Positions 1 to 64,000 of a stretch of DNA of 64,000 nucleotides are shown piece by piece. The stretch is from Candidatus Moraniibacteriota bacterium (GTDB lineage: Bacteria > Patescibacteriota > Minisyncoccia > Moranbacterales > DUUL01). Both the position numbers and the translations under genes were made by a program. How positions within the stretch are numbered: the first letter of the stretch is position 1; each line of letters begins with the position of its first letter. The stretch spans positions 1,000,486 through 1,064,485 of the forward strand of contig JAXHLG010000002.1 of NCBI GenBank assembly GCA_034522495.1, given 5' to 3'. The notes under the pieces are model-generated. The model worked only from the letters and a program-made list of their open reading frames with translations. It was not told where the DNA came from and did not search any database.

Positions 1-352
1 CAATGGCTCTTCTCTCTCTGGCGTTTTGGTAGTGAAGAATCGTGCCGGTCTCGGCATCAAGCACTATGGAGGCCTTGCCTCTCACATAAAAATTTCCAAA
101 TTCCTCTATTTTGCGAGGCGCCTCCGGGCTCCCCATCAGCAGCTGCTCGAAAGTAATATTGGCGCTGTTTTCAAACTCTCCGGCTTCCGCTCCTTTCACG
201 CTGATATTCTTCTCGAGCGCTTTCTCGCTCTTTTCTTTTTGGTTAAAAATGCTTTGAACCGACTTCAAAGAAGGAGAAACAAAAAACCAGCTGCTGGCGC
301 CCAAGACCGCCAGTGCAAAAAAAGAGTATTTTATTTTTGTTTTGTTGTTCAT
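1..352 (-). CDS. D-alanyl-D-alanine carboxypeptidase-like (serine peptidase S11/PBP5 type), N-terminal ~117 aa; gene continues past window start
   Basis: I translated the reverse strand myself from the ATG at 352-350. It gives MNNKTKIKYSFFALAVLGASSWFF (signal/TM) ... GKASIVLDAETGTILHYQNARERRAI, the segment that precedes the SxxK motif in DacB/PBP5-type enzymes. It is absent from the ORF track because there is no stop in the window. Confidence 0.5.
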   Translation of the reverse strand, partial: MNNKTKIKYSFFALAVLGASSWFFVSPSLKSVQSIFNQKEKSEKALEKNISVKGAEAGEFENSANITFEQLLMGSPEAPRKIEEFGNFYVRGKASIVLDAETGTILHYQNARERRAI

Positions 353-639
353 CAATAATTAAATTAAGCTAATTTTAAAACGATTTTAGAAATATTAGAA
401 ATAGACCCGATAAAACACAAAGCACAGACAATGAGGCAACTCAAAATTCAAAACGCAAATCGCCCACCGCCTTGCGGGGTCCCGCTTTTAATTTATCATA
501 ATTAAGGTAGCGGGAAAAACCACAGCCTAAAACTGAAAACCCTTTCTTGGCAATAAGAGCATGAAAAACAAGGATACTTCTAAGCAATCAAGCAAGGTGC
601 AATGATAGAAACTCAAATAAACAAAATGAATATTAATTA

Positions 640-700
640 GGGCCTGCCCCGCAGTGCGGGGCAAATAAGGTAAAACATTTATATTTTTAAAGCGGTGTGA
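640..700. repeat. Dispersed repeat family A, copy 1 (GC hairpin + AT-rich tail + AAAGCGGTG)
   Basis: The sequence is ggcctgccccgcagtgcggggcaaataaggtaaaacatttatatttttaaagcggtgtga. Near-identical copies lie at 22007-22067, 45101-45161 (inverted) and 63375-63436. This copy abuts the scpB stop codon. Confidence 0.85.
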
Positions 701-1246
701 TTATACGCTCCCGGACAGCTCTTCCTTGGAGAGTTTATCATAATCGGGCAAATCTTCCAACTTGTTCAGTCCGGCGGACTTCAAGAAGTCAAGGCCGGTT
801 TTGTAGAGAAAAGACCGGGAGTCATCGGGGTTCTCTTCTCTTTCTATCAGCCCCTGCATAGCCAGCTTTCTAACAATCAAGCGGCTGTTTACTCCTCTTA
901 TGTAATCAATTCCCGCTGTGCTGATTGGCCCCCGGTAGGCTGTGATGGCAAGAACTTCAAGAGCTGGCCCGCTCAAAGCGGCTTCATTTTTTTTCTGGTG
1001 AAACTTGGCAACCGAATCCGAAAAACTCTCGCTTGTTGCCATTTGAACCCGCTTCTCGTCCCACGCTAAAGACAGGCCCGAGCCCCTTTTTTTATAGTCC
1101 GCGGCAAGCTCTTCGATGCTCTCTCTGACCATTTTTCCGGACACTTTCAAGTGCTTGGCCAGCGAGTGGATCTCCGCTCCCCGGGCGTCGGAAAATACAA
1201 TTGCTTCTATTTCTTCCTTTATTTTGTCATTTTTTTTCTCAGGCAT
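701..1246 (-). CDS. scpB: Segregation and condensation protein B
   Basis: The 181-aa product has tandem winged-helix ScpB motifs (LEVLAITAYRGPISTAGIDYIRGVNSRLIVRKLAMQGLI). It lies directly downstream of scpA. Confidence 0.85.
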   Translation of the reverse strand: MPEKKNDKIKEEIEAIVFSDARGAEIHSLAKHLKVSGKMVRESIEELAADYKKRGSGLSLAWDEKRVQMATSESFSDSVAKFHQKKNEAALSGPALEVLAITAYRGPISTAGIDYIRGVNSRLIVRKLAMQGLIEREENPDDSRSFLYKTGLDFLKSAGLNKLEDLPDYDKLSKEELSGSV

Positions 1247-1262
1247 GATGCGATTTGGAAAA

Positions 1263-1985
1263 TTATCTGTTTTTAATAATCATTTCGGAAAAAAGAGCCT
1301 CTTGCTCCAAAATTATGGTTCTTTGCTTTACCAGTTCCAGCACTGACAGAAAAGCCGTCACAACTTCGGCGCTGTCTTTGCAGTTGGAAATCGTTTTGGA
1401 AAAGGCCACCCGGGCTCTTTTGCTCAAGACTTTTTTTATTTCTTCTATTTTCTCCTCTATTTTAAAGGCGTCCGGCAAACGTTTCTCTTCTTTTTCCAAC
1501 TCATTCCGCAACCGGGTCAGATCATTTCTGGAATTCAAGTAAGCTTTGGCCAAGAGCTTCGAGTCTATGTTGATCCTGTTTTCCCGGCTGCGCTTCCATT
1601 TTTTTCCGCCGGGATCTTCCCGGCGGCTCCATTTGGCATTTCCCGCCAAAAGCCTCCCGCCCAAATCATCCGCCGCTTTTTTGAATTTTCTATACTCTTG
1701 AAGGCGGAATTGCAGTTCTTCAATATCTTCCTCTTCTTCTTTTTCGAGATTGAATTCCGGCAGCAAGGCTTTTGATTTCAAAAGGGCCAGCCTGGAAGCG
1801 ATCCAGAGAAACTCGCTCAAGTTTCTCAGCCTTGCGCCCTCCTTCTGTTTCTTCTCCAGATAGCTCAGATATTCACCCGCCACCTCGGCCAGTGAAAGCT
1901 TGGTTATGTCCAGCCGGTTCTTTTCAATCAGCTTCAGCAATACATCCAGCGGACCTTCAAATTGAGGCGTTTTGATAGAATACAT
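1263..1985 (-). CDS. scpA: Segregation and condensation protein A (kleisin)
   Basis: The N-terminus FEGPLDVLLKLIEKNRLDITKLSLAEVAGEYLSYL is the canonical ScpA start. The gene is paired with scpB. Confidence 0.85.
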   Translation of the reverse strand: MYSIKTPQFEGPLDVLLKLIEKNRLDITKLSLAEVAGEYLSYLEKKQKEGARLRNLSEFLWIASRLALLKSKALLPEFNLEKEEEEDIEELQFRLQEYRKFKKAADDLGGRLLAGNAKWSRREDPGGKKWKRSRENRINIDSKLLAKAYLNSRNDLTRLRNELEKEEKRLPDAFKIEEKIEEIKKVLSKRARVAFSKTISNCKDSAEVVTAFLSVLELVKQRTIILEQEALFSEMIIKNR

Positions 1986-2157
1986 AATAATTAATCTTTA
2001 GAGTTTTATGCGAACCGATTTAACACAGATTGGTTGAAGAGCAAGATCCGCAAAATAATTATAAAATTCTAAATCCCTAAATTCTAAATTCTAAAGAATA
2101 TCAAAATTCAAAATATCTTCTTGGATATTTATTTTGCAGTTGTATTCGAAAAAATTT

Positions 2158-3009
2158 TCAGCTGATCGCTTTGTTGCACTCCTCCGCCATTCCTTCCGGA
2201 GTAATCTTGTTTTTATCCATTACTCTGCCTGCTCCCAAGGACTTGGCCTTTTCCAGCTCCTCCTTGCTGTCTGTCTCATCGGCCAGAATAAGGATGGGGG
2301 TCTTCTTGTTTTTCTTGGTGTGCCTGATTTCGTTGACAATCTCGGAGCCCTTTCGATCCGGCATCATAATATCGGTTATCACCAAATCGTATTGATTCAC
2401 GCCGACTTCGGAAATCCCCGCTTCCCCGCTTTCCACCGTAGTTACTTCAAATCCTTTGTTTTCCAGTTTAACTCCGAACACCTCCGAGAAGACGCTTTCA
2501 TCTTCAATCATCAAAATACTTCCCTTGCCGGACCGCCTCTCCGGCTTTGCTTTTTTCTTCTGATCACTCTTCCGGCTATTTTCTTTTTTTGTTTCTTCTC
2601 CTTCCGGCGTCTTGGAGTAGTCATAGCCGTCCTCATCCAGTCTTTTCATTATTTCATCCACCTTCTCCACAAGCTGGTGAGGCGTATATTCCGATTTGGC
2701 GATGAAGTCGTTGGCTCCCATTTCCTGAGCCTTGGCCTGGTTGTCCTCTTGAGCCAGATTGGAAAAAGGCACAATCATAACTTTATCCAAGCTTTCATCC
2801 TTGCGCGCTTCCCTGATAATCTCAAAGCCGTCCATTTCAGGCAAAACCAAATCCAAGAGGACCAAGTCGGGTTTTTCCTTTTTGATCTTTTCCATTGTTT
2901 CCGTCCCGGTGGTGGCTTTAATAACTTCATATCGGCCGGAGTTTTCAAATTTTTTCTGATAAATTTCCGAGAGCATGGGATCGTCCTCCACGATGAGTAT
3001 TTTCTTCAT
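2158..3009 (-). CDS. Response regulator with two receiver (REC) domains and no output domain
   Basis: REC1 reads MKKILIVEDDP...PDLVLLDLVLPEMDG. REC2 reads ILMIEDES...YDLVITDIMMPDRKG. The two are joined by a charged linker. Confidence 0.8.
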   Translation of the reverse strand: MKKILIVEDDPMLSEIYQKKFENSGRYEVIKATTGTETMEKIKKEKPDLVLLDLVLPEMDGFEIIREARKDESLDKVMIVPFSNLAQEDNQAKAQEMGANDFIAKSEYTPHQLVEKVDEIMKRLDEDGYDYSKTPEGEETKKENSRKSDQKKKAKPERRSGKGSILMIEDESVFSEVFGVKLENKGFEVTTVESGEAGISEVGVNQYDLVITDIMMPDRKGSEIVNEIRHTKKNKKTPILILADETDSKEELEKAKSLGAGRVMDKNKITPEGMAEECNKAIS

Positions 3010-3193
3010 AATTTTAAATTATTTTTTAACCCCCTCCCTTGAAGCTATTATAGCAAAAAAAAGCAAAATTGGATAGAACTTATTGATCAATAAGAATTTT
3101 GAATTTTGAATCAATTTTAAATTATCTAATTTCAAAAATTTTAGAATAATTAGAATAATTTTCCAATACACCAATATACCAATCTCCCGCCTC

Positions 3194-4654
3194 TCATTTC
3201 TCAACTTTGCATACTTTCACTCCATCAAATTCCGCCACTTGCTTCAGGTCGAGGCCTTGCCAATCGCAGGTGCCGTCAAGCACTACCGGATTTTCGAGTT
3301 CCTTTATCTGAGCCGGATCCTCCAATCGATTTTCGTTGCCCACCACTACCCACTTGGAAAAGTCCTCCGTTGGATTGCTTTTATTGTGGTATTTGATTCT
3401 GTCTTTGTTGAAGTAATAGCGGGTTGTCGTATAGTCGAACGGATTGGAAGTGACTATGGTGGCGTTTTCCCAGCCGCTTTGCTTGATTAATTGAGCCGCT
3501 TGATACCATTGAGTCTTGTATTCAATGGGCTTAAGGTTCAGCATCAAGAGCCCGAAGACAAAAAGGGCTACCAGCCAGCTATACTTGCTTCTGAACATGG
3601 CCACTGCCATTCCAGCAAAAAGAAGATAAATCATAACCGCCGCCGGCATAAAATAACGGGAAACGTATAATTTGATATTAAAGTGAGAGGCGATAATCAG
3701 AAAAGCCAGCGTTCCAAGAGAAACCAGCCCCAAGACAAAAAATTCCTTTCTTTTTTTCTTTTTTAGCCACGCTATCGTAAAAAGAGCCGTCATAAAAACC
3801 AATATCGCCAGCCCGGCAGAAGAACTGTCAAAGAAATACCTAAACGGATTGGCTTCCGGCACGCCACCCACTCCCGGCGGATGGCCGAAAAAGAATATCT
3901 GCAAGGTTTTCGGAATATCGCTTAAGTGCGAAGGATCAATCCATCCCAGATTGCCTTTCATCATATGACTGATGAAGACGTTTATCCAAGTAAGGAAAAA
4001 GGCGAAAATCACGCCCGTACCGGCCCAAAATTTAATGCTTTTGAAGGCAGCCTCTCCCAGGCTCATTTTTTGGAATATCTTTCGGTAAAACAGAAACGTC
4101 AAATAAAAGATGATGAAGAAAAACAGAGCTAAATAATGAGTATAGAATGAAAGTCCGCCGAAAACGCCCCACAAAATCCAATCGCGCCACTTGTCTTCTT
4201 GGAGAGCCTTCCAAAAAAACCAGATAGCCCAAAGCATCAAAAGCCCGAAAAGCGCGTACATTCGAGCTTCTTGGGAATACTGAATAGCAAACGGGGACAC
4301 TGCTCCCAAGGCGGCGGCCAGCAGTCCGGCTCTCCGGTCAAACATCTTCTTGCCGATCCAGTAAAGGGAAACCACCGTCAACAAGCCCAGAAAGACCGAG
4401 AAAGACCGAATTCCGGCAGGAGAGTAATCAAACAAAGAAGCCCAGGGCTTCACCAGCCAGTAATACAAAGGGGGGTGGACATCGTCAAAAATCATCTGAT
4501 TCATCTCGCCCCAAGAGTGCTTCAAAAGAATCCCCGTGAAAGCCTCGTCATACCAATAGTTTCTAACCTCCAAAACCGGGCTAACCCGCAAAAACAAGGC
4601 CGTTAAAAAGATAAATACAAGAACAATTATAGCGCTGCGCTTATTTATTTTCAT
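3194..4654 (-). CDS. Membrane glycosyltransferase, GT39/GT83 (ArnT/PMT-like) family
   Basis: The 486-aa multi-pass membrane protein has the N-terminal loop motif YWYDEAFTG ... DVHPPLYYWL typical of dolichyl/undecaprenyl-phosphate-sugar transferases. Confidence 0.7.
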   Translation of the reverse strand: MKINKRSAIIVLVFIFLTALFLRVSPVLEVRNYWYDEAFTGILLKHSWGEMNQMIFDDVHPPLYYWLVKPWASLFDYSPAGIRSFSVFLGLLTVVSLYWIGKKMFDRRAGLLAAALGAVSPFAIQYSQEARMYALFGLLMLWAIWFFWKALQEDKWRDWILWGVFGGLSFYTHYLALFFFIIFYLTFLFYRKIFQKMSLGEAAFKSIKFWAGTGVIFAFFLTWINVFISHMMKGNLGWIDPSHLSDIPKTLQIFFFGHPPGVGGVPEANPFRYFFDSSSAGLAILVFMTALFTIAWLKKKKRKEFFVLGLVSLGTLAFLIIASHFNIKLYVSRYFMPAAVMIYLLFAGMAVAMFRSKYSWLVALFVFGLLMLNLKPIEYKTQWYQAAQLIKQSGWENATIVTSNPFDYTTTRYYFNKDRIKYHNKSNPTEDFSKWVVVGNENRLEDPAQIKELENPVVLDGTCDWQGLDLKQVAEFDGVKVCKVEK

Positions 4655-4756
4655 TTTTTTATTTTAAAATTAATTAAAAATTGTTCCATTGTTATATTGT
4701 TCAATTGTTGCATCGATTACCAATTAAAAGAATAATTAAACAATTTAGCAATTGAA

Positions 4757-4786
4757 CCCCGTAAATTCGCTATCGCTCACACGGGG
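4757..4786 (-). repeat. Hairpin repeat family C, copy 1 (CCCCGT...ACGGGG)
   Basis: The reverse complement reads ccccgtgtgagcgatagcgaatttacgggg, identical to the copy at 20300-20329. Confidence 0.85.
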
Positions 4787-4800
4787 CGAGGCATCTAAAT

Positions 4801-5170
4801 ATAATTTAGCTTGTGAAGTTTATAAAGTGTGAAAGTGGAAAAAGCCACTTGTCACTCGTCACTAGTCACTAAAATTTAGCGACAAGGAGGAGGAGGGGGT
4901 GATTATTTCTATATCAGCAATAAAATAATGCAGTAATCATTAAATTACTTTGAAATAATTTATTCAAGATTCAAGATTCATAAAGTCAAGAGTAAAAAAA
5001 GTGTTCTGTCGTAAATATAAGTCACCTGTCACTAAATTTTCATTTTCCTAACTGATGTTACCTTTAAAGGAGAATCAGAAGTCTGACTTCTGGTTATTTC
5101 ATTCAAAATTTAGTGACGAGTGACGAGTGACGAGTGACTTTTTCCTTTCCCACTTTATAAACTAAATTAT
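4801..5170. repeat. Composite element: ~70-bp inverted repeats (family B) flanking a ~225-bp non-coding core
   Basis: The left arm (4801-4878) and right arm (5105-5170) are imperfect reverse complements (...ctttataaa..ttccactttcac..gtcac[n]gtcac[n]gtcactaaaattt). A third, solo arm lies at 8357-8426. Confidence 0.75.
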
Positions 5171-5230
5171 GCTTAAATGTTTAGATGTTTAAATGTTTAG
5201 ATGATAACATGTTAACATGCTAAAATGACT

Positions 5231-6049
5231 TTATTTATATATCGCCTTCCCCTTGACCCGCAGGTCAATATAATTCAGATTTTCCCTTTCCTCCGGTTCA
5301 ATTCGCTCTTCCAGGAGCTTTTTTAACAAATTGACTTGCGATTGGGCCGTTTGGCCGATGTTGAAATAAACTTCCCAGCCCTGATCAGTCTTTACCCTCA
5401 GTTCTTTGGACACTCTTGACGGCGTTTGCATTTCCCTGTCTATTTTAACATTTAATTCTTTTTCCAGCCACTTTTTCGATTGATAAGCAAAATCGATCAT
5501 CGAACCGGCCTTCATCCGCTCGCCCTCTTCAACAGCGGCGGATTTCTTCTCTTTAATGATCAAAAAATTATTGATTTTTCCATTGTTCAACTCTTCCTTT
5601 TTGGCTTTCTTGAAAACTTCCCCGCCGCTGTCAACCAAAAAATACTCTTCTCCGGCTTGCCAGATCGCTATGCTTCCTCTCGGTTCTGCTTTCAAAATAA
5701 TTTTCCCGGGAAATTTTTTCTCAATTTCTACTTTTTTTATAACATAAAATTCTTCTTTCAAAAAACTTTCCAGCCGGTCGGCCGAAATCAATATTATATT
5801 TCCGCGCGGCAAAAAGCTAAGTTTTCTGCCCCTCAAAAATTCCTCTGTTTTGTCTTTTATTTTTTTCTTATCCATTTCCGGAGAATGGACAACGGCATTT
5901 TCTATTCTCGCGTAATCGGAGAAGAAAATAGTCCAAACGGAAACCGAGAGAAAAGCCAGGAAAAGAACCCGGACAAGTATTTTTTTAAAATTAAAGCCCA
6001 GGAAAAAGCTTCTCTTTTTAATCTTCCTATTTTTCTTTTTTCTTAGCAT
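5231..6049 (-). CDS. ftsQ: Cell division protein FtsQ/DivIB (TM + POTRA)
   Basis: The protein has a basic N-terminus and one TM helix. A POTRA-like segment follows (IENAVVHSP...KVEIEKKFPGKIILKAEPRGSIAIWQAGEEYFLVDSGGEVF). Confidence 0.65.
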   Translation of the reverse strand: MLRKKKNRKIKKRSFFLGFNFKKILVRVLFLAFLSVSVWTIFFSDYARIENAVVHSPEMDKKKIKDKTEEFLRGRKLSFLPRGNIILISADRLESFLKEEFYVIKKVEIEKKFPGKIILKAEPRGSIAIWQAGEEYFLVDSGGEVFKKAKKEELNNGKINNFLIIKEKKSAAVEEGERMKAGSMIDFAYQSKKWLEKELNVKIDREMQTPSRVSKELRVKTDQGWEVYFNIGQTAQSQVNLLKKLLEERIEPEERENLNYIDLRVKGKAIYK

Positions 6050-6815
6050 TTTTTTGTCTTTTGCTTTTGTTTATTCTATTTCTAATCTCCCCGGCGGCCA
6101 GCTTGGCCGCTACGTAGGCATTTATGTTATGCCGCCCGAAAAGCTCCAATTTAACGCTTTGTTTTTCTTGTTTAAATTCCCAGTCAAACGATTCGCCGGA
6201 TTGAGTTCTTCTGATGTTTTTAATCCTGGCTTCCGCGTCCGGATCTCGGCCGAAAAGAATAACTTTGGATCGAGCCTCGCCGGAAAGGTTTTTGACCCTG
6301 GCATCGTCGGCATTTAAAATAACCGTTCCAGCTGGCGGAACGGCCTTTACCAAAAGCTGCATCTCCTTGGCTAAATCATCTTCCAAGCAGTCGTTGTCGG
6401 GGAAACTTTTGTTGATGTTGGAAATTACCGCCGCGCTGGGCTCCACTATGGAAAGCAGATACTTCATATCCCTTTTCCTGTTTACCCCCATTTCCAAGAC
6501 CAGCACCTTGGGAAAGTTCCTCCCGAAAAGGGCGATAAAAGTGCCGGTTATCAAGATGTCGCACCACTTGAAAATGGAAGAGTAGCCCGAAGGAAGAAAA
6601 AGAATCGCCAGTGGAAGGCCGATTTCTGTGTTGAAACTCCGAGGATTGCCCCTGACATTGCCGTTTTCGCTGAATTCTTTGATAATCTGGTTTTTTATGA
6701 AGGTTTTGTTGGTGGTTCCGGCAACCGAAACAACCATCGGCTTGTGCCGCCAAAGAACAATCTTGGTTATAAATTTTAAATATTTTTCTACTAATATCCT
6801 TCCAAGTTTCTTCAT
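6027..6815 (-). CDS. Mur ligase family protein, MurF-like central domain only (truncated architecture)
   Basis: MurF central-domain motifs are present: VAGTTNKT (P-loop-like), NTEIGLPLAIL, LVLEMG, ILNADD and FGRHNINAYVAAKLAA. At 262 aa it lacks the usual N- and C-terminal domains. Confidence 0.55.
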   Translation of the reverse strand: MKKLGRILVEKYLKFITKIVLWRHKPMVVSVAGTTNKTFIKNQIIKEFSENGNVRGNPRSFNTEIGLPLAILFLPSGYSSIFKWCDILITGTFIALFGRNFPKVLVLEMGVNRKRDMKYLLSIVEPSAAVISNINKSFPDNDCLEDDLAKEMQLLVKAVPPAGTVILNADDARVKNLSGEARSKVILFGRDPDAEARIKNIRRTQSGESFDWEFKQEKQSVKLELFGRHNINAYVAAKLAAGEIRNRINKSKRQKNAKKKEK

Positions 6816-6875
6816 AATTTGATTTTAGTTTAGGATATTTCTTTCTAGTTATATCTCTCTGTCACACCTTCTTCT

Positions 6876-6919
6876 AACACACCTTCAAGGTGTGATGGAT
6901 CACACCTTGAAGGTGTGTT
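6876..6919. repeat. 44-bp perfect-arm palindrome (two inverted copies of cacaccttSaaggtgtg)
   Basis: The sequence is aacacaccttcaaggtgtgatggatcacaccttgaaggtgtgtt. It lies between the aminotransferase stop and the murF-like start, so it could be a terminator and/or an operator. Confidence 0.7.
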
Positions 6920-7006
6920 GAGGTTTGTTGAGCTTTCTGGCGAAGAATTTATCAGATAGCTTAAGGGCATTTCCGCAAACAATTATCATCTTAAACTGGC
7001 TGAAAA

Positions 7007-8218
7007 TTAGGCATATTTTCTGCTCAAATAATCCTTTATTCTTGCAAAAGATTTTTCAATGTCTTCGTTGCTTCGGCCGAAACAAATCCTGAGATGATCT
7101 TCTCCTTTCAATCCAAATGCCACTCCGGGGACCAGCGCCACCTTGGCTTCATATAATAATTCTAACGCAAAACGCCAAGAAAGTGAACTCTTTTGATAAT
7201 CTTTCATATCATATTGATTGCCCGCTTTGGAAGATTGAAGCTGATCAGCCAATTTTTTGGTTATTTTCGGAAAAGCAAAGTAAGCAGCTTTAGGTTTTTG
7301 GTATTCAAACCATTCCGTCATGTTGTCCAAATAGCTGCAAACAATGTCCCTTCTTTCCAAAAACTCGCTTTTGAATTTCTCCACTTCGCCTCCTGCCATT
7401 TCCAAGGCGGTTAAGGCTCCCCACTGAGAAACCACCGGAGCGCAAGTGACCAGCACGTCATGCACCGCCAGAATTTTTTTTGCCAAGTCCCTCTCTGCGG
7501 CCAAGAAGCCCACCCTCCATCCGGTCATCGCGTAAGACTTGGAAAAAGAAAAGATATATATGATCCGGTTTCTGAACTTGGAAAATTGAGCCAAAGAATA
7601 AAAATCCAACCCGTCATAAACAAAATCCCTGTAAACTTCGTCCGAGAGAAGATACAGATTGTGCCTTTGAGCCAGCTCCAGAATTTTCAAAAGCTGGTCG
7701 CGGGAATAAACCGTGCCGGTGGGATTATTGGGGTTGCAAAAAAGAATCGCCCTTGTCTTGGATGTTATCTTTTTTTCTATTTCTTTTACGTCCAAACTCC
7801 ACCCTTCTTCCTCATTCAAGGGAAAAAAGGCGGGAGCGGCGCCGGCGTTTTTTATGGCTTCCTGGTAAGAGGTATAAGTAGGATCGGGAATAAGCACTTC
7901 CGAGCCCGGCTCAACCAAGGCCAGCAGTGAAGCGGTGATAGCTTCGATAGCGCCGGCCGTGACGATAATTTCCGATTCAAAGTCATAATAAATCCCCCTT
8001 TCGGCCAAATCCATTTCTATCGTCTCCCTGAATTCCAGCATCCCGGGAGAAAGAGAATATTTGTCCACTCTTCCCTCGGCAATGGCTTCGCAGGTTTTGC
8101 GATAAATACACTCGGGGGCTTTGAAGTTGGGAATCCCCTGCGCCAATGAAACCACGCCCGTCAACTTGGAAGAGCGGATTTCCATTTCTTTTATGGGAGA
8201 AAGTTTGAGAGATTGCAT
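7007..8218 (-). CDS. Pyridoxal-phosphate aminotransferase, class I/II (aspartate/aromatic type)
   Basis: Motifs seen: NPNNPTG, the PLP-lysine motif SFSKSYAMTGWRVGF, and a C-terminal RICF. Confidence 0.8.
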   Translation of the reverse strand: MQSLKLSPIKEMEIRSSKLTGVVSLAQGIPNFKAPECIYRKTCEAIAEGRVDKYSLSPGMLEFRETIEMDLAERGIYYDFESEIIVTAGAIEAITASLLALVEPGSEVLIPDPTYTSYQEAIKNAGAAPAFFPLNEEEGWSLDVKEIEKKITSKTRAILFCNPNNPTGTVYSRDQLLKILELAQRHNLYLLSDEVYRDFVYDGLDFYSLAQFSKFRNRIIYIFSFSKSYAMTGWRVGFLAAERDLAKKILAVHDVLVTCAPVVSQWGALTALEMAGGEVEKFKSEFLERRDIVCSYLDNMTEWFEYQKPKAAYFAFPKITKKLADQLQSSKAGNQYDMKDYQKSSLSWRFALELLYEAKVALVPGVAFGLKGEDHLRICFGRSNEDIEKSFARIKDYLSRKYA

Positions 8219-8356
8219 TGCAGATTCTTCAAGTAATTATTGAACCCTGTTTTGTTATAATAATACTTTTTCTTGGTTTTTTATTGTTCCATTGTTGCAT
8301 TGTTTCATTGTTTCATAGCTAATATAGACATCAACAAACCACTGTTGCTCGCTACT

Positions 8357-8426
8357 AGATTTTAGTGGCCAGTGACAAGTGGCCTTTTCCACTTTCACGC
8401 TTTATAAAATTCACAAACTAAATTAT
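8357..8426. repeat. Family B repeat, solo arm
   Basis: The sequence agattttagtggccagtgacaagtggccttttccactttcacgctttataaaattcacaaactaaattat matches the arms at 4801-4878 and 5105-5170. Confidence 0.7.
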
Positions 8427-8513
8427 TTTTGAATGCTTAGCCCGGCCGTTAAATGCTTATGTTCGATGTTTGTATGTTTAGATGCTTAAATGTTTGTATG
8501 CTTAAATGCCTTG

Positions 8514-8550
8514 CCCCGTGTGATCCCGCTTTGCGAGAGAACTTACGGGG
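8514..8550 (+). repeat. Hairpin repeat family C, copy 2 (variant loop)
   Basis: The sequence is ccccgtgtgatcccgctttgcgagagaacttacgggg, preceded by gccttg. It is embedded in ATG-word arrays at 8449-8513 and 8551-8607. Confidence 0.75.
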
Positions 8551-8610
8551 TTTAAATGTTTGTATGTTTAAATGTTTAGATGTTTAGATGTTTGTATGCT
8601 TGTATGAACC

Positions 8611-10446
8611 TCACTCCACCGTCACGCTTTTGGCCAGATTTCTGGGCTTGTCCACGTCATAGCCCAGGCCGACTCCGAAATGATAGGCGAATAACTGTAA
8701 AACTACCACGCTGAGAAATGGTGTCAACATCTCCAGCGTTTTGGGGATGTAAATAACCTCGTCCACCAGATTGGCGATTTTTTTATCTCCCCGGGTAGCC
8801 ACGGCCAAGACTTTCCCTCCCCGCGATTTGACTTCTTCCATACCACTTGCCACTTTGGAATAGACACTGTCCTGCGGAGAGAGAAAAAAAGAGGGAAAAT
8901 CAGGATCAATCATGGCAATGGGCCCGTGCTTCATTTCCCCGGCCGGATAGCCTTCGGCGTGGATGTAGGAAATTTCCTTGATTTTCAAAGCTCCTTCCAT
9001 GGCAATGGGGAAATTATACTTCCGGCCAAGATAAAGCCAGTTCTTGTATGGCAAATACTTTTTGCTCTTTTTCTTAATTTCCCCGCTTTGGTCTAAAACA
9101 TCTTGAACCAAACCGGGTATTCTTTTTAGCTCTTGGGCGATCCTCCTGGACATCACATAAGACATGGATCTTTGCCGGCCCAGGCTTAACGCCAGCAACG
9201 CCAAGACCGCCAGTTGAGAAGTAAATGCCTTGGTAGAGGCGACTCCGATTTCCGGTCCGGCATGGTTGTAAACTCCGGCGTCCGTCTCTCGAGAAATGGT
9301 CGAACCCACCACATTAACGATACCCAAAGTCAAAGCGCCTTTCAATTTTGCTTCTCGAAGAGCCTCCAAGGTGTCAGCCGTTTCTCCCGACTGGGATATC
9401 GCCAGCACGGCGGTTTTCTCGTCCAAAAGAGGTTTGCGGTAACGGAATTCGCTGGCATACTCCACCTCGGTGGGAATGCCGGCGTACTCCTCGAGAAAAT
9501 ATTCTCCGGTTAGGCCGGCATAATAGGACGTCCCGCAACTGACAATCACCAGCTTTTCTATCTTTCTCAATCTATCCTGAACCGGAGCCAGGCCTCCCAG
9601 CATCGGGTTGGAATCTTCGCTGATAAATTTATCCACTCTGCCTCGGATAGCATCCTCCACTGCTTTGGGCTGCTCAAAAATTTCTTTTAACATAAAATGC
9701 GGATAACCTTGTTTTTTCACCTCCTGAGCCGACCAGGTCAATTCTGTGCTTTTTTTGTCCACGCTTTCGGATTGATTGAACACTTCAAAATTATCCGGAG
9801 AAATTTCGGCTATATCGCCGTCTTCTAAATAAACCACCTGCTTGGTGTAGTTTATAATCGCCGAAGCATCCGAAGCTATGATGTAATCTTCATCTCCCAC
9901 TCCGATTAGAAGAGGACTTCCCTTTCTGGCAGCCCAGAGTTTGCCGGGGGTCTTTTTATCCAAAACCGCCAGTCCGTAAGTCCCTTCCACTTTATTCAAA
10001 GCTTTTTCCAAGGCTTTTCTAACCGAAAGTTTCTCGGCAAATTCCTCCACCAAGTGGGCCAGCACTTCCGAGTCTGTTTCCGATTTGAATTTATGGCCTT
10101 TCTTTTCCAGCTCTTTTTTGAGCTCGCGATAATTTTCTATAATACCGTTGTGGGCGAGCCAGATTCTTCCATTTTGTCCGCTGTGGGGATGGGCGTTTTT
10201 TAAGGTGGGTTTTCCATGAGTGGCCCAGCGGGTATGGGCAATGCCGGGTCCTTCTTCAATGTTCAGTTTGGAAATCTTTTTCTCCAATTCGACCACTTTC
10301 CCTACCGCCTTTTCACACACTATCCCGCCATTGCAGGCAACTGCCAGCCCCGCGCTGTCATAGCCCCGGTATTCCAGCTTTTTTAAACCTTTTAACAAAA
10401 CAGGAAGAGTTTTTTTTGATCCTATATAGCCTACTATTCCGCACAT
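8611..10446 (-). CDS. glmS: Glutamine--fructose-6-phosphate aminotransferase (isomerizing)
   Basis: The protein starts with the MCGIVGYIG Ntn-amidotransferase motif, has two SIS domains and ends with VTVE. It is 611 aa. Confidence 0.95.
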   Translation of the reverse strand: MCGIVGYIGSKKTLPVLLKGLKKLEYRGYDSAGLAVACNGGIVCEKAVGKVVELEKKISKLNIEEGPGIAHTRWATHGKPTLKNAHPHSGQNGRIWLAHNGIIENYRELKKELEKKGHKFKSETDSEVLAHLVEEFAEKLSVRKALEKALNKVEGTYGLAVLDKKTPGKLWAARKGSPLLIGVGDEDYIIASDASAIINYTKQVVYLEDGDIAEISPDNFEVFNQSESVDKKSTELTWSAQEVKKQGYPHFMLKEIFEQPKAVEDAIRGRVDKFISEDSNPMLGGLAPVQDRLRKIEKLVIVSCGTSYYAGLTGEYFLEEYAGIPTEVEYASEFRYRKPLLDEKTAVLAISQSGETADTLEALREAKLKGALTLGIVNVVGSTISRETDAGVYNHAGPEIGVASTKAFTSQLAVLALLALSLGRQRSMSYVMSRRIAQELKRIPGLVQDVLDQSGEIKKKSKKYLPYKNWLYLGRKYNFPIAMEGALKIKEISYIHAEGYPAGEMKHGPIAMIDPDFPSFFLSPQDSVYSKVASGMEEVKSRGGKVLAVATRGDKKIANLVDEVIYIPKTLEMLTPFLSVVVLQLFAYHFGVGLGYDVDKPRNLAKSVTVE

Positions 10447-10470
10447 AAAAAAATTTATTACTGGTTATTG

Positions 10471-10638
10471 AAACCACTGAAGAATGTCACTCTGAACTTG
10501 TTTACCCGGCTTTGACGGGCCGTGTCCGCCTCTGACAGGATTCAGAATCTATAAATTTACAAAAAGGGCTTATCCGTGGAGATCCTGATTTTCATCAGGA
10601 TGACATTTCAAAGGGATTTATGCATTCTTCAGTAGTTT
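10471..10638 (-). repeat. Structured 5'-proximal repeat (family S), copy 1, 24 nt upstream of glmS
   Basis: Terminal inverted repeats are aaaccactgaagaat/attcttcagtagttt. Inside are nested attctga/tcagaat hairpins. Homologous copies lie at 51257-51426 and 52651-52781. Confidence 0.85.
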
Positions 10639-10833
10639 CGATTATTCTTCCGAATTATAACATTTTTTTGGAAAAGTTAATAGAATTGTATTATGAATTT
10701 TGTATCTTGTATCTAGAGTCTAGAATTTTAAATAGCTGGAAATTTTATTCCAGCGAGCGCAGAAGCCGAAATTCCTTCCGCCTCCATATGATTGATAACC
10801 AAAGGAAATATGTTTAAATGTTTGTATGCCTTG

Positions 10834-10863
10834 CCCCGTGTGAGCGAGAGCGAATTTACAGGG
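10834..10863 (+). repeat. Hairpin repeat family C, copy 3
   Basis: The sequence is ccccgtgtgagcgagagcgaatttacaggg, preceded by atgccttg. Confidence 0.8.
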
Positions 10864-10889
10864 TTAAAATGTTAAAATGATTATCGGCC

Positions 10890-10918
10890 TTGACAGATAC
10901 TTTCTTTTGTAGAATAAT
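10890..10918 (+). promoter_or_regulatory. Sigma70-like promoter candidate for the orphan gene at 10966
   Basis: TTGACA (10890-10895) is followed by a 17-nt spacer and AATAAT (10913-10918), with an overlapping TGtAGAAT. A strong SD (aaaggagg) lies 7 nt before the ATG at 10966. Confidence 0.5.
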
Positions 10919-10965
10919 TGGGTAAAAGAATTTTTGAAACAAAAATTGCAAAAGGAGGTAACTTC

Positions 10966-11325
10966 ATGCGATGTTTAAAACTGATCAAAATCGCTGTGGT
11001 TTTTGAAAACACGCTACAAGGGCATTTTTTCAAACAAGCTCTTAAGTCTGAATCAAGGGAAAATAGGCAATGCCAGCCTCTGGTAGTTCTTTTTAAGTTC
11101 AACGAAGCCCCTTGCTTAGATGGAAGCTACGAAGCGGTGGTTCTTGATCAAGAGCCTATCGACGTAGACCCTGAAAAAGCTGACCTTTCTTGTGTCAAAA
11201 ACATTTTTTGGCTAAACGGAAAGGGGGCCGCTGAACCATACCTGTTTCATATCAACAGGTTGAGGAATAAATTTCCTTTTGAGGAGCATATTCAAAAAGC
11301 TGCTAGGAATACTCCTATGCACTAA
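10966..11325 (+). CDS. Hypothetical protein (119 aa), stand-alone transcription unit
   Basis: I placed the start at the internal ATG that is preceded by AAGGAGG. The gene has its own promoter-like motif and a clear intrinsic terminator. I recognised no family. Confidence 0.5.
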   Translation: MRCLKLIKIAVVFENTLQGHFFKQALKSESRENRQCQPLVVLFKFNEAPCLDGSYEAVVLDQEPIDVDPEKADLSCVKNIFWLNGKGAAEPYLFHINRLRNKFPFEEHIQKAARNTPMH

Positions 11326-11341
11326 TTAAGTTCTTCAATAG

Positions 11342-11374
11342 AGGCCGGTCAATGACCGGCCTTAAGCTTTTTTT
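11342..11374 (+). terminator. Rho-independent terminator
   Basis: The 9-bp GC-rich stem aggccggtc-aat-gaccggcct is followed by taagcttttttt. Confidence 0.8.
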
Positions 11375-11478
11375 AGAAACAATTGAACCCGTAATTGAAC
11401 CGCTTGATTTTAAAAATTTCCCGCTGCTTGCCCCTTGCTTCTTGATGCAGCAACACACACTCCCGCCTTGCAGGCCTT

Positions 11479-14400
11479 TCAATCTTCCGCTCCTTTTTTC
11501 CTGAAAACCGTTCCAATAAACCTGTCCACTTCTAAATTGCTGTTCAGCTTCAAATTGTCCGGCTTGGCTTCGATTTCTTCGGGATATTTCCAAAAAAGAT
11601 CAAAGTTGTCCGGCTTTGAAATGGATGAAGAAAATTCAGTCTCGGCTGAGCCGGACTGCTTCTGAGCCAGCAAGGAGTAATAGTCCGTTTTATCCTTGTT
11701 TTTATCCACGTCCACCTTGAAAGGCAATCGGTATTTATAGGTAACTTTGACCTCTTCTTGAGGAGAAACATAGACCCAGTTGCCAAAAACTGTCTTGTTT
11801 TCCGCTCGGTAGATCCTAGTTCCGGTTTCTTGATCGATTTCCATGGATTGCTCCAGTTGCGCCACCTGAGAATCTTTTTGAAATTTAAGCTTCTCATAAT
11901 CCAGGGGAGCGGAATTGAATTCTCTGGTGTGGCCCTGCACATCCAAAAGTTTGCTGCCCTCGGGAACATAAACTCTCATGTAGTTGGCGTTGACTTTATT
12001 GTAAAATTCATACTCGGAGTTGCCGCCGTTGTGTTTTCTGGTGATGGTTACCGTGTCAACAATGGATCCGTCCGGCTTGATTTCAGCATTGTGATCAATT
12101 TTCTGATCTATCACTCCGTCGGTTTTGAATCCGTTGATATTGGAATTAACTACCATCAAATAATCCTTTTTGGTGTCAAGCACTTCCCCGGACCAGCCCA
12201 GCTGGGAAACCAGGTTTTGAATTTCGTGGTTTCTGGAATAAACAAGGATGTGCTTCTGATCCAGCGCTTCGGAAAAAACATTCAAAGTCTCGGCAATGCC
12301 CTCCAAATCCCTTTTGGCAAATACCTTGTCTAGAAGCTTGGGAGCCATATCGGCTATAATTTTTTTAGGCTTGTTCTCTTCTTTGTCATAATCGAATTCC
12401 ACCTTGAACTGGGTTTTATCCACAAAATTTTCCGCCGTGAGAGTGGTATCGTATTCCGGCATCTCTATCGGTCCGGTTATTTCCAAAAGTTTTTTAACCA
12501 CATCCGGAGTAAAAGTTATCACTCCGTCAACCGTGGGGCCTCCGGTTTTCTCGTAGAACCAAGAAATCTTTTCCGCTGAAGTCGGAAAATTGGGAAACCA
12601 GTTGGAGTCGTGAGTGGACCAAGCGGCTGATATTTTTTGAATAGGCTTGGGCGGAATAACATTAACGTCCAGCTGGCCGTCGGGATTGAAAATACCGTCA
12701 ATAAACAGCTCTTCCACGTGGCCTTCATGCACGTCCAAGACTCCGTAACTGCCGATAAAGCCGCCCGTAGCTCTCATCTCTTGGTTGTTTTGAAATAAGA
12801 ATAAGTACTTCCTCGGTCCGTTGTAGCCCAGCAAATCCTTGAAAACAAATTGATTCTTGTTCAATTCTTCAATGTAGGCGATAGCTTGAGGCAGAAATTC
12901 TTTTCCTTTTTTAAATTCGTCTCTGTATCTTTCCGGCACATCCCCGGGGTTCACTTCTTGCAGATTATGATTAGCCTTTTTCAGGTGTTTTCCGGCTTCG
13001 GCCAAGTCTTCATTTATATGGAGAAAAACATCTCCAATGCCTTGCTTGTTCCCTTCTTGCGATTCCAGGGGATTTTCAATTTTGGATATTTTCTCAACCG
13101 TTCCCCCCAGTAAAGAAGCGGCCTCCATAAGTTCTTCCCCAGCATTCATCAGCTTCTTGCCGCTGCCGATCTTGGAAAGGAAAGGAACGTGAGAAAAAGC
13201 CTCCATCATATTGCCCCCCAGCTTATTTATCCTTTGATTGGCTTCTTTTATCTCTTTCTTGGCTTGGTTTAAGTTTAATATGGCTCTGTCGATGTTTTTG
13301 TTTTCAAATTCTTCTTTGGCTTTGGCTATGTGCCGGGACGCTTGCTGTCCTTTTACCTCTACGTCATCTTTTAGCTGAAATCCATAGGAAGCAAAACGGC
13401 CGGAGAGAACAATCAAAAAAATTACCAAACATACGCATCCAAACGAGAAAGCCGGCTTCCAAAAACTTGTTCCGAAAACCCTCCCGGGAGCGGCTGACAA
13501 AGCTTGCCGCATATTTTTCCAAGACGCGGCGACCTGCCGACTCTTCAACTCTTTTTGATTTCTCCGATAAGCTTTTTCCTTCTCCTTTTGCCGCCTGGCT
13601 TCCTCTTTGGCTTCCATCTTCTTGAGTTTCTGCCACTCCTTTTGCTCGGCTTTTCGCTTCTTTTCTTCCTCTTTTTGCCTCTGCAGAGCCAGTTTTTCCT
13701 GCTTCCTCTTTTTTCTTTCCAGCTGCTTCTGTCTTTCTCTTTCTTCTCTTTGGCGCTGTTTTTGAAGCTCTTCTTGCTTTTTTTGGCGCTCTTTCTCCTT
13801 TTCTTGCTCCTGCCTGCGCCTCTGGAGAATCAATTTTTCCTGTTCGCGCTTTTGCTTTTCTTCTTCCTTTTTTCTTTGGATCGCCAGCTCTTCCTGTTCG
13901 CGCTTTTGCTTTTCCCTTTCCTTTTCTCTTTCTTTCAAAAGCCTCCGCCTTTCCATCTCCTTTTGCTCTCGAGCCCTTCTGGCTCTTTCCCATCTCTCTT
14001 CCTCTTCTTTTTCCAGTCGGCGCAATTTCTCTCGATAAAAATGAAGCCTTTCCTCGTTTTTAGCCGCTTGTTTTTGTCCAAAAATATTCAATCCCGGATC
14101 AGTTTGCTTTTGTTCAAACAGGGAAATGATCTCTTTTAAGGATTTCTGCTTGGCGTTTTCTGTGCGTTCAGGGGGAATAATGTGATAAAGAGGCAATTCT
14201 TCCGAAATCTTGCAGCCGAGATAATAATGCCTTGTTTTTTTTATCTCGTTTTTTAAGCTGGCTATTCTTTCCTGTATTTTTTTCTCTTGGCTTTTTCTTT
14301 CAATTTCTCTTAAATTATCTTTCTTTTCAGGCTTGAGGCCTTCGCTTTCTGCCGGTTCTGCCGGACGCGGCCGCCTCTTCGATTCCATTAAACCAGCTTT

Positions 14401-15054
14401 TCTTTCGAGCTTTTTTTTCTTTTCCGCTTCCCTGGAAGCCAAGAATGAATCCCTTCTTTCCCTGGTTTGCCGGAGCTGTCTTTTTTCCTCCCGGATTTGC
14501 TCAAGAATCCATTGATGCCTTTCTTCTTTGGAAGAATTCCTCAATGAAACTTGCTGAGAAGCCGGTTTGTTTTTCAATATATCATCCAGCGGAACATATT
14601 TTGCAGAAGCTTCCTGCGAAAGCCCGTACTTTTCCCGAATGGAATTCAGCAAACGCTCTTCGGCCTTTTTTTCATTTTCTTTTTCTTTTCTTTCTTTCTG
14701 TCTTTTCAAAAAATCCTCTCTCTTTTTTCTTTGTTCCTCCAATTTTTTTTCTTCCTCCCTTATTCTCTGCCTGGTGATTTCCTCCCGGCGCTTTTTTTCT
14801 TCCAATCTCCTTTCGGCCAACTTGTTCACTTCAAAGAATTCCCGGGAAGGGTTTTTCCAGATATCGTCAATCGGAGCGCCCGGCTTGGCCTCCCGGAATC
14901 CACTCTCGCGCTGCTTGAATTCTTGCTTGGATTCAATCCTTATTTTCTCCGGCAAACCAATATATTTCTCCGCGTCAAAATCTCCCCGCTCGTTAACCGG
15001 CCTAACATCGAACATCTGCGGTATCACATTGTTCTTTTGTTTTCTTTTCTTCAT
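11479..15054 (-). CDS. Large membrane-anchored DUF4012-family protein with ~470-aa Lys/Glu/Arg-rich coiled-coil N-terminal region
   Basis: The C-terminal part has the DUF4012 signature FQNNQEMRATGGFIGSYGVLDV. One TM helix (CVCLVIFLIVLSG) is present. The N-terminus is low-complexity (KQKREQEELAIQRKKEEEKQKREQEKL...). Confidence 0.7.
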   Translation of the reverse strand: MKKRKQKNNVIPQMFDVRPVNERGDFDAEKYIGLPEKIRIESKQEFKQRESGFREAKPGAPIDDIWKNPSREFFEVNKLAERRLEEKKRREEITRQRIREEEKKLEEQRKKREDFLKRQKERKEKENEKKAEERLLNSIREKYGLSQEASAKYVPLDDILKNKPASQQVSLRNSSKEERHQWILEQIREEKRQLRQTRERRDSFLASREAEKKKKLERKAGLMESKRRPRPAEPAESEGLKPEKKDNLREIERKSQEKKIQERIASLKNEIKKTRHYYLGCKISEELPLYHIIPPERTENAKQKSLKEIISLFEQKQTDPGLNIFGQKQAAKNEERLHFYREKLRRLEKEEEERWERARRAREQKEMERRRLLKEREKEREKQKREQEELAIQRKKEEEKQKREQEKLILQRRRQEQEKEKERQKKQEELQKQRQREERERQKQLERKKRKQEKLALQRQKEEEKKRKAEQKEWQKLKKMEAKEEARRQKEKEKAYRRNQKELKSRQVAASWKNMRQALSAAPGRVFGTSFWKPAFSFGCVCLVIFLIVLSGRFASYGFQLKDDVEVKGQQASRHIAKAKEEFENKNIDRAILNLNQAKKEIKEANQRINKLGGNMMEAFSHVPFLSKIGSGKKLMNAGEELMEAASLLGGTVEKISKIENPLESQEGNKQGIGDVFLHINEDLAEAGKHLKKANHNLQEVNPGDVPERYRDEFKKGKEFLPQAIAYIEELNKNQFVFKDLLGYNGPRKYLFLFQNNQEMRATGGFIGSYGVLDVHEGHVEELFIDGIFNPDGQLDVNVIPPKPIQKISAAWSTHDSNWFPNFPTSAEKISWFYEKTGGPTVDGVITFTPDVVKKLLEITGPIEMPEYDTTLTAENFVDKTQFKVEFDYDKEENKPKKIIADMAPKLLDKVFAKRDLEGIAETLNVFSEALDQKHILVYSRNHEIQNLVSQLGWSGEVLDTKKDYLMVVNSNINGFKTDGVIDQKIDHNAEIKPDGSIVDTVTITRKHNGGNSEYEFYNKVNANYMRVYVPEGSKLLDVQGHTREFNSAPLDYEKLKFQKDSQVAQLEQSMEIDQETGTRIYRAENKTVFGNWVYVSPQEEVKVTYKYRLPFKVDVDKNKDKTDYYSLLAQKQSGSAETEFSSSISKPDNFDLFWKYPEEIEAKPDNLKLNSNLEVDRFIGTVFRKKGAED

Positions 15055-16181
15055 TGCAGAACTTTTTTATATACTTGCAATGTTTCCCGGGCGTTTTGCT
15101 TCCAGTCAAACAGCGGCAAGCGCTTCCTTCCTTCTTCCAATGTCTTTTTTTTCTTTTCCGGATTTGATAAAACTTCTTGAATAGCCTTTTTTATCGAATC
15201 AACGTCTTCCGGATCAAAATACAACGCCCCCTCCCCGAGAATCTCCGGCATTGAAGACTTGTTCGAACTGATTACCGGACAATTGTGGGACAAGGCCTCC
15301 AACGGAGGCAGCCCGAACCCCTCATAAAGAGAGGGGAAAACATAGCATTCAGCCTCCCGGTAAAAGGCTCCCAGGTGTTCATCCGGTATGAATCCCGGCA
15401 AATGAATTCCGTCTATTTTTTTCTTTTGGATAAAGCTTTCCAGTTTTTCATAAAAAAAGTCTTTTCCTCCCACCAAAACCAGATTCAAACTTTTTTTCCG
15501 TTTTTGAATTTCCTTGAAAGCCAAGCACAGCCTATCCAAATTCTTGTGCGGATAAGCGTTGCCCACATAAAGCAAGTACGGTTTCACTATATCATATTTT
15601 TTAAAAATTGTCTCGGGCGTTTTTCGATTTTCTTTTTCGGTGAATTCGCATCCTTCTTTTATCACCTCTATCTTCCCGGGGTTGATTTTAAAATTTTTCA
15701 ATATATCCTTTTTGGTGAAATCAGAAACGGTAATAACTCTTTTTGCCCGCTTTACAGCCAGAAAAATAACCAACCGATAAGCCAGAAGCTTGAACATATA
15801 GTAAGCCTTGCCGAGGGTGGTGTTCTTGAAAGTGGGATAATGGAACAAGATTAAGTCGTGGATAGTAACTGCAAACTTTCCCCGGTAAAAAACCGGGACG
15901 TTGAAGTGCCCGAAGTGCATCAAGTCGAGCTTGTATTTGTTGAGAAAAAAAGGGAAAAATAATTGCTCCCGCCAGCCGTACCAATCAAAATCGGCCAAAA
16001 CCTTCTTGAAATTTCGGCTTTTTGGGTGAAATTCATCAAAGTTTTCTTTTTTCAAAAAAACCAAGTACTCATTCTTCGACCCCCCGTCAATTTTTTCCAA
16101 ATTTTCCACCAGCTTTTGCAGATACCGTCCCAGCCCCTTGACCTTCGGTCCGTAAAAGCGAGCGTCGATGCCGATTTTCAT
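15051..16181 (-). CDS. Glycosyltransferase family 4 (GT-B, retaining)
   Basis: The N-terminus is MKIGIDARF. The E-x7-E region reads PSLYEGFGLPPLEALSHNCPVISS. The stop overlaps the downstream start by 4 nt. Confidence 0.85.
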   Translation of the reverse strand: MKIGIDARFYGPKVKGLGRYLQKLVENLEKIDGGSKNEYLVFLKKENFDEFHPKSRNFKKVLADFDWYGWREQLFFPFFLNKYKLDLMHFGHFNVPVFYRGKFAVTIHDLILFHYPTFKNTTLGKAYYMFKLLAYRLVIFLAVKRAKRVITVSDFTKKDILKNFKINPGKIEVIKEGCEFTEKENRKTPETIFKKYDIVKPYLLYVGNAYPHKNLDRLCLAFKEIQKRKKSLNLVLVGGKDFFYEKLESFIQKKKIDGIHLPGFIPDEHLGAFYREAECYVFPSLYEGFGLPPLEALSHNCPVISSNKSSMPEILGEGALYFDPEDVDSIKKAIQEVLSNPEKKKKTLEEGRKRLPLFDWKQNARETLQVYKKVLQ

Positions 16182-16262
16182 TGGGTTTTTTTAGTAATTA
16201 AAGTTATCGTTTTCTTATCACTAAAATTTTATAAACTTCAAAAAAGCGATCAATAAAATAAA

Positions 16263-16327
16263 GATACAAGGATACAAGAAACAAGGGTACAAATAAATTA
16301 GAAATTCCAATACTCAAAAGTTCAAAC
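16263..16327. repeat. Left inverted repeat bracketing the four-helix-bundle gene
   Basis: The sequence gatacaaggatacaagaaacaagggtacaa...aaattccaata...ttcaaac is the reverse complement of 16715-16794. This includes a perfect 16-bp terminal match. Confidence 0.8.
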
Positions 16328-16714
16328 CTATTTCTTTTTATTTTGAGTTTTGTCGATAATAGAGCACAAAATATTTTTTATTTCTTTGCCTTCTTGAATC
16401 AGATCTCTCATCCTTTTTTCAAATTCTGGGTTGGCTTCTTGAATTAACTCCAACCAATGAAGAGCTTCCTTGGCTTCTTTTCTGGCAATTCTTAGCCTGT
16501 GAATAAAATCTTTCTTGCCCAATGCATCATTAGCTTCCCTATAATTAGCGCCTATTGAGCCGGCTGAACCTGTTGCTTGACTTTTGAGTCTTTCATTAAT
16601 TGAATTTTTTGGCAGGGCCCTGCAAAGTCTTATGACTCTTTTGGCAAATTCTGTAGTTCTTTCTTCCAAGTCATATTTCGGCTTGTTTTTAGATTCAGCA
16701 TTATTGTCATTCAT
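16328..16714 (-). CDS. Four-helix-bundle protein (family formerly annotated 23S rRNA intervening-sequence protein)
   Basis: The motifs ERTTEFAKRVIRLCRALPKN...GSIGANYREANDALGKKDFIHRLRIARKEAKEALHWLELI are characteristic of that family. Confidence 0.85.
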   Translation of the reverse strand: MNDNNAESKNKPKYDLEERTTEFAKRVIRLCRALPKNSINERLKSQATGSAGSIGANYREANDALGKKDFIHRLRIARKEAKEALHWLELIQEANPEFEKRMRDLIQEGKEIKNILCSIIDKTQNKKK

Positions 16715-16794
16715 CTACTCGTTTGAATATTTAAAATTTTGGTTATTGGAATTTGTTTGTATCCTTGTCTCTTGTATCCTTGTATCCTTGTATC
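16715..16794. repeat. Right inverted repeat bracketing the four-helix-bundle gene (followed by a tandem 38-nt duplication to ~16841)
   Basis: The sequence ...gtttgaa...tattggaattt...cttgtatccttgtatc pairs with 16263-16327. CTTGTATC-type 8-bp words continue to ~16855. Confidence 0.8.
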
Positions 16795-16905
16795 GTTATA
16801 TCTTGTCTCTTGTATCCTTGTATCCTTGCATCGTTATGTCCCTGTATCCTTTTTTGTATTTTTCACCTTTGCGTCTTTTTTACCTAAGCTCTTGAATCTA
16901 AGATT

Positions 16906-18039
16906 TTATTTATTTATTTCTATTTTCCTGCTTTTTTTAGAAATCTGTTTGGCTCTTTCCGTTCCTCTTTTCTTGTATTTTTCATACACTTTTTTATCTT
17001 TTAGCAACAGCTCCATGCCCAGGAAGATTTCGTAAGAGCGGTAGGGGTTGATCAAAACCGCCGCGTCGCCGGCAATCTCGGGAAGAGAAGAGCAGTGGGA
17101 TGTTATCACCGGAACCTTGCAGGCCATTGCTTCCAAGGGAGGAAACCCAAATCCTTCAAACAAAGACGGGTAAATAAACAATAGGGCGCCGGCATAAATA
17201 TAGGGCTTGTCATTTTCTTCGATAAAATCGGTAAAAATTATTTCCCGTCGATACTTGCTATTGCGCACTCTTTCCAAAATATCTTTCCAAAGCCAGCCCC
17301 TCTGCCCGGCGATAACCAATTTTACATCGTTCTGCTTATACCGGTCTTTCCAATGCTCAAAAGCTTCTATCAAAGCGCTAATGTTTTTCCTGGGTTCAAT
17401 GGTGCCCAGAAAAAGGAAATAGCTTTTCGGGAGAGCGTATTTTCTCTTAACAGCTTTCATCTCTTCTCTGTTTCTGATTTCTCCGGAGAAAATTTTTTCC
17501 TTGAAAAAAGGATAAACAACCCTGATCCGGCTTGGGTTGATTTTGTACAGATCCTTCAAATCAGCCGCCGTGGAGCGGGAAACCGCCAGAATCACATCCG
17601 AATCCCTGCATAAGCGGCGAGGATTGACAAAGAAATGCCAAAGCCTTCTTTTAAAAGAAAAAGTCTCCGGCAGCCTTTCAAAAGAAAGGTCGTGGACGGT
17701 CAAATATTTCTTGCATTGATTGCTCAACCGGATAAAACAAAAGTTGGGAACAAAAAAAATGTCTGTTCCGCCGAGCATTTTGTCCGCTTTCGGCCAAGCC
17801 AAAAACCAGAAGCAGAAATTCAATATTTTATTGGGTAATTTAAATCTTTTTACTTCCACATTGCCAATCCCCTCTAACCACCGAAAATTTTCTTTTATCG
17901 GCTTAAAGGAATTGGTGAATAGAATAATTTGATCGTCTTTGCAATGATCGGCTAAATATTTTATCAAGCCTCTGGTATATTCTTCCACGCCCGTGTTTTT
18001 CCCCTCCTGCAGGCAGCGCGCGTCAACTCCTATTTTCAT
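16906..18039 (-). CDS. Glycosyltransferase family 4
   Basis: PSLFEGFGFPPLEAMACKVPVITS is present. I placed the start at MKIGVDARCL, by analogy with the other GT4. The ORF track start at 18069 is an upstream alternative. Confidence 0.8.
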   Translation of the reverse strand: MKIGVDARCLQEGKNTGVEEYTRGLIKYLADHCKDDQIILFTNSFKPIKENFRWLEGIGNVEVKRFKLPNKILNFCFWFLAWPKADKMLGGTDIFFVPNFCFIRLSNQCKKYLTVHDLSFERLPETFSFKRRLWHFFVNPRRLCRDSDVILAVSRSTAADLKDLYKINPSRIRVVYPFFKEKIFSGEIRNREEMKAVKRKYALPKSYFLFLGTIEPRKNISALIEAFEHWKDRYKQNDVKLVIAGQRGWLWKDILERVRNSKYRREIIFTDFIEENDKPYIYAGALLFIYPSLFEGFGFPPLEAMACKVPVITSHCSSLPEIAGDAAVLINPYRSYEIFLGMELLLKDKKVYEKYKKRGTERAKQISKKSRKIEINK

Positions 18040-18697
18040 GGCTATTTTCTTCTTTGAAGTAATGAACAAACAGCGTTAAAAAAATTCCCGCCACCAAGCC
18101 GGCGACAGCTGAAACCGCCAAATAAAGCCACACGCTTGGCTGGTTTTTATGTACCGCAAGATTCCCGTATTCCAGCTTAAACCAAGTGGGATCGTCCTTG
18201 TCGGAATTCAAAACCTCCGCTTTGTTATCCAGAGCGGTTTTTAGAGATTGAAAAGCCGGATTGATTGCTTGTTTTTCCAGGCTTTTATATTCCACTTTTA
18301 CATAATTGGAACTGGGCTGGCGGGCCTGCAGGCTTTTTATGGAAGAAAAATTCTCCCCTCCTTTTGCCGAAAACTCTTCCCCGGCTTCGACAAGAAGCCC
18401 GGGATCGTTTATCCAATAGGTGATGTTTTCCGCAAATTTCTCGTCGGCCTGAAGCCTGTAAAATTGGTCATGCCTGTATTCTTCCGTCTCTTGATAATTT
18501 TTCCTGTCAATGTTTACGGAAAATGAAGCTTGATAAAACCGGGATTGGTATTGCCAAAGAAAAAAGCCGGCCAGCAAAAAAATCCCGACGGCAATCCAGA
18601 TTAAGCGCCGGTGTTTTTTTAATAATCTTATAAACTCCTTCAGTTCCATACTTTCATTTTTTAATCGACATTGCGCGATTTTTTTCCCACTTTCCAA
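18023..18697 (-). CDS. Wzz-like polysaccharide chain-length determinant / co-polymerase-like protein
   Basis: The topology is bitopic: an N-terminal TM (LIWIAVGIFLLAGFFLW) and a C-terminal TM (VWLYLAVSAVAGLVAGIFLTLFV) around a ~150-aa loop. It sits inside a GT locus. The call rests on topology and context only. Confidence 0.45.
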   Translation of the reverse strand: MESGKKIAQCRLKNESMELKEFIRLLKKHRRLIWIAVGIFLLAGFFLWQYQSRFYQASFSVNIDRKNYQETEEYRHDQFYRLQADEKFAENITYWINDPGLLVEAGEEFSAKGGENFSSIKSLQARQPSSNYVKVEYKSLEKQAINPAFQSLKTALDNKAEVLNSDKDDPTWFKLEYGNLAVHKNQPSVWLYLAVSAVAGLVAGIFLTLFVHYFKEENSHENRS

Positions 18698-18726
18698 GTC
18701 TAAGCCTTGAAAAATGGATTTTGGCT

Positions 18727-20109
18727 TCAGTTGATCTTCTTCTTTTCCTCTACAAAGTTGAGCTTCAAATCTTTTTTCAGTATCTCCTCTTGGCTGTATT
18801 CCCCTTCCGGCGTAATGACCCGGACGCTGACGGGAACATCTCCCACTCCGGACTGTTTTTGGATCAAAAGCTTGTAGTCCTCCTTGACTTTCTCCGGCAG
18901 GGAGTATTTTATTGTAGCAGTTGTTTGGCGATTCATCAAGGCATGAAAGATAAAACCGAAGTATTTGCGCCCGTGGTTTTCCTGAATGTTGGGATAGCTG
19001 ACCATTTCCCGCTCCAAAAGTTCCGACCCCTTGGGAACATAGACTCTCAAATAGGAATGGTAGTCCGTGGTTCTCCAGTCGCCGGTAACGGCGTTGTGGG
19101 TATAGGTTATCTTCAAATTAGCCGTCGGTTTCTCCCCGGTCAAATCCACCGTGTAGTCCATTTTCCTGTCAATGTAATAATCCGACTTGAGAGCCCCCAA
19201 GTTGGAGTCCACGGCCATCAGGTAGTCTCCGTCCCACTCGCTGTCGACCTTCCCTGTCCAATTGACTTCTTCAGCCATTTTCTGTAATTCCTGATCTTCA
19301 AAGTAAAGCTGAACGTTTTTGTTTCTCAATTCCTCCAAAGCCAGATCGGCCAGCTTTGGAATATTTTGCACGGTAACCAGTTTGTCCACCATTATCCGTG
19401 CCATCTTCTTCAAAATCAATTTCCTGTCTTGAACATTGATGCCTTGATATTTGAAATTTCTCTCCACTTGCTCTTCCAGTTTTAGCACGGCGTTCTCGCT
19501 ATTGTATTCTCCCGGATAGCCGGGCACTATGACCGGACCCGTTATTTCCAGAGCGTCATTCAACACTGAAGCGTTAACAGCGATAACTCCGTCAAAATTG
19601 TCATTGCCTCCGGCCAGGCGATAGAAATATTTGATTTTCTCTACGCTGGAAGGAAAATCGGGATAAAAATTGGAGTCTCGAAATTTCCACCGCTTGATAC
19701 TCATCATCCTTTCAAAAGGATAGGGCGCGTTTACATCGGCTTCGATCCTCTGGTCAAGCAAATTAGCATCTTCCACAAAAAGGGACGTCACGTCTCCGTT
19801 CTTGACCTTCACCACCGCGTATTGCCCCAAGAAACCTCCCGCGGGCCTCAGTTCCATGTTGTTTTGCAATAGAATCAGAAATCTCCTCTCCTCTCCGTCC
19901 TGGGAAGTGAATTCCTGAACAAATTTGTCAACGGTCTGGATTTCCTTCTTGGTGTTTTCTTCCATCGGCAAAAACCTGGTCACTTTTTCAAAAGCCGATA
20001 TGGAAGTAGCCAGCAACTGCTTTTTGTCGGTATCTTTAAATAAAAAAAATCCCCCGAAAACAATCCCCGCCAACAATAGAAACATCAAAGTAATAACTAT
20101 TTTTTTCAT
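18727..20109 (-). CDS. DUF4012-family membrane-anchored protein
   Basis: The protein has an N-terminal TM helix and the signature LLQNNMELRPAGGFLGQYAVVKV. It is colinear with the C-terminal 640 aa of the 11479-15054 product. Confidence 0.7.
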   Translation of the reverse strand: MKKIVITLMFLLLAGIVFGGFFLFKDTDKKQLLATSISAFEKVTRFLPMEENTKKEIQTVDKFVQEFTSQDGEERRFLILLQNNMELRPAGGFLGQYAVVKVKNGDVTSLFVEDANLLDQRIEADVNAPYPFERMMSIKRWKFRDSNFYPDFPSSVEKIKYFYRLAGGNDNFDGVIAVNASVLNDALEITGPVIVPGYPGEYNSENAVLKLEEQVERNFKYQGINVQDRKLILKKMARIMVDKLVTVQNIPKLADLALEELRNKNVQLYFEDQELQKMAEEVNWTGKVDSEWDGDYLMAVDSNLGALKSDYYIDRKMDYTVDLTGEKPTANLKITYTHNAVTGDWRTTDYHSYLRVYVPKGSELLEREMVSYPNIQENHGRKYFGFIFHALMNRQTTATIKYSLPEKVKEDYKLLIQKQSGVGDVPVSVRVITPEGEYSQEEILKKDLKLNFVEEKKKIN

Positions 20110-20172
20110 TTTTATATTCTAAAGCTGATTACGATAAAAAGATTAACACAAAATATATGGAATGCCAAATCA

Positions 20173-20352
20173 GATTTTATCATTTTATCATGTTAACATG
20201 TTAGCATTTTAGCATGTTAGCATGTTAGCATTCTTGAGTTTGCATGTTTAGATGTTTAAATGTTTAAATGCTTGCATGTTTGTATGTTTGCATGCCTTGC
20301 CCCGTGTGAGCGATAGCGAATTTACGGGGTTTGTATGTTTGAATGTTTAAAT
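20173..20352. repeat. Array of >20 degenerate 8-bp 'ATG words' containing family C hairpin copy 4 (20300-20329)
   Basis: In one register the sequence reads attttatc attttatc atgttaac atgttagc attttagc atgttagc atgttagc ... gtttagat gtttaaat gtttaaat gcttgcat gtttgtat gtttgcat. The hairpin is ccccgtgtgagcgatagcgaatttacgggg. Confidence 0.85.
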
Positions 20353-20369
20353 AAAGATTCAAGAATTTA

Positions 20370-21436
20370 GTGCCCCTTTTTTAAAAAATTAAGAGCGTTT
20401 CACAAAAATTTCATTGGGGGTTAAATAGTTAAGCGATTTCCTGGGACGGTTATTAAGTCTTTCCTGCACTAACAGTATATCTTTTTCCGTAGCATTCGCA
20501 ATATCTCCCTTCTTGGGAAAATATTGCCTAATAAGTTTGTTAAGATTTTCTACCCCTCCTTTCTGCCAAGAGCAATAAGGATCGCAGAAGTAAGAAGGGA
20601 CATCAAAGTTTTCCAAGGTTTCCAAATGCTTAGCATTTTCTCCTCCGTTGTCTCTGGTCATGCTTTTAACCCAAGATTTAGGGAAGCCCTCTATAGTATC
20701 CGCAATAGAATCCTCATTCTCCATTGCTGATTTGCCCCATACTTTGTGAAGCCGGCAAAGCATTCCCTTTCTTTCATATTTAACCGATAAATTCTCTTTC
20801 TGTTTTCTGCCGAATTCCACCAAGTCTGTTTCCCAGTGCCCATACTCTTTTTTCTTGTCTGCCTCTTTTGGCCTTAAATGAATAGAAACCCTATTTTTCA
20901 GCTTATTTCCTTGCTTTTTGCGAAAATATCTTTTCTGCCTTTGCTTTCTCCCAACTCTTAAATGCCGGTAGAGTTCTTTGTGCTTTTCTGCTCCGTTGTA
21001 GATATAGTCATAGATACTCTCATAGCTAATAGTTTCCATAATCCCCGGAGGCGGTTCCTCTTTTAATCTTCCAGCAATCTGTTCCGGTGACCAATCCCCG
21101 CTAATTTTTTTCTCCACGTATTCTTTCAATTTCCGATTCTTTTCTTTATCCAGTTTTCTCTTGTTAGTATTTTTAGCCCTCCTTTCCATAAAGTACTGGG
21201 CATCTATTGCTCTGTAGGGCAGATGCTCCCCTGAATTTCTTTTAATCTCTCTTTTAATGACAGAATAATCCCTGCCCAATTTTCGAGCTATCCAAGCTTT
21301 CTTTCTTTTTAGCCTCAAAGAAACTTCGATTATTTCTCTTTCATAAAAAGTTATCGGCTGCATATTCACAATTAATTATTAGCTGAAATCTATTGCGAAT
21401 ATACTACTCTTAATCTTGTTTGAGAAAAAGGGGCAC
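20370..21436 (-). mobile_element. IS30-family insertion sequence, apparently intact (1067 bp)
   Basis: The terminal inverted repeats are gtgcccctttttt..attaagag (20370-) and ctcttaat..aaaaaggggcac (-21436). They enclose a single transposase ORF. I saw no obvious target-site duplication. Confidence 0.8.
20389..21369 (-). CDS. IS30-family DDE transposase
   Basis: The N-terminal HTH reads REIIEVSLRLKRKKAWIARKLGRDYSVIKREIKRN. The catalytic region reads GHWETDLV ... MTRDNGGEN ... WQKGGVENLNKLIRQYFPK. Confidence 0.85.
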   Translation of the reverse strand: MNMQPITFYEREIIEVSLRLKRKKAWIARKLGRDYSVIKREIKRNSGEHLPYRAIDAQYFMERRAKNTNKRKLDKEKNRKLKEYVEKKISGDWSPEQIAGRLKEEPPPGIMETISYESIYDYIYNGAEKHKELYRHLRVGRKQRQKRYFRKKQGNKLKNRVSIHLRPKEADKKKEYGHWETDLVEFGRKQKENLSVKYERKGMLCRLHKVWGKSAMENEDSIADTIEGFPKSWVKSMTRDNGGENAKHLETLENFDVPSYFCDPYCSWQKGGVENLNKLIRQYFPKKGDIANATEKDILLVQERLNNRPRKSLNYLTPNEIFVKRS

Positions 21437-21531
21437 CGGGGTTTGAATTTGGGAAATGCCTAAGCGGTGTTGTCAATTATTATAATGCTGGTATAATTAA
21501 TTCTGTTTTTGCTAAAAATTAAAATAAAACT

Positions 21532-21894
21532 ATGCAAAAAGTGCAGGATATTTTTGACCAGCTGGAAGAAATTAAAAAACAGCAGAAAGAGATAAAAGAA
21601 GAATACAGAGATGCTCTTTCCAATGATGATGAATACGACGGAATCAAAGAGCAAGTCAAAGAGCTCAATGACAAAAAAAAGCAAATTGAAACCAAAATCC
21701 AAAACCAAATGGGCCAAAGATTCCAGCAGCTGGAAGAATTGAAAGACAAGCAAAAAGAATTGAAACAAATGCTTTCCGATGTGGCTATGAACAATTTAAT
21801 GAACGGAGAAACCATTGAAGTCAAAGACGAGGCCAACACAATTTACGAACCCCAATTCAGCGTGACTTTCAAAAAAACCAGCGCGAGGAAGTGA
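21532..21894 (+). CDS. Hypothetical coiled-coil protein (120 aa)
   Basis: The Glu/Lys/Gln-rich heptad-like sequence is followed by a short beta-like tail (TIEVKDEANTIYEPQFSVTFKK). The antisense ORFs at 21460-21839 are low-complexity shadows. Confidence 0.45.
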   Translation: MQKVQDIFDQLEEIKKQQKEIKEEYRDALSNDDEYDGIKEQVKELNDKKKQIETKIQNQMGQRFQQLEELKDKQKELKQMLSDVAMNNLMNGETIEVKDEANTIYEPQFSVTFKKTSARK

Positions 21895-22006
21895 GAGGCG
21901 GGATGCGGTTGATACAACTTTGCAAAAATTGTGTTCGCTGACGCGGAAGAAATTAGGAGATCAAAAGAAATTAAAAGAAATATATATTTAAATCATGATT
22001 TAAATA

Positions 22007-22067
22007 GGCCCTGCCCCGCAATGCGGGGCAAATAAGGTAAAATATTTATATTATTAAAGCGGTGCGA
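22007..22067. repeat. Dispersed repeat family A, copy 2
   Basis: The sequence is ggccctgccccgcaatgcggggcaaataaggtaaaatatttatattattaaagcggtgcga. It lies between convergent genes. Confidence 0.85.
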
Positions 22068-22276
22068 TATATTTCTTTAAAATCCAGGACTCGCGCGTTT
22101 CCATTCGGAGAGTAAAACAAGGTTTTTTAGCGGAATTATCTTTCCGGGCTTTTTTAAACGTAAAAAATGAAGGGGGTAAATGAAACACTTAATTCTTGTA
22201 AATATTTCCCACTGTTAGTTTATGAAAATTCGCTGAAGATTTTGTTGGATTTCACCCTTAATTTTTCTTCTTTGCA

Positions 22277-23227
22277 TCATGAGCTTGCTCTAAGCGTTGA
22301 TTCCACCATCTCCGCCAAGCCTCTCCTGGCGCTCCAGCGGAGTTTTTTGGCGGCTTTGGAGGAGTCGGCGATCAGCTCCGCCGGGTCTCCCTTTCTGCGC
22401 GGGACAAATTTCCGGGGGATCTTTTTGCCGGACTGTTTTTCAAATTCCCGCACCACTTCGAGAACCGACTGCCCTTCTTTGGTTCCAAGATTAAAAACGT
22501 CAGACCCTTCAAGTTCCAACGCTTTTAAATGCGCTTCCACCAAGTCCGAAAGATGAATATAATCCCGAACACCCGTTCCGTCCCTGGTTTCATAATCATC
22601 CCCGTAAATTTGCAGCTCTTCTCTCTTGCCGCTCAAGACATCCTGAATTATGGGAAAAAGATTTTTGGCATACGGATCCAGGTAGCCCAGGCCGTGATCG
22701 CCGGCAACGTTGAAATACCGCAGAGACACGAATTCAATGCCGTGAATCAGTTTATACCACTGCATCAATTGCTCGCAGGCCATTTTGGTGTAGCCGTAAT
22801 AGTTAATCGGCTTCAAGGGGTGATTTTCATCGGCGGGACTATATTGCGGATCTCCATAAACGGCGGCCGAGGAAGAAAATATTATTTTGGCAATGGAGTG
22901 CTCCACCATCGAATCCAGCAAGTTAATCATGGCTCGGATATTTTCCGAATAAAGCGGAGCGTCTTCCATGGATGCGCCGGCATCCTTATGAGAAGCAAAA
23001 TGAATAACCGCGTCAAAGTTTTTTTCTTTAATAAAATTTTTTAACTTTTCCAAATCCAAAATGTCCAGCTTGATGAAGCCGGCCTTCTTGTCAACTAATT
23101 CGCGCCGCCCTTTGGATAAATTGTCCACCACCTCGACTTGATACCCTTTTCGGCACAAATCTTTTACACACGCCGAGCCGATATAACCGGCCCCGCCGGT
23201 AACTAAAATTTTTTCCTTTTTTTTCAT
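22277..23227 (-). CDS. galE: UDP-glucose 4-epimerase / NAD-dependent sugar epimerase (SDR)
   Basis: Motifs seen: ILVTGGAGYIGS, the catalytic YGYTK, and a VSLRYFNVAG region. Confidence 0.8.
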   Translation of the reverse strand: MKKKEKILVTGGAGYIGSACVKDLCRKGYQVEVVDNLSKGRRELVDKKAGFIKLDILDLEKLKNFIKEKNFDAVIHFASHKDAGASMEDAPLYSENIRAMINLLDSMVEHSIAKIIFSSSAAVYGDPQYSPADENHPLKPINYYGYTKMACEQLMQWYKLIHGIEFVSLRYFNVAGDHGLGYLDPYAKNLFPIIQDVLSGKREELQIYGDDYETRDGTGVRDYIHLSDLVEAHLKALELEGSDVFNLGTKEGQSVLEVVREFEKQSGKKIPRKFVPRRKGDPAELIADSSKAAKKLRWSARRGLAEMVESTLRASS

Positions 23228-23235
23228 TCGTGTTG

Positions 23236-24396
23236 TTACCCTTTAGTTTTTCTTATCGTGTTAAAAATCAAAAAACCTACAACGATAAATACCGTGATAA
23301 TAGCCGCCGCTGGCAACCACGGCTGATTTTGCAGGGCACGATTTTCCTTTTTGTCGCAAGCATCCCCCACGCCATCCAAGTCAGAATCTCTTTGATTTCT
23401 GTTAACGTTATCCGGGCAGTTGTCCTTGCTGTTAATGATGCCATCCCGATCAAAGTCATCGCAAGCATCACCCCGGCCATTTTTGTCCACATCAACTTGA
23501 TCCTCATTGGATATCCAAACGCAATTATCAATTTCGTCCGGTACTCCGTCTTTATCCGTGTCAGCTTTCACATATGATTGATTAGCATAACTTGATGGCA
23601 TGGATAGATGCCTGACTCCCTGATTTTTTCTTAAGTTGGGAGCCTCACCTGTTTTTGCTTCTACCTGCCTATCAGCATTAAAATAAATCTTGTAGTTATT
23701 GTTGGGATGGGCTAAGAATCGCAAATGGGGCTGTTCATTAAAATTTCCCTGGCTTAGGCCTAATTTCAAACCCGCCAGTCTCAAGGGCTGAATATAGCTT
23801 AACTTCAAAACAAACCTTCTACTGGTTGTTTCAGGAAAATTGATAACACTGGAGTTTAATTCTTTCTCCACCAAAACTGCCTTGACGCTATCCTTTTGCC
23901 CCGACTCCACTTGAGCAGTTTCGGGTAAAGCAACATGTTTGGCTAACATCAAAGTTAAAGAAGACATACTCCGGAACTTATCAAAAGTTATTTCAATTTG
24001 CGCTCTTTTTTTGTTCCCGTTTTTAGAAGCAGGATACTCTACATATTTTTGATTTTGATTATCGACAAGAAAGCTTATATCCTTTTGCCTAACTGGGTCG
24101 GTTATAGATACAGAAATATCTTCCATTTCATTTAACAATAAATAAGGCTGGGGTTCTTGATCTTTCTCTCTAATTACAGCTACTTCATTATTGGCGCTTC
24201 TCTGGAAACCCATCGGCACATCAACCACCGTAGGAACAGAGATGCCTAAATTATTAATTTCCATCATTGATTGAAAAGCTTGTTCTTGCTTTTTTGTAAA
24301 GCTTGTTTGTCTTTCATCCGCACCTACGCCATAGCCGATCAAACATAAGCCCAACACCGAAAAAAATAAAGGGGGGGTTGATTTTTTTATTTTCAT
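23236..24396 (-). CDS. Secreted, C-terminally anchored protein with thrombospondin type-3-like Ca-binding repeats
   Basis: The protein has a signal peptide and then a ~270-aa domain I could not assign. The repeats read DTDKDGVPDEIDNC...DVDKNGRGDACDDFDRDGIINSKDNCPD...DSDLDGVGDACD. A C-terminal TM helix follows. Confidence 0.6.
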   Translation of the reverse strand: MKIKKSTPPLFFSVLGLCLIGYGVGADERQTSFTKKQEQAFQSMMEINNLGISVPTVVDVPMGFQRSANNEVAVIREKDQEPQPYLLLNEMEDISVSITDPVRQKDISFLVDNQNQKYVEYPASKNGNKKRAQIEITFDKFRSMSSLTLMLAKHVALPETAQVESGQKDSVKAVLVEKELNSSVINFPETTSRRFVLKLSYIQPLRLAGLKLGLSQGNFNEQPHLRFLAHPNNNYKIYFNADRQVEAKTGEAPNLRKNQGVRHLSMPSSYANQSYVKADTDKDGVPDEIDNCVWISNEDQVDVDKNGRGDACDDFDRDGIINSKDNCPDNVNRNQRDSDLDGVGDACDKKENRALQNQPWLPAAAIITVFIVVGFLIFNTIRKTKG

Positions 24397-24422
24397 ATAA
24401 ATGAATTATAACTTAAAACAAA

Positions 24423-26300
24423 TTACTCACCAGCGTTTTTATTTTCTATTCCAATTCGATTCTCTTTGATAAAGGCAGTACTTATCAACATGGCACCAAT
24501 TACAAAAAAAGTTATTGTCTTGGTAACAAGAGCCATTTGCCAAAACTCCACAAAGATTAAGCGAGCTACCACCAAGGCAAATAATATGCCTCCGATGGCT
24601 TTAAGGGAAGCATTTCCATCTTTTTTGCCTTTAATGTAAAAAAACAATCCGGCCACCGTATAAATCATTAAAGCAATCATGCTGGCAATGTATTCCCGAT
24701 CCATAAAGTGAAATCCTATCCAAATAGCCGCCATTAGATAAGCCCCGCCAATAATATTAAACGCGTGATAAGATTGAATTTTTTCTTCCGACTTATGCTC
24801 GTCGGCGCTTAAAAAGATTTTGCTTAAAAAAGCCAAAATAAAAGAAGATGCTATCATGACCACCAAAATCATAAAGCTCAAAATCTCTTGCTCGCTTGGA
24901 TTGCCCCCGCCCTCTAGCAGCAGTTCAACAAAATCTTGAAAAAACATTCCCATAGGGAGTAAAAAGAGGGCTACAGGAAGGAGATGATGGCCGCCTTTTC
25001 TTTCCTGATTTTTGAGAGCATACATCCACAAAAACGCAGTTGCAATCACTTCCAAAGTATAGGCAATAATGAGGACATTACCATCAAATTGGAGCGCAGT
25101 GGCTACAAAAATCAGAAATAAAGAAACACTTCCGTAAACCCAAACCGGGGACTTGGAGTTGGAAAGATAATACAAAATATAAGCTCCCAAGCCAAACCCT
25201 AAGGCTCCGATTAAAACAAGTAAGACCTCCAATAATCCGCTGGCAATCATCAAACACCAGACAAGAAAAACCACCCCTAGCATTCCGGCTATAAACATAT
25301 CCTTACCGGAAGGCTTTTCTTGTTTTAAAAGAGTTGCTATGTTAGCAACAAAATAAAGGCCGGCAAAGGTAAAAATAAATATTACATTGACCAAATTTTC
25401 TTCCAGTCCCTCATCTAGATGATAAAAGGCAGAGTAAAAAAACACAAAAAGCAAGGAAAGCAAAGTTAAATTATTCCAGTTTGTTGATCTCACCATCCAC
25501 AAAATACCGGCGGATAGTACGAATAAATACAAGAAAACCATGATAATATCTGCGCTTTCAAAGACAAAAAGAGGGACAGCGTTGCCGAGAATAATAACCA
25601 CAATGGCCATCGCTTGGTTTTGTTGAAACCAGCTCATAATAGAGAGAAACACTACAACACCCAGCATTACCACCAGCGCAAATGAAGGAGCAAAAAAATC
25701 ATATACCTCCACGCCCGCCATGATGGTTATAAGCATGGTAATGGATCCAACAATCGACAAGGCATTACCTTGAATTCGATGATTTTTGGAAAGATAGAAG
25801 CCGATTATGAGCAGAGCCAAACCAAAAATAAGACCTAAGGAAATACGGCCAACGGGGCCAATCCAATCATGAATAAAAGCGTAAGTTACAAACCAGCCCA
25901 GCGCTAAAATTAATAGCATCGCGCCAACCTTCATCGGCCACTCAATGGACAACCAGTGGAAGAGATCTTCCAGCCAGCTGGAATTATCTGCTTCTTGCTC
26001 ACTTGAGCGTTTTTGTGATTCAGTCAGCTGACTCTCAACTATTTTCCTATCCTGCTTTGCAACTGACCTTCCGCTTTTTTCCCTGATAATGGGAGATTCT
26101 TTAAAATTAGAATTATGAGCCGATTCATTTCTTTCTTGGCTTGTCTGCTCTTCTGGCAACGCAGCCCTCTCCTCATCATCTGAAGGCAAAGGCTCTGAGT
26201 CCTTCTTTAGTTCCTTTACTTGCCTCTCCAGTTTGGTAATTCTATTGCTAACTACTACAAAAAAGATAATTGCCATTATAAATGCTATTGCTCCAAACAT
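24423..26300 (-). CDS. Polytopic membrane protein, DUF2339-like
   Basis: An N-terminal TM is followed by a short coiled coil (ITKLERQVKELKK) and a charged linker, then roughly 15 or more predicted TM helices. This architecture is typical of DUF2339. Confidence 0.55.
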   Translation of the reverse strand: MFGAIAFIMAIIFFVVVSNRITKLERQVKELKKDSEPLPSDDEERAALPEEQTSQERNESAHNSNFKESPIIREKSGRSVAKQDRKIVESQLTESQKRSSEQEADNSSWLEDLFHWLSIEWPMKVGAMLLILALGWFVTYAFIHDWIGPVGRISLGLIFGLALLIIGFYLSKNHRIQGNALSIVGSITMLITIMAGVEVYDFFAPSFALVVMLGVVVFLSIMSWFQQNQAMAIVVIILGNAVPLFVFESADIIMVFLYLFVLSAGILWMVRSTNWNNLTLLSLLFVFFYSAFYHLDEGLEENLVNVIFIFTFAGLYFVANIATLLKQEKPSGKDMFIAGMLGVVFLVWCLMIASGLLEVLLVLIGALGFGLGAYILYYLSNSKSPVWVYGSVSLFLIFVATALQFDGNVLIIAYTLEVIATAFLWMYALKNQERKGGHHLLPVALFLLPMGMFFQDFVELLLEGGGNPSEQEILSFMILVVMIASSFILAFLSKIFLSADEHKSEEKIQSYHAFNIIGGAYLMAAIWIGFHFMDREYIASMIALMIYTVAGLFFYIKGKKDGNASLKAIGGILFALVVARLIFVEFWQMALVTKTITFFVIGAMLISTAFIKENRIGIENKNAGE

Positions 26301-26386
26301 TTTTTATTTATTATTTATTAACGTGAATGACGAATTTGATTCACTAATGCAATTTTGTAACTACCAAATAAATCTTCCTGCAATTT

Positions 26387-26632
26387 TCACCCTTGGTTAA
26401 TTCTATTCAGGGTATCTTCCATTTTGTCCAATCGGCGGAAGAGTTGTTGGAAGCTGTCTTGCACTTCCCTTTCAAAATCCTGCCTGTCTTGATTTGCTTT
26501 TTCAACATCTCTTTTGAATTCCTCCATCTCTTTTTGGAAATTCTCCCCTTCTCTTCTAAATTCCTCTATTTCCCTTTTCATTTCTTCCTGATTTTCGGCG
26601 ATTAGATCGACTTGTCGATTTATATTGTCCAT
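26387..26632 (-). CDS. Small coiled-coil protein (81 aa)
   Basis: The sequence contains E/R/F repeats (EMKREIEEFRREGENFQKEMEEFKRDVEKANQDRQDFEREVQ). I recognised no family. Confidence 0.4.
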   Translation of the reverse strand: MDNINRQVDLIAENQEEMKREIEEFRREGENFQKEMEEFKRDVEKANQDRQDFEREVQDSFQQLFRRLDKMEDTLNRINQG

Positions 26633-26695
26633 TTTGTTTTAGTTAATAATAAACTTTAATCTAGAATAGCACAGAAAAATTCATATGCAAAGACG

Positions 26696-26717
26696 AAGCC
26701 GGGAGAATTCCCGGCTT
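26696..26717. terminator. GC-rich hairpin, probable terminator of the sat-cysC-small ORF unit
   Basis: The hairpin aagccggga-gaa-ttcccggctt lies 21 nt downstream of the 26738 stop. The T-run is weak. Confidence 0.45.
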
Positions 26718-26737
26718 AATGAATATATGTTGAAAAA

Positions 26738-26956
26738 TTAGCTTTTCAACGTTTTTTTGATTGCTTCCCTGCGACATCTGTCGCAGATAGTGTCTTTTTT
26801 CTTTCCATTGCCATTTCTTTTAGCTTCTTCAGAACGAAGCTTTTTCTCGTTTTTGCGGCAATCCCTTTCGTTGAAAGGCACTCCGCATAGGCCCTTGATG
26901 CTCTTGCGTTGGCCGCCATTGCTTTCCCTCATAACACTCCCGATCAAGCTTGCCAT
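26738..26956 (-). CDS. Small basic Cys4 protein (72 aa), possible zinc ribbon
   Basis: I placed the start at the ATG preceded by AAGGAGG (revcomp of 26957-26970). The cysteines occur as C-x8-C ... C-x2-C (GLCGVPFNERDC ... ICDRC). Confidence 0.4.
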   Translation of the reverse strand: MASLIGSVMRESNGGQRKSIKGLCGVPFNERDCRKNEKKLRSEEAKRNGNGKKKDTICDRCRREAIKKTLKS

Positions 26957-27000
26957 AAAAAACCTCCTTGGCATGTTTTACCCAATTCCAAAAACCCAGC

Positions 27001-27546
27001 CTAACTTATAAAACCCTCTTTTTTTAAATAATCCATAACTTTTAAAGAACACTCCTCAGGCGCAGAATTTTCCGTTAGAATCTCCAGATCCGGATTTTGC
27101 GGAGCGTCGTAGGGATCGGAGATGCCGGTGAAATTTTTGATTTCCCCCGCTCTGGCTCTTTTATACAAGCCTTTCACGTCCCTTTTTTCACAAACCTCCA
27201 AAGGGGTGTTGACAAATATTTCAATGAACCCGGTTACATTTTTTCTCAATTCGTCCCTTTGATTTTTGTAGGGAGAAATGAAGGAGGCAATCACTCCCAC
27301 TCCGTGTTTGGAAAGCAGATTGGAAACAAAGCCAATCCTGCGGATGTTTTCATCCCGATCTTCCTTGGAAAAAGTCAGCCCTTTGGTTAACGACTCCCGG
27401 ACCACGTCCCCGTCCAGTCTTTCAATCCTGTTGCCGTTGGTTTTCAGCTGTTTGTAAACCTCGTCGGCAATAGTGCTTTTCCCCGCCCCGGAAAGGCCGG
27501 TGAACCACAAAACAAACCCTTTCAGATTTTCGTTATATTTATTCAT
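27001..27546 (-). CDS. cysC: Adenylyl-sulfate (APS) kinase
   Basis: The P-loop GLSGAGKSTIA and the segments RLDGDVVRE ... EDRDENIRRIGFV are present. It is 181 aa. Confidence 0.9.
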   Translation of the reverse strand: MNKYNENLKGFVLWFTGLSGAGKSTIADEVYKQLKTNGNRIERLDGDVVRESLTKGLTFSKEDRDENIRRIGFVSNLLSKHGVGVIASFISPYKNQRDELRKNVTGFIEIFVNTPLEVCEKRDVKGLYKRARAGEIKNFTGISDPYDAPQNPDLEILTENSAPEECSLKVMDYLKKEGFIS

Positions 27547-28630
27547 CTTCTACAAATATTTTCTTACGCTTAATTAAAAATTCATAAACCTCCGGCCGTA
27601 AAATATATTCCGGAGGCATTTCTTTTTTGCTCAAATACTCCCTGAGCTTGGTCCCGCTAAAATTTATTCTACTTTTTTCAGCGCTTTCGTCAATAAAACA
27701 ATGATCATCTTTTGCGGAATCAAAAACTACTTCGGGAAATTTCAGTATCTCTATGCCCAATTCCCGCCTATCCAGGGTATCAAAAATTTTCTGCGCGTCA
27801 AACGGTCCGTAAAAATCCCCCACTCCCGCGTGGTCCCGGCCGACAATAAAATGAGTGCAGCCGAAATTTCTTCTGATGATAGCGTGAAAAACCGCTTCTC
27901 GGGGGCCGGCGTAGCGCATTTCCAAGGGAAGCGCCGACAAAAGCGCTTTGCCCGGGGGGAAATTTTTTTTCAACATGACCTTATAGCTTTCAATAATAAT
28001 CTCGTCCAAAAAGTCTCCCGGCTTCTTCCTGCCGATTACCGGATGAACCAGAACGCCGTCGGCAAACTCCAAAGCCTTCCTTTGAAGAAATTCATGCCCT
28101 CGGTGGGGAATGTTGCGCGTCTGAAAAGCGGCTACCGCGCTCCATCCTCTTTTTTTAAAATAACTCCTGGTTTCGTCCGGTTTTTTGAAAGCTTTTCCGC
28201 ATAATTCTCTGCCCAAATCCCGAGTCAATTCCACCTCTCCGCCCAGCAAAAAATTTTTCATGGCATAAACCTTGGCCGCTCCCGGGTGTTCGAGGCTGGA
28301 GGTTTTAAAGACTTGCTTGGCAAAAAAATCTTTATCAAACCGAAAGGCTTCCGGCTTTTTCAAGAATCCCAATTTTTTTCCATCCGGGCCGATCAAGACA
28401 GCCTTTTCTTTTCCGTTAATTTTTTCCGCGGTTTCTTTGTCCACGTCAAGAACAATGGGAATAGACCAAATTTCTCCACTTTTCAACCGCATGTGTTTCA
28501 ACACCGAAACAAAATCGGCTTCCCGGAGAAAGCCTTTGAGCGGGCGATAAGCTCCGCTTTTGATGTTGAGAACATCTTTTGTTCTCTCCAGGTCCAAAAC
28601 TATGGACTCGCAACTTTTTTCTTTTTCCAT
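27539..28630 (-). CDS. sat: Sulfate adenylyltransferase (ATP sulfurylase, homo-oligomeric Sat type)
   Basis: The motifs QTRNIPHRGHEFL and HFIVGRDHAGVG are present. The gene overlaps cysC by 8 nt. Confidence 0.9.
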   Translation of the reverse strand: MEKEKSCESIVLDLERTKDVLNIKSGAYRPLKGFLREADFVSVLKHMRLKSGEIWSIPIVLDVDKETAEKINGKEKAVLIGPDGKKLGFLKKPEAFRFDKDFFAKQVFKTSSLEHPGAAKVYAMKNFLLGGEVELTRDLGRELCGKAFKKPDETRSYFKKRGWSAVAAFQTRNIPHRGHEFLQRKALEFADGVLVHPVIGRKKPGDFLDEIIIESYKVMLKKNFPPGKALLSALPLEMRYAGPREAVFHAIIRRNFGCTHFIVGRDHAGVGDFYGPFDAQKIFDTLDRRELGIEILKFPEVVFDSAKDDHCFIDESAEKSRINFSGTKLREYLSKKEMPPEYILRPEVYEFLIKRKKIFVEDE

Positions 28631-28675
28631 TTTTTATGTTATGGGAATTAAGCAGTTGCATTTTATTAATTCAGG

Positions 28676-28879
28676 AATTACGCGATTGCGCTTCTACAGC
28701 GCCGAGAGCAAAGCAAGGCTTGGTTTTATGCGCACATTCCTTTTCATCTTGTGAAGATACGCTTGAAAGAAAAACAATTAGCTTCTAAAATCTTTTTTCG
28801 AGCGAATGCAAAAACCGAACCTTGCTTTGCTCTCTTTGATATAAATAATTTAGCAAGCAAGAAGCTTAACCGCGTAATT
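28676..28879. repeat. ~204-nt long hairpin element (family F, full copy)
   Basis: The ends aattacgcg and cgcgtaatt pair. A 24-bp inner helix forms between gagagcaaagcaaggcttggtttt and aaaaccgaaccttgctttgctctc. A left-arm homologue lies at 63617-63680. Confidence 0.75.
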
Positions 28880-29015
28880 ACTATAATTATCAGACTAATT
28901 CAATAACCTAAGATTCATAGACCAAGGTTCAGTCCTGGGAATAATTTGTTGGCATTCGGAAAACCCGGTTTTGCTTATTCCTTGTTCCTTGCCGCTTGCT
29001 CCTTGCTACTTGCTC

Positions 29016-29804
29016 CTATTCAAGCTCCCGCAAGACCGATTCATGAAAACGGCCATTGCTGGCAACAATTCCTTCTTTCAAGTAGGGTTCATTTTTGTTG
29101 TATTGAATTTTTCGACCCCTCTTGTCTGTCACTTCCCCGCCGGCCTCTTCCAGAATGATCTCCGGCGCGCATAAATCCCATTCCCCCATCCCGCTGCCGG
29201 TGTTGAGGAAAAGCTCCGCCTCTCCTTTGGCAATAAGGCCAATTTTGATGCCATTGCTGCCGACTTTCTTCATTTTATTGATTCCCAGCTTCTGAGAAAT
29301 TTGCTCATCTTCCGGCTTTAGGTGGTTGCGGCTCACCACCATTCTGGCTTTTTTGGAGTCGTCAATAGAGGTGGTTTCCAGTTTTTCAGATTGATTAGCG
29401 CCGATTTCCAAGAAAGCTCCTTTGCCTTTTTCCGACCAATAAAGCTCGCCGGTTGCCGGCAGATAAACAGCGCCCAGCGCCGGACGGCCGTTTTCGGCCA
29501 ACGCCGCCATAACGGAAAACTCGCCGGTTTCCTGAACAAAATCCATGGTGCCGTCCAAGGGGTCTATGATCCAAACTTTGCCGATTTTAAGCCGGTCAAG
29601 ATCATCTTCGTTTTCTTCGGAAAGTATCGGGTATCCCGCGCCGGCCAAATTTTCGCACAAAATCTTATTGGAAGCCAAATCAGCCTCGGTCAAAGGGCTT
29701 TCGTCTTTCTTGTATTCCACTTTGGCTTCCTTTTTTTTGTAATACCGCAAGGCTGCGTCTCCCGCCTCCTTGACCGCCTTTTTTAGCAAATTTAGGTCGT
29801 TCAT
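29016..29804 (-). CDS. cysQ: 3'(2'),5'-bisphosphate nucleotidase / inositol monophosphatase family
   Basis: The motifs WIIDPLDGT and SEENED are present, with a GSNGIKIGLIAKGEAELF region. I placed the start at ATG 29804, preceded by aaagagg. The track start at 29831 is a TTG. Confidence 0.75.
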   Translation of the reverse strand: MNDLNLLKKAVKEAGDAALRYYKKKEAKVEYKKDESPLTEADLASNKILCENLAGAGYPILSEENEDDLDRLKIGKVWIIDPLDGTMDFVQETGEFSVMAALAENGRPALGAVYLPATGELYWSEKGKGAFLEIGANQSEKLETTSIDDSKKARMVVSRNHLKPEDEQISQKLGINKMKKVGSNGIKIGLIAKGEAELFLNTGSGMGEWDLCAPEIILEEAGGEVTDKRGRKIQYNKNEPYLKEGIVASNGRFHESVLRELE

Positions 29805-30086
29805 ATATAATCGCCTCTTTAATTTCGACAAAATTAATTTGAACTAGAAAAATGAACAAAACACAAATTCCAATGAACAAATAATACACAAAACACATTT
29901 CCAAAAACACAAACACAAGTAATTTTGTGACTAGTGACTAGTGACTAGTCATCGGTCATCGGTCATCAAAACAATTTTCTTAATTTCCTAACAATTCAAC
30001 AATGAAACAATGGAACAATTTCTATAAATCTCAACCGTATTTCAATTTATATCCACCATATATCAACCATATATCTCACTATAAGT

Positions 30087-30620
30087 TTATCTATCCTTCC
30101 CAATCTCCAATATCTTTTTCTCTTCTTCCGACTGGGGTTTGCTTTTAATCGCGTCAATTTTTTTCGTCAAAGCTTTGTCGATTTTCTCCAAAACCTTGAA
30201 GGGGTGGGATTTGTGATAGTTGGCGGCAAATTCCATAAAAATCTTTTTTTGAATATTTTCCGGCATTTCTTCTTTAAGCTCGGTTATTAGGGTGTCAGGC
30301 GCGAAAAGATAAATTTCCGAGCAACCTTCCAGCTGCTCTCGATGATTTTTCAAAAAATCCTTGAGCTTTTGAAAAAAATCTCTTTTTATATCACCATCCT
30401 TTATTTCGCCAACAGTTCCGGCTCTTATCGTTCCCACATTTTTGCCTCTGCTCATGAAAAATCCTTCTTTGTCGGAATACCTGGGATTTTCCACTTCAAA
30501 ACTTTCCAGTTTTTCAACACTCCCTTGGTAGGCTCTGTAAAGCTCCAGCCCGTGCTTGGCCGAAACGATAATCAAGGCTTCCTTGATGTTGAACTGGGGC
30601 AGGTCTTTAGATATTTGCAT
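30087..30620 (-). CDS. Hypothetical protein, possibly host-attachment / eRF1-domain-like (baeRF) family
   Basis: The pattern ALIIVSAKHGLELYRA ... RDFFQKLKDFLKNH ... EIYLFAPDTLITELKEEMPENIQKKI resembles Host_attach-type proteins. This is by eye only. Confidence 0.35.
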   Translation of the reverse strand: MQISKDLPQFNIKEALIIVSAKHGLELYRAYQGSVEKLESFEVENPRYSDKEGFFMSRGKNVGTIRAGTVGEIKDGDIKRDFFQKLKDFLKNHREQLEGCSEIYLFAPDTLITELKEEMPENIQKKIFMEFAANYHKSHPFKVLEKIDKALTKKIDAIKSKPQSEEEKKILEIGKDR

Positions 30621-31345
30621 GTTTATTTATTTGCTTAATGTTTAGTCATCATTCAATACGAAAAAATAATAAACTTAATTCAGTGATGTTACGCACTTGC
30701 TGTTTATTTAGCCTAATTTGGATATATTTATCAACTCTTGCTAAAGAGGTTCAGTCTCTTTAAGAGGCTGAACCTCTACCCGAAGCAATTGCTTAACATC
30801 AGCTAATTCAGTCTTTTTTTTATTGTACCTTTTTTGGAAAAATAAGCAAATTTAAATATCATTGCCCCATTGTTTCATTGTTTTTTAGATGGAATGTCCA
30901 ACTTTTACCGCATTGAGATTATACGTGGCGGATCAATTCATCTGTTTTCTCGCAAATCTGCAAACCAAGAACGAGCCGGCGCACAAATCCTTTCACTATA
31001 AAGAAAAGGGGGCTTGATCGAGTTTGACCAAGCCCCTATATATAGACAGTCCGAGAGGAAAATTCCCCGGGAGGAAAATTCCCCGGACTGATGCCGGCAT
31101 GATATGCCGCTAAAAATTAATGGGCTCAAAAGGAGGAGGTTTTTTGGAGGTTTGCCCAAAAATTTTGCCGACATATCATCCAGCTTATGCCACTATAACT
31201 TATTTTGATTTGCTGTCAAGAGTCCTTGTTCTTCTTGTTATACTCCTCCTTGCTTGCTTTGTGATTTATCCGCCTTGCCAGAAGGAAGCTCTTGATTTAG
31301 AATATATTTACCAAAGTTGTAAGTCATTAAAAATAACGGAATCAA

Positions 31346-32401
31346 ATGCATAAAGCGAAGCAAACCAGAACGGTAAAGGTGGGAAATCTTAAGCTGGGTG
31401 GAAAAAATCCGGTGAGAGTACAGTCCATGTGCGACACGGACACCAGGGACGCGAAAGGCACTATCAATCAAATTCAGGAATTGGAAAAGGCCGGCTGTGA
31501 AATCATCCGGGTAGCCGTTCCGGATATGGAAGCCGCCAAAGTTTTGGGGAAGATCAAGAAACAAATTCGCATTCCCCTGGTAGCCGACATCCATTTTGAT
31601 TACCGGCTGGCTTTGGAGTCTATTGCCCAAGGCGTGGATAAGGTTCGAATCAATCCCGGCAATATTGGATCGGAAGAAAAAGTTAGAAAAGTAGTCGAAG
31701 CTTGCCGGGCGAAAAAGGTGCCGATCCGAATCGGGGTCAACGGGGGATCTTTGGAAAAGAACCTCTTAGAAAAATACGGGCAAACGCCTGAGGCGGCTGT
31801 GGAGTCGGCCATGAGGCATGTCCGGATTCTGGAGAAGCTGAACTTTTTTGATATCTTAATTTCCATTAAATTCAGCGACGTTAGGCCCATGATAGAATCT
31901 TACCGGCTGTTGTCCCAAAAGGTTGACTACCCTCTTCACTTGGGAGTAACTCATGCCGGAACCAAAACCGTAGGCACTATAAAAAATTCCATCGGCATCG
32001 GAACTCTCCTGGAAGAAGGCATCGGCGCCACCTTGCGGGTTTCCTTGACCGCCCCGCTGGAAGAAGAAGTCAAGGTGGGATGGAATATCTTGGAGGCGTT
32101 GGACTTAAGAAAAAGGGGGCCTAAATTAATCACTTGCCCCACCTGCGGGAGAACGGAAATCGACCTAATGACTTTGGCCGAAGAGGTGGAAAAAGAATTG
32201 CAGAAAATAAAAAAACCCATCACGGTAGCGGTAATGGGATGCGTAGTCAACGGCCCCGGCGAGGCCAAGGAAGCCGACGCAGGCATAGCCGGAGGCCGAG
32301 GCAAGGGCGCCGTCTTTTCCAAGGGAAAGATAATCAAAACAGTCCCGGAGGAAGAGCTCCTGCCGGCCTTGCTGGAAGAGATCAAAAGACTGGAAAAATA
32401 A
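31346..32401 (+). CDS. ispG: 4-hydroxy-3-methylbut-2-en-1-yl diphosphate synthase (MEP pathway)
   Basis: The motifs VKVGNLKLGGKNPVRVQSMCDTDTRD, RINPGNIG, and the Fe-S cysteines ITCPTCGRTEID ... MGCVVNGPGE are present. Confidence 0.92.
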   Translation: MHKAKQTRTVKVGNLKLGGKNPVRVQSMCDTDTRDAKGTINQIQELEKAGCEIIRVAVPDMEAAKVLGKIKKQIRIPLVADIHFDYRLALESIAQGVDKVRINPGNIGSEEKVRKVVEACRAKKVPIRIGVNGGSLEKNLLEKYGQTPEAAVESAMRHVRILEKLNFFDILISIKFSDVRPMIESYRLLSQKVDYPLHLGVTHAGTKTVGTIKNSIGIGTLLEEGIGATLRVSLTAPLEEEVKVGWNILEALDLRKRGPKLITCPTCGRTEIDLMTLAEEVEKELQKIKKPITVAVMGCVVNGPGEAKEADAGIAGGRGKGAVFSKGKIIKTVPEEELLPALLEEIKRLEK

Positions 32402-32423
32402 TCAGGCTTCCAAAATAAACGTA

Positions 32424-32455
32424 AAAACCGCTTCATTGGAGGCGGTTTTGTGTTT
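32424..32455 (+). terminator. Rho-independent terminator after ispG
   Basis: The hairpin aaaaccgc-ttcattggag-gcggtttt is followed by gtgtttg. Confidence 0.6.
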
Positions 32456-32708
32456 GTGAAGAAATAATGAAATAAAATTTATACAAGCAATGTAGAATAT
32501 ATACTTACCCAAAATACAACTTTTTTCAAACATCAAGAAAATTATGTAGGGTAAAAGTACATAAAAATAAACCAAAAAAATGAAATCGCAAAACAACGCT
32601 TATTTCAATCTTAATGTGAACGGTTTTAAAAGTTTTCATCAAAAGAAAGCTGCTGATTTAAAGCAGTCTTTTTTTATAAAAATTCAAAAAAGAAAGGGGG
32701 TGATAAGA

Positions 32709-33266
32709 ATGAAAAAATACATAGGTTTAGGCGTGTTTGCGTTGGCATTTTCCGTAATGGTGCTTCCGGCTTTTGCTGAAGGACACAGGGGAAACCGCGG
32801 AAACGACGAACTGGAAGTTAAGAACTACAATCGAGCTTACATCACTAACAACGTAGATAGCGAGAGCAACACTGGTTATAACGAGGCTAACCGCAATGCC
32901 GGCATAGGAAGAATAACCACCGGAAACGCTGTTGCTGACTCCCTCTCCAATACCACAGCTAACGAGAATAGAACAGTGATAGAGTGCACTGACTGTTTAA
33001 TGGGTATCGACAAGATGGAAGTCAAAAACTCAAACAGCATTCGCGTAAAGAATGACGTAGAAGCCGATGCCGACACCGGTAACAATGAAGCTAACAGTAA
33101 TAAAAGTGTTACAGTGACTTACAAGAAAAAGTCATGTCGCGGAAATTACCATAGACCCAGCAAAGTGATTGAAACTGAAGGAAGAGGAGTCATTGAGACC
33201 GGAAACGCTCAATCGGTTGCTACCGCCTTTACGACGGTTAACTCAAATATTACCCGTATAAGGTAA
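32709..33266 (+). CDS. Secreted protein with two 'SNTGxN ... TGNA' repeat modules
   Basis: I placed the start at the ATG preceded by aaagggggtg. The signal peptide is MKKYIGLGVFALAFSVMVLPAFA. The modules read NNVDSESNTGYNEANRN..GRITTGNAVADS and NDVEADADTGNNEANSN...VIETGNAQSVAT. Confidence 0.6.
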   Translation: MKKYIGLGVFALAFSVMVLPAFAEGHRGNRGNDELEVKNYNRAYITNNVDSESNTGYNEANRNAGIGRITTGNAVADSLSNTTANENRTVIECTDCLMGIDKMEVKNSNSIRVKNDVEADADTGNNEANSNKSVTVTYKKKSCRGNYHRPSKVIETEGRGVIETGNAQSVATAFTTVNSNITRIR

Positions 33267-33282
33267 TTTTTTTGAGCAATCA

Positions 33283-33311
33283 GGAAACCGGGGGGCTCCC
33301 CCCCGGTTTCC
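33283..33311 (+). terminator. GC hairpin downstream of 32709-33266
   Basis: The hairpin is ggaaaccgggggg-ct-cccccccggtttcc. There is no T-run, so it may be an attenuating or processing hairpin. Confidence 0.4.
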
Positions 33312-33336
33312 CTGCCGAAACTAATTTAACAATAAC

Positions 33337-33891
33337 ATGAAATTTAACATTAAAAAAGCAATAGGATTAAAAATATTAATACTTCTTCTTTTGTGGGGAT
33401 GGCCGATTTTATTTTTTCCCGCCTTGAGCGTTTCCGCTGATTCGGTTTTTATAGAAAACTCCGTTAAGTCTTCTTCCAACACAGGAAATAACTCGACTGA
33501 AGAAACGGGATTTTCCATAAAAACCGGCAAAGCTGACAGCAAAAGCAGCTCTCAAATAGATATCAATAGCAGTTCCGACGCGGAAGTAAAAATCAAAACC
33601 GAATCCAAGGCAAACGAAGAAGAGGCAAGATTGGAGGTAAATGAAAAAATGCAAAATCTCCCCTCCGCGTTCCAAAAAAAGCAAACCCATGAAACCGAGG
33701 GAACCAAAGCTAAAGCGGAGATAACAGTCCAAAAGGAAAGCGGCACCGACTCTGCTGCACCCGAAAGAGAGCGCTTCAAGAAGCAACCGGAGGAGTCAGC
33801 TAACTTGTTCAGTTTTTTAAATATCCTGGGTAAATCCTTCTCTTCTCTGGCAAATAGTATTACATCAAAGATCAGTTTATTTTTTTCTTAA
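33337..33891 (+). CDS. Secreted protein with one SNTGNN/TGKA module and Ser/Glu/Lys-rich tail
   Basis: The signal/TM segment is ILILLLLWGWPILFFPALSVSA. The module reads IENSVKSSSNTGNNSTEETGFSIKTGKADSKSS. Confidence 0.5.
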   Translation: MKFNIKKAIGLKILILLLLWGWPILFFPALSVSADSVFIENSVKSSSNTGNNSTEETGFSIKTGKADSKSSSQIDINSSSDAEVKIKTESKANEEEARLEVNEKMQNLPSAFQKKQTHETEGTKAKAEITVQKESGTDSAAPERERFKKQPEESANLFSFLNILGKSFSSLANSITSKISLFFS

Positions 33892-33992
33892 ATATGGGAG
33901 CTGAGCGATTGAAACGGAAACGCGAATCCGCATAAAACCAAGTTTTGTTTTAATCTTAATACTAAATCACTTAATTCTTCAAAACAATAAAA

Positions 33993-36900
33993 ATGGAAAA
34001 CGCTTCATTCAGAACAATAGCTTTCAAGTTTTTTGGGAAAAAATTTTTTCTAAAATCCTTTTTGGCGTTTTTTGCCATTTTTAATTTAATTGCTTTTCAA
34101 ATAGGCTTCCCCCTTTATGCGTCCTACTCGCTGGCTTCCTCAACTGAAGAAACTGCGCAAGAAAACCAAGAAGAGAAAGAAAAAATCTTGGAAAACAAAA
34201 AGGAAGATAAAGAAAAGAAAGAAAATGAATCAAAAGAGGAGAAAGAGGAAGAAACAACCGACTCCGGCAAAGAGGAGAATTCAAAAAAATCCGGCAACCC
34301 TGAAAAACAAGACAGCTCCACTGAAGAAGCAATAGACGCCGATGAGAAAAACTCCGAAGAACCAGAAAGCGCTTCAGCCGCCGAGCAAGAGCCGCAACCA
34401 ACTCCCGAAGATGATTCTCAAGAAAAAGTTTCCTTAAGGGACTCTTCCGGTGATGAAATTGAAACCCTCCAAGAAGCGGACGAAGATGAAAAAAAGGCTG
34501 ATTCCTGCAATCCCGACGATGAGAAAAAAGATGATAAAGATTGCGGCCAAGATTTAGAGTTAATAAACAAAAACGACGCTGAAGCGCAAAACGAAAGCAG
34601 CGCAACCGCCAACACCGGCAACAACGTTATTGACAACACTGATGATGAAAACGGAGGAGGCAGCAATAATATCGACCCGCCAACGGACATCAAAAATCAA
34701 GAAGGAGAAGTAGAGAATGAAAAAACAGAGGCGGAGAATACAAATAAGTCCGCTCCTGATCAAGAAGATGAAATGGAGAATAAAAATCCGGCAGCAGAAA
34801 GTGAGGATTTAGAGGCTGAAGATGAGAAATTGGAAGCGGGAGATAAGAAGTCGGAGGCGAGAAATGAGAATTTGGATTCAAAGAGCGGAGAGTCGGAGAC
34901 GAGTGGCAAGGATTTGGAATTGAAAGACAAAAAAGATAATGAAGATGCACCAGCCGCCGTAAATCATCAGCCGCCAGGGAATAAAGAGGAAAGCCAGCCG
35001 GATGATGATGAAGATACCAACGAACCTGAAAAACTAGAAGAAGACTCTTCTAACGCAGAAGATAGCCAAGAAATCGAGACCGGCGAAGCCATTGCTCAAT
35101 CGGATATTTTCAATGAGCTGAACGTCAACGTCAACGGAGAAAACTGGGAGGATGTCGTGATAAATTTATACAATAACCACTCCGAGGATATTAATTTGCT
35201 AGAAATTATAGACAAAATTGTAGAAAACGAATACTTATCCAGAGAAGAAGCAAATAAAATAATCGAAAACGAAAACAAAGCGGTTTTGGAAAACAAGGCG
35301 GATGCCGAAGCTAATTCGGGCGAAAACAAAATCATAAACGACGAATCCGGCGAGAATAATTCCTCCATATCAACCGGCAACGCCTCCGCTACTGCCAACA
35401 TAGTCAACCTCGTCAATAAAAACATAGTGGGAAATAATTGGGTTTTTGCAGTGATAAACGTTTTCGGCCAATGGAAAGGCGACTTGGTCGTTCCGGGAAA
35501 AGACCTTTTTAAGTTCCAAGAAATCCTCGCCAACAAAGAAGTGGAAATTGAAAACAGCAATTTCGCCGATATTGAAAATCAAAGCAGCGCCCTCTCTTCC
35601 ACGGGAGGCAACTCCATTGAACAATCAGGCGAGGCGGCAATAAAAACCGGGGAAGCCTACTCTCAGGCGGACGCATCCAATTTGGTCAATACCAACATCT
35701 TGGAAAATGGCTGGTTTCAATTAAATGTCAACAATCTCGGCAGTTGGCTGGGCTCCATCGTTGATTATTACGGCTCGTCAGACAGCAATATAAAACTTGC
35801 CTACAGCTTGAAGGCCGACAAAACGGTGGAAAGCAATTCCAAGCTAAAGGTCATCAATAACAACGAAGCTGACATAAGCAACACGGCTTTAGCTAAAGCC
35901 AAAACCGGTAACAATTCAATCAAAGGAGGCAAAAATTCTGAAATTACAACCGGCAACGCCGAAGCTTATACCAATATCGCCAACTTGGTTAATTTTAACA
36001 TCGTAGGCAATAACTGGGTCTACACTTTAATAAATATTATGGGGAGATGGGAGGGAGATCTGGTATTCGCCTACCCGGATCTGGTTATCTCCATCGATGA
36101 CAACAAAGATAGCGTCGAGCCGGGAGAGTCAGTCGCTTACGAAATTTATTATGCCAATCTAGGAAGGGCCAAAGCTAAAAACGTGGAAATATCCGCTCAA
36201 TTACCAGCAAGCGCCATCACTAGCCAATCCGATAATAAGTACTCTTTTTCCTTGCCGGAGCTGGCTCCGGGGGAGGGGGCGGTGATTGAAATTGCCGGTC
36301 AAGTCAAGACTTCGAAAGAAGAGTTGAACAGTCCCCTACTGGCCGCAGCCGAGATAGCCGCCCAGACTACTGAAAAGCTGCTGAACAATAACAGCGACAC
36401 GGATACGACTGAAATAGTTTATCCCGCCGAAACCGCGGTCGATTCCAATTCCAATGATTCCGCTCTTGCGCCGGAAAATGAAAACAGGGACAATAATAAA
36501 AATATAAACAACAGCGCCGGAGAAAATGAAATAATTTTAATTGATTATTTATCCGAGGAACCCAATAAAGCATTAATAAAAGATCCGGAGACTGACTTGA
36601 AAATAAGCAGAAACAAAGACGCAACAAGCTCTTCCATTTATCACGGAGAAATCATTAGCCATGAAATAATCATTGAAAATGAAGGAGAAGCTCCTGTTTA
36701 TGATATAAAATTAAAAGACAAATTAAATTATTTGACCGGCCAAAAAATTGAGGTGTTGGAATATGAATGGGAGATCGGCGACCTGGACAAAGACCAGGCA
36801 GTATTGGTGGAGTATCAGATTTTGATCAACGAAGCCGCTTCCCCGGGAGAGTATGAATTCGCCGCCAGAGCGAAAGGAGAAGATGCCAAGGGTGAGGAAG

Positions 36901-37355
36901 TGGAGAGCAACAAGACCAAGATGTCTATAAACTTATTACAAGGAAACAATTTGATTCAAACGCAAACTTATATTCCCCCCGAAGAAGATAATCAATTTAT
37001 AAAACCCGTTCCCACAGCTCAAGCGGCCGATAAAACCATCCCCGTTTTGGGAGCCGGCAACTTGAATAAAAACTGCGCAAACCTTCCACTGTGGATCTGG
37101 ATAAGCTCCCTGATCTCTTACGGCCTCGCCGTTAATTGGGCAATATTCCCCGCTTCCGTATCCGGTGCCAGCCGAAAAATTTTTAACACCAGGCTAGCCT
37201 CGGGAACTCTCCTCTTCAGCGCCGCCTTCTTTGTCTTCTGGTATCTATATCAATGCAACAATTCCTGGGTGCCTATAACGGGCATTATAATTTTGATGCT
37301 TCATATCTATTACAAATTCATCGCTTCTAGCACTTTTGAAAGCAAAAGAATATAA
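33993..37355 (+). CDS. 1120-aa surface protein: N-terminal anchor, ~330-aa acidic region, repeated SNTG/TGNA...NW...GxWxGDLV modules, two DUF11/CARDB-like domains, C-terminal triple-TM region
   Basis: Example modules are EANSGENKI...ISTGNASATANIVNLVNKNIVGNNWVFAVINVFGQWKGDLVVP and AKTGNNSI...ITTGNAEAYTNIANLVNFNIVGNNWVYTLINIMGRWEGDLVF. The DUF11-like segment reads DSVEPGESVAYEIYYANLG. Confidence 0.7.
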   Translation: MENASFRTIAFKFFGKKFFLKSFLAFFAIFNLIAFQIGFPLYASYSLASSTEETAQENQEEKEKILENKKEDKEKKENESKEEKEEETTDSGKEENSKKSGNPEKQDSSTEEAIDADEKNSEEPESASAAEQEPQPTPEDDSQEKVSLRDSSGDEIETLQEADEDEKKADSCNPDDEKKDDKDCGQDLELINKNDAEAQNESSATANTGNNVIDNTDDENGGGSNNIDPPTDIKNQEGEVENEKTEAENTNKSAPDQEDEMENKNPAAESEDLEAEDEKLEAGDKKSEARNENLDSKSGESETSGKDLELKDKKDNEDAPAAVNHQPPGNKEESQPDDDEDTNEPEKLEEDSSNAEDSQEIETGEAIAQSDIFNELNVNVNGENWEDVVINLYNNHSEDINLLEIIDKIVENEYLSREEANKIIENENKAVLENKADAEANSGENKIINDESGENNSSISTGNASATANIVNLVNKNIVGNNWVFAVINVFGQWKGDLVVPGKDLFKFQEILANKEVEIENSNFADIENQSSALSSTGGNSIEQSGEAAIKTGEAYSQADASNLVNTNILENGWFQLNVNNLGSWLGSIVDYYGSSDSNIKLAYSLKADKTVESNSKLKVINNNEADISNTALAKAKTGNNSIKGGKNSEITTGNAEAYTNIANLVNFNIVGNNWVYTLINIMGRWEGDLVFAYPDLVISIDDNKDSVEPGESVAYEIYYANLGRAKAKNVEISAQLPASAITSQSDNKYSFSLPELAPGEGAVIEIAGQVKTSKEELNSPLLAAAEIAAQTTEKLLNNNSDTDTTEIVYPAETAVDSNSNDSALAPENENRDNNKNINNSAGENEIILIDYLSEEPNKALIKDPETDLKISRNKDATSSSIYHGEIISHEIIIENEGEAPVYDIKLKDKLNYLTGQKIEVLEYEWEIGDLDKDQAVLVEYQILINEAASPGEYEFAARAKGEDAKGEEVESNKTKMSINLLQGNNLIQTQTYIPPEEDNQFIKPVPTAQAADKTIPVLGAGNLNKNCANLPLWIWISSLISYGLAVNWAIFPASVSGASRKIFNTRLASGTLLFSAAFFVFWYLYQCNNSWVPITGIIILMLHIYYKFIASSTFESKRI

Positions 37356-37361
37356 CCCGCC

Positions 37362-37428
37362 CCTGCCCGGGGCAGGCCCCAAATAAAAAAGCCTAATTTA
37401 ATCCAAAAGATCTAAAGAAGGCTTTTTT
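37362..37428. terminator. Hairpin region between convergent genes (cctgcc-cgg-ggcagg, then aaaaaagcct...aggctttttt)
   Basis: The GC palindrome lies at 37362-37376. An A-run/T-run flanked stem lies at 37385-37428. Confidence 0.4.
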
Positions 37429-37443
37429 AGATTTGATTTCAAT

Positions 37444-37920
37444 CTAAAATACATGATAGGCAAAATAAGCCAGCGCGGCCAGGGAATAAATTGTTTGCAG
37501 GACAATCACCACCGCGCTTCCCAGGATTACCCCCAAAGCGGCCTTGGCCGACTTCCCGGCGTCTTGTTTGCCGGAATATTCCCCGATAAAAGCTCCGGCG
37601 AGAGCGCCGAGGAAAATTCCCAAGGGAGGAAAAAACACAATCCCCAACAGCGCTCCTATTATCGCGCCCCACAGACCGCGCCGAGTAGCGCCGGCAAATT
37701 TGGCTCCCAGAATCGGCCCCAGGTAATCGATCACTATCAAGGCTGCCATGGCAAGGCCGAAAGCAATAAGCACAAATAAGGACAAACCCTCAAAATTCTT
37801 GCTGAGAAAAAGCAAAAACACACCGGCAAAACTCAAAACCGGCCCCGGCATAGCCGGCACAATACTGCCGATTACCCCCAAAATAGCTAAAACCAGTCCA
37901 ATGATTATTAAAGTTTCCAT
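37444..37920 (-). CDS. DUF456-family small membrane protein
   Basis: The N-terminus METLIIIGLVLAILGVIGSIVPAMPGPVLSFAG is typical. The protein has four Gly/Ala-rich TM helices. Confidence 0.65.
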   Translation of the reverse strand: METLIIIGLVLAILGVIGSIVPAMPGPVLSFAGVFLLFLSKNFEGLSLFVLIAFGLAMAALIVIDYLGPILGAKFAGATRRGLWGAIIGALLGIVFFPPLGIFLGALAGAFIGEYSGKQDAGKSAKAALGVILGSAVVIVLQTIYSLAALAYFAYHVF

Positions 37921-38109
37921 AAGATTTTATTAAGAGTAATATTTCAAATGATTAACTGACATTGCGCATTTCTGGCAAGACAGCTCTTTTGGAGGAGAGT
38001 CTGAAGATAACCTGAAATTCGATTTCTGATTGTTTCAAATAACATAAATAATATTCGAAATATAAAAAATTTGGGCTTTTTGCTTTGGGATTCGTGTTTT
38101 GCTTGCCTG

Positions 38110-38138
38110 CCCCGTGGGAGCAAAGCGACTTTACGGGG
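38110..38138 (+). repeat. Hairpin repeat family C, copy 5 (variant loop)
   Basis: The sequence is ccccgtgggagcaaagcgactttacgggg, preceded by gcttgcctg. Confidence 0.65.
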
Positions 38139-38208
38139 GACTTTGTGTATTGTGCTTTGTGCTTTTTCGGAAAATATTTCAAATAAATCACAAAAGGCAT
38201 CACCAAAT

Positions 38209-39465
38209 TCAAAAATGTTTTTCGCGCCTCTCCGATAATTCTTTTAATAATTTGTCTATTTCAAAAACCTTGGGATCAACCTCTAGAGCCATTCGGTTGA
38301 TGCCCAGAAGCTTCATCCCCTCCAGTTTTCCACACCGGGAAAGGGCCACGTAACCCATTCCGTATTCGAAAGATTTGCTCAAATCCATCTCTACCGCATC
38401 AAGCGTCATTCCCTGGCTCTTGTGTACCGTAATGGCCCAAGCCAGCCTGAGCGGAACCTGCCTTACTGAAGCCAAAACATTGGCTGTTTCGTCTTCAATA
38501 ATCCAGCTTTCCGGCATAACCTGAATTTCCCTGCCTTCAAAAGTTTTCACTTTGGGAAAACCTTCCCTGTTGGTTCCGGCAACCGTACCCGTGGTTCCGT
38601 TCACATAGCCCTTGTCGAAATTGTTTTTCACAAACATCACTTTCGCTCCTTTTTTTAAGCGCAGTTTTTCCGGCGCCAGGCAGCTTTTTTTCAACCCCTT
38701 GACTAAGTTCTCCGGCCCCTCTTCCTCCATAGAATACGCCAGAGGCTCTTCTTCTAGTTTTGCAAGCTCTCGATGATTCAACTCGTCTACATTGGCATTG
38801 TGGGTGAAAAGCCTGGTCGGATTTTCAACTCCCTTGATTTCGCTATTCGCTCTTGAGTTTAAAAGCTCAACAGTTTTTCGGCTTATGTTCCTTTCTCTGA
38901 TATCGTTTAACACTCTCAATATATTCTCGTCTCTTTGTCTGTATAGCTTGTCTAAGTAGCAAACCCGGGGATCCGCTTCCTTCCATGCCCCGGAATAAAT
39001 AACAAACCTGGAAGGATCATCTCCTTTGCTCACCGGAGGCAATTGGAAAAAATCTCCGCTTAAAATCACTTGCAGGCCTCCAAAAGGCAAGAAGGGATCT
39101 TTAAAAGATTTGCATATCTTATTCAAGAGATCCAGCTGATAATCGTGCAGCATGGAAATTTCGTCAATTATCAGCACTTCGGTTTTTTCAAAGCGGCGCT
39201 GCATTTTTCGAAAGCCTTTCAATCTCTTAATCTGCTTTTCGTCCATATTTCGGTTGATTCCCATCCCCGACCAAGAATGGATGGTCATCCCGTTCATATG
39301 AGTAGCCGCAATTCCCGTGGAAGCCGTTTTAGCCACCGGAATTCCGTTTTTTTTCAGATATTCGATAAACTTGTTTAATAAATAAGTTTTCCCGCTTCCG
39401 GCGGGCCCTGTCAAAAAAACATTATGTCCTTTTTTTAAGATTTCAAAAGCAGTCTTCTGATTCAT
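38209..39465 (-). CDS. PIF1/RecD-like SF1 DNA helicase
   Basis: Motifs seen: Walker A FLTGPAGSGKTYLL, TASTGIAA, LIIDEISML and the C-terminal ITVHKSQGMTLD. Confidence 0.8.
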   Translation of the reverse strand: MNQKTAFEILKKGHNVFLTGPAGSGKTYLLNKFIEYLKKNGIPVAKTASTGIAATHMNGMTIHSWSGMGINRNMDEKQIKRLKGFRKMQRRFEKTEVLIIDEISMLHDYQLDLLNKICKSFKDPFLPFGGLQVILSGDFFQLPPVSKGDDPSRFVIYSGAWKEADPRVCYLDKLYRQRDENILRVLNDIRERNISRKTVELLNSRANSEIKGVENPTRLFTHNANVDELNHRELAKLEEEPLAYSMEEEGPENLVKGLKKSCLAPEKLRLKKGAKVMFVKNNFDKGYVNGTTGTVAGTNREGFPKVKTFEGREIQVMPESWIIEDETANVLASVRQVPLRLAWAITVHKSQGMTLDAVEMDLSKSFEYGMGYVALSRCGKLEGMKLLGINRMALEVDPKVFEIDKLLKELSERREKHF

Positions 39466-39494
39466 TTCGATTTATTTTTATAATTCTAACCACC

Positions 39495-39530
39495 AAGGTT
39501 CAACCTTCGGTTACCCGAAGGTTGAACCTT
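39495..39530. terminator. Perfect 16-bp stem hairpin downstream of the GT2 gene
   Basis: The hairpin is aaggttcaaccttcgg-ttac-ccgaaggttgaacctt. There is no T-run. Related aggttca hairpins occur at 30746-30778 and 28922. Confidence 0.4.
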
Positions 39531-39585
39531 AGAATGTAAATGCTTATATGTTTAAATGCTCGTATGTTAAAATGTTAAAATGGAA

Positions 39586-41301
39586 TTACTTTTTCTTAAA
39601 CTTCTCCGTAATCCAGAATTCGCCGAAATATTTGCCGAGCATTATCCTTGTCTGAGCGTCCACCGCCGGCATAGCGCCCAAAAAGGGAGCGATAAACGGA
39701 GCCAAAAACCATTGAAAAAACATGGAAAGATATCTCTTCTTGGAGTACCTCTTGGGTCTGGGGGGCATAAGCAAGAAACTCAGAAACATGGAAACCACCA
39801 ACCCCACCAGAGCTATGGTCATCAAAGTTCTGGTAATATAGGGCAGATTGTGTGCCAAGACGGATTCATTAAAAGATTCCCCACCCAAGATAAGAGGCAG
39901 CCATCCCAAGAGAGCCAAAATAAAAGGTGCCGTGGCCCAGCTGTGATGCCCCTCGAGCATTGTAAATAAATGTTTAATTTTCTTTCCCCATCCAAGTTTT
40001 TTGTTTTTTCTGAAAGCTCTGGCCAAAAGGGGGAAATTTTCGATTCCATAGGCCCATCGCCTTTTTTGCTTGTATTGATTGGCCACAGTCTGGCGGTAAG
40101 TCTGTCCCAGCACAGCGTCCAAAGAAACAGGCAGATAAATCGGCTTGACTTGATAATCGCCGGCAAAATAATCATAGGCCTTCCAATAAATCACTGAGTC
40201 CTCCGAAATAACGTTTACCGGCCAGTAATTCACGTCCACAATAGTCTTGAAAGGCTCGCTGTGGGAAGAAAAAGTCACCATATGCTCCGGCCGCATGGAT
40301 TCCACCATGTGCCAAAAGGAGGAACCGGTAACAATCACCCTTACCGGAGCAATTGTGTCCCAGATGTTGTTGTGATACATGGGCAAAGGCTGATATGCCT
40401 GGCGAAGCCTGTTGGGGCTGACCATATACTCATAAGTCAGGGCTCCAAGAAATTCCGGATGCACTTGGGTATCGCAGTCAAAGTTGGAAAGCACCACCTT
40501 TTCCAGAGGTATTTTATTTTCTTCCAAATATTTCTTGAGCTGCTTGGCGGCGTAGGTAGTATTGGAAGCTTTGCATTTCATCTCCCCTTTTTGCACCTTA
40601 TGGACAGTCACTAGAAAATCGCAGAATTTGCGGCCGAATTTCCCTTTCAATATTTTTACTTTTTCTTGGCGCCTTTCCTCCGGCTCCCTTTCTTCCAGGG
40701 CCAGCAAAATAATAATTCTGTCGTTGGGGTAATTGGATTTGTCCAAAGCCTCCAGGGCCGGTTCAATTATTTCCGCTCCTTCCGTTGCCGTAGGCAGCAT
40801 AACGACATGGTAAATCTCCCGCCAATTCAAAAATTGGTCTTTGTTTTGATAATCCCGCTTATGCTTTGCCAGAAAATCTTTTCTTTCCTTGATATCTTTT
40901 TTAAGCAATTTCCTTTCTTTTCTTTTAATTTTTTGCTTAAGCTGTTTTTTTATGTCTTCAATCTCTTCATTTATCCTTTTTTCAATTTTTTTGTTGAAAG
41001 CCGCATTTTTGACTCTGAAGAGCCAGTCAGCCCTTTTGCTGCGGCTCATTTTTTTGTAGGCAAGAATGGAGTAGGTAGCGATATAAATTGTTCTATGAAA
41101 CCAATAAACATCATAAAGAATAATAAAAACAGCCACCCAGGCGGCCGCTAAGTAAGAAAGGATAATCATTCCCAAAAGAGTCGTCCAAGTAAGAGCTCCC
41201 GGTATTGATTCAAAAAACCTCTGCCACTTGTGCTCTGTGGGATCTTTGGTTCTGGGGTTTGGATATTGCCAATCTTTTGGCGCTTTTTTTGCTTCTTCCA
41301 T
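39586..41301 (-). CDS. Processive family-2 glycosyltransferase (cellulose/chitin/hyaluronan-synthase-like), membrane-embedded
   Basis: The motifs are DCD (SNFDCDTQV), an ED (ISEDSVIYW) and QxxRW (QKRRWAYG). TM helices flank the catalytic region on both sides. Confidence 0.7.
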   Translation of the reverse strand: MEEAKKAPKDWQYPNPRTKDPTEHKWQRFFESIPGALTWTTLLGMIILSYLAAAWVAVFIILYDVYWFHRTIYIATYSILAYKKMSRSKRADWLFRVKNAAFNKKIEKRINEEIEDIKKQLKQKIKRKERKLLKKDIKERKDFLAKHKRDYQNKDQFLNWREIYHVVMLPTATEGAEIIEPALEALDKSNYPNDRIIILLALEEREPEERRQEKVKILKGKFGRKFCDFLVTVHKVQKGEMKCKASNTTYAAKQLKKYLEENKIPLEKVVLSNFDCDTQVHPEFLGALTYEYMVSPNRLRQAYQPLPMYHNNIWDTIAPVRVIVTGSSFWHMVESMRPEHMVTFSSHSEPFKTIVDVNYWPVNVISEDSVIYWKAYDYFAGDYQVKPIYLPVSLDAVLGQTYRQTVANQYKQKRRWAYGIENFPLLARAFRKNKKLGWGKKIKHLFTMLEGHHSWATAPFILALLGWLPLILGGESFNESVLAHNLPYITRTLMTIALVGLVVSMFLSFLLMPPRPKRYSKKRYLSMFFQWFLAPFIAPFLGAMPAVDAQTRIMLGKYFGEFWITEKFKKK

Positions 41302-41321
41302 AATTTAATAATCTTCTAAAT

Positions 41322-41684
41322 TTAACCGTTGACTACAACAATCGCCACAGTATACAGCAAAATGATAATTTGTAAAGCCATAGCCGCTCCTAGCAGCATT
41401 TTGGAAGCTATAAACTTGGGACTTCCTTTCATTTTTTCATAATCCGCCTTCTTTTCTTTTGAGACTTTTAAAAGCGAGCTGTAAATAAAAAAAGCCAAAA
41501 CAATATCCAAAATCATAACAAAAAGAGCGGCGGCCGGAACAGTATAAATCTTTAAAAAAACATTGTCCGAATCATAAGCAATGCGGTCTATGCCTAAATA
41601 AGCATTGTAATGCAAAATAATCAGGGATTTGTTGAAGTCAAGTCCGAACCTCAAAACCAGCCACCCCGCTGCGTTAAAAACCAA
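41322..41684 (-). CDS. Small membrane protein, start uncertain
   Basis: The track start is a TTG. The frame stays open for 20 more codons upstream (INNIKDFFLNKLNLSLILAG) without an ATG/GTG. Confidence 0.35.
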   Translation of the reverse strand: MVFNAAGWLVLRFGLDFNKSLIILHYNAYLGIDRIAYDSDNVFLKIYTVPAAALFVMILDIVLAFFIYSSLLKVSKEKKADYEKMKGSPKFIASKMLLGAAMALQIIILLYTVAIVVVNG

Positions 41685-41856
41685 TCCGGCCAGGATCAGG
41701 GATAGATTAAGCTTGTTTAGAAAGAAATCTTTAATATTATTTATTTAAATATAAAAAAGGTTAAATGGTTTCATTTCTTCATTGTTTTTTTAAAAAAATT
41801 TCTACAACTTAACCTGAACAATCTCTAGAATCAATTTAACCATTTAGCAATGAATT

Positions 41857-42474
41857 TTATCTTCTCATTTTCTTGGCTTCCTTGATTATATTTTCCACTT
41901 TATTGATTACAATTTCATGAGGCTGTTCCAGCAACTCGAAAATAAATTTGTCAAACATTTTCAAGCGATACTTGAATTCCTGCATGTCCATCAAGGAATA
42001 ATTGATTTCTTTTCCCAGCTCCGCCTCCAGTTCTTCGATCAAATGCTTCAGCTTTGCGCGGGAGACATTGTCAACCACCAGCAGAATATCCGTTTTTGAT
42101 TTAGGATTGTTGATAAAAACTCCCGCCACCAAAGCCAGCTTGACCTCTCCCAAATTTCTAACTCGATTCAACTGCTTGCATTGCGGGTAGATATTAGATT
42201 TTATTACCAGCCCCTTCAGCTCGTTATAAAAGGGCGAGCGGGTGTTGAGGTAATACAGTTTTTTGCCTTTCTGGCTTCTGGAATAAATAAACTTGGCTTT
42301 TTCCAAGCTGGCCAAGACCTTTTTGGACTCCTTTTTTGTTTCCCCGTTTTCGAACCTATTCTTTTCCAAAATCTCCTGAGCGGAAAAAGCCTCTTTCTCG
42401 TTTAGCATAAAAAATTTTATCATCCTCCAGCGGACTCTTGACCCAAACAAGAAATCCAAATCGTTCTTCATCAT
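41857..42474 (-). CDS. Winged-helix DNA-binding protein fused to a degenerate nucleotidyltransferase-fold domain
   Basis: The N-terminal wHTH-like part reads RWRMIKFFMLNEKEAFSAQEI...KFIYSR. The C-terminal part (LALVAGVFINNPKSKTDILLVVD) resembles minimal NTase GS..D.D motifs but is degenerate. Confidence 0.45.
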   Translation of the reverse strand: MMKNDLDFLFGSRVRWRMIKFFMLNEKEAFSAQEILEKNRFENGETKKESKKVLASLEKAKFIYSRSQKGKKLYYLNTRSPFYNELKGLVIKSNIYPQCKQLNRVRNLGEVKLALVAGVFINNPKSKTDILLVVDNVSRAKLKHLIEELEAELGKEINYSLMDMQEFKYRLKMFDKFIFELLEQPHEIVINKVENIIKEAKKMRR

Positions 42475-42652
42475 AAAGATATGTTAGTTAGTTTATTAAA
42501 AAAATTAGAATGTTCAAAAATTATCAACCCATAAATATCCAATCTGCAAGAGAAGAGCAAAACGCAAAAGTCAAAACGCAAAACCACAACTTAAAACTAA
42601 AAGCTTTTAGTCATCTTGAGTCCTCACTAAAATCGATCAAAAATGTAAAAAA

Positions 42653-43024
42653 TCAAATATACAATCCTTTAATGTGCCTGACCGCTGCTTTTCTGGTGTG
42701 GAAATCGAAGAACACTCCAACAAAATCCACTCGCCAGTCTTTTTCCAGCCAATCTTTTTCTCTCAAATAAATGTGAGCGATTTTGAAGAGCGTTTTCAAC
42801 TTCTGGTCGTTTATCCGCTCCTCCGGTGCAACGCTTTGCATCCTTCCTTTTCTGGCTTTTACCTCGAAAAAAATCACTCTTCCCTTTTTGTCTTGGCCTA
42901 TCAAGTCCACCTCGCCCAGCTTATACCCCTTTTTGTTGTAATAATTCTTTTCTAAGATTTTATAACCGTGGGCAATCAAATAATTGGCGGCTAAAAGTTC
43001 TCCTTTTTTGCCAATGTTGTTCAA
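42653..43024 (-). CDS. yraN: YraN-family (UPF0102) endonuclease-like protein
   Basis: The motifs GKKGELLAANYLIAHGYKILEKNY ... GEVDLIG ... IFFEVKAR are present. Confidence 0.8.
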   Translation of the reverse strand: MNNIGKKGELLAANYLIAHGYKILEKNYYNKKGYKLGEVDLIGQDKKGRVIFFEVKARKGRMQSVAPEERINDQKLKTLFKIAHIYLREKDWLEKDWRVDFVGVFFDFHTRKAAVRHIKGLYI

Positions 43025-43032
43025 TAAATTTA

Positions 43033-44478
43033 TTACTTGTTAGCGGATTCATTTTTTTCAAAGGCCAAAGCAGCATTTAGCAGCTCTTGTTCGCCCCACC
43101 ACTTGCCGATTAACTGCATGCCCAGAGGCAGCTTTTTGCCTTCTTTTTCAATCCATCCTCCGTTCATGGAGACCGCCGGCAACATGGCAATATTAACCGG
43201 AACCGTGAAAATATCGGCTAGGTACATTTCCAAAGGATCAGCGGTTTTTTCTCCGATTTTGAAGGGGGGAGTCGGAGTAGTCGGCCCCAAAATTAAATCA
43301 ACTTCTTCAAATGCTTTGCGAAAATCCTGCTTAATCAGCTCTCTCACCATCTGGGCTTTTTTATAGTAAGCATCCTTATAGCCGGCCGACAAGGCATAAG
43401 TTCCCAGGATAATTCTTCTTTTGACTTCCTCTCCAAAGCCTTCTTTTCTGGAATTGAAATACACGTCCATGATGTCTTTGCTCTTGGAGTTTTTTTTCAA
43501 TGCCTCGCTGTAGCCGTATTTGACTCCATCAAAACGGGCTAAGTTGGAACTTACTTCCGACGGCATCATCAAATAATAGACCGCTAGCGAATATTTAACA
43601 TTCGGAAGGCTTATTTCTACAATTTCCGCTCCTTGCTTTTTTGCTTGCTCTGCCTGCCTCTCTATCATTTCCTTTATTTCCGCGTCAAAATCCTCTTCCA
43701 TGAATTCCTTGGGAATGCCTATTTTCTTGCCTCCCAGCTGGGAAGAAAGGTTTTTGTAAAAGCCGGTTTCTTTGGAAACGGTGGTATTGTCTTTATCATC
43801 CTTTCCGCAAATAGCGTCCAAAACAATGGCGGCGTCCTCCACGCTTTGAGTAATCGGCCCTATTTGGTCGTAACTGGAAGCCATGGCGATCAATCCGCTT
43901 CGAGAAACTCGGCCGTAAGTGGGCTTCAAGCCCACCACAGAGCAAAAGCTGGCCGGCTGCCTTATCGATCCTCCAGTGTCCGATCCCAAAGCCCAGACTG
44001 CTTGGCCGTCGGCTACCGCGGCGGCCGAACCGCCGGAAGAGCCGCCGGGAACCCTGGTTTCATCCAAAGGATTTTTAGTCGGCCCGTAAGCTGAATTTTC
44101 CGTGGACGAACCCATGGCAAATTCATCCAAGTTGGTTTTTCCCAAAAGAACTGCCCCCGCCTGTCTCGTTTTGCCTACTACGAAAGCATCATAAGGGGAA
44201 ATATAATTTTCCAGAATTTTAGATCCGGCGGTAGCTCTCCTCCCTTTAACACAGAGGTTGTCCTTCAAGGCGCAAGGCAAGCCTTCCAACAGACCGATTT
44301 CTTTCCCTTCGGAAATTTTTTTATCCGCTTTTTGAGCCTCTTCCAAAGCTTCCCTTCGATAAACCTCCAGAAAAGCGTTTACCTCTTTTCTTTTCTCTAT
44401 TTTGTCCAAATGCTTTTCCGCCAAATCTTTGGCTTTCAACTCTTTGTTGCTCAATTTTTGATGCAATTCTTTTATCAT
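43033..44478 (-). CDS. gatA: Glu-tRNA(Gln)/Asp-tRNA(Asn) amidotransferase subunit A
   Basis: The amidase signature is GGSSGGSAAAVA ... GSDTGGSIRQPASFCSVVGLKPTYGRVSR. Confidence 0.92.
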   Translation of the reverse strand: MIKELHQKLSNKELKAKDLAEKHLDKIEKRKEVNAFLEVYRREALEEAQKADKKISEGKEIGLLEGLPCALKDNLCVKGRRATAGSKILENYISPYDAFVVGKTRQAGAVLLGKTNLDEFAMGSSTENSAYGPTKNPLDETRVPGGSSGGSAAAVADGQAVWALGSDTGGSIRQPASFCSVVGLKPTYGRVSRSGLIAMASSYDQIGPITQSVEDAAIVLDAICGKDDKDNTTVSKETGFYKNLSSQLGGKKIGIPKEFMEEDFDAEIKEMIERQAEQAKKQGAEIVEISLPNVKYSLAVYYLMMPSEVSSNLARFDGVKYGYSEALKKNSKSKDIMDVYFNSRKEGFGEEVKRRIILGTYALSAGYKDAYYKKAQMVRELIKQDFRKAFEEVDLILGPTTPTPPFKIGEKTADPLEMYLADIFTVPVNIAMLPAVSMNGGWIEKEGKKLPLGMQLIGKWWGEQELLNAALAFEKNESANK

Positions 44479-44577
44479 AAATTCGAATTGTTATGAGGTT
44501 AAATTTTTCATTGTCACCCAAAGGGTGATCCGCCCTGCCTGCTGTCAAGCATGCTCTGGCAGATTCAATTGTTTCAT

Positions 44578-44657
44578 GGGACTGTTCCCAAACACCATTC
44601 CTATTTATCCCGCTTCAGCGGAGCTGCAATTCCACCTTTTTTGCTAAATTTTCCAAA
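44578..44657. repeat. Repeat family D, copy 1 (between gatC and gatA)
   Basis: The sequence gggactgttcccaaacaccattc...gcaattccaccttttttgctaaattttccaaa matches 55438-55498. Confidence 0.75.
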
Positions 44658-44703
44658 CTGCTTCCCGGCTTTGCCGGTCGGCCTAAAGAGAGTAAAACAA
44701 GGG

Positions 44704-45012
44704 TCACCCTCTTTTTAAAACGGTTTTAACTTTCAAGTAACCCTCTTTTTTTTCGGGAAAATTTTTCTTTATTCCTTCTTTCTCCTCTTGCTTGCTTTGA
44801 ATCGCCTCGTCCTCCCTCAACCGGTTTTCCGCCATCGAATAATGGTCAAAAGCCTCTGCTTTGCCAGTCGGCGCTTCCTGGATGTAATTGAAATAATCTA
44901 AAATCTCTTCCAATTCTTCAAAAAACTTCTTTTTCTCCTTTTCTGTTAAGCTAATCCTGGCCAATTGGGCTGTTTTCTCCAGCTGATCCGGAGTAATGTT
45001 CTTTTTGGGCAT
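44704..45012 (-). CDS. gatC: Glu-tRNA(Gln)/Asp-tRNA(Asn) amidotransferase subunit C
   Basis: The sequence reads ITPDQLEKTAQLARISLTEKEKKKFFEELEEILDYFNYI ... RLREDE. I placed the start at ATG 45012. The track start at 45024 is a TTG. Confidence 0.8.
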   Translation of the reverse strand: MPKKNITPDQLEKTAQLARISLTEKEKKKFFEELEEILDYFNYIQEAPTGKAEAFDHYSMAENRLREDEAIQSKQEEKEGIKKNFPEKKEGYLKVKTVLKRG

Positions 45013-45100
45013 AAGTAAATTCAATTGTTAAATTGTTTCATTGTTTCATTGTTAAAGAATGCCTATTAAAGAAACTTGCAATGGAACAATAAAGCTATAA

Positions 45101-45160
45101 TTCGCACCGCTTTAAAAAATAAAAAAATTACATATTTTGCCCCGCAATGCGGAACAGGCC

Positions 45161-45161
<1 letters not shown>
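45101..45161. repeat. Dispersed repeat family A, copy 3 (inverted); its end supplies the ligA TAG stop
   Basis: The sequence is ttcgcaccgctttaaaaaataaaaaaattacatattttgccccgcaatgcggaacaggccc, followed by taa on the plus strand. Confidence 0.8.
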
Positions 45162-47326
<2,165 letters not shown>

Positions 47327-47405
47327 TCATATAAACAAATTCTGGCATAAGTAGTCAGTATAAAGCAATAAGGCGAACATTGAATAATTCGTTCATTTAT
47401 TACTA

Positions 47406-47444
47406 AACAATTAACAATGGAACAATGGAACAATGGAACAATTT
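47406..47444. repeat. AACAATGG 8-bp word array
   Basis: The sequence is aacaattaacaatggaacaatggaacaatggaacaattt. Related arrays lie at 4681-4712, 8281-8325, 29991-30020, 45023-45053 and 48758-48788. Confidence 0.85.
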
Positions 47445-47454
47445 CTAATAATTT

Positions 47455-48693
47455 TTACATTCCCTTAATAACTTCTTCCAACCTAGCTTTTTTGTCCACA
47501 ACTTCCACTTCTACTCCCAATTTCTGCAAATTCTCTTTGGCTCCTTTACCCATGTATTTGGCGATCGCTTTGTCCGCTTCCACACTCTTTATAAATTTAA
47601 CTCCTTTTCCAGTAGCTTGTTCAAAATAAGGATTTTTTTGAATTCTTCTTCTTTTTAACTGATTTTTCTGAAAATCCAAGATTAAATAATATTCAGCTCC
47701 AAATTCATTTGGATTTATTTCTTCTTTATCTTTACCAACAAGGGGAACCGCGACTCTGTAGTCCATTTTTTTGGGTCCAACTTTTTGAAATCCTCTCCTG
47801 TATCCAAACCTGCCCCAAAACCTCGGCTCGAAAACTCCGGAGGAAACTTGATGAGATTTAACGGATATCGTTAAATAAGAAAGCTCTTCTATGTCTTCCA
47901 GCATATTTTCTTTAAGCTTTGAAGTGATTTTGTCAACTTCTTCCATGGAAGCATTTTTTTCGCAAAGCAAGAACACTTCAGCAAAATTGGTGCTGCCAAT
48001 TTTTCGAGTCTTGATTTCCTCAAAAGAAAAATTTTTATCCTTCAAGTACCGCTCGACCTTCTTCTCCAATTCCGGGTTAGACTTGTCAACCAACGACCCG
48101 ACAGTTTCCCCGGTCATGCCCCAGGCTTCTTTGATAATGTAAACACCTACTATCAGGGCTATCATAATGTCTGCAAGCGGAAACCATTTCACCAGAAGCA
48201 ATCCGGCTAATACCCCAACCGAGGCAATTACGTCCGCCCGATCATGCTGCCCGTCGGCCACCAGCACTGAAGAACCAGCCTTGCCGCCAACTCGGAACTT
48301 AATCTGAGCCATAACCTCATTCAAAACCACCGAAGCTCCCATAATGGAAATGTTCAACAGGCTGAATCCCGCTAGCTGCTCTTGATGGATAAGCGCGTTA
48401 ACCGCTTCGAATAAAATCCAAACGGCGCCCAGATAAAGCAACCCCACTACTACGAATGTTGCCACCATTTCATACTTGGCATAACCGTAGGGGTGTTCCT
48501 TGTCGGGTTCCTTTTTGGACTTTCTAATGCCCCACCAAGCCACGCCGGAAGAAAAAACATCCGCCGCCGAATGAACTCCCTCGGCCAACACCGCCACCGA
48601 TCCGGTAATTAAGCCGGCTATAATTTTGAAAACCGTCAATAAAAAATTGACAGAAAAACCTAAGATGGCTACGAAAGAAACATTTCCAAACAT
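47455..48693 (-). CDS. Cation diffusion facilitator (CDF) transporter fused to a C-terminal NifB/NifX-type (FeMo-cofactor-binding-like) domain
   Basis: The CDF motifs are LAEGVHSAADVFSSG ... HPYGYAKYE ... DGQHDRADV. The C-terminal ~100 aa read YRVAVPLVG...EFGAEYYLILDF...GKGVKFI...KLGVEVEVV. Confidence 0.7.
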   Translation of the reverse strand: MFGNVSFVAILGFSVNFLLTVFKIIAGLITGSVAVLAEGVHSAADVFSSGVAWWGIRKSKKEPDKEHPYGYAKYEMVATFVVVGLLYLGAVWILFEAVNALIHQEQLAGFSLLNISIMGASVVLNEVMAQIKFRVGGKAGSSVLVADGQHDRADVIASVGVLAGLLLVKWFPLADIMIALIVGVYIIKEAWGMTGETVGSLVDKSNPELEKKVERYLKDKNFSFEEIKTRKIGSTNFAEVFLLCEKNASMEEVDKITSKLKENMLEDIEELSYLTISVKSHQVSSGVFEPRFWGRFGYRRGFQKVGPKKMDYRVAVPLVGKDKEEINPNEFGAEYYLILDFQKNQLKRRRIQKNPYFEQATGKGVKFIKSVEADKAIAKYMGKGAKENLQKLGVEVEVVDKKARLEEVIKGM

Positions 48694-48757
48694 GCATGTA
48701 AAATTAAAAGGGAAACTGTTGCTTTAATATAATTAGAGGCTTTTGACTATGAAATCT

Positions 48758-48788
48758 AATTGTTCCATTGTTCCATTGTTTCATTGTT
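48758..48788. repeat. AACAATGG-word array (reverse orientation)
   Basis: The sequence is aattgttccattgttccattgtttcattgtt. It lies ~65 nt upstream of the CDF start. Confidence 0.8.
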
Positions 48789-48850
48789 GAGATCCAATAA
48801 ATCAACTAGCCTCTTTACTAAAGATAACCATTTAACAATTGAATAATTTA

Positions 48851-51199
48851 TCAATTTAACACCGCCTTCACCCTCCTCACGCCTGCGCTGGAGCTTTCTT
48901 CTTTGGCGATCTTGAAAGCGCCTTCGATCTCTCCGGTGTTTGTAACGTGCGGACCTCCGCAGATTTCCTTGGAATACCCTTCAATAGTATAGACTTTCAC
49001 CTTCTCTCCATATTTGTCTTCAAAAGTGCCTTGCGCGCCGGCTTCTTTGGCTTCTTCCAGCCCCATTTCTTCCTCTTTGACATCCACCTTGGCCCGGATT
49101 GCATCATTAACATATTCCTCAATTTCCTGAATCTGCTCCGGAGTCAGTTTGTCCGGATGAGTAAAGTCAAACCTGATTCTTTCTCCATTGATATTAGAAC
49201 CGGCTTGATGCACGTGATCGCCCAACACCTTCCTCATTCCCGATAACAACAAATGAGCCGCCGTGTGAAGCTGCTTGGTTTTTTCTTTAGTGTCGGCCAA
49301 GCCTCCTTTGAACATTCCCGCGCTGGCAGTTCTGGAAAGCTCTTGATGGCTTTTCAATTCCTTCTGAAACTCTTTTTCGTCCACCACCATAGTCTTTTCC
49401 TTGGCAAGCTCTCTAACCATTTCAATGGGAAATCCATAGGTCTGGTAAAGATCAAAGGCTTCCTTGCCGGTAATTTCATTACTCCGCTCTAAATGAGGCG
49501 GAAGAGCTTCATCCTCGATTGTCTTGACTTCATCCGGTTTTCCTTCGGCAAATTTCTGCAGGGCTTTGAAGCGATGAGAAATCTTGTTTTTATCTTCCTT
49601 CATTTCGGAAAAAGTATTCTCGTAACCCTCCGGAACGAAAATCGGGTCAAATCCGAATTCGAGTTTAGAGCTACCCAGCCTTTCTTCCGTTATCCTGCCC
49701 CTTACCTCTCCTTCATAGAAAGACAAATTTCTTCCGTCAAAGTGGGCTATCACGCATTTGGCCACAGCCTTTCTGTTTTTCCCTTCAGTCAAATCCAGCA
49801 GTCCCTGGGTGCTCATATAGTCAATAAACCACTTAATCAAAGCCCCCGGAAATCCGCTCCAGGCTTCCAGATGCAAAGAAGTGTCCTCTACAATGATCGG
49901 CTTTTTGAATTTTTTGTAGGCTTCAATTATCTTGTATTCGGCCACTTCTCGAGGCTCGATAGCTTGAACCTCCGGCAAAGATGATTTGACATAATCCAGC
50001 TCCAACCTGTCTCCGGTCAACTGGCGATATTCCTTTATCTTGTTAGGATTGGTGGAAATTAAAGACACCTTTCCTTTCTTGCCGGCAATTTTTTCAAACT
50101 CCTTTAAGCCTTTTTGCAAAGTTTTCCTGAATTTGGACTCTTCTTTTTCAATAACAGCAAGAATTTTGGATCGATTGACTTCCGGATACTGGTCTTTGTA
50201 GATATAGACCGCTTCCGCGGCCGCTTCTTTGGTAAAGTTTTTTTCCAATCCGAGTTTGTAGCCTTCCCTTATAGCCCTTCTTATCAATCTTCTGAGGATA
50301 TAGCCTCTTTCGCTATTGGAAGGCTCTACTCCGTCCGAGGCAATAAACACGGCAGCTTTCAAGTGATCGGCAATAATCCTGAGGGAAGTATAATAATCAT
50401 AATATTTTTTGTCCGACATTTCTTCCAGTTTTTCAATTATCGGCCAGAAAAGCTCGGTTTTGTAATCATCATTGATTCCGTTGATAACCGAAAGCATTCT
50501 CTCCATTCCCATGCCGGTGTCCACGTTCTGGCTGGGCAGCGTTTGGAAGCTGCCGTCGCGTGTTTTTTCATATTCCATAAAAACATTGTTCCAAATTTCC
50601 ACCCACCTGTCGTCGTTGGGATCGAATTTTTTGGGTAAATCTTCTTCTCTGCCACTCCAATAAAAAATCTCCGAATCCGGTCCGCAAGGTCCGGTTTGAC
50701 TGGGAGGCCCCCACCAATTTTCTTCTTTGTCCAGCTTGGCTATGCGGTCTTGGGAGAAACCCAGGTCCCTCCACGCTTGGAAAGACTCTTTGTCAAAAGG
50801 CGCGTCCGAATCTCCCATAAACACGGAAACTGCCATCTTCTCTTTGTCAAGGCCGAGCCATTGGGGGGAAGTGAGAAATTCATAGCTCCACTTAAGCGAT
50901 TCTTCTTTGAAATAATCTCCCAGGGACCAATTGCCCAGCATTTCAAAAAAAGTATGATGGGTGTCATCGCCCACTTCATCAATGTCGATTGTCCTGATGC
51001 ATTTTTGAACGCTGGCCAGTCGTTTTCCTTCAGGATGCTTTTCTCCCATCAAATAAGGAACCAGGGGCTGCATGCCGGAACTGATGAAAAGCGAGGTGGG
51101 ATCATTCTCGGGCGCCAGGGCTGCCGAAGGCAAAACGGCGTGGCCTCTTTCTTGGAAAAAATTCAAAAACTTCCCTCTTAATTCTTTAGCTGTGATCAT
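48851..51199 (-). CDS. alaS: Alanine--tRNA ligase with inserted ITPA/Ham1-type NTP pyrophosphatase domain; no C-Ala domain
   Basis: The catalytic motifs are FISSGMQPLVPY, QKCIRT and FEMLGNWSLGDYF, followed by the tRNA-recognition domain. The insert spans residues ~377-553 (FGFDPIFVPEGYENTFSEM...ISHRFKAL). The editing domain carries HTAAHLL and CGGPHV. Confidence 0.9.
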   Translation of the reverse strand: MITAKELRGKFLNFFQERGHAVLPSAALAPENDPTSLFISSGMQPLVPYLMGEKHPEGKRLASVQKCIRTIDIDEVGDDTHHTFFEMLGNWSLGDYFKEESLKWSYEFLTSPQWLGLDKEKMAVSVFMGDSDAPFDKESFQAWRDLGFSQDRIAKLDKEENWWGPPSQTGPCGPDSEIFYWSGREEDLPKKFDPNDDRWVEIWNNVFMEYEKTRDGSFQTLPSQNVDTGMGMERMLSVINGINDDYKTELFWPIIEKLEEMSDKKYYDYYTSLRIIADHLKAAVFIASDGVEPSNSERGYILRRLIRRAIREGYKLGLEKNFTKEAAAEAVYIYKDQYPEVNRSKILAVIEKEESKFRKTLQKGLKEFEKIAGKKGKVSLISTNPNKIKEYRQLTGDRLELDYVKSSLPEVQAIEPREVAEYKIIEAYKKFKKPIIVEDTSLHLEAWSGFPGALIKWFIDYMSTQGLLDLTEGKNRKAVAKCVIAHFDGRNLSFYEGEVRGRITEERLGSSKLEFGFDPIFVPEGYENTFSEMKEDKNKISHRFKALQKFAEGKPDEVKTIEDEALPPHLERSNEITGKEAFDLYQTYGFPIEMVRELAKEKTMVVDEKEFQKELKSHQELSRTASAGMFKGGLADTKEKTKQLHTAAHLLLSGMRKVLGDHVHQAGSNINGERIRFDFTHPDKLTPEQIQEIEEYVNDAIRAKVDVKEEEMGLEEAKEAGAQGTFEDKYGEKVKVYTIEGYSKEICGGPHVTNTGEIEGAFKIAKEESSSAGVRRVKAVLN

Positions 51200-51256
51200 A
51201 TTGTTTTTTAAGTCTTATATTTTTTATGCGCGTCATTATTGCGCAATAATCTCATC

Positions 51257-51426
51257 GAAACCACTGAAAAATGTCATTCTGAACTTGTTTATCCGGCTTT
51301 GACGGGCCGTGTCCGCCTTTGGCGGGATTCAGAATCTAATGATTACCGAAAAAGGCTTTGTAAAAAGATTCTGATTTTCATCAGAATGACAAAATTTTCA
51401 AAATAATCAATTCTTCAGTGGTTTCC
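51257..51426 (-). repeat. Structured 5'-proximal repeat (family S), copy 2, 57 nt upstream of alaS
   Basis: The ends are gaaaccactgaaaaat ... attcttcagtggtttcc. This 170-nt copy contains the 39-nt GC-rich module that copy 3 lacks. Confidence 0.85.
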
Positions 51427-51548
51427 TTATCGTTAATTTCATCATAAACCGAAACGCTCTAAAATTCAAGCCCAAATTCGCAGCTTCTTTTGTTTGTTGG
51501 AGATGCGCGGCATCATTTGTTGAAAATGGCCTGTTAGTTAAAATGGCC

Positions 51549-51606
51549 TTGTCAAATCTTCTTCCCTATGTTAGCCTTTTTTTAGAAAAGTTAGCCTTTA
51601 TATAAT
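51549..51606 (+). promoter_or_regulatory. rpsO promoter region (two candidate -10 elements)
   Basis: TTGTCA (51549-54) is followed by 17 nt and TAGCCT (51572-77), with a TGn extension. A perfect TATAAT lies at 51601-06. The motif CCTATGTTAGSCT is shared with 59990-60005. Confidence 0.5.
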
Positions 51607-51665
51607 AAATTAATATGAAGCTTCCCCGCGCGAATCTTCAATCCGGCGGGGCGGTAAAAGAATAT

Positions 51666-51935
51666 ATGGCATTAAACAAACAACAGAAGCAAAGAGTTAC
51701 CAAGAAGTTTAAACAGCACGAAAAAGACAGCGGCTCGGCGGAATACCAAATTGCTTTATTTACGGAAAAAATTAAAAAGCTAACCTCTCACTTAAAGAAA
51801 AACCCTCAAGACAAGCATTCCAGGAAGGGTCTCTTGGGAATGGTTCAGCAAAGAAAAAAACTTCTTCAATACCTTAAAAAAAGCGACGAGAAAAGTTACG
51901 AAAAAGTTACGAAAGATCTCGGCATCAAAGGCTAA
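51666..51935 (+). CDS. rpsO: 30S ribosomal protein S15
   Basis: The 89-aa product runs from the internal ATG (MALNKQQKQ...). The motifs are GSAEYQIALFTEKIKKLTSHLKKNPQDKHSRKGLLGMVQQRKKLLQYL. Confidence 0.9.
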   Translation: MALNKQQKQRVTKKFKQHEKDSGSAEYQIALFTEKIKKLTSHLKKNPQDKHSRKGLLGMVQQRKKLLQYLKKSDEKSYEKVTKDLGIKG

Positions 51936-52051
51936 CTGATTTCCATACTCGAATTTTTCGCTTAGAAATTTCTAAATCAAACAACCTTCCGCGGCTTTAA
52001 ATCGAAAAATGATCCGAATGATCAATCTTTATCAAAAATTAAATTAAAAAA

Positions 52052-52552
52052 ATGGCTAGATTCCCGGACCAGCGCGTGGGTGTTTTTGTTGATATACAAA
52101 ACATGTATTACAGCGCCAAAGAAATTCATCAAAAAAAGACCAACTTTAAAGAAATACTAAGTTTTTCCGCCTCCAAAAGAAAGCTTATCCGGGCGATCGC
52201 TTACGGAGTGACCACCCAGGAAGGCTTGGAGGAAAAATTCTTTGATTCTCTCGAAGGGGCCGGTTTTGAACTAAAAACCAAAGAACTCCAGATCTTTAAA
52301 AGCGGAGTCAAAAAGGGCGACTGGGACGTGGGAATCACGGTGGACGTTATAAAAATGGCGGAAAAATTGGATGTGGTGGTTCTGGTCAGCGGCGACGGCG
52401 ATTACATTCCGCTGGTTAAATTTCTGCAGTACACCAAGGGAGTCAGGGTGGAATTGATGGCTTTCGGAGAAAGCTGCTCCCACAAACTCATTGAAGAAGT
52501 GGATGAATTTATCAATTTGAGCAATTACAAGAATTTTTTTGAGAAAAAATAA
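52052..52552 (+). CDS. NYN-domain (LabA-like) putative RNase
   Basis: The motifs are RVGVFVDIQNMYYS ... VLVSGDGDYIPLVKFLQ. Confidence 0.8.
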   Translation: MARFPDQRVGVFVDIQNMYYSAKEIHQKKTNFKEILSFSASKRKLIRAIAYGVTTQEGLEEKFFDSLEGAGFELKTKELQIFKSGVKKGDWDVGITVDVIKMAEKLDVVVLVSGDGDYIPLVKFLQYTKGVRVELMAFGESCSHKLIEEVDEFINLSNYKNFFEKK

Positions 52553-52650
52553 CCGGCCTCGAGGCTCTTGGAGCTCATCCCCCTTGCAGGAGAGTTGGAA
52601 AATAACTTTGTGATAAATTTATTTCCTCATTGTAATAAAGTAATCGAAGT

Positions 52651-52781
52651 GAAACCACTGAAGAATTGATTATTTTGAAAATTTTGTCATTCTGATGAAA
52701 ATCAGAATCCCTTTACAAAGCCTTTTTTGGTAATTATTAGATTCTGAATCAAGTTCAGAATGACATTCTTCAGCGGTTTCC
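52651..52781 (+). repeat. Structured 5'-proximal repeat (family S), copy 3 (131 nt, lacks the 39-nt module), 11 nt upstream of the downstream start
   Basis: The ends are gaaaccactgaagaat ... attcttcagcggtttc. It is in reverse orientation to copies 1 and 2 on the plus strand. It therefore has the same orientation as they do relative to the downstream gene. Confidence 0.85.
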
Positions 52782-52792
52782 GAAGTATTTTT

Positions 52793-53149
52793 ATGAAAAA
52801 ACTGCCGGCAAAAGCGTTCTTTCATGTCCTGATCAACGCGCTGGCCATTTATGCCGCCGTCCGGTTCATTGACGGCATAACTATGGAAATAACGCTGACA
52901 AACCTTTTACTGGCCGGCGCTTTGCTGGGCCTGGTAAACGTTTTGCTCAGACCGATTCTGGTTTTGTTCTCCCTGCCTTTTATCATATTGACTTTTGGCC
53001 TGTTTACTGTAATCATAAACATCAGTTTACTATTTTTGGTTTCTTTTCTGTTTCCCTCATTTGCCATTGAAGGCTTTTGGGCGGCGCTGTGGGGAGTAAT
53101 CGTTATCAGCTTGGTCAATTATTTATTATCTTACTTAATAGAAAATTAA
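52793..53149 (+). CDS. Phage-holin-family-4-like (YvlD-type) small membrane protein
   Basis: The protein reads MKKLPAKAFFHVLINALAIYAAVRFIDGI ... LLRPILVLFSLPFIILTFGLF. I moved the start to ATG 52793 because the track start at 52760 lies inside the repeat. Confidence 0.65.
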   Translation: MKKLPAKAFFHVLINALAIYAAVRFIDGITMEITLTNLLLAGALLGLVNVLLRPILVLFSLPFIILTFGLFTVIINISLLFLVSFLFPSFAIEGFWAALWGVIVISLVNYLLSYLIEN

Positions 53150-53158
53150 TTTAAAAAA

Positions 53159-53392
53159 ATGCTGCAAATCTTATCTTACATACAATTAATTATCGCCGTG
53201 TTGCTAACGGCCTCGGTTTTGATGCAAAACAGGGGCTCCGGACTGTCAGCCGCTTTCGGCGGAGGAATGAGCGGATTTCACACCAAAAGAGGCATTGAAA
53301 AATTTCTTTATTGGGCTTCTGCCTCACTGGGAACGCTTTTCATTCTCAATTCCCTGGCATCTCTAATAATATCCGCCCAAACCATTAAATAG
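53159..53392 (+). CDS. secG: Preprotein translocase subunit SecG
   Basis: The 77-aa protein has two TM helices and the motif LLTASVLMQNRGSGLSAAFGGG. Confidence 0.75.
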   Translation: MLQILSYIQLIIAVLLTASVLMQNRGSGLSAAFGGGMSGFHTKRGIEKFLYWASASLGTLFILNSLASLIISAQTIK

Positions 53393-53396
53393 CTAT

Positions 53397-55145
53397 ATGA
53401 AAAAATCAAGTTATACCGAAGCAACTAAATCATCCTTGAAATCCTCCTCAAAAAAAATAAAGTCCTGGGTAAAAATCTTTAACAAAAAAGAAAAAACCGT
53501 CCTTTATTGCGCCATTTTTTTGTTTGTATTTGCTTTGGCCGGATGGTCGGTTTACTATTACTTTTCTTCCACTAAAGAAGTGGCCGCCCAGGGAGGAGAA
53601 TACACCGAGGGCATTGTGGGAAAACCGATTTATGTTAATCCGCTGTTGAGCCAAACCAACGAAATCGATGTAGCGCTAAGCGATCTTATTTACTCTTCCT
53701 TGTTCAAATACGGGAAAAACGCCGAAATTAAAAATGATCTGGCAGAAAGCTACCAGGTATCGGAAAACAAAAAAACCTATACAATAAAGATAAAAGAGGA
53801 TGTAAAATGGCACGACGGGAAGCCCTTAACCGCCGAGGATATTTATTTTACCGTCCGGCTTATTCAAAACCCTCAATTTAAAAGCACCTTGAGAAGCAGT
53901 TTCCAAGATGTTGAAGTGGAAGCGGTAGACGAGAGAACCGTCAAATTTAAATTACAGGAGCCGTTCAGCCCTTTTTTGAATAAATTAACCTTCGGAATAC
54001 TGCCCAAGCATATTTTCAAAAACATTTCTTCCGGAAATTTTTTGATCAATGAATTCAATCTCAAACCGGTTGGCTCGGGACCCTTTGAATTTTCCAATTT
54101 TGAGAAAGACGAACAAGACAATATTATTTCCTACCAGCTTATCGCCAATGATGAATACTATGGACAAAGGCCCTATTTGGAACAGCTTAACTTCAGTTTC
54201 TACACTTCCGAGAAAGAACTGATTGACGCCTACAACAAAAAGGAAATCAACGGTTTCGGCATCTTCTCCTATGACAACATCAAGCAATTCGAAGACGACA
54301 AAACCACAAGGGTAAAGTCTTTCGAAATTCCCCGCTATTTCAGCGTATTTTATAACCAAACCAAATCCAAAGCCCTGTCGGATAAAAACGTGAGGAGAGC
54401 GCTCTCTTACGCTATCAACCGCGAACAAATCATCAATGAAGTTTTTCACGGTTATGCCCGGGAAGTGTATTCGCCGGTGTTGGATTCTTTCGGCAAATTC
54501 TCTTCTAACGATGAAGCTGAAAAATACTTCTACAGCACAGAAGAAGCTAAGAAAATTCTTGAAGAAGCCGGATGGGAAGAGCAAGACAACGGCATCAGGG
54601 TCAAAACAAATGACGATGAGAAAATCGAGTTAAAGATTGCCTTGGTATGCGCCAATTGGAGTCCGCTGGAAAAAAGTGCGGAGAAGATTAAAAAACAATG
54701 GGAGGAAGTCGGAGCGGAAGTGGAAGTAAAAACCTTGGAAATCAACGAAGTACAGCAAAATTACATAAAAACCAGGGATTATGAAGCTCTTTTATTCGGA
54801 CAGGAATATTTCGGCAACGATCCGGACCCTTATCACTTCTGGCACTCCTCGGAAAAGCAAGATCCCGGTAAAAATCTTGCCGTGTTCGACGAAGAAGAGG
54901 CGGATAAATTATTGGAAGAAGCAAGAGAAATCCATGATGTAAACAAAAGAGAAGAAAAATACAACCAACTGGAAAAAATAATAACCGAAGAGTCCCCCGC
55001 CAGCTTCCTTTTCAGCGCCGACTATGTTTATATTGTTAACGATAAAGTTAAAGGCCTGGGCACTCAGTCCGTCACCAACCCCGCCTTAAGATTCCAACAA
55101 ATAAACGACTGGTATATAAATACAAAAAGAGTAAAGAAGGATTGA
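53397..55145 (+). CDS. ABC transporter substrate-binding protein, family 5 (peptide/nickel type), membrane-anchored
   Basis: The protein has an N-terminal TM helix. The family 5 SBP pattern is LFKYGKNAEIKNDLAESYQVSENKKTYTIKIKEDVKWHDGKPLTAEDIYFT. Confidence 0.75.
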   Translation: MKKSSYTEATKSSLKSSSKKIKSWVKIFNKKEKTVLYCAIFLFVFALAGWSVYYYFSSTKEVAAQGGEYTEGIVGKPIYVNPLLSQTNEIDVALSDLIYSSLFKYGKNAEIKNDLAESYQVSENKKTYTIKIKEDVKWHDGKPLTAEDIYFTVRLIQNPQFKSTLRSSFQDVEVEAVDERTVKFKLQEPFSPFLNKLTFGILPKHIFKNISSGNFLINEFNLKPVGSGPFEFSNFEKDEQDNIISYQLIANDEYYGQRPYLEQLNFSFYTSEKELIDAYNKKEINGFGIFSYDNIKQFEDDKTTRVKSFEIPRYFSVFYNQTKSKALSDKNVRRALSYAINREQIINEVFHGYAREVYSPVLDSFGKFSSNDEAEKYFYSTEEAKKILEEAGWEEQDNGIRVKTNDDEKIELKIALVCANWSPLEKSAEKIKKQWEEVGAEVEVKTLEINEVQQNYIKTRDYEALLFGQEYFGNDPDPYHFWHSSEKQDPGKNLAVFDEEEADKLLEEAREIHDVNKREEKYNQLEKIITEESPASFLFSADYVYIVNDKVKGLGTQSVTNPALRFQQINDWYINTKRVKKD

Positions 55146-55437
55146 GTCGTAAGATGCGGAATTTAAGGTGCGAAAGATTAGATATAAGCAACAAAAGAAA
55201 AGAAGTTAAAAATAGCTTAAAAACAATTCAAAAGTCAAAATTCAAAACGCAAAGCTATGGCTCAAAACTAAAAGCTAAATAAACAAGCAAAGTCGGTTCT
55301 ATGTATTTGCTTCTTTACATAAAATTTCCTAAATCTTTTATCTGTTTGTTTGAGCATATAAAACTATTTTAGTTTTAAGTTTACAGTTGTAGTTTTGAGT
55401 TTTGCTTTTTGCGATTTGAGTTTCAGTCCCCAATAAA

Positions 55438-55607
55438 GGGACTGCTTCCAAACACCGTTCTTACTGCAATCCCACCTTTTTTGCTAAATTTTCCAAAATT
55501 TTTTTGCCTTAGCTAAGGCTATCCCGCAATGCGGAACAAAAATTGTTTGAAAAATTTATCTAAAAAATGAGAAATTTCGTATTAAAACGGTGCTTGGAAA
55601 CAGTCCC
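55438..55607. repeat. Repeat family D, copy 2: ~170-nt element with 22-bp terminal inverted repeats
   Basis: The terminal repeats are gggactgcttccaaacaccgtt ... aacggtgcttggaaacagtccc. The interior shares gcaatcccaccttttttgctaaattttccaaa with 44578-44657 and cccgcaatgcggaaca with family A. Confidence 0.75.
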
Positions 55608-55670
55608 ATCAAACTTAACTCCTAATACAACAGGATAGCTAACAAATATTATCAATAAATATTCAAACCT

Positions 55671-56651
55671 ATGGATAAATACAATTTACGCCAAATTATT
55701 CTGGATTATCCCCGTCAGCTGGATTTGGGACAAAAATTTGCCAAAGGCGTCACGGTTGCGAAAAAAGATTTTAAGAATTTGGTAATTTGCGGCATGGGCG
55801 GATCCGCTCTGCCGGCCGATTTGCTTGCCAGCTACCTGGCCAATCAAGAAGAGTCTTTTGGTTTGCCTGTTTACATCAGCAGGGACTACGCCTTGCCGGC
55901 CGGAACGGACGAAAACTCCTTGGTGTTTATATCTTCTTATTCGGGAAACACGGAAGAAACGATATCTTGTTTCCATCACGCCTTGAAGGTAAAAACCTCC
56001 ATCGTTGCTTTCTCGGAAAGAGGAGCCGTTGAGAAAATGGCCAAAGAAAACCAAGTTCCCCACGTAAAATATTCCATAGATTTCCCTCATTTTCAACCCC
56101 GCTATGCCAACACTTACGCCTTTGCCGCTATGCATCAAGTCTTGACAAACTTAGAATTAACTGATAGTATAGCAAGGTTTCCTAAAATCGATTCTTCCAA
56201 ATCCGAAGATTACGGTAAAAGGCTGGCTAAAAAAGCTAAAAATAAAATTCCCATAGTTTACGCTTCCAATCGATTCAAAGTTATTGCCCGCAATTGGAAG
56301 ATAAAAATAAATGAAAACGCCAAATCTCCGGCATTTTGGAATTATTTTCCGGAGTTGAATCACAATGAGATGCTGGGATTTTCTTTGCCCAAAAATGAAT
56401 ATTTTGTGTTTATGCTAAGAGACAAAGAAGACCATCCCAGAACCCGGGAGAGAATGGAACTGACTTCGGAAATTTATAGAAAAAAAGGATTGGAAACCGC
56501 GCTAATCGATATTGAGGGCGAGAATTATTTGGAAAAAAGTTTACGGTCATTAGTCCTGGGCGACTGGGTTTCTTATTATTTGGCTCAAGAATACGAACAA
56601 GACCCCACTCCGGTAGATTTGGTGGAAGAGTTTAAGAAGAAACTTTCATAA
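55671..56651 (+). CDS. Bifunctional phosphoglucose/phosphomannose isomerase (SIS domain)
   Basis: The motifs are ICGMGGSALPADLL ... SSYSGNTEET ... NHNEM. The length of 326 aa is typical of the archaeal/CPR PGI-PMI family. Confidence 0.75.
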   Translation: MDKYNLRQIILDYPRQLDLGQKFAKGVTVAKKDFKNLVICGMGGSALPADLLASYLANQEESFGLPVYISRDYALPAGTDENSLVFISSYSGNTEETISCFHHALKVKTSIVAFSERGAVEKMAKENQVPHVKYSIDFPHFQPRYANTYAFAAMHQVLTNLELTDSIARFPKIDSSKSEDYGKRLAKKAKNKIPIVYASNRFKVIARNWKIKINENAKSPAFWNYFPELNHNEMLGFSLPKNEYFVFMLRDKEDHPRTRERMELTSEIYRKKGLETALIDIEGENYLEKSLRSLVLGDWVSYYLAQEYEQDPTPVDLVEEFKKKLS

Positions 56652-56654
56652 TAC

Positions 56655-56703
56655 CGTGTAAAATTAGCGGGGTATAGGATTTTTTGAAATTCCTATACGA
56701 TAA
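56655..56703 (+). repeat. 49-bp direct repeat (family G), copy 1
   Basis: The sequence cgtgtaaaattagcggggtataggattttttgaaattcctatacgataa is repeated at 56865-56913 with 2 mismatches. It contains the 8-bp stem gtatagga/tcctatac. Confidence 0.85.
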
Positions 56704-56827
56704 GTTATTCCATATGATAATTGGTAATTGGTTATTTGCAATTTTTTTTGGCAAATTGCCGGTAACGAATTACGAATTACATAAATTAAGCTTCGCACAT
56801 TTAGCATTCCGCATAAATCTGCGCTTG

Positions 56828-56856
56828 CCCCGTTGCTACGAAGTAGTTTTACGGGG
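56828..56856 (+). repeat. Hairpin repeat family C, copy 6 (variant loop)
   Basis: The sequence is ccccgttgctacgaagtagttttacgggg, preceded by gcgcttg. Confidence 0.65.
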
Positions 56857-56864
56857 TTGTAATC

Positions 56865-56913
56865 CGCGTAAAATCAGCGGGGTATAGGATTTTTTGAAAT
56901 TCCTATACGATAA
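56865..56913 (+). repeat. 49-bp direct repeat (family G), copy 2
   Basis: The sequence is cgcgtaaaatcagcggggtataggattttttgaaattcctatacgataa. Confidence 0.85.
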
Positions 56914-56985
56914 ATGTAATTCTTCTTCTTAAATATACGGAGATAAATATCTCCAATAATAATTAAATTATTAATTAACCATTAT

Positions 56986-58752
56986 ATGACACAAGAAAAA
57001 ACCAAGACCGGGCAAGAACCCCGGCAAAAGAAGGCCGTGAATAAGAATTCCGGCAATCAAGGCCATGACGGGCCCGTGAATAAGAAAGATAAGTTGCGGA
57101 TTATCCCTCTCGGCGGGCTAGAAGAAATTGGCCGCAATATGACCGTATTTGAATACGGCGATGATATTATTATCGTTGATTGCGGGCTAATGTTTCCGGA
57201 AGAGAAAATGATGGGAATCGACTACATTATTCCCAATATTAAATATCTGAAGAACAAGAAAAAGAAAATTCGCGGAGTAATTATCACCCACGGCCACTTC
57301 GACCACATCGGCGGATTGCCGCAAATCATTCCCGAACTGGGAAATCCGCCCGTTTATGCCACTGATTTAACCAGGGGAATCATTATGAAAAGACAAGAGG
57401 ACTATAAAGACCAAGCCCCCTTGAATATCAAGAGGGTAAGAAAGATAGATAAATTAAGATTGGGATCCTTCGGGGTGGATTTCTTTCATGTAAACCATTC
57501 TATTCCGGACGCGGTAGGCCTCTTGATCCGCACGCCGGTGGGAAATATCATGCATACCGGCGACTTCAAGTTTGATCACTCTCCCGTGGGCGATGTTCCG
57601 GCCGATATTTCCAAGATAGCCCGCTTGGGATCGGAGGGAGTTTTGGCCTTAATGTCCGATAGCACCGACTCCCAGACAAAAGGATACAGCATTTCCGAAT
57701 CCAAGATTAAAGAAAATTTAGAAAATATTTTTAAAGAATCCCGCGGCAGAGTTATCGCCGCTACTTTTTCCTCCCTGGTCAGCCGTATCCAAGAAATCAT
57801 TGAAGTGGCCGAAAAGAATGGAAGGAAGGTGGCCATCGAAGGCTACTCCATGAAAAACATTGTGGAAATTGCCAAACAACTGGGATACATCAACGCAAAA
57901 AAATCCACCTTTATCGACGTCAAAGAAATAGACAGATACCCCGACAGCAAGGTGGCAATTTTATGCACCGGGGCCCAAGGAGAAAGCAACGCCGTCCTGA
58001 TGAGGATTATTAACAATGAACACAAACACATTCAAGTTCATTACGGCGATACTATAATCTTTTCCTCCTCGGTTATCCCCGGAAATGAAAGAACGGTTCA
58101 AGGTTTGAAAGACACTCTTTATAAAAAAGGGGCCCACGTCATCCATTACAAAATGATGGACATTCATTCCGGAGGCCACGCCAGGCAGGAAGATTTGAAA
58201 ATGATGATCAACTTGGTGCGCCCGAAATACCTGATACCCATTCACGGAACCTACTACATGCTGAAAATCCACGGGCAATTGGGCGAGGAAGTGGGATTGA
58301 AAAAAGAAAATGTCCTAGTGGGAGAAAACGGCAGAGTAATAGAGTTCGACAAAAAACAGCAAGGCAGGCTAACCAACGAGAAAGTTCCTTGCTCCTATGT
58401 AATGCTCGACGGCCTCGGCATAGGCGACGTAGGCAACGTGGTACTTAGAGACCGGCAATTATTGGCTGAGGATGGCATGTTTACCATTATTTCCATTGTG
58501 GATAAAGAAAAGAGAAGGGTAATAGGCGAGCCGCAAGTGGCTTCCCGAGGATTCATTTACGTTAAAGAAAATTTCGAACTGGTAAATGAAACCAAAAGCA
58601 AAGCCAAAAAAATAATCAATAACATTATTTCCAAAGAAGCTGAACCCAATTGGGACTACATCAAAAACAACATTCGCGACACAGTCGGCCAATTCCTATT
58701 CCAAAAAACCCAGAGAAGGCCCATGGTGCTGCCTGTTATTATTGAGGTGTAA
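56986..58752 (+). CDS. rnj: Ribonuclease J
   Basis: The metallo-beta-lactamase motif is THGHFDHIGG, and a beta-CASP region is present. The segment HSGGHARQEDL and the 588-aa length also fit. Confidence 0.92.
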   Translation: MTQEKTKTGQEPRQKKAVNKNSGNQGHDGPVNKKDKLRIIPLGGLEEIGRNMTVFEYGDDIIIVDCGLMFPEEKMMGIDYIIPNIKYLKNKKKKIRGVIITHGHFDHIGGLPQIIPELGNPPVYATDLTRGIIMKRQEDYKDQAPLNIKRVRKIDKLRLGSFGVDFFHVNHSIPDAVGLLIRTPVGNIMHTGDFKFDHSPVGDVPADISKIARLGSEGVLALMSDSTDSQTKGYSISESKIKENLENIFKESRGRVIAATFSSLVSRIQEIIEVAEKNGRKVAIEGYSMKNIVEIAKQLGYINAKKSTFIDVKEIDRYPDSKVAILCTGAQGESNAVLMRIINNEHKHIQVHYGDTIIFSSSVIPGNERTVQGLKDTLYKKGAHVIHYKMMDIHSGGHARQEDLKMMINLVRPKYLIPIHGTYYMLKIHGQLGEEVGLKKENVLVGENGRVIEFDKKQQGRLTNEKVPCSYVMLDGLGIGDVGNVVLRDRQLLAEDGMFTIISIVDKEKRRVIGEPQVASRGFIYVKENFELVNETKSKAKKIINNIISKEAEPNWDYIKNNIRDTVGQFLFQKTQRRPMVLPVIIEV

Positions 58753-58774
58753 GAAGCACTCTTTGAATAACTGA

Positions 58775-58806
58775 AAAACCGGCCTGTAAAGCCGGTTTTT
58801 TGTTTT
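58775..58806. terminator. Bidirectional rho-independent terminator between rnj and ruvB
   Basis: The hairpin aaaaaccggc-ctgtaaa-gccggttttttg is flanked by an A-run and a T-run. Confidence 0.8.
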
Positions 58807-58901
58807 CTTTTTTTATTGAAATTCCTAATGGAGACTGTTCCCAATGCTTAAAATAACACTAAAAATTTTAGCCAAACAAATCTCCTGCTGCTTGATGCCC
58901 G

Positions 58902-59918
58902 TTATTGGAATAAACTTCCCTGCCTGTCTTCATCCGGCGCTTCCAAGCCGAGATGATCGTAAGCTGACTTGGTGGCTTTCCGGCCTCGAGGGGTACGCTC
59001 CAGCATTCCAATTTGAATCAGATATGGCTCGTATACATCTTCAATGGTCTGGGATTCTTCCGCTACCGCCGCGGCTATGGTTTGCACTCCCACCGGCCCT
59101 CCGTTGAATTTCTCTATCATAACCCTTAAAATTTCCCTGTCTGCCGGCTCTAAGCCAAGCTGATCCACTTCCATCATCCCCAAGGACTTTTCTACAATTT
59201 TCTTGTTTATAATTTCCGATTCGTTTATTTGCGCATAGTCCCGAACTCTTTTGAGAAGGCGATTAGCCACTCGGGGAGTTTTCCGGCTGCAGGCGGCAAC
59301 TGTATCGCACCCTTCTTCGTTTAAGCCGACATTCAATATCTTGGCCGACCTTCTAAGTATTTGGCCGATTTCTTCCTGCTCATAAAAATTTAACCGATAG
59401 ATAGCTCCAAATCTATTCCTCAAGGGAGAAGAAAGCATTCCCAGCCTGGTAGTCGCTCCGATTATGGTAAACTTGGGCAAATCCAGCTGGATAGTTCTGG
59501 CCGACGGTCCCTTGCCCAAAATAATGTCCAGCTTCCCGTCCTCCATGGCCGGATAAAGAACCTCTTCCACAGTTTTGTTCAATCTGTGGATTTCATCCAC
59601 AAACAAAACATCCCCGTCGTTAAGATTGGTTAAAATGGATCCCAAGTCTCCCACTCTTTCAATGGCCGGACCGGACGTGGATTTTATTCCGGCTCCCATC
59701 TCATTGGCAATAATTTGGGCTAAAGTGGTTTTTCCAAGCCCGGGAGGGCCGAAAAGCAGAACGTGATCCACGGACTCGCCTCTTTTTTTGGCTGCTTGAA
59801 TCAGAATATGAAGATTTTTTTTAGTCTGTTTTTGCCCTATATATTCTCCAAAGTTCTGAGGCCTTAAATTTGATTCAAAATTTTCTTCATAAGGCTCTTG
59901 CTGGTTGGACGTAATCAT
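58902..59918 (-). CDS. ruvB: Holliday junction branch migration ATPase RuvB
   Basis: The motifs are [12 protein letters not shown], Walker [10 protein letters not shown] and Walker [11 protein letters not shown] placed the start at ATG 59918. Confidence 0.92.
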
Positions 59919-59976
59919 ATGAATTACTTTTTTAAAACAATTAAACAAAAGCCTAATCAACAATTATCAATAATCC

Positions 59977-60005
59977 CTTGACAAAATTAAAATCCTATGT
60001 TAGGC
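59977..60005 (+). promoter_or_regulatory. Strong sigma70-like promoter with no downstream ORF
   Basis: TTGACA (59977-82) is followed by 17 nt and TGtTAGGCT (-10 at 60000-05). It is nearly the same motif as the rpsO promoter (ccTATGTTAGgCT). Confidence 0.45.
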
Positions 60006-60011
60006 TTACTT

Positions 60012-60288
60012 TTCAGGTTGTTAGGGGTTATTAATAGAAAAAACAACCTTTCTCCCAAAGTTAATTATAACCAAAAAATAGTTTTTTGTCATCAAACTGT
60101 AGACAAAGGGGGTGTTTAGGCTAACTTTTCCCCTAAAGGAGCTTTTCTCAGATAAAAGGGTGTTGCGGTTCAGGCTTCAATATTCCTCGGAACTGCTCTA
60201 AACCCGGGCTTTTATAAGCCTCCGGGTGGTGTCTACAGCTTAATGACAGAAAACAAAGCTCTCATTTTTTCTAAAATGGGAGTTTTTT
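60012..60288 (+). ncRNA. Candidate ~270-nt non-coding transcript (unclassified)
   Basis: It is bounded by the promoter above and by a hairpin plus T-run (gctctcatttt..aaaatgggag-tttttt, 60259-60288). A 9-bp long-range stem ctgtagaca/tgtctacag (about 60100 and 60230) encloses several hairpins. No credible ORF is present. Confidence 0.25.
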
Positions 60289-63200
60289 ATTGTTCTCCCG
60301 CCACTCTATAGACTTCTTCCAGGGTAGTTTCTCCTCTTATGACTCTTAAAATGCCGTCTTGATACATAGTAATCATTCCCTTTTCTATAGCTTTGTTTTC
60401 AATCTCGCTGGTCGTCGGCTTCTCTGTTAAATATTTTTCCATTTCTTCATCCACTTGAAGCATTTCAGCCACCGGCAATCTGCCTTTGTAACCTATGTTG
60501 CCACACTCGGCGCAACCCGTTGCTTCAAATACAAACTCCGGGATTTCTTTTTTTTCATCAACTTTTAATTTATCTGACATGGAATGGAGAGCCTCTTCAA
60601 TAGTTTTTTTCTCCTCTTTGTTTATCTCTCTTTTTTTCTTGCAGCGCGGGCAAAGCTTTCTTACCAGTCTTTGAGCGATAAAACAATTGGTTCCGCTGGA
60701 AATATCCGAAACACCGACTCCCATATCCACCAGCCGTTGAACAGATCCGGCGGCGTTGTTAGTGTGCAGCGTAGAAACCACCAAATGACCTGTCAGCGCA
60801 GCGCGATAGGCAATTTGAGCCGTTTCTTCATCTCTTATTTCACCCACCATCATAATATCAGGGTTCTGACGCAAAAGCGAGCGCATTGCTTTAGCAAAAG
60901 TGTAATCCTCTTCTTTGTTAACCTGCGTTTGAATAACCCCTTCCATTTGATATTCAATCGGATCTTCAACCGTTATTATTTTTACTTCCGGTTCATTCAG
61001 CTTGCTTAGTATGCTGTATAAAGTAGTAGTCTTTCCGCTTCCGGTAGGACCGGTATTGATAATTATGCCGTTAGGACGGGCGATTTCTTCTTTGAGCATC
61101 CTCAGATTAGGCCCGCTAAAGCCGATTTTTTCAATATCCAGCGCTTTGGCTGATTTATCCAGTATTCTCATAACCACAATATCACCGTATCCTCCTAATA
61201 TAATGGAAACTCTGACTGCAATTTTTTTATTTTCCACTTGATCCAATTTTTCATCCATATTTATACCAAAGCGCCCATCCATAGTGCCTCCCTCTCTTTT
61301 GGAAGTTTCAAACCCGGATAAGCTTTTTACTTGGTTTAATAAAGATAAATAATCATCCAATGGCAATTCCGCCACATCTTGAAGCACTCCATCAATTCGA
61401 TATCGGATTTTGAAAGTATCTTCGCCAGGCTCTATGTGAACATCCCCAGCCCTCATCAGCATTCCACCTAAAAGTATTTGTTTGATCATCTTTTTAACCG
61501 GGGTATTCTCCAACATTTTCTGGAAAGATTTTTTCCCCTCCAGCTCTCCTGCAGTTTTTTCATATTCTTCTTTTTCTATATCAACTCCCCTGGAAAGAGA
61601 CCTGAGCATAATTTTTTCGTAAAGATCGACTAAATAATCCCCTTTGCCGGTGACCCTTTGTATCTCTTTCAAGGAAGTTTCCCCTTCTAAAGCCTTTAGA
61701 ATGCCATCCTGAACCATGGTAATCATTCCCTCTTCCAGCGACTGCCTGGTAATCTCCGTTTCAGAAGCCATATGGATAATTTTCTCCTTTATTTTCTCGC
61801 TGAAAGTCAAAATCTCAAAAATTCCCACCCTGCCTTTGTATCCAATGCCTTTGCACTTTGGACAGCCTTTGGCCTTGTAGAAATGGTTTATGTTTTTTGG
61901 AACCTCGACATTCGCCTTGGGGGAAATCACGGAAAGCATTTTTTTAAGAGTTTCAATAGTATTTTGCGCAGGTTCATAATTTTCCTTGCAGTGGGGGCAC
62001 AAACGGCGCACCAGTCTTTGGGCAATCAAAGCGTTAACTGTGCTGGCGATCTCGTTGGAATCCAGTCCCAGATCCATCATTCGAGAAACAACTGCAGCCG
62101 AGCTATTGGAATGAATAGTGGTCAAAACCAAGTGCCCCGTCATGGCCGACTGCATAGCAATACTAGCTGTCTCATCATCCCTTATCTCTCCCACAAGCAA
62201 AATATCCGGATCCTGACGCACAATAGCCCTTAATCCTTTGGCAAAAGTGTAGCCATGTCGATCACTAACCTGAGTCTGCACAATCCCGGGCATCCTATAT
62301 TCCACCGGATCCTCAATAGTTATAATTTTTTTCTCCGCTTCATTTAATTTGTTTATAATCGAATACAGCGTTGTCGTTTTACCGCTTCCGGTGGGGCCCG
62401 AATTGACAATCACGCCTTCCGTTTTGCTAGTTTGACCAGCTAATCGTTCATAAGCCAACCCTCTCAACCCCAAATTTTCCATTTTTAAATTAGAAATATC
62501 TTGATTCAGCAGTCTCAAAACGATACTTTCGCCGTAACTTCCGGGCAAAATGGAAACTCTGCAGTCAATATTGTCCTCTTCGCTTACTTTGACAGAAAAC
62601 CGTCCGTCCTGAGATATATCATTTACATTAAGCACCATGTCGCCCAACAACTTGACTCTCGAGATAATGTTAGGATAAACATTGGCAGTAAAATTGGCAA
62701 CTGTTTGCAAAACACCGTCGATTCTATATCTAAGCCTAATATTTTGCTTTCTCTGCGGTTCAAAATGAATGTCGGAAGCATCCAGCTTAATAGCTCCGGC
62801 AATGATAACGTTTAAAACTTCCGTGGTGGGAACTTCAGTAATTCGCTTTTCCAGCTTCATTAAACTCTCCAGTTCTCCTTTGAATCCTTCGAGTTCTTCT
62901 TCGCTCACGCTTACCGCCAAATTATCAATTCTATCTTTTAAAGAAGTAAAGTTATAATTTTCCCATGCCTGTTTCATGGCGCTCTTGGAAACCACGTGCA
63001 ACTTAACTTTAACACCGTTTTTTTCTTCCAGTTTGTTTATATATTCTTGCAAGTCTTCCCTCTTGGGGTCCACAGCTCCAACTTTAACTTCTCTGCCAAC
63101 TTTTTTTAGGAGTACAATTTCATACTCTTTAGCTTTTTCCTTGGGTATAAAGTTCAAGTTGACTTGATCAATCGGAAATATATTTAAATCCAGATAAGGA

Positions 63201-63334
63201 CAATCGATTTCTTCTGCATACTTTGCGGCGACCTGTTCTTCAGATCTTTTCCTGCGCTTTTTTAAAGCTCTCTCTCTGTCATAATCCCTCGACCAACTGG
63301 ATTGGGTATATCTTTTATCTCCTGTTTTGGGCAT
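60287..63334 (-). CDS. Tandem double GspE/PilB-type secretion ATPase (two complete modules in one 1015-aa polypeptide)
   Basis: An N-terminal T2SSE_N-like domain comes first. Module 1 has Walker A GPTGSGKTTT (res 313-322), ILLVGEIRD, TGHLVLTTIHSN, and CPHC...CPKC. Module 2 has GPTGSGKTTT (res 762-771), IMMVGEIRD, TGHLVVSTLHTN, and CPRC...CAEC. Confidence 0.9.
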   Translation of the reverse strand: MPKTGDKRYTQSSWSRDYDRERALKKRRKRSEEQVAAKYAEEIDCPYLDLNIFPIDQVNLNFIPKEKAKEYEIVLLKKVGREVKVGAVDPKREDLQEYINKLEEKNGVKVKLHVVSKSAMKQAWENYNFTSLKDRIDNLAVSVSEEELEGFKGELESLMKLEKRITEVPTTEVLNVIIAGAIKLDASDIHFEPQRKQNIRLRYRIDGVLQTVANFTANVYPNIISRVKLLGDMVLNVNDISQDGRFSVKVSEEDNIDCRVSILPGSYGESIVLRLLNQDISNLKMENLGLRGLAYERLAGQTSKTEGVIVNSGPTGSGKTTTLYSIINKLNEAEKKIITIEDPVEYRMPGIVQTQVSDRHGYTFAKGLRAIVRQDPDILLVGEIRDDETASIAMQSAMTGHLVLTTIHSNSSAAVVSRMMDLGLDSNEIASTVNALIAQRLVRRLCPHCKENYEPAQNTIETLKKMLSVISPKANVEVPKNINHFYKAKGCPKCKGIGYKGRVGIFEILTFSEKIKEKIIHMASETEITRQSLEEGMITMVQDGILKALEGETSLKEIQRVTGKGDYLVDLYEKIMLRSLSRGVDIEKEEYEKTAGELEGKKSFQKMLENTPVKKMIKQILLGGMLMRAGDVHIEPGEDTFKIRYRIDGVLQDVAELPLDDYLSLLNQVKSLSGFETSKREGGTMDGRFGINMDEKLDQVENKKIAVRVSIILGGYGDIVVMRILDKSAKALDIEKIGFSGPNLRMLKEEIARPNGIIINTGPTGSGKTTTLYSILSKLNEPEVKIITVEDPIEYQMEGVIQTQVNKEEDYTFAKAMRSLLRQNPDIMMVGEIRDEETAQIAYRAALTGHLVVSTLHTNNAAGSVQRLVDMGVGVSDISSGTNCFIAQRLVRKLCPRCKKKREINKEEKKTIEEALHSMSDKLKVDEKKEIPEFVFEATGCAECGNIGYKGRLPVAEMLQVDEEMEKYLTEKPTTSEIENKAIEKGMITMYQDGILRVIRGETTLEEVYRVAGEQ

Positions 63335-63374
63335 TATTGATTTTTATTAATGATTTATTTTGATTTTATACTTA

Positions 63375-63436
63375 GGGCCTGCCCCGCTCTGCGGGGCAAA
63401 ATATGTAAAAGATTTATATTTTTAAAGCGGTGCGAA
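63375..63436. repeat. Dispersed repeat family A, copy 4
   Basis: The sequence is gggcctgccccgctctgcggggcaaaatatgtaaaagatttatatttttaaagcggtgcgaa. It lies 40 nt upstream of the tandem-GspE start. Confidence 0.85.
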
Positions 63437-63616
63437 ACTTTTCCAATCAAGCGCCAGCTTCCATAATTTCAAAATTCAAAATATTTTTCAATTTATAGCA
63501 CCGGGTTATTGCAATTAATCCACCCACTCTTTTAGAGTAGAACAGCCTTGCGGGGAAACTTGATATTTTGGATTTTTAATTTTAATGTTATTTGGAGCCG
63601 GACGTTTATAATTTTA

Positions 63617-63680
63617 GGAATTACGCGATTACTCTCCGGCAACACCGAGGGCAAAGCAAGAATTAGTTTTATGCGCACTC
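63617..63680. repeat. Family F repeat, left-arm-only copy
   Basis: The sequence ggaattacgcgattactctccggcaacaccgagggcaaagcaagaattagttttatgcgcactc aligns with 28673-28737. Confidence 0.65.
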
Positions 63681-63736
63681 GCCTTTTTTGGCTTATTAAG
63701 ATGTTTTTTAAAAGAAAAGCCTTTGTTTGAAATAAC

Positions 63737-64000
63737 TTACAATCCCTCCGGATCCCTTGGATCGCCATAAATTCTAATATAGTTCTCTGAATCAAACACG
63801 TTGGTTTCCGTTTCTATTTCCACCCTGGAAACCTCGGAAAGGTAGTGGCTGTTTGGAAAAACCATAATGTAATCCCTTCTCTCACCGGCTCTTACCGTAT
63901 TCATAATTTGATAATTAGTTGCCAGCAAATCCCCCTTCTCGTCTCTCAATAAAGACTTTACCTTTATTTCTTCAAAATCCACATCGCTTTTGTTGATCAA
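63737..64000 (-). CDS. Hypothetical protein, C-terminal 87 aa; gene continues past window end
   Basis: The frame is open to the window edge (...DVDFEEIKVKSLLRDEKGDLLATNYQIMNTVRAGERRDYIMVFPN...). I recognised no family. Confidence 0.35.
   Translation of the reverse strand: MINKSDVDFEEIKVKSLLRDEKGDLLATNYQIMNTVRAGERRDYIMVFPNSHYLSEVSRVEIETETNVFDSENYIRIYGDPRDPEGL

Follow-up and report, generated by a model that had tools for sequence, protein, structure and literature searches.

A four-helix-bundle gene between inverted arrays of short repeats forms a discrete cassette inserted in a glycosyltransferase operon of a Moraniibacteriota bacterium

A stretch of 64,000 nucleotides from Candidatus Moraniibacteriota bacterium (hereafter the window) contains a discrete cassette that was inserted as one unit, in sense orientation, between two GT4 glycosyltransferase genes of an envelope-glycan operon. 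The cassette consists of a gene for a four-helix-bundle (4HB) protein and two inverted arms that include tandem arrays of an 8-nt unit (Table 1).

Table 1. Coordinates, in window numbering, of the cassette, its parts and the adjoining host genes
Feature	Position	Strand	Description
Whole cassette (5' arm + ORF + 3' arm)	16251-16855	-	605 nt; matched end to end by second genomic copy
5' arm (upstream, sense strand)	16715-16855	-	Unique inner segment 16715-16756 + ~12 units GGATACAA/GATACAAG at 16757-16851
38-nt tandem duplication inside 5' arm	16764-16801 / 16802-16839		95% identity (repeat search)
4HB gene, 128 aa	16328-16714	-	Profile matches to PF05635 23S_rRNA_IVP / TIGR02436
3' arm (downstream, sense strand)	16251-16327	-	Unique inner segment 16293-16327 + ~4 units CTTGTATC (GATACAAG on + strand) at 16261-16292
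Upstream host gene, GT4 glycosyltransferase	16906-18069	-	PF00534 at 1.4e-31; co-oriented
Downstream host gene, GT4 glycosyltransferase	15051-16181	-	PF00534 at 4.2e-36; co-oriented

The ends of the cassette read AAAAAAGGAYAC ... GTATCYTTWTTT, and each comprises an arm of GATACAAG units followed by ~35 nt of unique inverted sequence. TRF detects 12.2 copies of period 8 in the 5' arm (16757-16851) and 3.9 copies of the same period in the 3' arm (16263-16292), an asymmetry of ~12 units (~95 nt of repeats) versus ~4 units (~30 nt). An earlier note, made from the letters of the window, had missed this make-up from 8-nt units. The same note had described a 128-aa 4HB gene of the family known from ORFs in rRNA intervening sequences (IVSs), lying between two co-oriented GT4 genes and bordered by reverse-complementary flanks whose outermost 16 bp are perfect, and each of these points holds. 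Positions 16260-16319 and 16730-16789 form a 60-nt inverted repeat with 78% complementarity, and 16263-16278 is the exact reverse complement of 16779-16794. The 38-nt tandem duplication that it reported is also real (TRF period 38, 1.9 copies, 97% matches), with coordinates that had been given 2 nt off. The unique inner segments are complementary as well, and both arms share a matched 1-nt indel. On the sense strand the 5' arm is purine-rich, as are 65 of the 83 upstream arms of the class described below. The inner motif TATTGGAATTT..ATTTGT of the 3' arm recurs in two cassettes from other host families (L040 and L041), and is kept even where the proteins of the cassettes compared share only 49-51% identity.

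The encoded protein matches both PF05635 (65.2 bits, cut-off 33.8) and TIGR02436 (85.7 bits, cut-off 24). By sequence it also matches PDB entry 2RLD, which we take to be BT_0352 of Bacteroides thetaiotaomicron, with an E value of 1e-14; this entry and that of a second solved relative, 2GSC, contain five chains each. Values of dN/dS are 0.08 against the paralog at C2:601649 and ~0.26 against that at C2:323075, indicating that the 4HB ORF is under purifying selection. One report (PMC3936711) gives RxxxSxxxNxxE as a conserved motif of PF05635 proteins. S53, N57 and E60 of this motif are present; where the motif has Arg, the window copy and its twin have Gly49 (QATGSAGSIGANYRE), and the paralogs at 323075 and 603367 retain the Arg. 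A single-sequence AlphaFold model is all-helical and poorly packed (pLDDT 77, pTM 0.57), and a fold search with this model returned nothing significant.

Relatives of the host provide empty versions of the site. The orthologue of the downstream GT4 gene directly follows the upstream GT4 gene in the same-genus genomes G002 and G001, where spacers of ~45 and ~85 nt contain neither arms nor a 4HB ORF, nor any arrays whatever. When five more distant relatives are included, junctions lacking both arms and 4HB ORF span 15-150 nt; in a sixth relative (G008), this junction is occupied by another small ORF. A second copy of the cassette, located at C2:331860-332453 of the same genome (G000), is 94.4% identical over 605 nt, arms and ORF included, and has one 8-nt unit fewer at the 38-nt duplication. 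This copy resides between polA and a permease gene, with homology stopping at the arm tips and unrelated DNA outside both copies. Thus, the empty junctions of relatives, together with a second copy in an unrelated context, identify the segment as an insert. The cassette is also absent from the polA site in same-genus genomes, where gene order after polA differs, so that there is no clean empty site. Reads cover the ORF at twice the depth of its flanks, as fits two genomic copies; Logan contigs of the source metagenome contain no empty-site joint and reflect only the depth due to copy number.

Within the operon, the stop codon of the upstream GT4 gene lies 50 nt ahead of the outer end of the cassette. 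There is a weak promoter-like site at 16253-16226 on the minus strand, and no terminator-like site on that strand between the two GT4 genes. A role of the cassette as promoter or terminator was rejected because such sites are no commoner than in shuffled sequences.

Two further pairs of cassettes in this genome match along whole units (93% over 484 nt and 89% over 548 nt), so that three such pairs occur among its 19 family members. More than 40 additional copies consist of arms only. The 4HB gene is the only ORF of the cassette, which contains no transposase or recombinase. An IS30-like gene 3.7 kb away, at 20389-21369, is a separate element. No direct repeat that would represent a target-site duplication was found around either copy, or at filled and empty sites of the Bacteroides-type locus described below, the spacers being too diverged for a base-exact comparison of empty sites. 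Terminal inverted repeats composed of sub-repeats are known from MITEs and foldback-type elements. The cassette resembles these elements in having inverted ends of short tandem units, in inserting between genes, and in the coexistence of many gene-less, arm-only copies with few that carry a gene. Terminal inverted repeats at several unrelated sites, as expected of a transposon or MITE, are seen here in two full copies and the arm-only ones. Unlike such elements, however, the cassette has no transposase in or near it and no target-site duplication, and its cargo is a four-helix bundle without a known catalytic motif.

The association between 4HB genes and inverted arms extends well beyond the window. 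An inverted-flank score was computed for 1094 approximate genes of the genome (median 18, 95th percentile 30). The 4HB gene of the window scores 64 and ranks ninth, and the top 55, or top 5%, include 12 of the 17 scored 4HB genes (Fisher p = 4e-13). Furthermore, all six inverted array pairs that are spaced 300-600 nt apart bracket a 4HB gene. Wider samples of loci were picked by similarity to the proteins of this genome, and so are not random for the family: 21 of 29 4HB loci from ~20 related genera reach or surpass the 95th percentile of this genome, and 41 of 78 loci of other lineages, from a genome-collection scan whose narrow alignment biases it towards one protein subfamily, lie above the 95th percentile set by mismatched-pair controls. 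At Bacteroides-type loci the gene lies between araD and araA, with arms of AATTGAC (five units) and GTCAATT (four units), and in three close relatives the site is empty and without arrays. In Xanthomonas, loci with a 4HB gene between accB and accC have GGGAATC-type arrays on both sides of that gene.

A typical cassette among the sampled loci has arms of about four 7-nt units (median 3.9). [quoted passage not shown] Co-orientation with both neighbors is observed for 75 of 94 cassettes (p = 5e-9). The class of repeat unit tracks the protein tree, requiring 2 changes compared to 11-14 among the shuffles listed. Armed 4HB cassettes look like a widespread class, ranging from Patescibacteria to Bacteroides and Xanthomonas, of which the window cassette is a member. 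We found no literature that links PF05635 genes outside rRNA with flanking heptamer arrays, most subscription journals being outside the coverage of the search.

To place the protein family in context, two other settings of related genes can be considered. Avd, the accessory protein of diversity-generating retroelements, is related to PF05635 (PMC10053308) and belongs to the same protein superfamily as the 4HB protein of the window. A distant 4HB copy (C2:1307852-1308196) adjoins a reverse-transcriptase-like ORF at C2:1305974-1307146, ~290 kb from the cassette. Identity of the window gene as such an accessory was rejected, as it has no adjacent reverse transcriptase and its neighbors are GT4 genes. 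Genes annotated as 23S_rRNA_IVP are also found within cas operons, as in the case of one between cmr3 and cmr2 (Zhang & Ye 2013, PMC3936711). These genes are of the same family as the cassette gene and likewise lie between functionally linked operon genes, but in the passages considered, that paper reads them as having a possible Cas-associated function.

The minus-strand RNA from 16870 to 16230 folds with a free energy of -143.5 kcal/mol, compared to -115.6 +/- 5.95 kcal/mol for shuffled versions (z = -4.7, with none of 20 shuffles as good), and its minimum-free-energy structure contains the long-range stem looping out the ORF that the earlier note had anticipated. The arm-arm duplex alone has a value of -85.9 kcal/mol versus -46.9 +/- 6.2 kcal/mol in shuffles. 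An RNase III gene (rnc, 240 bits) is encoded in the genome. We consider it moderately probable that these features reflect how an inserted, armed 4HB cassette is accommodated by its operon. The cassette would be co-transcribed with the GT4 genes, and its two arms would pair to form a stem of 50-60 bp that loops out the ORF. This stem would then be a substrate for RNase III, as are those of ORF-bearing 23S rRNA IVSs, and its cutting would permit the insert to be tolerated inside a transcription unit.

ORF-bearing IVSs in the 23S rRNAs of Coxiella and Leptospira (PMC4990558 and works cited there: Afseth 1995; Ralph & McClelland 1993) offer the basis for this proposal. The S23p IVS of Coxiella burnetii occupies helix 45 of 23S rRNA, where its terminal inverted repeats form a stem of 28 bp (PMC4990558). 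Inside this stem, three copies of GACAGAT and a degenerate fourth directly precede the S23p start codon, and the copy number differs between strains. RNase III cuts the stem in vitro, and the ORF is reported to be decaying and unexpressed, such that the protein is apparently not made (PMC4990558). Like these IVSs, the cassette carries an ORF of the same family in the loop of stem-forming terminal inverted repeats, has short purine-rich tandem repeats immediately before the start codon, lacks a recombinase, and is distributed sporadically in a manner that suggests horizontal transfer. In contrast to 23S IVSs, which are in rRNA, it is flanked by protein-coding operon genes. Its unit is 8 nt rather than the heptamer of Coxiella, and its arms are longer and asymmetric. 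Moreover, the Coxiella ORF is decaying whereas that of the cassette is under purifying selection, and thus the biology of the two may differ. Cutting by RNase III is demonstrated for the Coxiella IVS; for the cassette, we infer that excision by this enzyme might occur at the RNA level. No RNA sequencing run was found that contains this sequence or either of two related loci. No Rfam families were found within 1.5 kb of the window copy or of four other genomic copies. With no rRNA gene near these copies, the cassette resembles an IVS, yet none of the five is a true IVS. The earlier note had suggested an insertable, IVS-like cassette that is not restricted to rRNA genes, and had proposed looking for inverted flanks at other 4HB genes and for empty GT4-GT4 junctions in relatives. 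Both were found, and the 94% identical second copy and the likeness to Coxiella point in the same direction.

Two tests for selection at the level of base pairs nonetheless gave null results. Mismatches between arms show no sense-strand excess of G:U (50 sense versus 64 antisense, with 131 transversions), and across 24 cassettes the succession of variant units in one arm is not mirrored in the other (mean z = 0.007). Given that unit order is not mirrored, the complementarity of the arms may simply follow from the presence of the same motif in both, and the two null tests make protein-binding arrays an equally possible reading of the arms. The far greater length of the 5' arm, and the failure to find a target duplication or a recombinase, likewise count against the proposed scheme. 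A 4HB homopentamer or a host factor could bind these arrays, either pairing the DNA ends for movement or effecting self-control in the 5' leader, and RNA pairing would be a by-product. Several observations are in keeping with such arrays: the unit class follows protein lineage rather than host, the median number of units per arm can be set beside the five chains in the entries of solved relatives, the purine-rich arm has a fixed polarity relative to the ORF, and arm sequence is kept between cassettes whose proteins are ~50% identical. Ac/Ds, En/Spm and Tn7 provide precedents, as their ends contain subterminal repeat arrays that are bound by an element-encoded protein. However, a catalytic motif for DNA movement is not known in a helical bundle of 120 aa, and binding by the 4HB protein is putative. 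Complementary unique inner segments with a matched 1-nt indel are not required by a pure array model, and in Coxiella, RNase III demonstrably cuts the stem (PMC4990558). On balance we judge protein binding as the primary role of the arms to be possible but rather doubtful. It is compatible with the formation of an RNA stem, and the two are not exclusive.

Arrays of 7-8-nt units are unusually abundant in this genome, with ~470 in intergenic regions (35 per 100 kb), far above the 0-12 per 100 kb of ten relatives. Among these relatives, array density has no clear relation to 4HB copy number, being 0-12 per 100 kb at any count, which suggests that the array bloom is specific to this genome. A few ordinary genes also lie within inverted arrays, namely rbfA, a KH-domain gene, rmuC and a CDF gene (47455-48693 of the window). 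Sixteen array hairpins contain no gene. One of these (C2:322224-322361) reads ...CAAAC-A-GTTTGA..., and the cassette reads ...CAAAC-[GAGTAG ATG..ORF..TAG]-GTTTGA..., placing the ORF exactly at the apex position. It is therefore conceivable that 4HB ORFs insert into the apices of pre-existing array hairpins, and that the arms belong to the target rather than to the element; helix apices are likewise where rRNA IVSs are located (PMC4990558). Such a route is improbable. The empty junctions of same-genus genomes and of Bacteroides-type relatives have no arrays, relatives that are array-poor have armed 4HB genes all the same, and the unit class follows the protein tree. Furthermore, the direction of the ORF is coupled to the polarity of the arms, which random entry into a symmetric hairpin would not give. 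That two arrays of the same family merely lie by chance beside a small gene, perhaps as promoter, terminator or insulator elements of the operon, is highly improbable despite the abundance of arrays and the ordinary genes that they bracket, given the 4HB enrichment, the duplication of the whole unit elsewhere in the genome, the same design in array-poor genomes and in other phyla, and promoter-like and terminator-like sites at no more than shuffled frequency.

Intergenic heptamers have been noted in other bacteria, and cyanobacterial STRR heptamers are reportedly the subject of work by Mazel et al. in 1990. Over-represented examples include GGGAATC in Xanthomonas, where 70-75 array pairs are convergent on opposite strands, and GGGGA(C/T)T in Nostoc (Rehm et al. 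2015, PMC4692102). In Geobacter metallireducens, hepta- and octanucleotide sites occur in pairs (PMC2700814). Those repeats share with the arrays of this genome their tandem 7-8-nt units, mostly about four in number, and their frequent arrangement as convergent pairs on opposite strands. They differ from the cassette in that most arrays are without a gene, and a link between gene and array covers part of them at most. Earlier papers treated such repeats as G-quadruplex or regulator sites (PMC4692102, PMC2700814). XCC0516, accB and S23 are not mentioned in PMC4692102, and a term search of PMC2700814 finds neither "four-helix" nor "23S".

These likenesses lead us to propose, tentatively, that PF05635 genes, together with inverted arrays that comprise about four units of 7-8 nt, form one pan-bacterial system, which settles in operon spacers or, as IVSs, in rRNA helices. 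The pentamer might recognize its own array, with approximately one protomer per unit, for movement or for self-control. Arm-only derivatives of gene-carrying masters could then be the source both of the heptamer excess in Xanthomonas and Geobacter and of the ~470 arrays observed here. We regard this broader scheme as possible rather than probable.

Intervening sequences in rRNA and the S23p ORFs that they carry have been a puzzle since about 1990. To our knowledge, their origin, mobility and function are all unexplained, and the same applies to the intergenic heptamer excess in many bacteria. The cassette and its relatives connect the two, as the same family with the same purine-rich arms is found in ordinary operons of several phyla. 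For armed cassettes, presence and absence between close relatives are seen along with recent duplicates within a genome. The present genome is a useful natural case, with 19 members, three whole-unit pairs and a bloom of arm-only arrays that is absent from relatives. Both puzzles become testable in cultured carriers for which 4HB structures have been solved, namely Bacteroides thetaiotaomicron (2RLD, ara operon) and Xanthomonas (XCC0516, 2GSC, accBC).

The 128-aa product of the small ORF between two co-oriented GT4 glycosyltransferase genes matches PF05635 (23S_rRNA_IVP) with 65.2 bits and TIGR02436 (four helix bundle protein) with 85.7 bits, both exceeding the curated cut-offs, and matches PDB chain 2RLD with E = 1e-14. 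It thus belongs to the four-helix-bundle (4HB) family first noticed as ORFs in 23S rRNA intervening sequences (IVSs), as the earlier note had recognized. Values for dN/dS of 0.08-0.26 indicate that purifying selection acts on the ORF. As also described in that note, the flanks of the gene are reverse complements of each other, and the outer 16 nt pair exactly; over 60 nt, 78% of positions are complementary. The predicted minus-strand RNA fold of the region, in which a long-range stem loops out the ORF, reaches -143.5 kcal/mol, compared with -115.6 ± 5.95 kcal/mol for shuffled sequences (z = -4.7). Each arm is built from tandem copies of an 8-nt unit, GATACAAG (~12 in the upstream arm and ~4 in the downstream arm on the sense strand), and carries a non-repetitive inverted sequence of ~35 nt on its ORF-proximal side. 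A 38-nt tandem duplication enlarges the upstream arm; its presence had been reported correctly, although with coordinates that needed correction.

Coordinates of the cassette and of other repeat-associated features in the window
Feature	Position	Strand	Remark
4HB ORF	16328-16714	-	128 aa
Reverse-complement flanks	16260-16319 vs 16730-16789		60 nt
38-nt tandem duplication	16764-16801 / 16802-16839		enlarges upstream arm
7-8-nt arrays	4680-4713, 5112-5138, 5169-5228, 8279-8316, 8458-8606, 20177-20352		examples
7-8-nt arrays	29927-30019, 39537-39582, 45023-45056, 47413-47442, 48759-48861, 55367-55423		further examples
Cation-efflux (CDF-type) gene	47455-48693	-	412 aa; arrays at 47413-47442, 48759-48788
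IS30-type transposase-like ORF	20389-21369	-	326 aa

The window cassette is one unit and an insert. A blastn search of the whole genome with the cassette region reveals a second copy (C2:331860-332453 on the second contig), which follows polA, precedes a permease gene and is 94.4% identical across 605 nt. Homology between the two copies spans window positions 16251-16855, which is exactly the arms and the ORF, and the surrounding DNA is unrelated. Four codon positions separate the two ORFs, and the 3' inner arm is partly diverged. Whole units are likewise shared within two other pairs of cassettes in this genome, over 484 nt (93% identical) and 548 nt (89%). Orthologous GT4-GT4 junctions are ~45 and ~85 nt long in two genomes of the same genus (G002 and G001, respectively) and 15-150 nt in five further relatives, and in all of these both the repeats and the 4HB ORF are absent. 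In G001 and G002, polA is not followed by a cassette, although synteny is lost there. Reads cover the ORF at twice the depth of its flanks, in line with two copies in the genome, and contigs of the source metagenome show no empty-site joints. No target-site duplication was found at the cassette copies, and there is no recombinase in the cassette. In a more distant relative (locus L053, G008:C1), the orthologous GT4-GT4 junction spans ~480 nt and holds a different small ORF of ~100 aa, beginning MKGKGFLELAKAMANYL and followed by a terminator-like hairpin; thus, this junction has been hit more than once. Residue 49 of the window protein is Gly, at a position where the family motif RxxxSxxxNxxE has a near-invariant Arg. 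The twin at C2:331991 likewise has Gly, and paralogs at 323075 and 603367 keep Arg.

Inverted flanks also mark other 4HB genes of this genome, which has 19 matches to PF05635. For each of 1094 approximate genes, the 150 nt upstream were compared with the reverse complement of the 150 nt downstream; scores had a median of 18 and a 95th percentile of 30. The top 55 include 12 of the 17 scored 4HB genes (ranks 1, 3, 4, 9, 14, 17, 19, 20, 25, 26, 32 and 55; p = 4e-13), with the window gene at rank 9 (score 64). Arm units differ among copies (GTTCTAA, GTCACTN, AAACATNT, CTCAAAA, CCTAAAN and GATACAAG), and all six inverted array pairs in this genome spaced 300-600 nt enclose a 4HB gene. The observation in the earlier note is confirmed, and its interpretation as an IVS-like cassette not restricted to rRNA is supported in its core by the second whole-unit copy, the empty junctions and the armed 4HB genes elsewhere.

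Four armed cassettes occur within 10 kb at another sugar-nucleotide/glycan locus (C2:936542-946103), and many cassettes in relatives adjoin GT4, GT2, UDP-glucose dehydrogenase or cysC genes, a possible sign that envelope-glycan loci are preferred. A repeat of ~6 kb is found at two contig ends (C1:1-6000 and C2:1-6000) and internally at C2:356595-362585, the latter two being 99.5% identical. It includes an identical 4HB gene as well as a 1024-aa surface-type protein, and its first 1.34 kb recurs at C2:936998, 887482, 354592 and 775517. Outside the window, a 390-aa reverse-transcriptase-like ORF lies beside a distant PF05635 copy (29.7 bits) at C2:1305974-1308196, flanked by CTAAAAATT-type arrays; this locus resembles a diversity-generating retroelement and its accessory protein Avd.

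The link between 4HB gene and arms is general. Of 29 4HB loci sampled across some 20 related genera, 21 have flank scores of at least 30, with locus-specific units, and arrays are otherwise scarce in sampled stretches of ten relatives (0-12 per 100 kb). In a non-random sample of 78 loci from a genome collection, picked by similarity to one protein subfamily, 41 lie above the 95th percentile of mismatched-pair controls, including, by record title, Atribacteria, Omnitrophota, Ignavibacteria and Kiritimatiellales MAGs. Two further cases come from organisms close to well-studied bacteria in culture. On gut-metagenome scaffolds, the araD-araA junction encodes a protein 98% identical to 2RLD between AATTGAC x5 upstream and GTCAATT x4 downstream, with 3 nt from the araD stop codon to the first array and 9 nt from the last array to the araA start codon. 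Spacers of 37-65 nt without a cassette occur in three close relatives, whose AraD is 91-95% identical; at the Bacteroides-type locus, the cassette takes the place of the entire spacer. The accB-accC junction in Xanthomonas holds a relative of XCC0516 (PDB 2GSC), enclosed by GGGAATC GGGAGTG GAGAATG GGGAATC and its complement. This GGGAATC-type heptamer is the subject of a study on G-quadruplex repeats (PMC4692102) that makes no mention of XCC0516 or accB. From a reading of the sequences in Xanthomonas citri/campestris (L181:2921-3373 and L183), the GTG start of the XCC0516-type gene appears to fall within the upstream array, and the downstream array to extend to the accC ATG.

Pooling 115 cassettes defines the class. 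An upstream array is present in 87, a downstream array in 91 and both in 73, with a repeat period of 7 in ~80% and a median of 3.9 units per arm. Median distances are 3.5 nt from the stop codon of the upstream host gene to the array, and 11 nt for the gaps between array and start codon and between stop codon and array. Cassettes share the orientation of both neighbors in 75 of 94 cases (~51% expected, p = 5e-9). Arm polarity is fixed: on the sense strand, the upstream arm is purine-rich (65/83) and the downstream arm pyrimidine-rich (62/88). Unit class (GTAAY-like or GATTT-like) tracks the protein tree, with 2 changes versus 11-14 in the shuffled labellings printed, and both classes are present in the same host groups. 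Within the window subfamily, cassettes of other host families whose proteins are only 49-51% identical share the motif ACAAATTCCAA(A)TAA / TTATTTGGAATTTGT of the inner arms, and a 1-nt indel is matched between the two arms.

The window cassette is an IVS-type cassette outside rRNA. The Coxiella burnetii 23S IVS likewise combines an ORF of the same family with a terminal stem, of 28 bp, and tandem short repeats, three GACAGAT heptamers and a degenerate one, right before the start codon; heptamer copy number differs among strains, and RNase III cuts the stem in vitro, with the 5' cut where the first repeat begins (PMC4990558). Because the two designs are homologous, the most economical reading is that the GT4 operon transcript would include the cassette, whose arms would pair into a 50-60-bp stem that could then be processed by RNase III, an enzyme encoded in this genome. 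We give the processing step, which we only infer, roughly even odds. Alternatively, the arms may be arrays of binding sites for the 4HB protein, a putative pentamer. Two tests that could have revealed selection on pairing itself were null, with no sense-strand G:U enrichment among arm mismatches (50 vs 64, transversions 131) and no mirror order of variant units between arms (mean z = 0.007, n = 24). These results fit binding arrays equally well, as do the link of unit class to protein, the fixed polarity and the roughly four units per arm. Nonetheless, an RNA stem and binding arrays are not mutually exclusive.

TRF analysis of the whole genome finds periods 7 and 8 in large excess. Merged arrays with 7-8-nt units number 470, of which 415 are intergenic, for a density of 35 per 100 kb versus the 0-12 of the sampled relatives. 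The arm of the window cassette recurs, alone or as a gene-less hairpin, at more than 40 sites. The apex of one such hairpin reads CAAAC-A-GTTTGA, and the cassette ORF is placed exactly between CAAAC and GTTTGA. Arm-only copies may be either derivatives of cassettes or targets for them; two results lean towards derivatives, in that the empty junctions of relatives are array-free and ORF orientation is tied to arm polarity. A few ordinary genes are also enclosed by array pairs: outside the window, these are rbfA, rmuC, a KH-domain gene and an ELP3-like gene, and inside it the CDF-type gene, which lies between inverted AACAATGG / ATTGTTCC arrays and ranks 12th with a flank score of 57. The 326-aa ORF adjoining the long 8-nt array at 20177-20352 has at least seven copies of identical length across the genome and, from its sequence, looks like an IS30-type transposase.

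ORF-bearing rRNA IVSs with heptamers (PMC4990558) and intergenic heptamer arrays, inverted pairs included (PMC4692102, PMC2700814), have been published, as has the 4HB family wedged into operons (PMC3936711). No paper joining IVS ORFs, heptamer arrays and operon-wedged genes was found in the full-text literature searched, the coverage of which is incomplete, such that an earlier description is possible. To these systems the window contributes filled and empty sites from two additional genera, three pairs of cassettes sharing whole units within one genome, tests of polarity, G:U pairing and mirror order, and a genome in which arm-only arrays have bloomed.

Follow-up and report, generated by a model that had tools for sequence, protein, structure and literature searches.

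A repeat of 130–170 bp occurs in three copies in the 64-kb window (i.e., the whole stretch of Moranbacteria DNA that was analysed), as confirmed by reading each site in gene sense and aligning the three. These copies most probably represent a small non-coding mobile DNA repeat, a MITE-like composite built around a REP dimer of the CGTC type, which lies in the leaders of three genes, and not a dedicated regulatory RNA. An earlier note on this DNA had reported three such copies; they are found essentially where it had placed them, 23, 57 and 12 nt from the respective start codons. The copies and their parts are as follows.

Copy 1: 10470–10639, minus strand; 170 bp, the ATG of glmS 23 nt downstream; its first hairpin is ATCCTGAT-GAAA-ATCAGGAT and its second hairpin carries a 39-nt insert.
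Copy 2: 51257–51425, minus strand; 169 bp, the ATG of alaS 57 nt downstream; in the divergent rpsO/alaS intergenic region.
Copy 3: 52651–52780, plus strand; 130 bp, without the insert; 98 nt past an NYN-domain gene and 12 nt before 52793, the probable ATG of a Phage_holin_4_2-family gene.
REP unit 1 of copy 3: 52685–52708, plus strand; tag TGTC, 8-bp stem ATTCTGAT, loop GAAA, ATCAGAAT; assigned to the CGTC-1 type.
Equivalents of REP unit 1: 51368–51391, minus strand, in copy 2, and 10582–10605, minus strand, in copy 1.
REP unit 2 of copy 3: 52741–52765, minus strand; inverted with respect to unit 1; tag TGTC, stem ATTCTGAA, 5-nt loop CTTGA, TTCAGAAT; assigned as CGTC-2-like.
GC-rich insert of 39 nt: 51286–51324, minus strand; within the REP unit 2 loop; present in copies 1 and 2, absent from copy 3.

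The composite is bounded by a 16-bp terminal inverted repeat (GAAACCACTGAAGAAT / ATTCTTCAGTGGTTTC) with no or one mismatch per copy. At three mismatches or fewer, GAAACCACTGAAGAAT matches six sites in the window vs. 0.87 expected by chance, and the 25-nt core TGTCATTCTGATGAAAATCAGAATC matches three vs. none expected. A 5′ spacer of 19 nt separates the outer inverted repeat from the REP heterodimer, in which TGTC and the hairpin ATTCTGAT-GAAA-ATCAGAAT are followed by a spacer of 32 nt and the inverted partner, ATTCTGAA-TCAAG-TTCAGAAT, with GACA at its end. The insert of copy 1 is located at 10499–10537, in the loop of hairpin 2, where copy 3 has none; on the opposite strand, the 39-nt insert reads as a GTC-tagged mini-hairpin, GTCCGCCTTTGGCGG. 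It is also found clustered, in three occurrences, on a Saccharibacteria contig (L003; 60–180, 369–383 and 639–653). The GAAA-loop hairpin, the second hairpin and the 11-bp long-range alternative pairing that the earlier note had described are all present. In copy 1, both the compensatory T-A to C-G exchange in the first hairpin and the lone T-G in the second are confirmed. There is no ORF inside the element. Contigs assembled from short reads of the same organism (L001, L143 and L144) break off within it, as is expected of a dispersed repeat.

The interior of the element corresponds to the “CGTC-tagged REPs” defined by Di Nocera, De Gregorio and Rocco (2013, BMC Genomics 14:522; PMC3733652). 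In that paper, the unit consists of an unpaired tag, CGTC, often TGTC (also CCTC), a stem of 8–9 bp that almost always starts A-T, T-A, a loop of 4 nt in family 1 and of 5 nt in families 2–4, and a 3-nt unpaired tail, mostly CCA. Most units form inverted dimers (heterodimers are frequent), with spacers of 20–100 bp whose ends may be complementary. The authors report them from five phyla, identify them with dRS3 of Neisseria and RPE-4/-6 of Rickettsia, name no dedicated transposase and, in Halothiobacillus neapolitanus, place every CGTC-1 dimer inside a 41-bp outer palindrome (PMC3733652).

In the window, TGTC precedes both REP units in 3/3 copies. The two stems (ATTCTGAT/ATCAGAAT and ATTCTGAA/TTCAGAAT) measure 8 bp without a mismatch, and the loops are 4 nt (GAAA) and 5 nt (CTTGA), the second being enlarged by the 39-nt insert in copies 1 and 2. 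The tags face outward around the 32-nt spacer, and the units differ in loop and stem position 8. The tails (CCC, CTT and CTC in unit 1; CTA in unit 2) fit the consensus CCA only in the first C; many members elsewhere have CCA...TGG. Since the tag, stem, loop and dimer arrangement agree with the description, the core can be filed as a heterodimer of a CGTC-1 and a CGTC-2-like REP nested in an outer palindrome. Peptides given for Rickettsia CGTC-1 dimers (SFLRKQES ... DSRFRGND; PMC3733652) back-translate by hand to GTCATTCCTGCGAAAGCAGGAATC, which is the design of the first hairpin in the window.

Like the CGTC REPs, the element is intergenic and multi-copy, has no linked transposase and shows the outer-palindrome nesting of Halothiobacillus neapolitanus. 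It differs from them in its host, a member of Patescibacteria, outside the five phyla reported; in the target duplications of 6–7 bp, one for each copy of the composite; and in its sites, which are 5′ UTRs or divergent regions and not gene 3′ ends. CGTC REPs are found preferentially close to 3′ ends, in gaps flanked by ORFs that are unidirectional or convergent (PMC3733652). The window copies do not follow this preference, which is a tendency of the family and does not define it.

In a scan of one genome per species, the 22-nt first hairpin, TCATNCTGATGAAAATCAGNAT, was found verbatim in at least 105 listed loci from about 10 phyla, usually in several copies per genome. The matches listed include Patescibacteria (Shapiro-, Nomura-, Kuenen- and Saccharibacteria, WWE3 and Gracilibacteria), Alpha- and Gammaproteobacteria, Bdellovibrionales, Chloroflexota, Bacteroidota and Ignavibacteria, as well as Elusimicrobia, Fibrobacter, Spirochaetes and Melainabacteria. 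The shared design begins with (C/T)GTC and the hairpin AT-N-CTGAT GAAA ATCAG-N'-AT, and continues with a spacer with pairing ends (often CCA...TGG), a second hairpin, ATYC...GRAT, and GAC(A/G). The base preceding GTC is T or C in 115 of 125 family matches. Amongst 2.9 million viral contigs, the first hairpin has a single match, and a plasmid collection yielded no real match. In metagenomes, the outer repeat combined with the core gave no matches in its exact form; a looser scan recovered related composites carrying other outer palindromes. Literature searches by sequence strings and by peptides of spurious translation did not find the element.

The arrangement of the units varies between lineages. 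Some (Dehalococcoidia) have single hairpins, and Vibrio breoganii (L083, 148–830) carries the REP dimers head to tail in tandem, repeated about every 131 nt. In Pseudoalteromonas umbrosa (L017, 5941–6765), three units directly adjoin a CRISPR array of 40 repeats, and in a Sphingobium MAG (L082, ~2340–2440), the spacer of one REP dimer contains an expanded (CT)n microsatellite of some 40 nt.

The flanks of the window copies carry the mark of insertion. Copy 3 is bordered by a perfect 6-bp target-site duplication (CGAAGT/CGAAGT, 6/6), copy 2 by the direct repeat GATAAG/GATGAG (5/6) and copy 1 by AATAATC/AATAACC (6/7); by random sampling of the window, the chance for the two best alone is about 2 × 10⁻⁵. 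The flanks of bare REP dimers in other genomes, inspected by eye, show no target duplication, nor does a metagenome composite similar to the element (L135), so the duplication mechanism rests on the three copies.

The element is absent from 48.6 kb of sequence of the closest relatives (75–79% protein identity). When exact empty sites were sought at this distance, only the promoter architecture upstream of alaS could be aligned. In the relatives, glmS has different neighbours: upstream of the window glmS, synteny is broken (10640–11479), and a gene for a 273-aa protein directly precedes glmS in the relatives. Its homologue in the window is at 63752–64000, i.e., at the window edge some 53 kb away, which places copy 1 at a synteny breakpoint. 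The MITE reading that the earlier note had offered as an alternative is thus borne out by terminal inverted repeats, target-site duplications for each copy, the lack of an ORF and the absence from the closest relatives.

The genes downstream of the copies were identified by Pfam and NCBIfam scans as glmS, alaS and a Phage_holin_4_2-family gene; rpsO is divergent to alaS, and the NYN-domain gene is upstream of the holin-like gene. The best homologues come from Candidatus Moranbacteria / Moraniibacteriota, which assigns the window to Patescibacteria. The alaS promoter, TTGAAT-17-TATGAT, is located at 51469–51441, and copy 2 lies 15 nt downstream of its -10 box. The two closest relatives (L145 and L146; AlaRS 78% and 75% identical) share this -35/-10 block, GCTTGAAWTT...GTTTATNAT; their alaS leader is about 77 nt long and lacks the element. 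With the alaS promoter conserved in element-free relatives, copy 2 is an insertion and supplies no promoter. The element should be transcribed from about 5–9 nt after the transcription start. Copy 1 is preceded, at a distance of 14 nt, by the end of a perfect extended -10 box (TGTTATAAT), and copy 3, at about 12 nt, by a weaker -10-like box. With a promoter-like -10 box 12–15 nt upstream of every copy, all three are very probably transcribed as 5′ leaders, and to this extent the transcribed leader proposed in the earlier note stands.

The three sites comprise one unidirectional (copy 3) and two divergent contexts, all near gene starts; copy 1 is probably also between divergent genes, an unannotated 135-aa plus-strand ORF and glmS. 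The spacing of 12–15 nt to a -10-like box in all three copies and the divergent context of two sites out of three are unusual for the family (9/81 divergent). This could reflect either selection or a target preference.

Some features of the neighbouring genes deserve mention in their own right. The alaS gene of the window (48851–51199, minus strand) specifies a 782-aa product with a complete Ham1p_like (ITPase/RdgB) domain (aa 380–552), which interrupts the AlaRS catalytic core, lying between its two parts. This AlaRS-Ham1 fusion is common to a small Moranbacteria clade (P0001–P0017), where the NCBI annotation reads “non-canonical purine NTP pyrophosphatase”. At copy 3, the element end GAATGAC creates an ATG that is in frame with the holin-family gene and precedes its probable start by 33 nt (52760–52795), by which mechanical ORF calling stretches that gene into the repeat. 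A gene for a 23S rRNA-intervening-sequence protein (PF05635) is located at 16328–16714 (minus strand), within a glycosyltransferase / DUF4012 cluster.

The earlier note had all copies in the same polarity with respect to the downstream gene. This is so for the three (3/3 in sense), but copy 2, and probably copy 1, sit between divergent genes, where any orientation faces some gene; the 3/3 is therefore not significant, and the polarity argument comes down to one informative copy and proximity. Across the family, units between co-directional genes number 24 in sense vs. 31 in antisense, i.e., their orientation is random, which does not support the idea that the element is selected or tolerated in one polarity only. 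These counts stem from crude ORF calls around 125 matches and cover 81 contexts (55 unidirectional, 17 convergent and 9 divergent); orientation and covariation alike were judged by pattern scans and pair counting. In an ABC-transporter operon of Dehalococcoidia, units lie antisense in successive gaps between ordinary genes.

The predicted RNA folds are very stable: -43.7 kcal/mol for copy 3, -62.4 for copy 2 and -57.1 for copy 1 (z = -6.6, -8.2 and -5.6, respectively, vs. shuffled sequence). The tags can pair (GTC with GAC), and so can the two ends of the spacer; a single strand may therefore fold into a four-helix junction without gaps or, through branch migration, into a single long rod. In an alignment of 24 elements from different genomes, 94.8% of the cells of the four-helix structure are paired; double-sided changes number 78 vs. 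27.7 expected, with none of 500 shuffles as high, and the signal collapses once the partners are slid. One-sided (G-U) changes are almost absent from this alignment. The excess of double-sided changes implies that the four-helix fold is maintained. The stem positions of REP unit 2 covary across genomes, positions 1–2 being invariant in the 24.

The covariation is not specific to RNA, as the earlier note had taken it to be: in 44 elements, G-U pairs (14) are no commoner than A-C mismatches (18), and one-sided changes hardly occur. Sense and antisense RNAs are about equally stable overall. Of the imperfect pairs in the window copies, 3/4 are G-U on the sense strand. With no excess of G-U, random orientation and sense and antisense folds alike, the element behaves as a DNA-level palindromic repeat and not as a strand-specific RNA. 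Random orientation, together with covariation that goes no further than DNA-level symmetry, is the very outcome that the earlier note had named as speaking against its proposal, and this is what the family displays. In Rfam, no family matched at gathering thresholds (window and 15 related loci) or, for copy 2, at E up to 10, where C/D-box snoRNA noise alone appeared, attributable to UGAUGA/CUGA in the element. Readings of CUGAUGA...GAAA as a hammerhead, twister-sister, k-turn or tRNA-like motif were rejected on inspection, as the element lacks a stem II and a conserved unpaired core and has no match in Rfam.

These results make it unlikely that the copies are a selected cis-regulatory 5′ leader RNA, acting in processing, stability or translation by a cloverleaf/rod switch and kept only in sense upstream of genes. 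Copy 3 does have two folds close in energy, a long rod (-43.7 kcal/mol) and a two-hairpin cloverleaf (-38.9 kcal/mol), and in copies 1 and 2 the gene-sense RNA is 5–7 kcal/mol more stable than the antisense RNA, but copy 3 shows the reverse, with antisense ahead of sense. The location of all three copies in sense, 12–57 nt from the start codon and about 5–9 nt after the predicted transcription start, is what such a leader would require; it is set against a family-wide random orientation and a polarity that is uninformative at 2/3 sites. The functions of the three genes are unrelated, relatives have the same alaS promoter without the element, there is no G-U vs. A-C asymmetry, one-sided changes are almost absent, and none of the marks of a structured cis-regulatory RNA (strand-specific conservation, fixed orientation, an Rfam model) was found. 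Di Nocera and co-workers do suggest that many REPs act as RNA (PMC3733652). The rejection of a metabolite riboswitch in the earlier note holds: the element is neither ligand-sensing nor promoter-supplying, and any RNA effect would be incidental.

Another reading is that the element functions as DNA, to the benefit of the host or of some other mobile element: the copies might be cruciform or Holliday-junction-like sites of recombination or integration, or bind gyrase or IHF. Neisseria dRS3 units are phage attachment sites, and E. coli REPs bind gyrase or IHF. The gap-free four-way junction, kept across phyla by strictly Watson-Crick double changes, the position of copy 1 exactly at the synteny breakpoint upstream of glmS and the presence of RuvB amongst the window genes are compatible with such a role, as is the membership of dRS3 in the CGTC family (PMC3733652). 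However, none of the copies has a neighbouring integrase or recombinase, the copies do not enclose foreign DNA, the matches amount to one in viral contigs and none on plasmids, and the target duplication at each copy points to insertion of the element itself, so that we regard a DNA-level role of this kind as quite improbable. The mobile promoter module of the earlier note, which would deliver its own promoter to the downstream gene, is hardly credible: the internal sigma-70-like match (TTGAAA-16-GAAAAT, which copies 2 and 3 have in their 5′ spacer) is weak (9/12; regional matches 3 vs. 3.3 in shuffles), copy 1 differs in that spacer, and stronger promoters immediately precede the element, the one of alaS being conserved in element-free relatives.

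Amongst known mobile repeats, the element is comparable to REPINs, which are mobilised by RAYT/TnpA-REP: both consist of two inverted palindromic REPs plus a spacer (~100 nt), are non-autonomous and dispersed, and can fold as one long hairpin or two small ones. The element differs in its tag, TGTC vs. GTAG or GTGG in REPINs. Transposition of REPINs by RAYT (an HUH enzyme) is not expected to leave target duplications, and REPIN-RAYT systems have been described mainly in Gammaproteobacteria. None of the 45 window ORFs scanned (64 kb of the ~1.3 Mb genome) matches Y1_Tnp/RAYT in Pfam or NCBIfam. With co-transcribed MITEs (Neisseria Correia/NEMIS, ERIC and RUP), it shares a size of 100–200 bp, terminal inverted repeats, target-site duplication, insertion beside genes and stable RNA hairpins in transcripts; unlike in those, the interior is a REP dimer, not a deleted IS, and there is no sequence relationship.

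Of the hallmarks of a MITE, the element has terminal inverted repeats and copy-specific target-site duplications; a cognate autonomous IS with matching ends was not found in the 64-kb window, and we know of no IS with such ends. The only transposase gene in the 64 kb is of the IS30 family, with ends unrelated to those of the element. Its ORF (20389–21369; NCBIfam, 235 bits) lies in a segment at 20370–21436 (minus strand) with a perfect 12-bp inverted repeat, GTGCCCCTTTTT. In other genomes, a search between paired matches for a transposase flanked by the element returned only housekeeping genes.

We propose that the composite is a non-autonomous mobile DNA element, a unit that would have been copied within the Moranbacteria genome, each insertion leaving its own 6–7 bp target duplication, as seen at the three copies. 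Movement would be in trans, by a transposase making staggered cuts; a candidate enzyme with matching ends is absent from the window. All three copies sit a few nt past the point where transcription of glmS, alaS and the holin-family gene likely starts, and from this position they would be transcribed as very stable 5′-terminal structures (-44 to -62 kcal/mol). Any effect on expression would be a by-product, most plausibly a shielding of the transcript's 5′ terminus against RNase J, whose gene the window carries at 56986–58752; alternatively, the transcribed element may attract cleavage by a double-strand RNase. To our knowledge, no mobilising enzyme for CGTC-type REP dimers has emerged since 2013. 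For the family as a whole, it is conceivable, though rather doubtful, that CGTC REP dimers move as cargo of a palindromic carrier, by staggered-cut transposition with 6–7 bp duplications and preferentially just downstream of promoters, and that the verbatim 22-nt GAAA hairpin across some 10 phyla reflects recognition by one widespread protein and not repeated independent origin.

The element is of a known repeat kind; what is new here is the host (Moranbacteria, Patescibacteria) and the target duplications, which go beyond the original description (PMC3733652). A false lead is thereby removed, as the element is no new riboswitch or leader family, and it flags a source of assembly breaks and spurious small ORFs in metagenome-assembled genomes. 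The CGTC REPs, a poorly understood superfamily, are extended to Patescibacteria and several other phyla. Their mode of movement was left open by the original authors (PMC3733652), and with three copies, each bearing a target duplication, this ~1.3 Mb genome offers a small, clean case that could help to find how CGTC repeats move.

Follow-up and report, generated by a model that had tools for sequence, protein, structure and literature searches.

Architecture of the tandem ATPase

On the (−) strand of the window, by which we mean the whole 64 kb stretch of DNA that was analysed, a single unbroken open reading frame spans positions 60287–63334. It encodes 1015 amino acids plus a stop codon, contains no internal stops and has more than 260 full-length homologues. 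A Pfam scan of the protein returns MshEN at residues 44–127 and T2SSE in two stretches (733 bits), which is the outcome that the earlier note had expected of such a scan, and the module HMM places the envelopes of the two modules (M1 and M2) at residues 165–565 and 608–1015. The description in that note of one N-terminal T2SSE_N-like domain followed by two full ATPase units is thereby confirmed. Pairwise alignment of the two halves, also suggested there, gives 43% identity over 420 residues (E = 2e-124).

All parts of the protein are encoded on the same strand. The chain starts with a basic, weakly conserved tail (residues 1–43, positions 63206–63334; conservation 0.30), for which the AF2 model has pLDDT values below 50 at residues 1–14 and means of 35, 54 and 54 for the successive ten-residue blocks of residues 1–30. 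Comparison by eye with the 24-residue MshEN motif reveals no RLGxx-type c-di-GMP motif in residues 1–43; by the same comparison, the operon-encoded PilB of locus L090 matches this motif partially. The N1 domain (N1D) follows, with the T2SSE_N/MshEN fold (residues 44–127, positions 62954–63205; PF05157, 36.5 bits against a cut-off of 23.1). It is present once per chain and hence once per two modules. A helical N1–N2 linker (residues 128–164, positions 62843–62953; AF2 helices 132–142, 145–159 and 161–167) leads into module 1 (positions 61640–62842), which according to Pfam, the module HMM and its motifs consists of an N2 domain (N2D, residues 165–290) and a C-terminal domain (CTD, residues 291–565).

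The two modules are joined by an inter-module linker (residues 566–607, positions 61514–61639) that contains a family-conserved helix, YLxxLYEKIxxQxLSRG. Within it Leu568, Leu571, Tyr572, Glu573 and Ile575 are near-invariant in alignment A1, and AF2 assigns helices to residues 566–580, 588–597 and 601–610 and a strand to residues 583–586. Module 2 (positions 60290–61513), as defined by the pairwise alignment, the module HMM and its motifs, comprises an N2D (residues 608–740) and a CTD (residues 741–1015) and lacks a separate N1 domain. The AF2 model of the whole chain has a pTM of 0.58.

The same two-module layout is found in 267 homologues of 875–1111 amino acids (median 1012) retrieved from NCBI, JGI, ENA and Logan assemblies, a survey of lengths that the earlier note had also proposed. 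They come mostly from Candidatus Moranbacteria/Parcubacteria and some lie on contigs of 0.6–1.27 Mb. The idea that a stop or frameshift went unnoticed between two ordinary neighbouring genes, or that a duplication was mis-assembled, can therefore be dismissed: these 267 proteins, which stem from independent assemblies and sources, share the continuous architecture, the linker between the modules is conserved, and the modules are only 43% identical at the amino-acid level, with no near-identical DNA repeat (in register, the best one is 71 nt long with 75% identity). Neither a hidden stop or frameshift near 61.6 kb nor a second module devoid of catalytic residues, the two weak points that the earlier note had named for its own proposal, is found. 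Two complete secretion-ATPase modules are covalently fused in a genuine, conserved gene of Moranbacteria-type Patescibacteria (CPR).

Catalytic motifs and sequence conservation

Motif searches locate the complete catalytic set in each module, as listed in the earlier note. Walker A (GPTGSGKT) lies at residues 313–320 in M1 and 762–769 in M2, the Asp box (EDPxE) at 341–345 and 790–794, Walker B at 378–386 (ILLVGEIRD) and 827–835 (IMMVGEIRD), and the His box at 399–410 and 848–859. The CxxC pairs that are expected to bind zinc are formed by Cys446, Cys449, Cys491 and Cys494 in M1 and by Cys895, Cys898, Cys941 and Cys944 in M2.

The Walker A lysine, the Walker B glutamate, the Asp and His boxes and the arginine-bearing N2 motifs are invariant or nearly so in both modules across 119–238 homologues. 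None of the eight cysteines varies among the 68 sequences of alignment A1, while M2 modules that retain just one CxxC occur in the family at large. In total, M1 and M2 have the same residue at 90 columns with a conservation of 90% or more, and only four columns carry fixed differences. Both modules retain every catalytic motif and are under purifying selection, and judged by these motifs M1 and M2 both look catalytically competent, which bears out the opinion expressed in the earlier note.

Assignment to the PilB/GspE class

Individually, the modules score 473 (M1) and 420 bits (M2) against the PilB equivalog model TIGR02538 (cut-off 675.65) and 460 and 432 bits against the GspE equivalog model TIGR02533 (cut-off 630.25). 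The whole protein reaches 880 bits against both and clears the cut-offs only because the two module scores add. Scores against the PilT model TIGR01420 are 176 bits for M1 and 159 bits for M2, below the cut-off of 319.1, and those against the ComGA model NF041000 (251 and 218 bits) are below the cut-off of 300.

An N2D and a RecA-like CTD with catalytic motifs (each occurring twice), a tetracysteine and an N1 domain are all present, as in the PilB/GspE class. PilB and GspE carry the tetracysteine motif, while PilT-type ATPases are not known to have it. The AIRNLIRE-like motif was searched for and is absent from both modules, and the presence of N1D and zinc cysteines is likewise at odds with PilT or PilU. 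What sets the protein apart from the PilB/GspE class is that its chain holds two modules instead of one and that the gene does not have pilC or pilM/N/O as company in the 64 kb window. By sequence, both modules are of the PilB/GspE class and not of the PilT class. A PilB–PilT fusion was considered and rejected on the per-module HMM scores and motifs.

Relationship between the modules

The phylogeny of the modules was reconstructed by neighbour joining (NJ) only, leaving out PilT, ComGA and labelled GspE outgroups. In this tree M1 and M2 form separate clades with bootstrap values of 84% and 94% and never mix, and main-family M1 and M2 group together with at most 12 other sequences in just 2% of the bootstraps. 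The two modules are old paralogues with a mutual identity of about 44–48%.

From the separate clades and the four fixed differences we conclude that M1 and M2 are not equivalent at the sequence level. One difference is found just ahead of Walker B, where the RQ[D/N]PD motif has Asp375 in M1 and Asn824 in M2. M2 has two fixed departures from the consensus, Gly630 in place of Ser and Asn824 in place of the Asp of RQDPD; at the matching columns single-module PilBs have Ser in 92% and Asp in 95% of cases. Tandems of independent origin again show changes of the RQNPD/RQNPN type in their M2.

Such independent tandem duplications are P0131, P0132 and P0139, with NJ bootstrap values of 95%, 100% and 71%, respectively. 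The fusion has at least two or three independent origins, and these duplications show that it is viable in more than one lineage. In module 1 of P0139, Walker A reads GPTGSGTT and is thus without its lysine, and the Asp and His boxes are degraded. A three-module protein, P0003, is a singleton, and a search with it identified no further proteins of this kind.

Gene neighbourhood

Downstream of the tandem gene lies ruvB (positions 58902–59963, (−) strand), the true start of which is probably Met16. This neighbour is conserved in nine related loci (L001, L002, L005, L006, L086, L087, L088, L091 and L092). A promoter-like site (positions 60092–60064, (−) strand) is located between the two genes. 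A neighbouring DHH protein has only a weak NrnA-like match, which offers no hint of function.

Pfam detects no T2SSF, PilM, PilN or second T2SSE in the approximately 40 other ORFs of the window, a six-frame search for a prepilin motif in the window is also empty, and a module-HMM scan of the window gives no T2SSE-type module beyond the 1015-residue ORF. The remark in the earlier note that pilC, pilM and pilin genes are missing from the window thus holds. Among the related loci, L001–L006, L087 and L092 have no platform or alignment pil genes within 10 kb of the tandem gene, while in L086, L088 and L091 an orphan pilC is found 5–6 kb away. Neither the window nor any of 12 related loci has a pil gene adjoining the tandem gene, the orphan pilC being several kilobases off, and the tie to a pilus machine is therefore by homology only.

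Contig JBFOMZ010000137.1, from a related genome, carries both the tandem gene and a canonical single-module pilB-pilC-...-pilM-pilN operon, and in a related genome the tandem modules are about 48% identical to the operon PilB of that genome. Given the coexistence of the two genes on one contig, the tandem protein is an additional, accessory assembly-type motor in at least one related genome. No PilT-like ORF was seen in the 346 kb sampled from tandem-bearing lineages, which include two pil operons where pilB is directly followed by pilC. In contrast, among the matches listed, pilT comes straight after pilB in many other Patescibacteria loci. A profile search of genome contigs retrieved mostly ordinary pilB(+pilT) loci, and among the matches listed the sole tandem locus is L006 (Ca. 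Moraniibacteriota).

Comparison with known systems

The closest relatives of known structure are the type IVa PilB proteins (Geobacter metallireducens, PDB entries 5TSG, 5TSH and 6OLJ; Thermus PilF core, PDB entries 5IT5 and 5OIU), which share the order N1D then N2D–CTD, the catalytic motifs and the tetracysteine. Among PDB sequences PilB matches best (E ≈ 1e-102 for M1), and Foldseek superposes PilB/PilF cores with target-normalised TM scores of 0.91–0.92 on one module of approximately 400 residues of the AF2 model, the match leaving unstated which of the two. Unlike PilB, the tandem protein has two N2D–CTD modules and one N1D per chain, its single modules score under the PilB equivalog cut-off and its gene lies outside a pil operon. 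No solved PDB chain spans more than one module of the tandem protein, the query-normalised TM score in Foldseek being at most 0.36. GspE/EpsE (PDB entries 1P9R, 4KSR and 4PHT) has the same fold and motifs, and for M2 the GspE model is marginally ahead of the PilB model (432 versus 420 bits). However, there are no T2SS genes near the tandem gene, the module scores are under the cut-off of 630 and Patescibacteria are without an outer membrane and secretin (Meheust 2019, PMC6744442).

Paralogous ATPases may serve one filament, as with PilB and TfpB in Acinetobacter baylyi or with PilT and PilU, and whether these form hetero-oligomers or discrete hexamers is a question raised in a review (PMC11656802). 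The likeness is that more than one PilB-family ATPase perhaps works on one filament system. In the tandem protein, unlike in these pairs, the modules are covalently joined, which forces a 1:1 stoichiometry, and they coexist with a third, canonical PilB in the related genome. Six-site rings made from fewer multi-module chains are known from engineered single-chain ClpX dimers, trimers and hexamers with covalently linked subunits, and natural tandem ATPases or alternating non-equivalent sites from KaiC, p97 and the α3β3 ring of F1. These belong to other ATPase families, and to our knowledge none is a PilB/GspE-type secretion ATPase.

A model for the assembled motor

The explanation that we prefer, with a probability of roughly one half, is a tandem PilB/GspE-class motor in which three chains make up a ring of six modules with M1 and M2 alternating. 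This inferred ring, the trimer-of-dimers of the earlier note, is a reasonable proposal and the most likely assembly. In footprint the pseudo-hexamer would equal an ordinary PilB hexamer, yet it would carry just three N1 domains, and its symmetry would be three-fold at most. The module numbers that are found, two (common) and three (P0003), both divide six, which counts in favour of a ring. The PilC/PulF platform has been proposed to be a trimer whose monomers each present two cytoplasmic domains, facing six ATPase protomers in all (PMC11656802), and a three-chain ring would match such a platform one-to-one. ATP hydrolysis at both types of site would then drive the platform to polymerize pilins, and the fixed differences between M1 and M2 would reflect two distinct sets of neighbour and platform contacts. 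The filament that is powered could be the pilus of the operon PilB, with the tandem protein as a second extension motor in the manner of PilB/TfpB in Acinetobacter, or it could be a separate one assembled via the orphan PilC that some relatives encode at a distance of about 6 kb. An extended version makes the alternating ring obligately three-fold symmetric and pairs each chain with one subunit of a trimeric PilC-type platform, M1 and M2 sitting on its separate cytoplasmic domains; the whole would serve as a dedicated second motor apart from the canonical PilB, maybe for DNA uptake or for retraction where no PilT is seen, with the persistent ruvB linkage as a tie to the processing of incoming DNA. 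This version is speculative and in our estimate rather improbable.

A serious rival, which the sequence allows equally well and which we hold to be possible if somewhat doubtful, is a stacked double ring of six chains, with an M1 ring docked via six N1 domains and an M2 ring beneath it, as in KaiC/p97 or PilT–PilU. The lack of an N1 domain in M2 is expected of a ring out of contact with PilM, and the conserved, structured 42-residue linker between the end of CTD1 and the start of N2D2 is compatible with stacking. PDB entries 4KSR and 4KSS are among the structure matches of the tandem protein; we take these to be C-terminal GspE–Hcp1 fusions, in which all C-termini point to the same face of the ring. 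Within the same ATPase family, separate PilT and PilU rings are reported to be stacked at the base of the competence pilus machine of Vibrio cholerae (bioRxiv 10.1101/2025.10.14.680967), and a triple stack would suit the three-module protein just as well. AF2 does not confidently predict packing of N2D2 onto CTD1 within a chain, as in a planar ring (pTM 0.59 for CTD1–linker–N2D2, discordant models), which would fit two rings; by the criterion set beforehand, a pTM this low speaks neither for nor against such packing. Coevolution analysis of heterotypic versus homotypic N2D–CTD pairs (MI-APC, Meff 85) gave just r = 0.015 for the homotypic positive control. Against stacking, a second ring of extension-type ATPases would have no platform to work on, and the same 90 conserved columns in M1 and M2 mean that constraint is relaxed in neither.

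A further rival is an asymmetric ring, in which one module is catalytic and the other, mainly regulatory or structural, binds nucleotide but hydrolyses little, as in the α and β subunits of F1-ATPase. Gly630 and Asn824 of M2, the recurrence of the RQNPD/RQNPN-type changes in independent tandems and the damaged module 1 of P0139 would fit such a division, but with the Walker A Lys, the Walker B Glu and the Asp and His boxes intact in both modules of the window protein and of 238 main-family relatives we consider it unlikely. Less likely still is a bifunctional motor in which one module extends and the other retracts the pilus, the specialization suggested in the earlier note. Bifunctional single ATPases such as CpaF exist (PMC11656802) and provide a precedent, and the missing PilT-like ORF, set against the pilB-pilT order of many other Patescibacteria loci, would suit it, although this absence covers the 346 kb sampled and not whole genomes. 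Both modules, however, score as PilB/GspE class (420–473 bits, compared with 159–176 bits for PilT), both have the zinc-binding cysteines and neither has AIRNLIRE, so the sequence lends no support to an extension/retraction split. Of these possibilities, the alternating trimeric ring is the one that we favour.

Implications

No account of a tandem PilB/GspE ATPase came up in full-text literature searches, and the two-module architecture, conserved within one group of ultra-small Patescibacteria, is apparently undescribed. Plain 'PilB' or 'GspE' names in annotation are explained by the summed scores of the two modules, which exceed the equivalog thresholds.

PilB-family motors have been studied as homohexamers, and how labour is divided among the six sites is debated, including C2 versus C3 cycles, coupling to a possibly trimeric PilC and the mixing of paralogues. 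In a natural, conserved covalent dimer with diverged but intact modules both stoichiometry and neighbour order are fixed. Mutants in M1 only or M2 only are therefore possible without engineering, so that such questions become directly testable on recombinant protein, and the tandem protein is a natural test case for work-sharing in six-part ring motors. The recurrent fusion, the three-module form and the module without a Walker A lysine together provide an evolutionary series from symmetric to asymmetric rings. For the biology of the CPR, the tandem protein may be an unrecognized second motor for the pilus/DNA-uptake apparatus on which these episymbionts are thought to depend.

Architecture of the tandem ATPase

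The tandem protein is encoded by a single ORF of 1015 amino acids that runs without interruption on the minus strand of the window (60287–63334). Pfam places an MshEN/T2SSE_N domain (N1D) at residues 44–127 and matches T2SSE in two stretches (733 bits in total), and a profile made from both halves delimits the first and second ATPase modules (M1 and M2) as residues 165–565 and 608–1015. Each module contains a Walker A motif (GPTGSGKT, positions 313 and 762), an Asp box (341 and 790), a Walker B motif (GEIRD, with Glu383 and Glu832), a His box (399 and 848) and two CxxC pairs (446/491 in M1 and 895/941 in M2). The description in the earlier note of two fused modules with full motif sets is therefore correct as written. 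The two halves align with 43% identity over 420 residues (E = 2e-124). The best in-register DNA repeat that they share covers only 71 nt at 75% identity, so neither a recent duplication nor a collapsed repeat is present.

The catalytic motifs are invariant or almost so in both modules of 119 homologues, in line with the earlier suggestion that both look catalytically competent. The eight cysteines do not vary in a 68-sequence family alignment, and neither do the Walker A lysine and the Walker B glutamate of either module. Among 238 proteins of the main family, M1 and M2 carry the same residue, at least 90% conserved, at 90 module columns, and fixed differences between the modules occur at only four: S187/G630, V372/L821, D375/N824 and L380/M829. 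At G630 and N824 it is M2 that departs from the single-module consensus (Ser 92% and Asp 95%), and at V372 and L380 it is M1 (Leu 79% and Met 60%). M1 is slightly more conserved, with a mean identity of 64.5% within its set versus 60.1% for M2. The chain consists of two intact, non-identical, co-conserved PilB-type modules and one N1D. The linker between the modules (residues 566–607) is more than a loose tether: it carries a family-conserved helix, YLxxLYEKIxxQxLSRG, which AF2 predicts to be structured.

Both modules belong to the PilB/GspE class. Scored alone against family models, M1 reaches 473 bits with PilB, 460 with GspE, 251 with ComGA and 176 with PilT, and M2 reaches 420, 432, 218 and 159 bits, respectively. 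Neither is thus of the PilT class, and the division into extension and retraction modules offered as an example in the earlier note finds no support in the sequence. Each module alone stays under the PilB and GspE equivalog cut-offs. The whole protein exceeds both (880 bits with the NCBIfam models) only because the two module scores sum, and automatic pipelines will therefore label such proteins plain PilB or GspE. Databases have for years listed the homologues simply as 'PilB' or 'GspE family', and our full-text literature searches found no description of a tandem PilB/GspE ATPase.

Among solved structures, Geobacter PilB, Myxococcus PilB and Vibrio GspE are the nearest in sequence. The AF2 model of the tandem protein (pLDDT 83, pTM 0.58) superimposes on PilB/PilF core chains across some 400 aligned columns, with TM scores of 0.91–0.92 when normalised to the target. 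None of the solved chains spans more than one module of the model (TM normalised to the query at most 0.36). The protein thus shares the fold and motifs of the PilB/GspE superfamily but departs from its customary single-module subunit and residence in a pil operon.

Distribution and origin of tandem forms

A homologue search over 5.8 billion clustered proteins yielded no fewer than 119 clusters, about 1010–1100 amino acids long, that span the whole query at 53–70% identity. They derive from NCBI, JGI, ENA and Logan assemblies, and contigs of 0.5–1.1 Mb carry some of them. A second search added about 119 clusters, many labelled Candidatus Moranbacteria, Moraniibacteriota or Parcubacteria and including GenBank entries of GW2011 groundwater genomes. 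The 267 two-module proteins collected are 875–1111 amino acids long (median 1012), and the two-module form is continuous in all of them. An assembly artefact is ruled out by this conservation across independent sources and by the lack of a near-identical DNA repeat. Of 15,289 strong T2SSE representatives in a 50%-identity library, only about 14 have two modules; the architecture is therefore rare overall, yet firmly established within one section of the Patescibacteria. Among the matches listed, the sole tandem locus in a scan of species-representative genomes is L006, from Ca. Moraniibacteriota. The window itself therefore most probably belongs to a genome of the Moranbacteria type, and the genes it contains suit a small CPR-type genome.

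A neighbour-joining tree built from 226 modules (100 bootstrap replicates) places main-family M1 and M2 in distinct clades (84% and 94% bootstrap), which mix in none of the replicates. In three other tandem proteins, P0131, P0132 and P0139, M1 is sister to M2 of the same chain (95%, 100% and 71%), which implies at least two to three independent fusion origins. In P0139 (1047 amino acids), M1 no longer has the Walker A lysine (GPTGSGTTTL) and its Asp and His boxes are degraded, while M2 is intact; by its motifs this is an active/inactive module pair of the alpha/beta type. The segment RQNPD/RQNPN is near-universal in M2 (window residues 822–826, nt 60857–60871), RQDPD being found in M1 and in single-module PilBs. 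It recurs in M2 of these three apparently independent tandems, which could reflect convergence or gene conversion.

P0003 (1460 amino acids; L003 10001–14383, on a 77-kb contig) contains three complete modules (164–565, 608–1013 and 1057–1459) and two copies of the conserved linker. With just 58% identity between them, M2 and M3 are not an assembly duplicate. No second three-module protein was found in the databases searched, leaving P0003 a singleton.

Genomic context

As the earlier note had observed for pilC, pilM and pilin genes, the 64-kb window contains no pilC, pilM, pilN, pilin, prepilin peptidase or second T2SSE gene. Directly downstream of the tandem gene lies ruvB (58902–59963, minus strand), an order shared with nine loci of relatives at 51–70% identity (L001, L002, L005, L006, L086, L087, L088, L091 and L092). 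A promoter-like site separates the two genes in the window, so co-transcription is not implied. Immediately upstream there is often a gene for a 379-amino-acid DHH-family protein, which resembles NrnA only weakly; some loci also have ruvC, polA and fpg close by. This linkage to recombination and repair genes is persistent across loci.

In three Moranbacteria relatives a lone pilC (406–407 amino acids) is located 5–6 kb from the tandem gene, after nusA-tig-clpP and before pnp (L086 3511–4731, L088 10001–11221 and L091 10001–11224). It is 58–62% identical to the pilC genes that stand beside a single-module pilB in the pil operons of L089 and L090; the two kinds may represent two PilC paralogues or a broken-up operon. 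Contig JBFOMZ010000137.1 (GCA_040961635.1) carries both a tandem gene (P0289, L092) and, about 100 kb away, the canonical operon L090, with the order hisKA-RR-pilB-pilC-three ORFs-pilM-pilN; L089 is of the same type. The L090 PilB (582 amino acids, single module) has a core that shares about 48% identity with each module of that genome's tandem protein. The tandem protein of that lineage is therefore an extra motor and not the sole PilB. No PilT-like ORF occurs in 346 kb of tandem-lineage loci, a sample and not a genome census; pilT directly follows pilB in many other Patescibacteria loci.

Elsewhere in the window, a 782-amino-acid alanyl-tRNA synthetase ORF (48851–51199, minus strand) has an unusual insertion, a Ham1-family (ITPase/XTPase) domain at residues 380–552 between the class II core (6–377) and tRNA_SAD (734–777). 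Within this small CPR-type genome, APS kinase, ATP sulfurylase and an inositol-monophosphatase/CysQ-like gene (27001–29831, minus strand) form a PAPS synthesis set, with genes for glycosyltransferases and large DUF4012 proteins close by; the set may be related to sulfated surface glycans. At 32580–37355 (plus strand), proteins of 228 and 184 amino acids with signal-peptide-like N-termini and an abundance of 'TGNN/NTGxN' repeats, neither with a Pfam match, are followed by a 1120-amino-acid DUF11 protein, and the group possibly represents a surface-structure cluster.

Proposed assembly

Three tandem chains could close into one planar six-module ring in which M1 and M2 alternate, as the trimer of dimers of the earlier note would. 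We favour this arrangement, at a probability of roughly one half. It fits the module numbers seen per chain, two and three, which both divide six, and it fits the proposed platform: according to PMC11656802 (citing Pelicic 2023 and Guilvout 2024), PilC/PulF is a proposed trimer in which each monomer contacts the six ATPase protomers through two cytoplasmic domains. A trimer of tandem chains would match such a platform one-to-one. Each module would then have a partner of its own, and this would account for the residues fixed differently in M1 and M2. The strongest alternative is that six tandem chains stack into a double ring, for which the PilT–PilU double ring that cryo-ET revealed in V. cholerae (bioRxiv 10.1101/2025.10.14.680967) is a precedent; we consider it a serious rival, though less likely than the planar trimer. 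Two calculations aimed at this choice did not separate the two arrangements: AF2 on the segment from the CTD of M1 through the linker to the N2D of M2 gave discordant models (pTM 0.59), and a coevolution test was without power.

As a construct supplied by nature, the tandem protein lends itself to studies of how sites differ, what symmetry the ring has and how it couples to the platform in type IV filament motors. For CPR bacteria it represents a second motor that had gone unrecognised.
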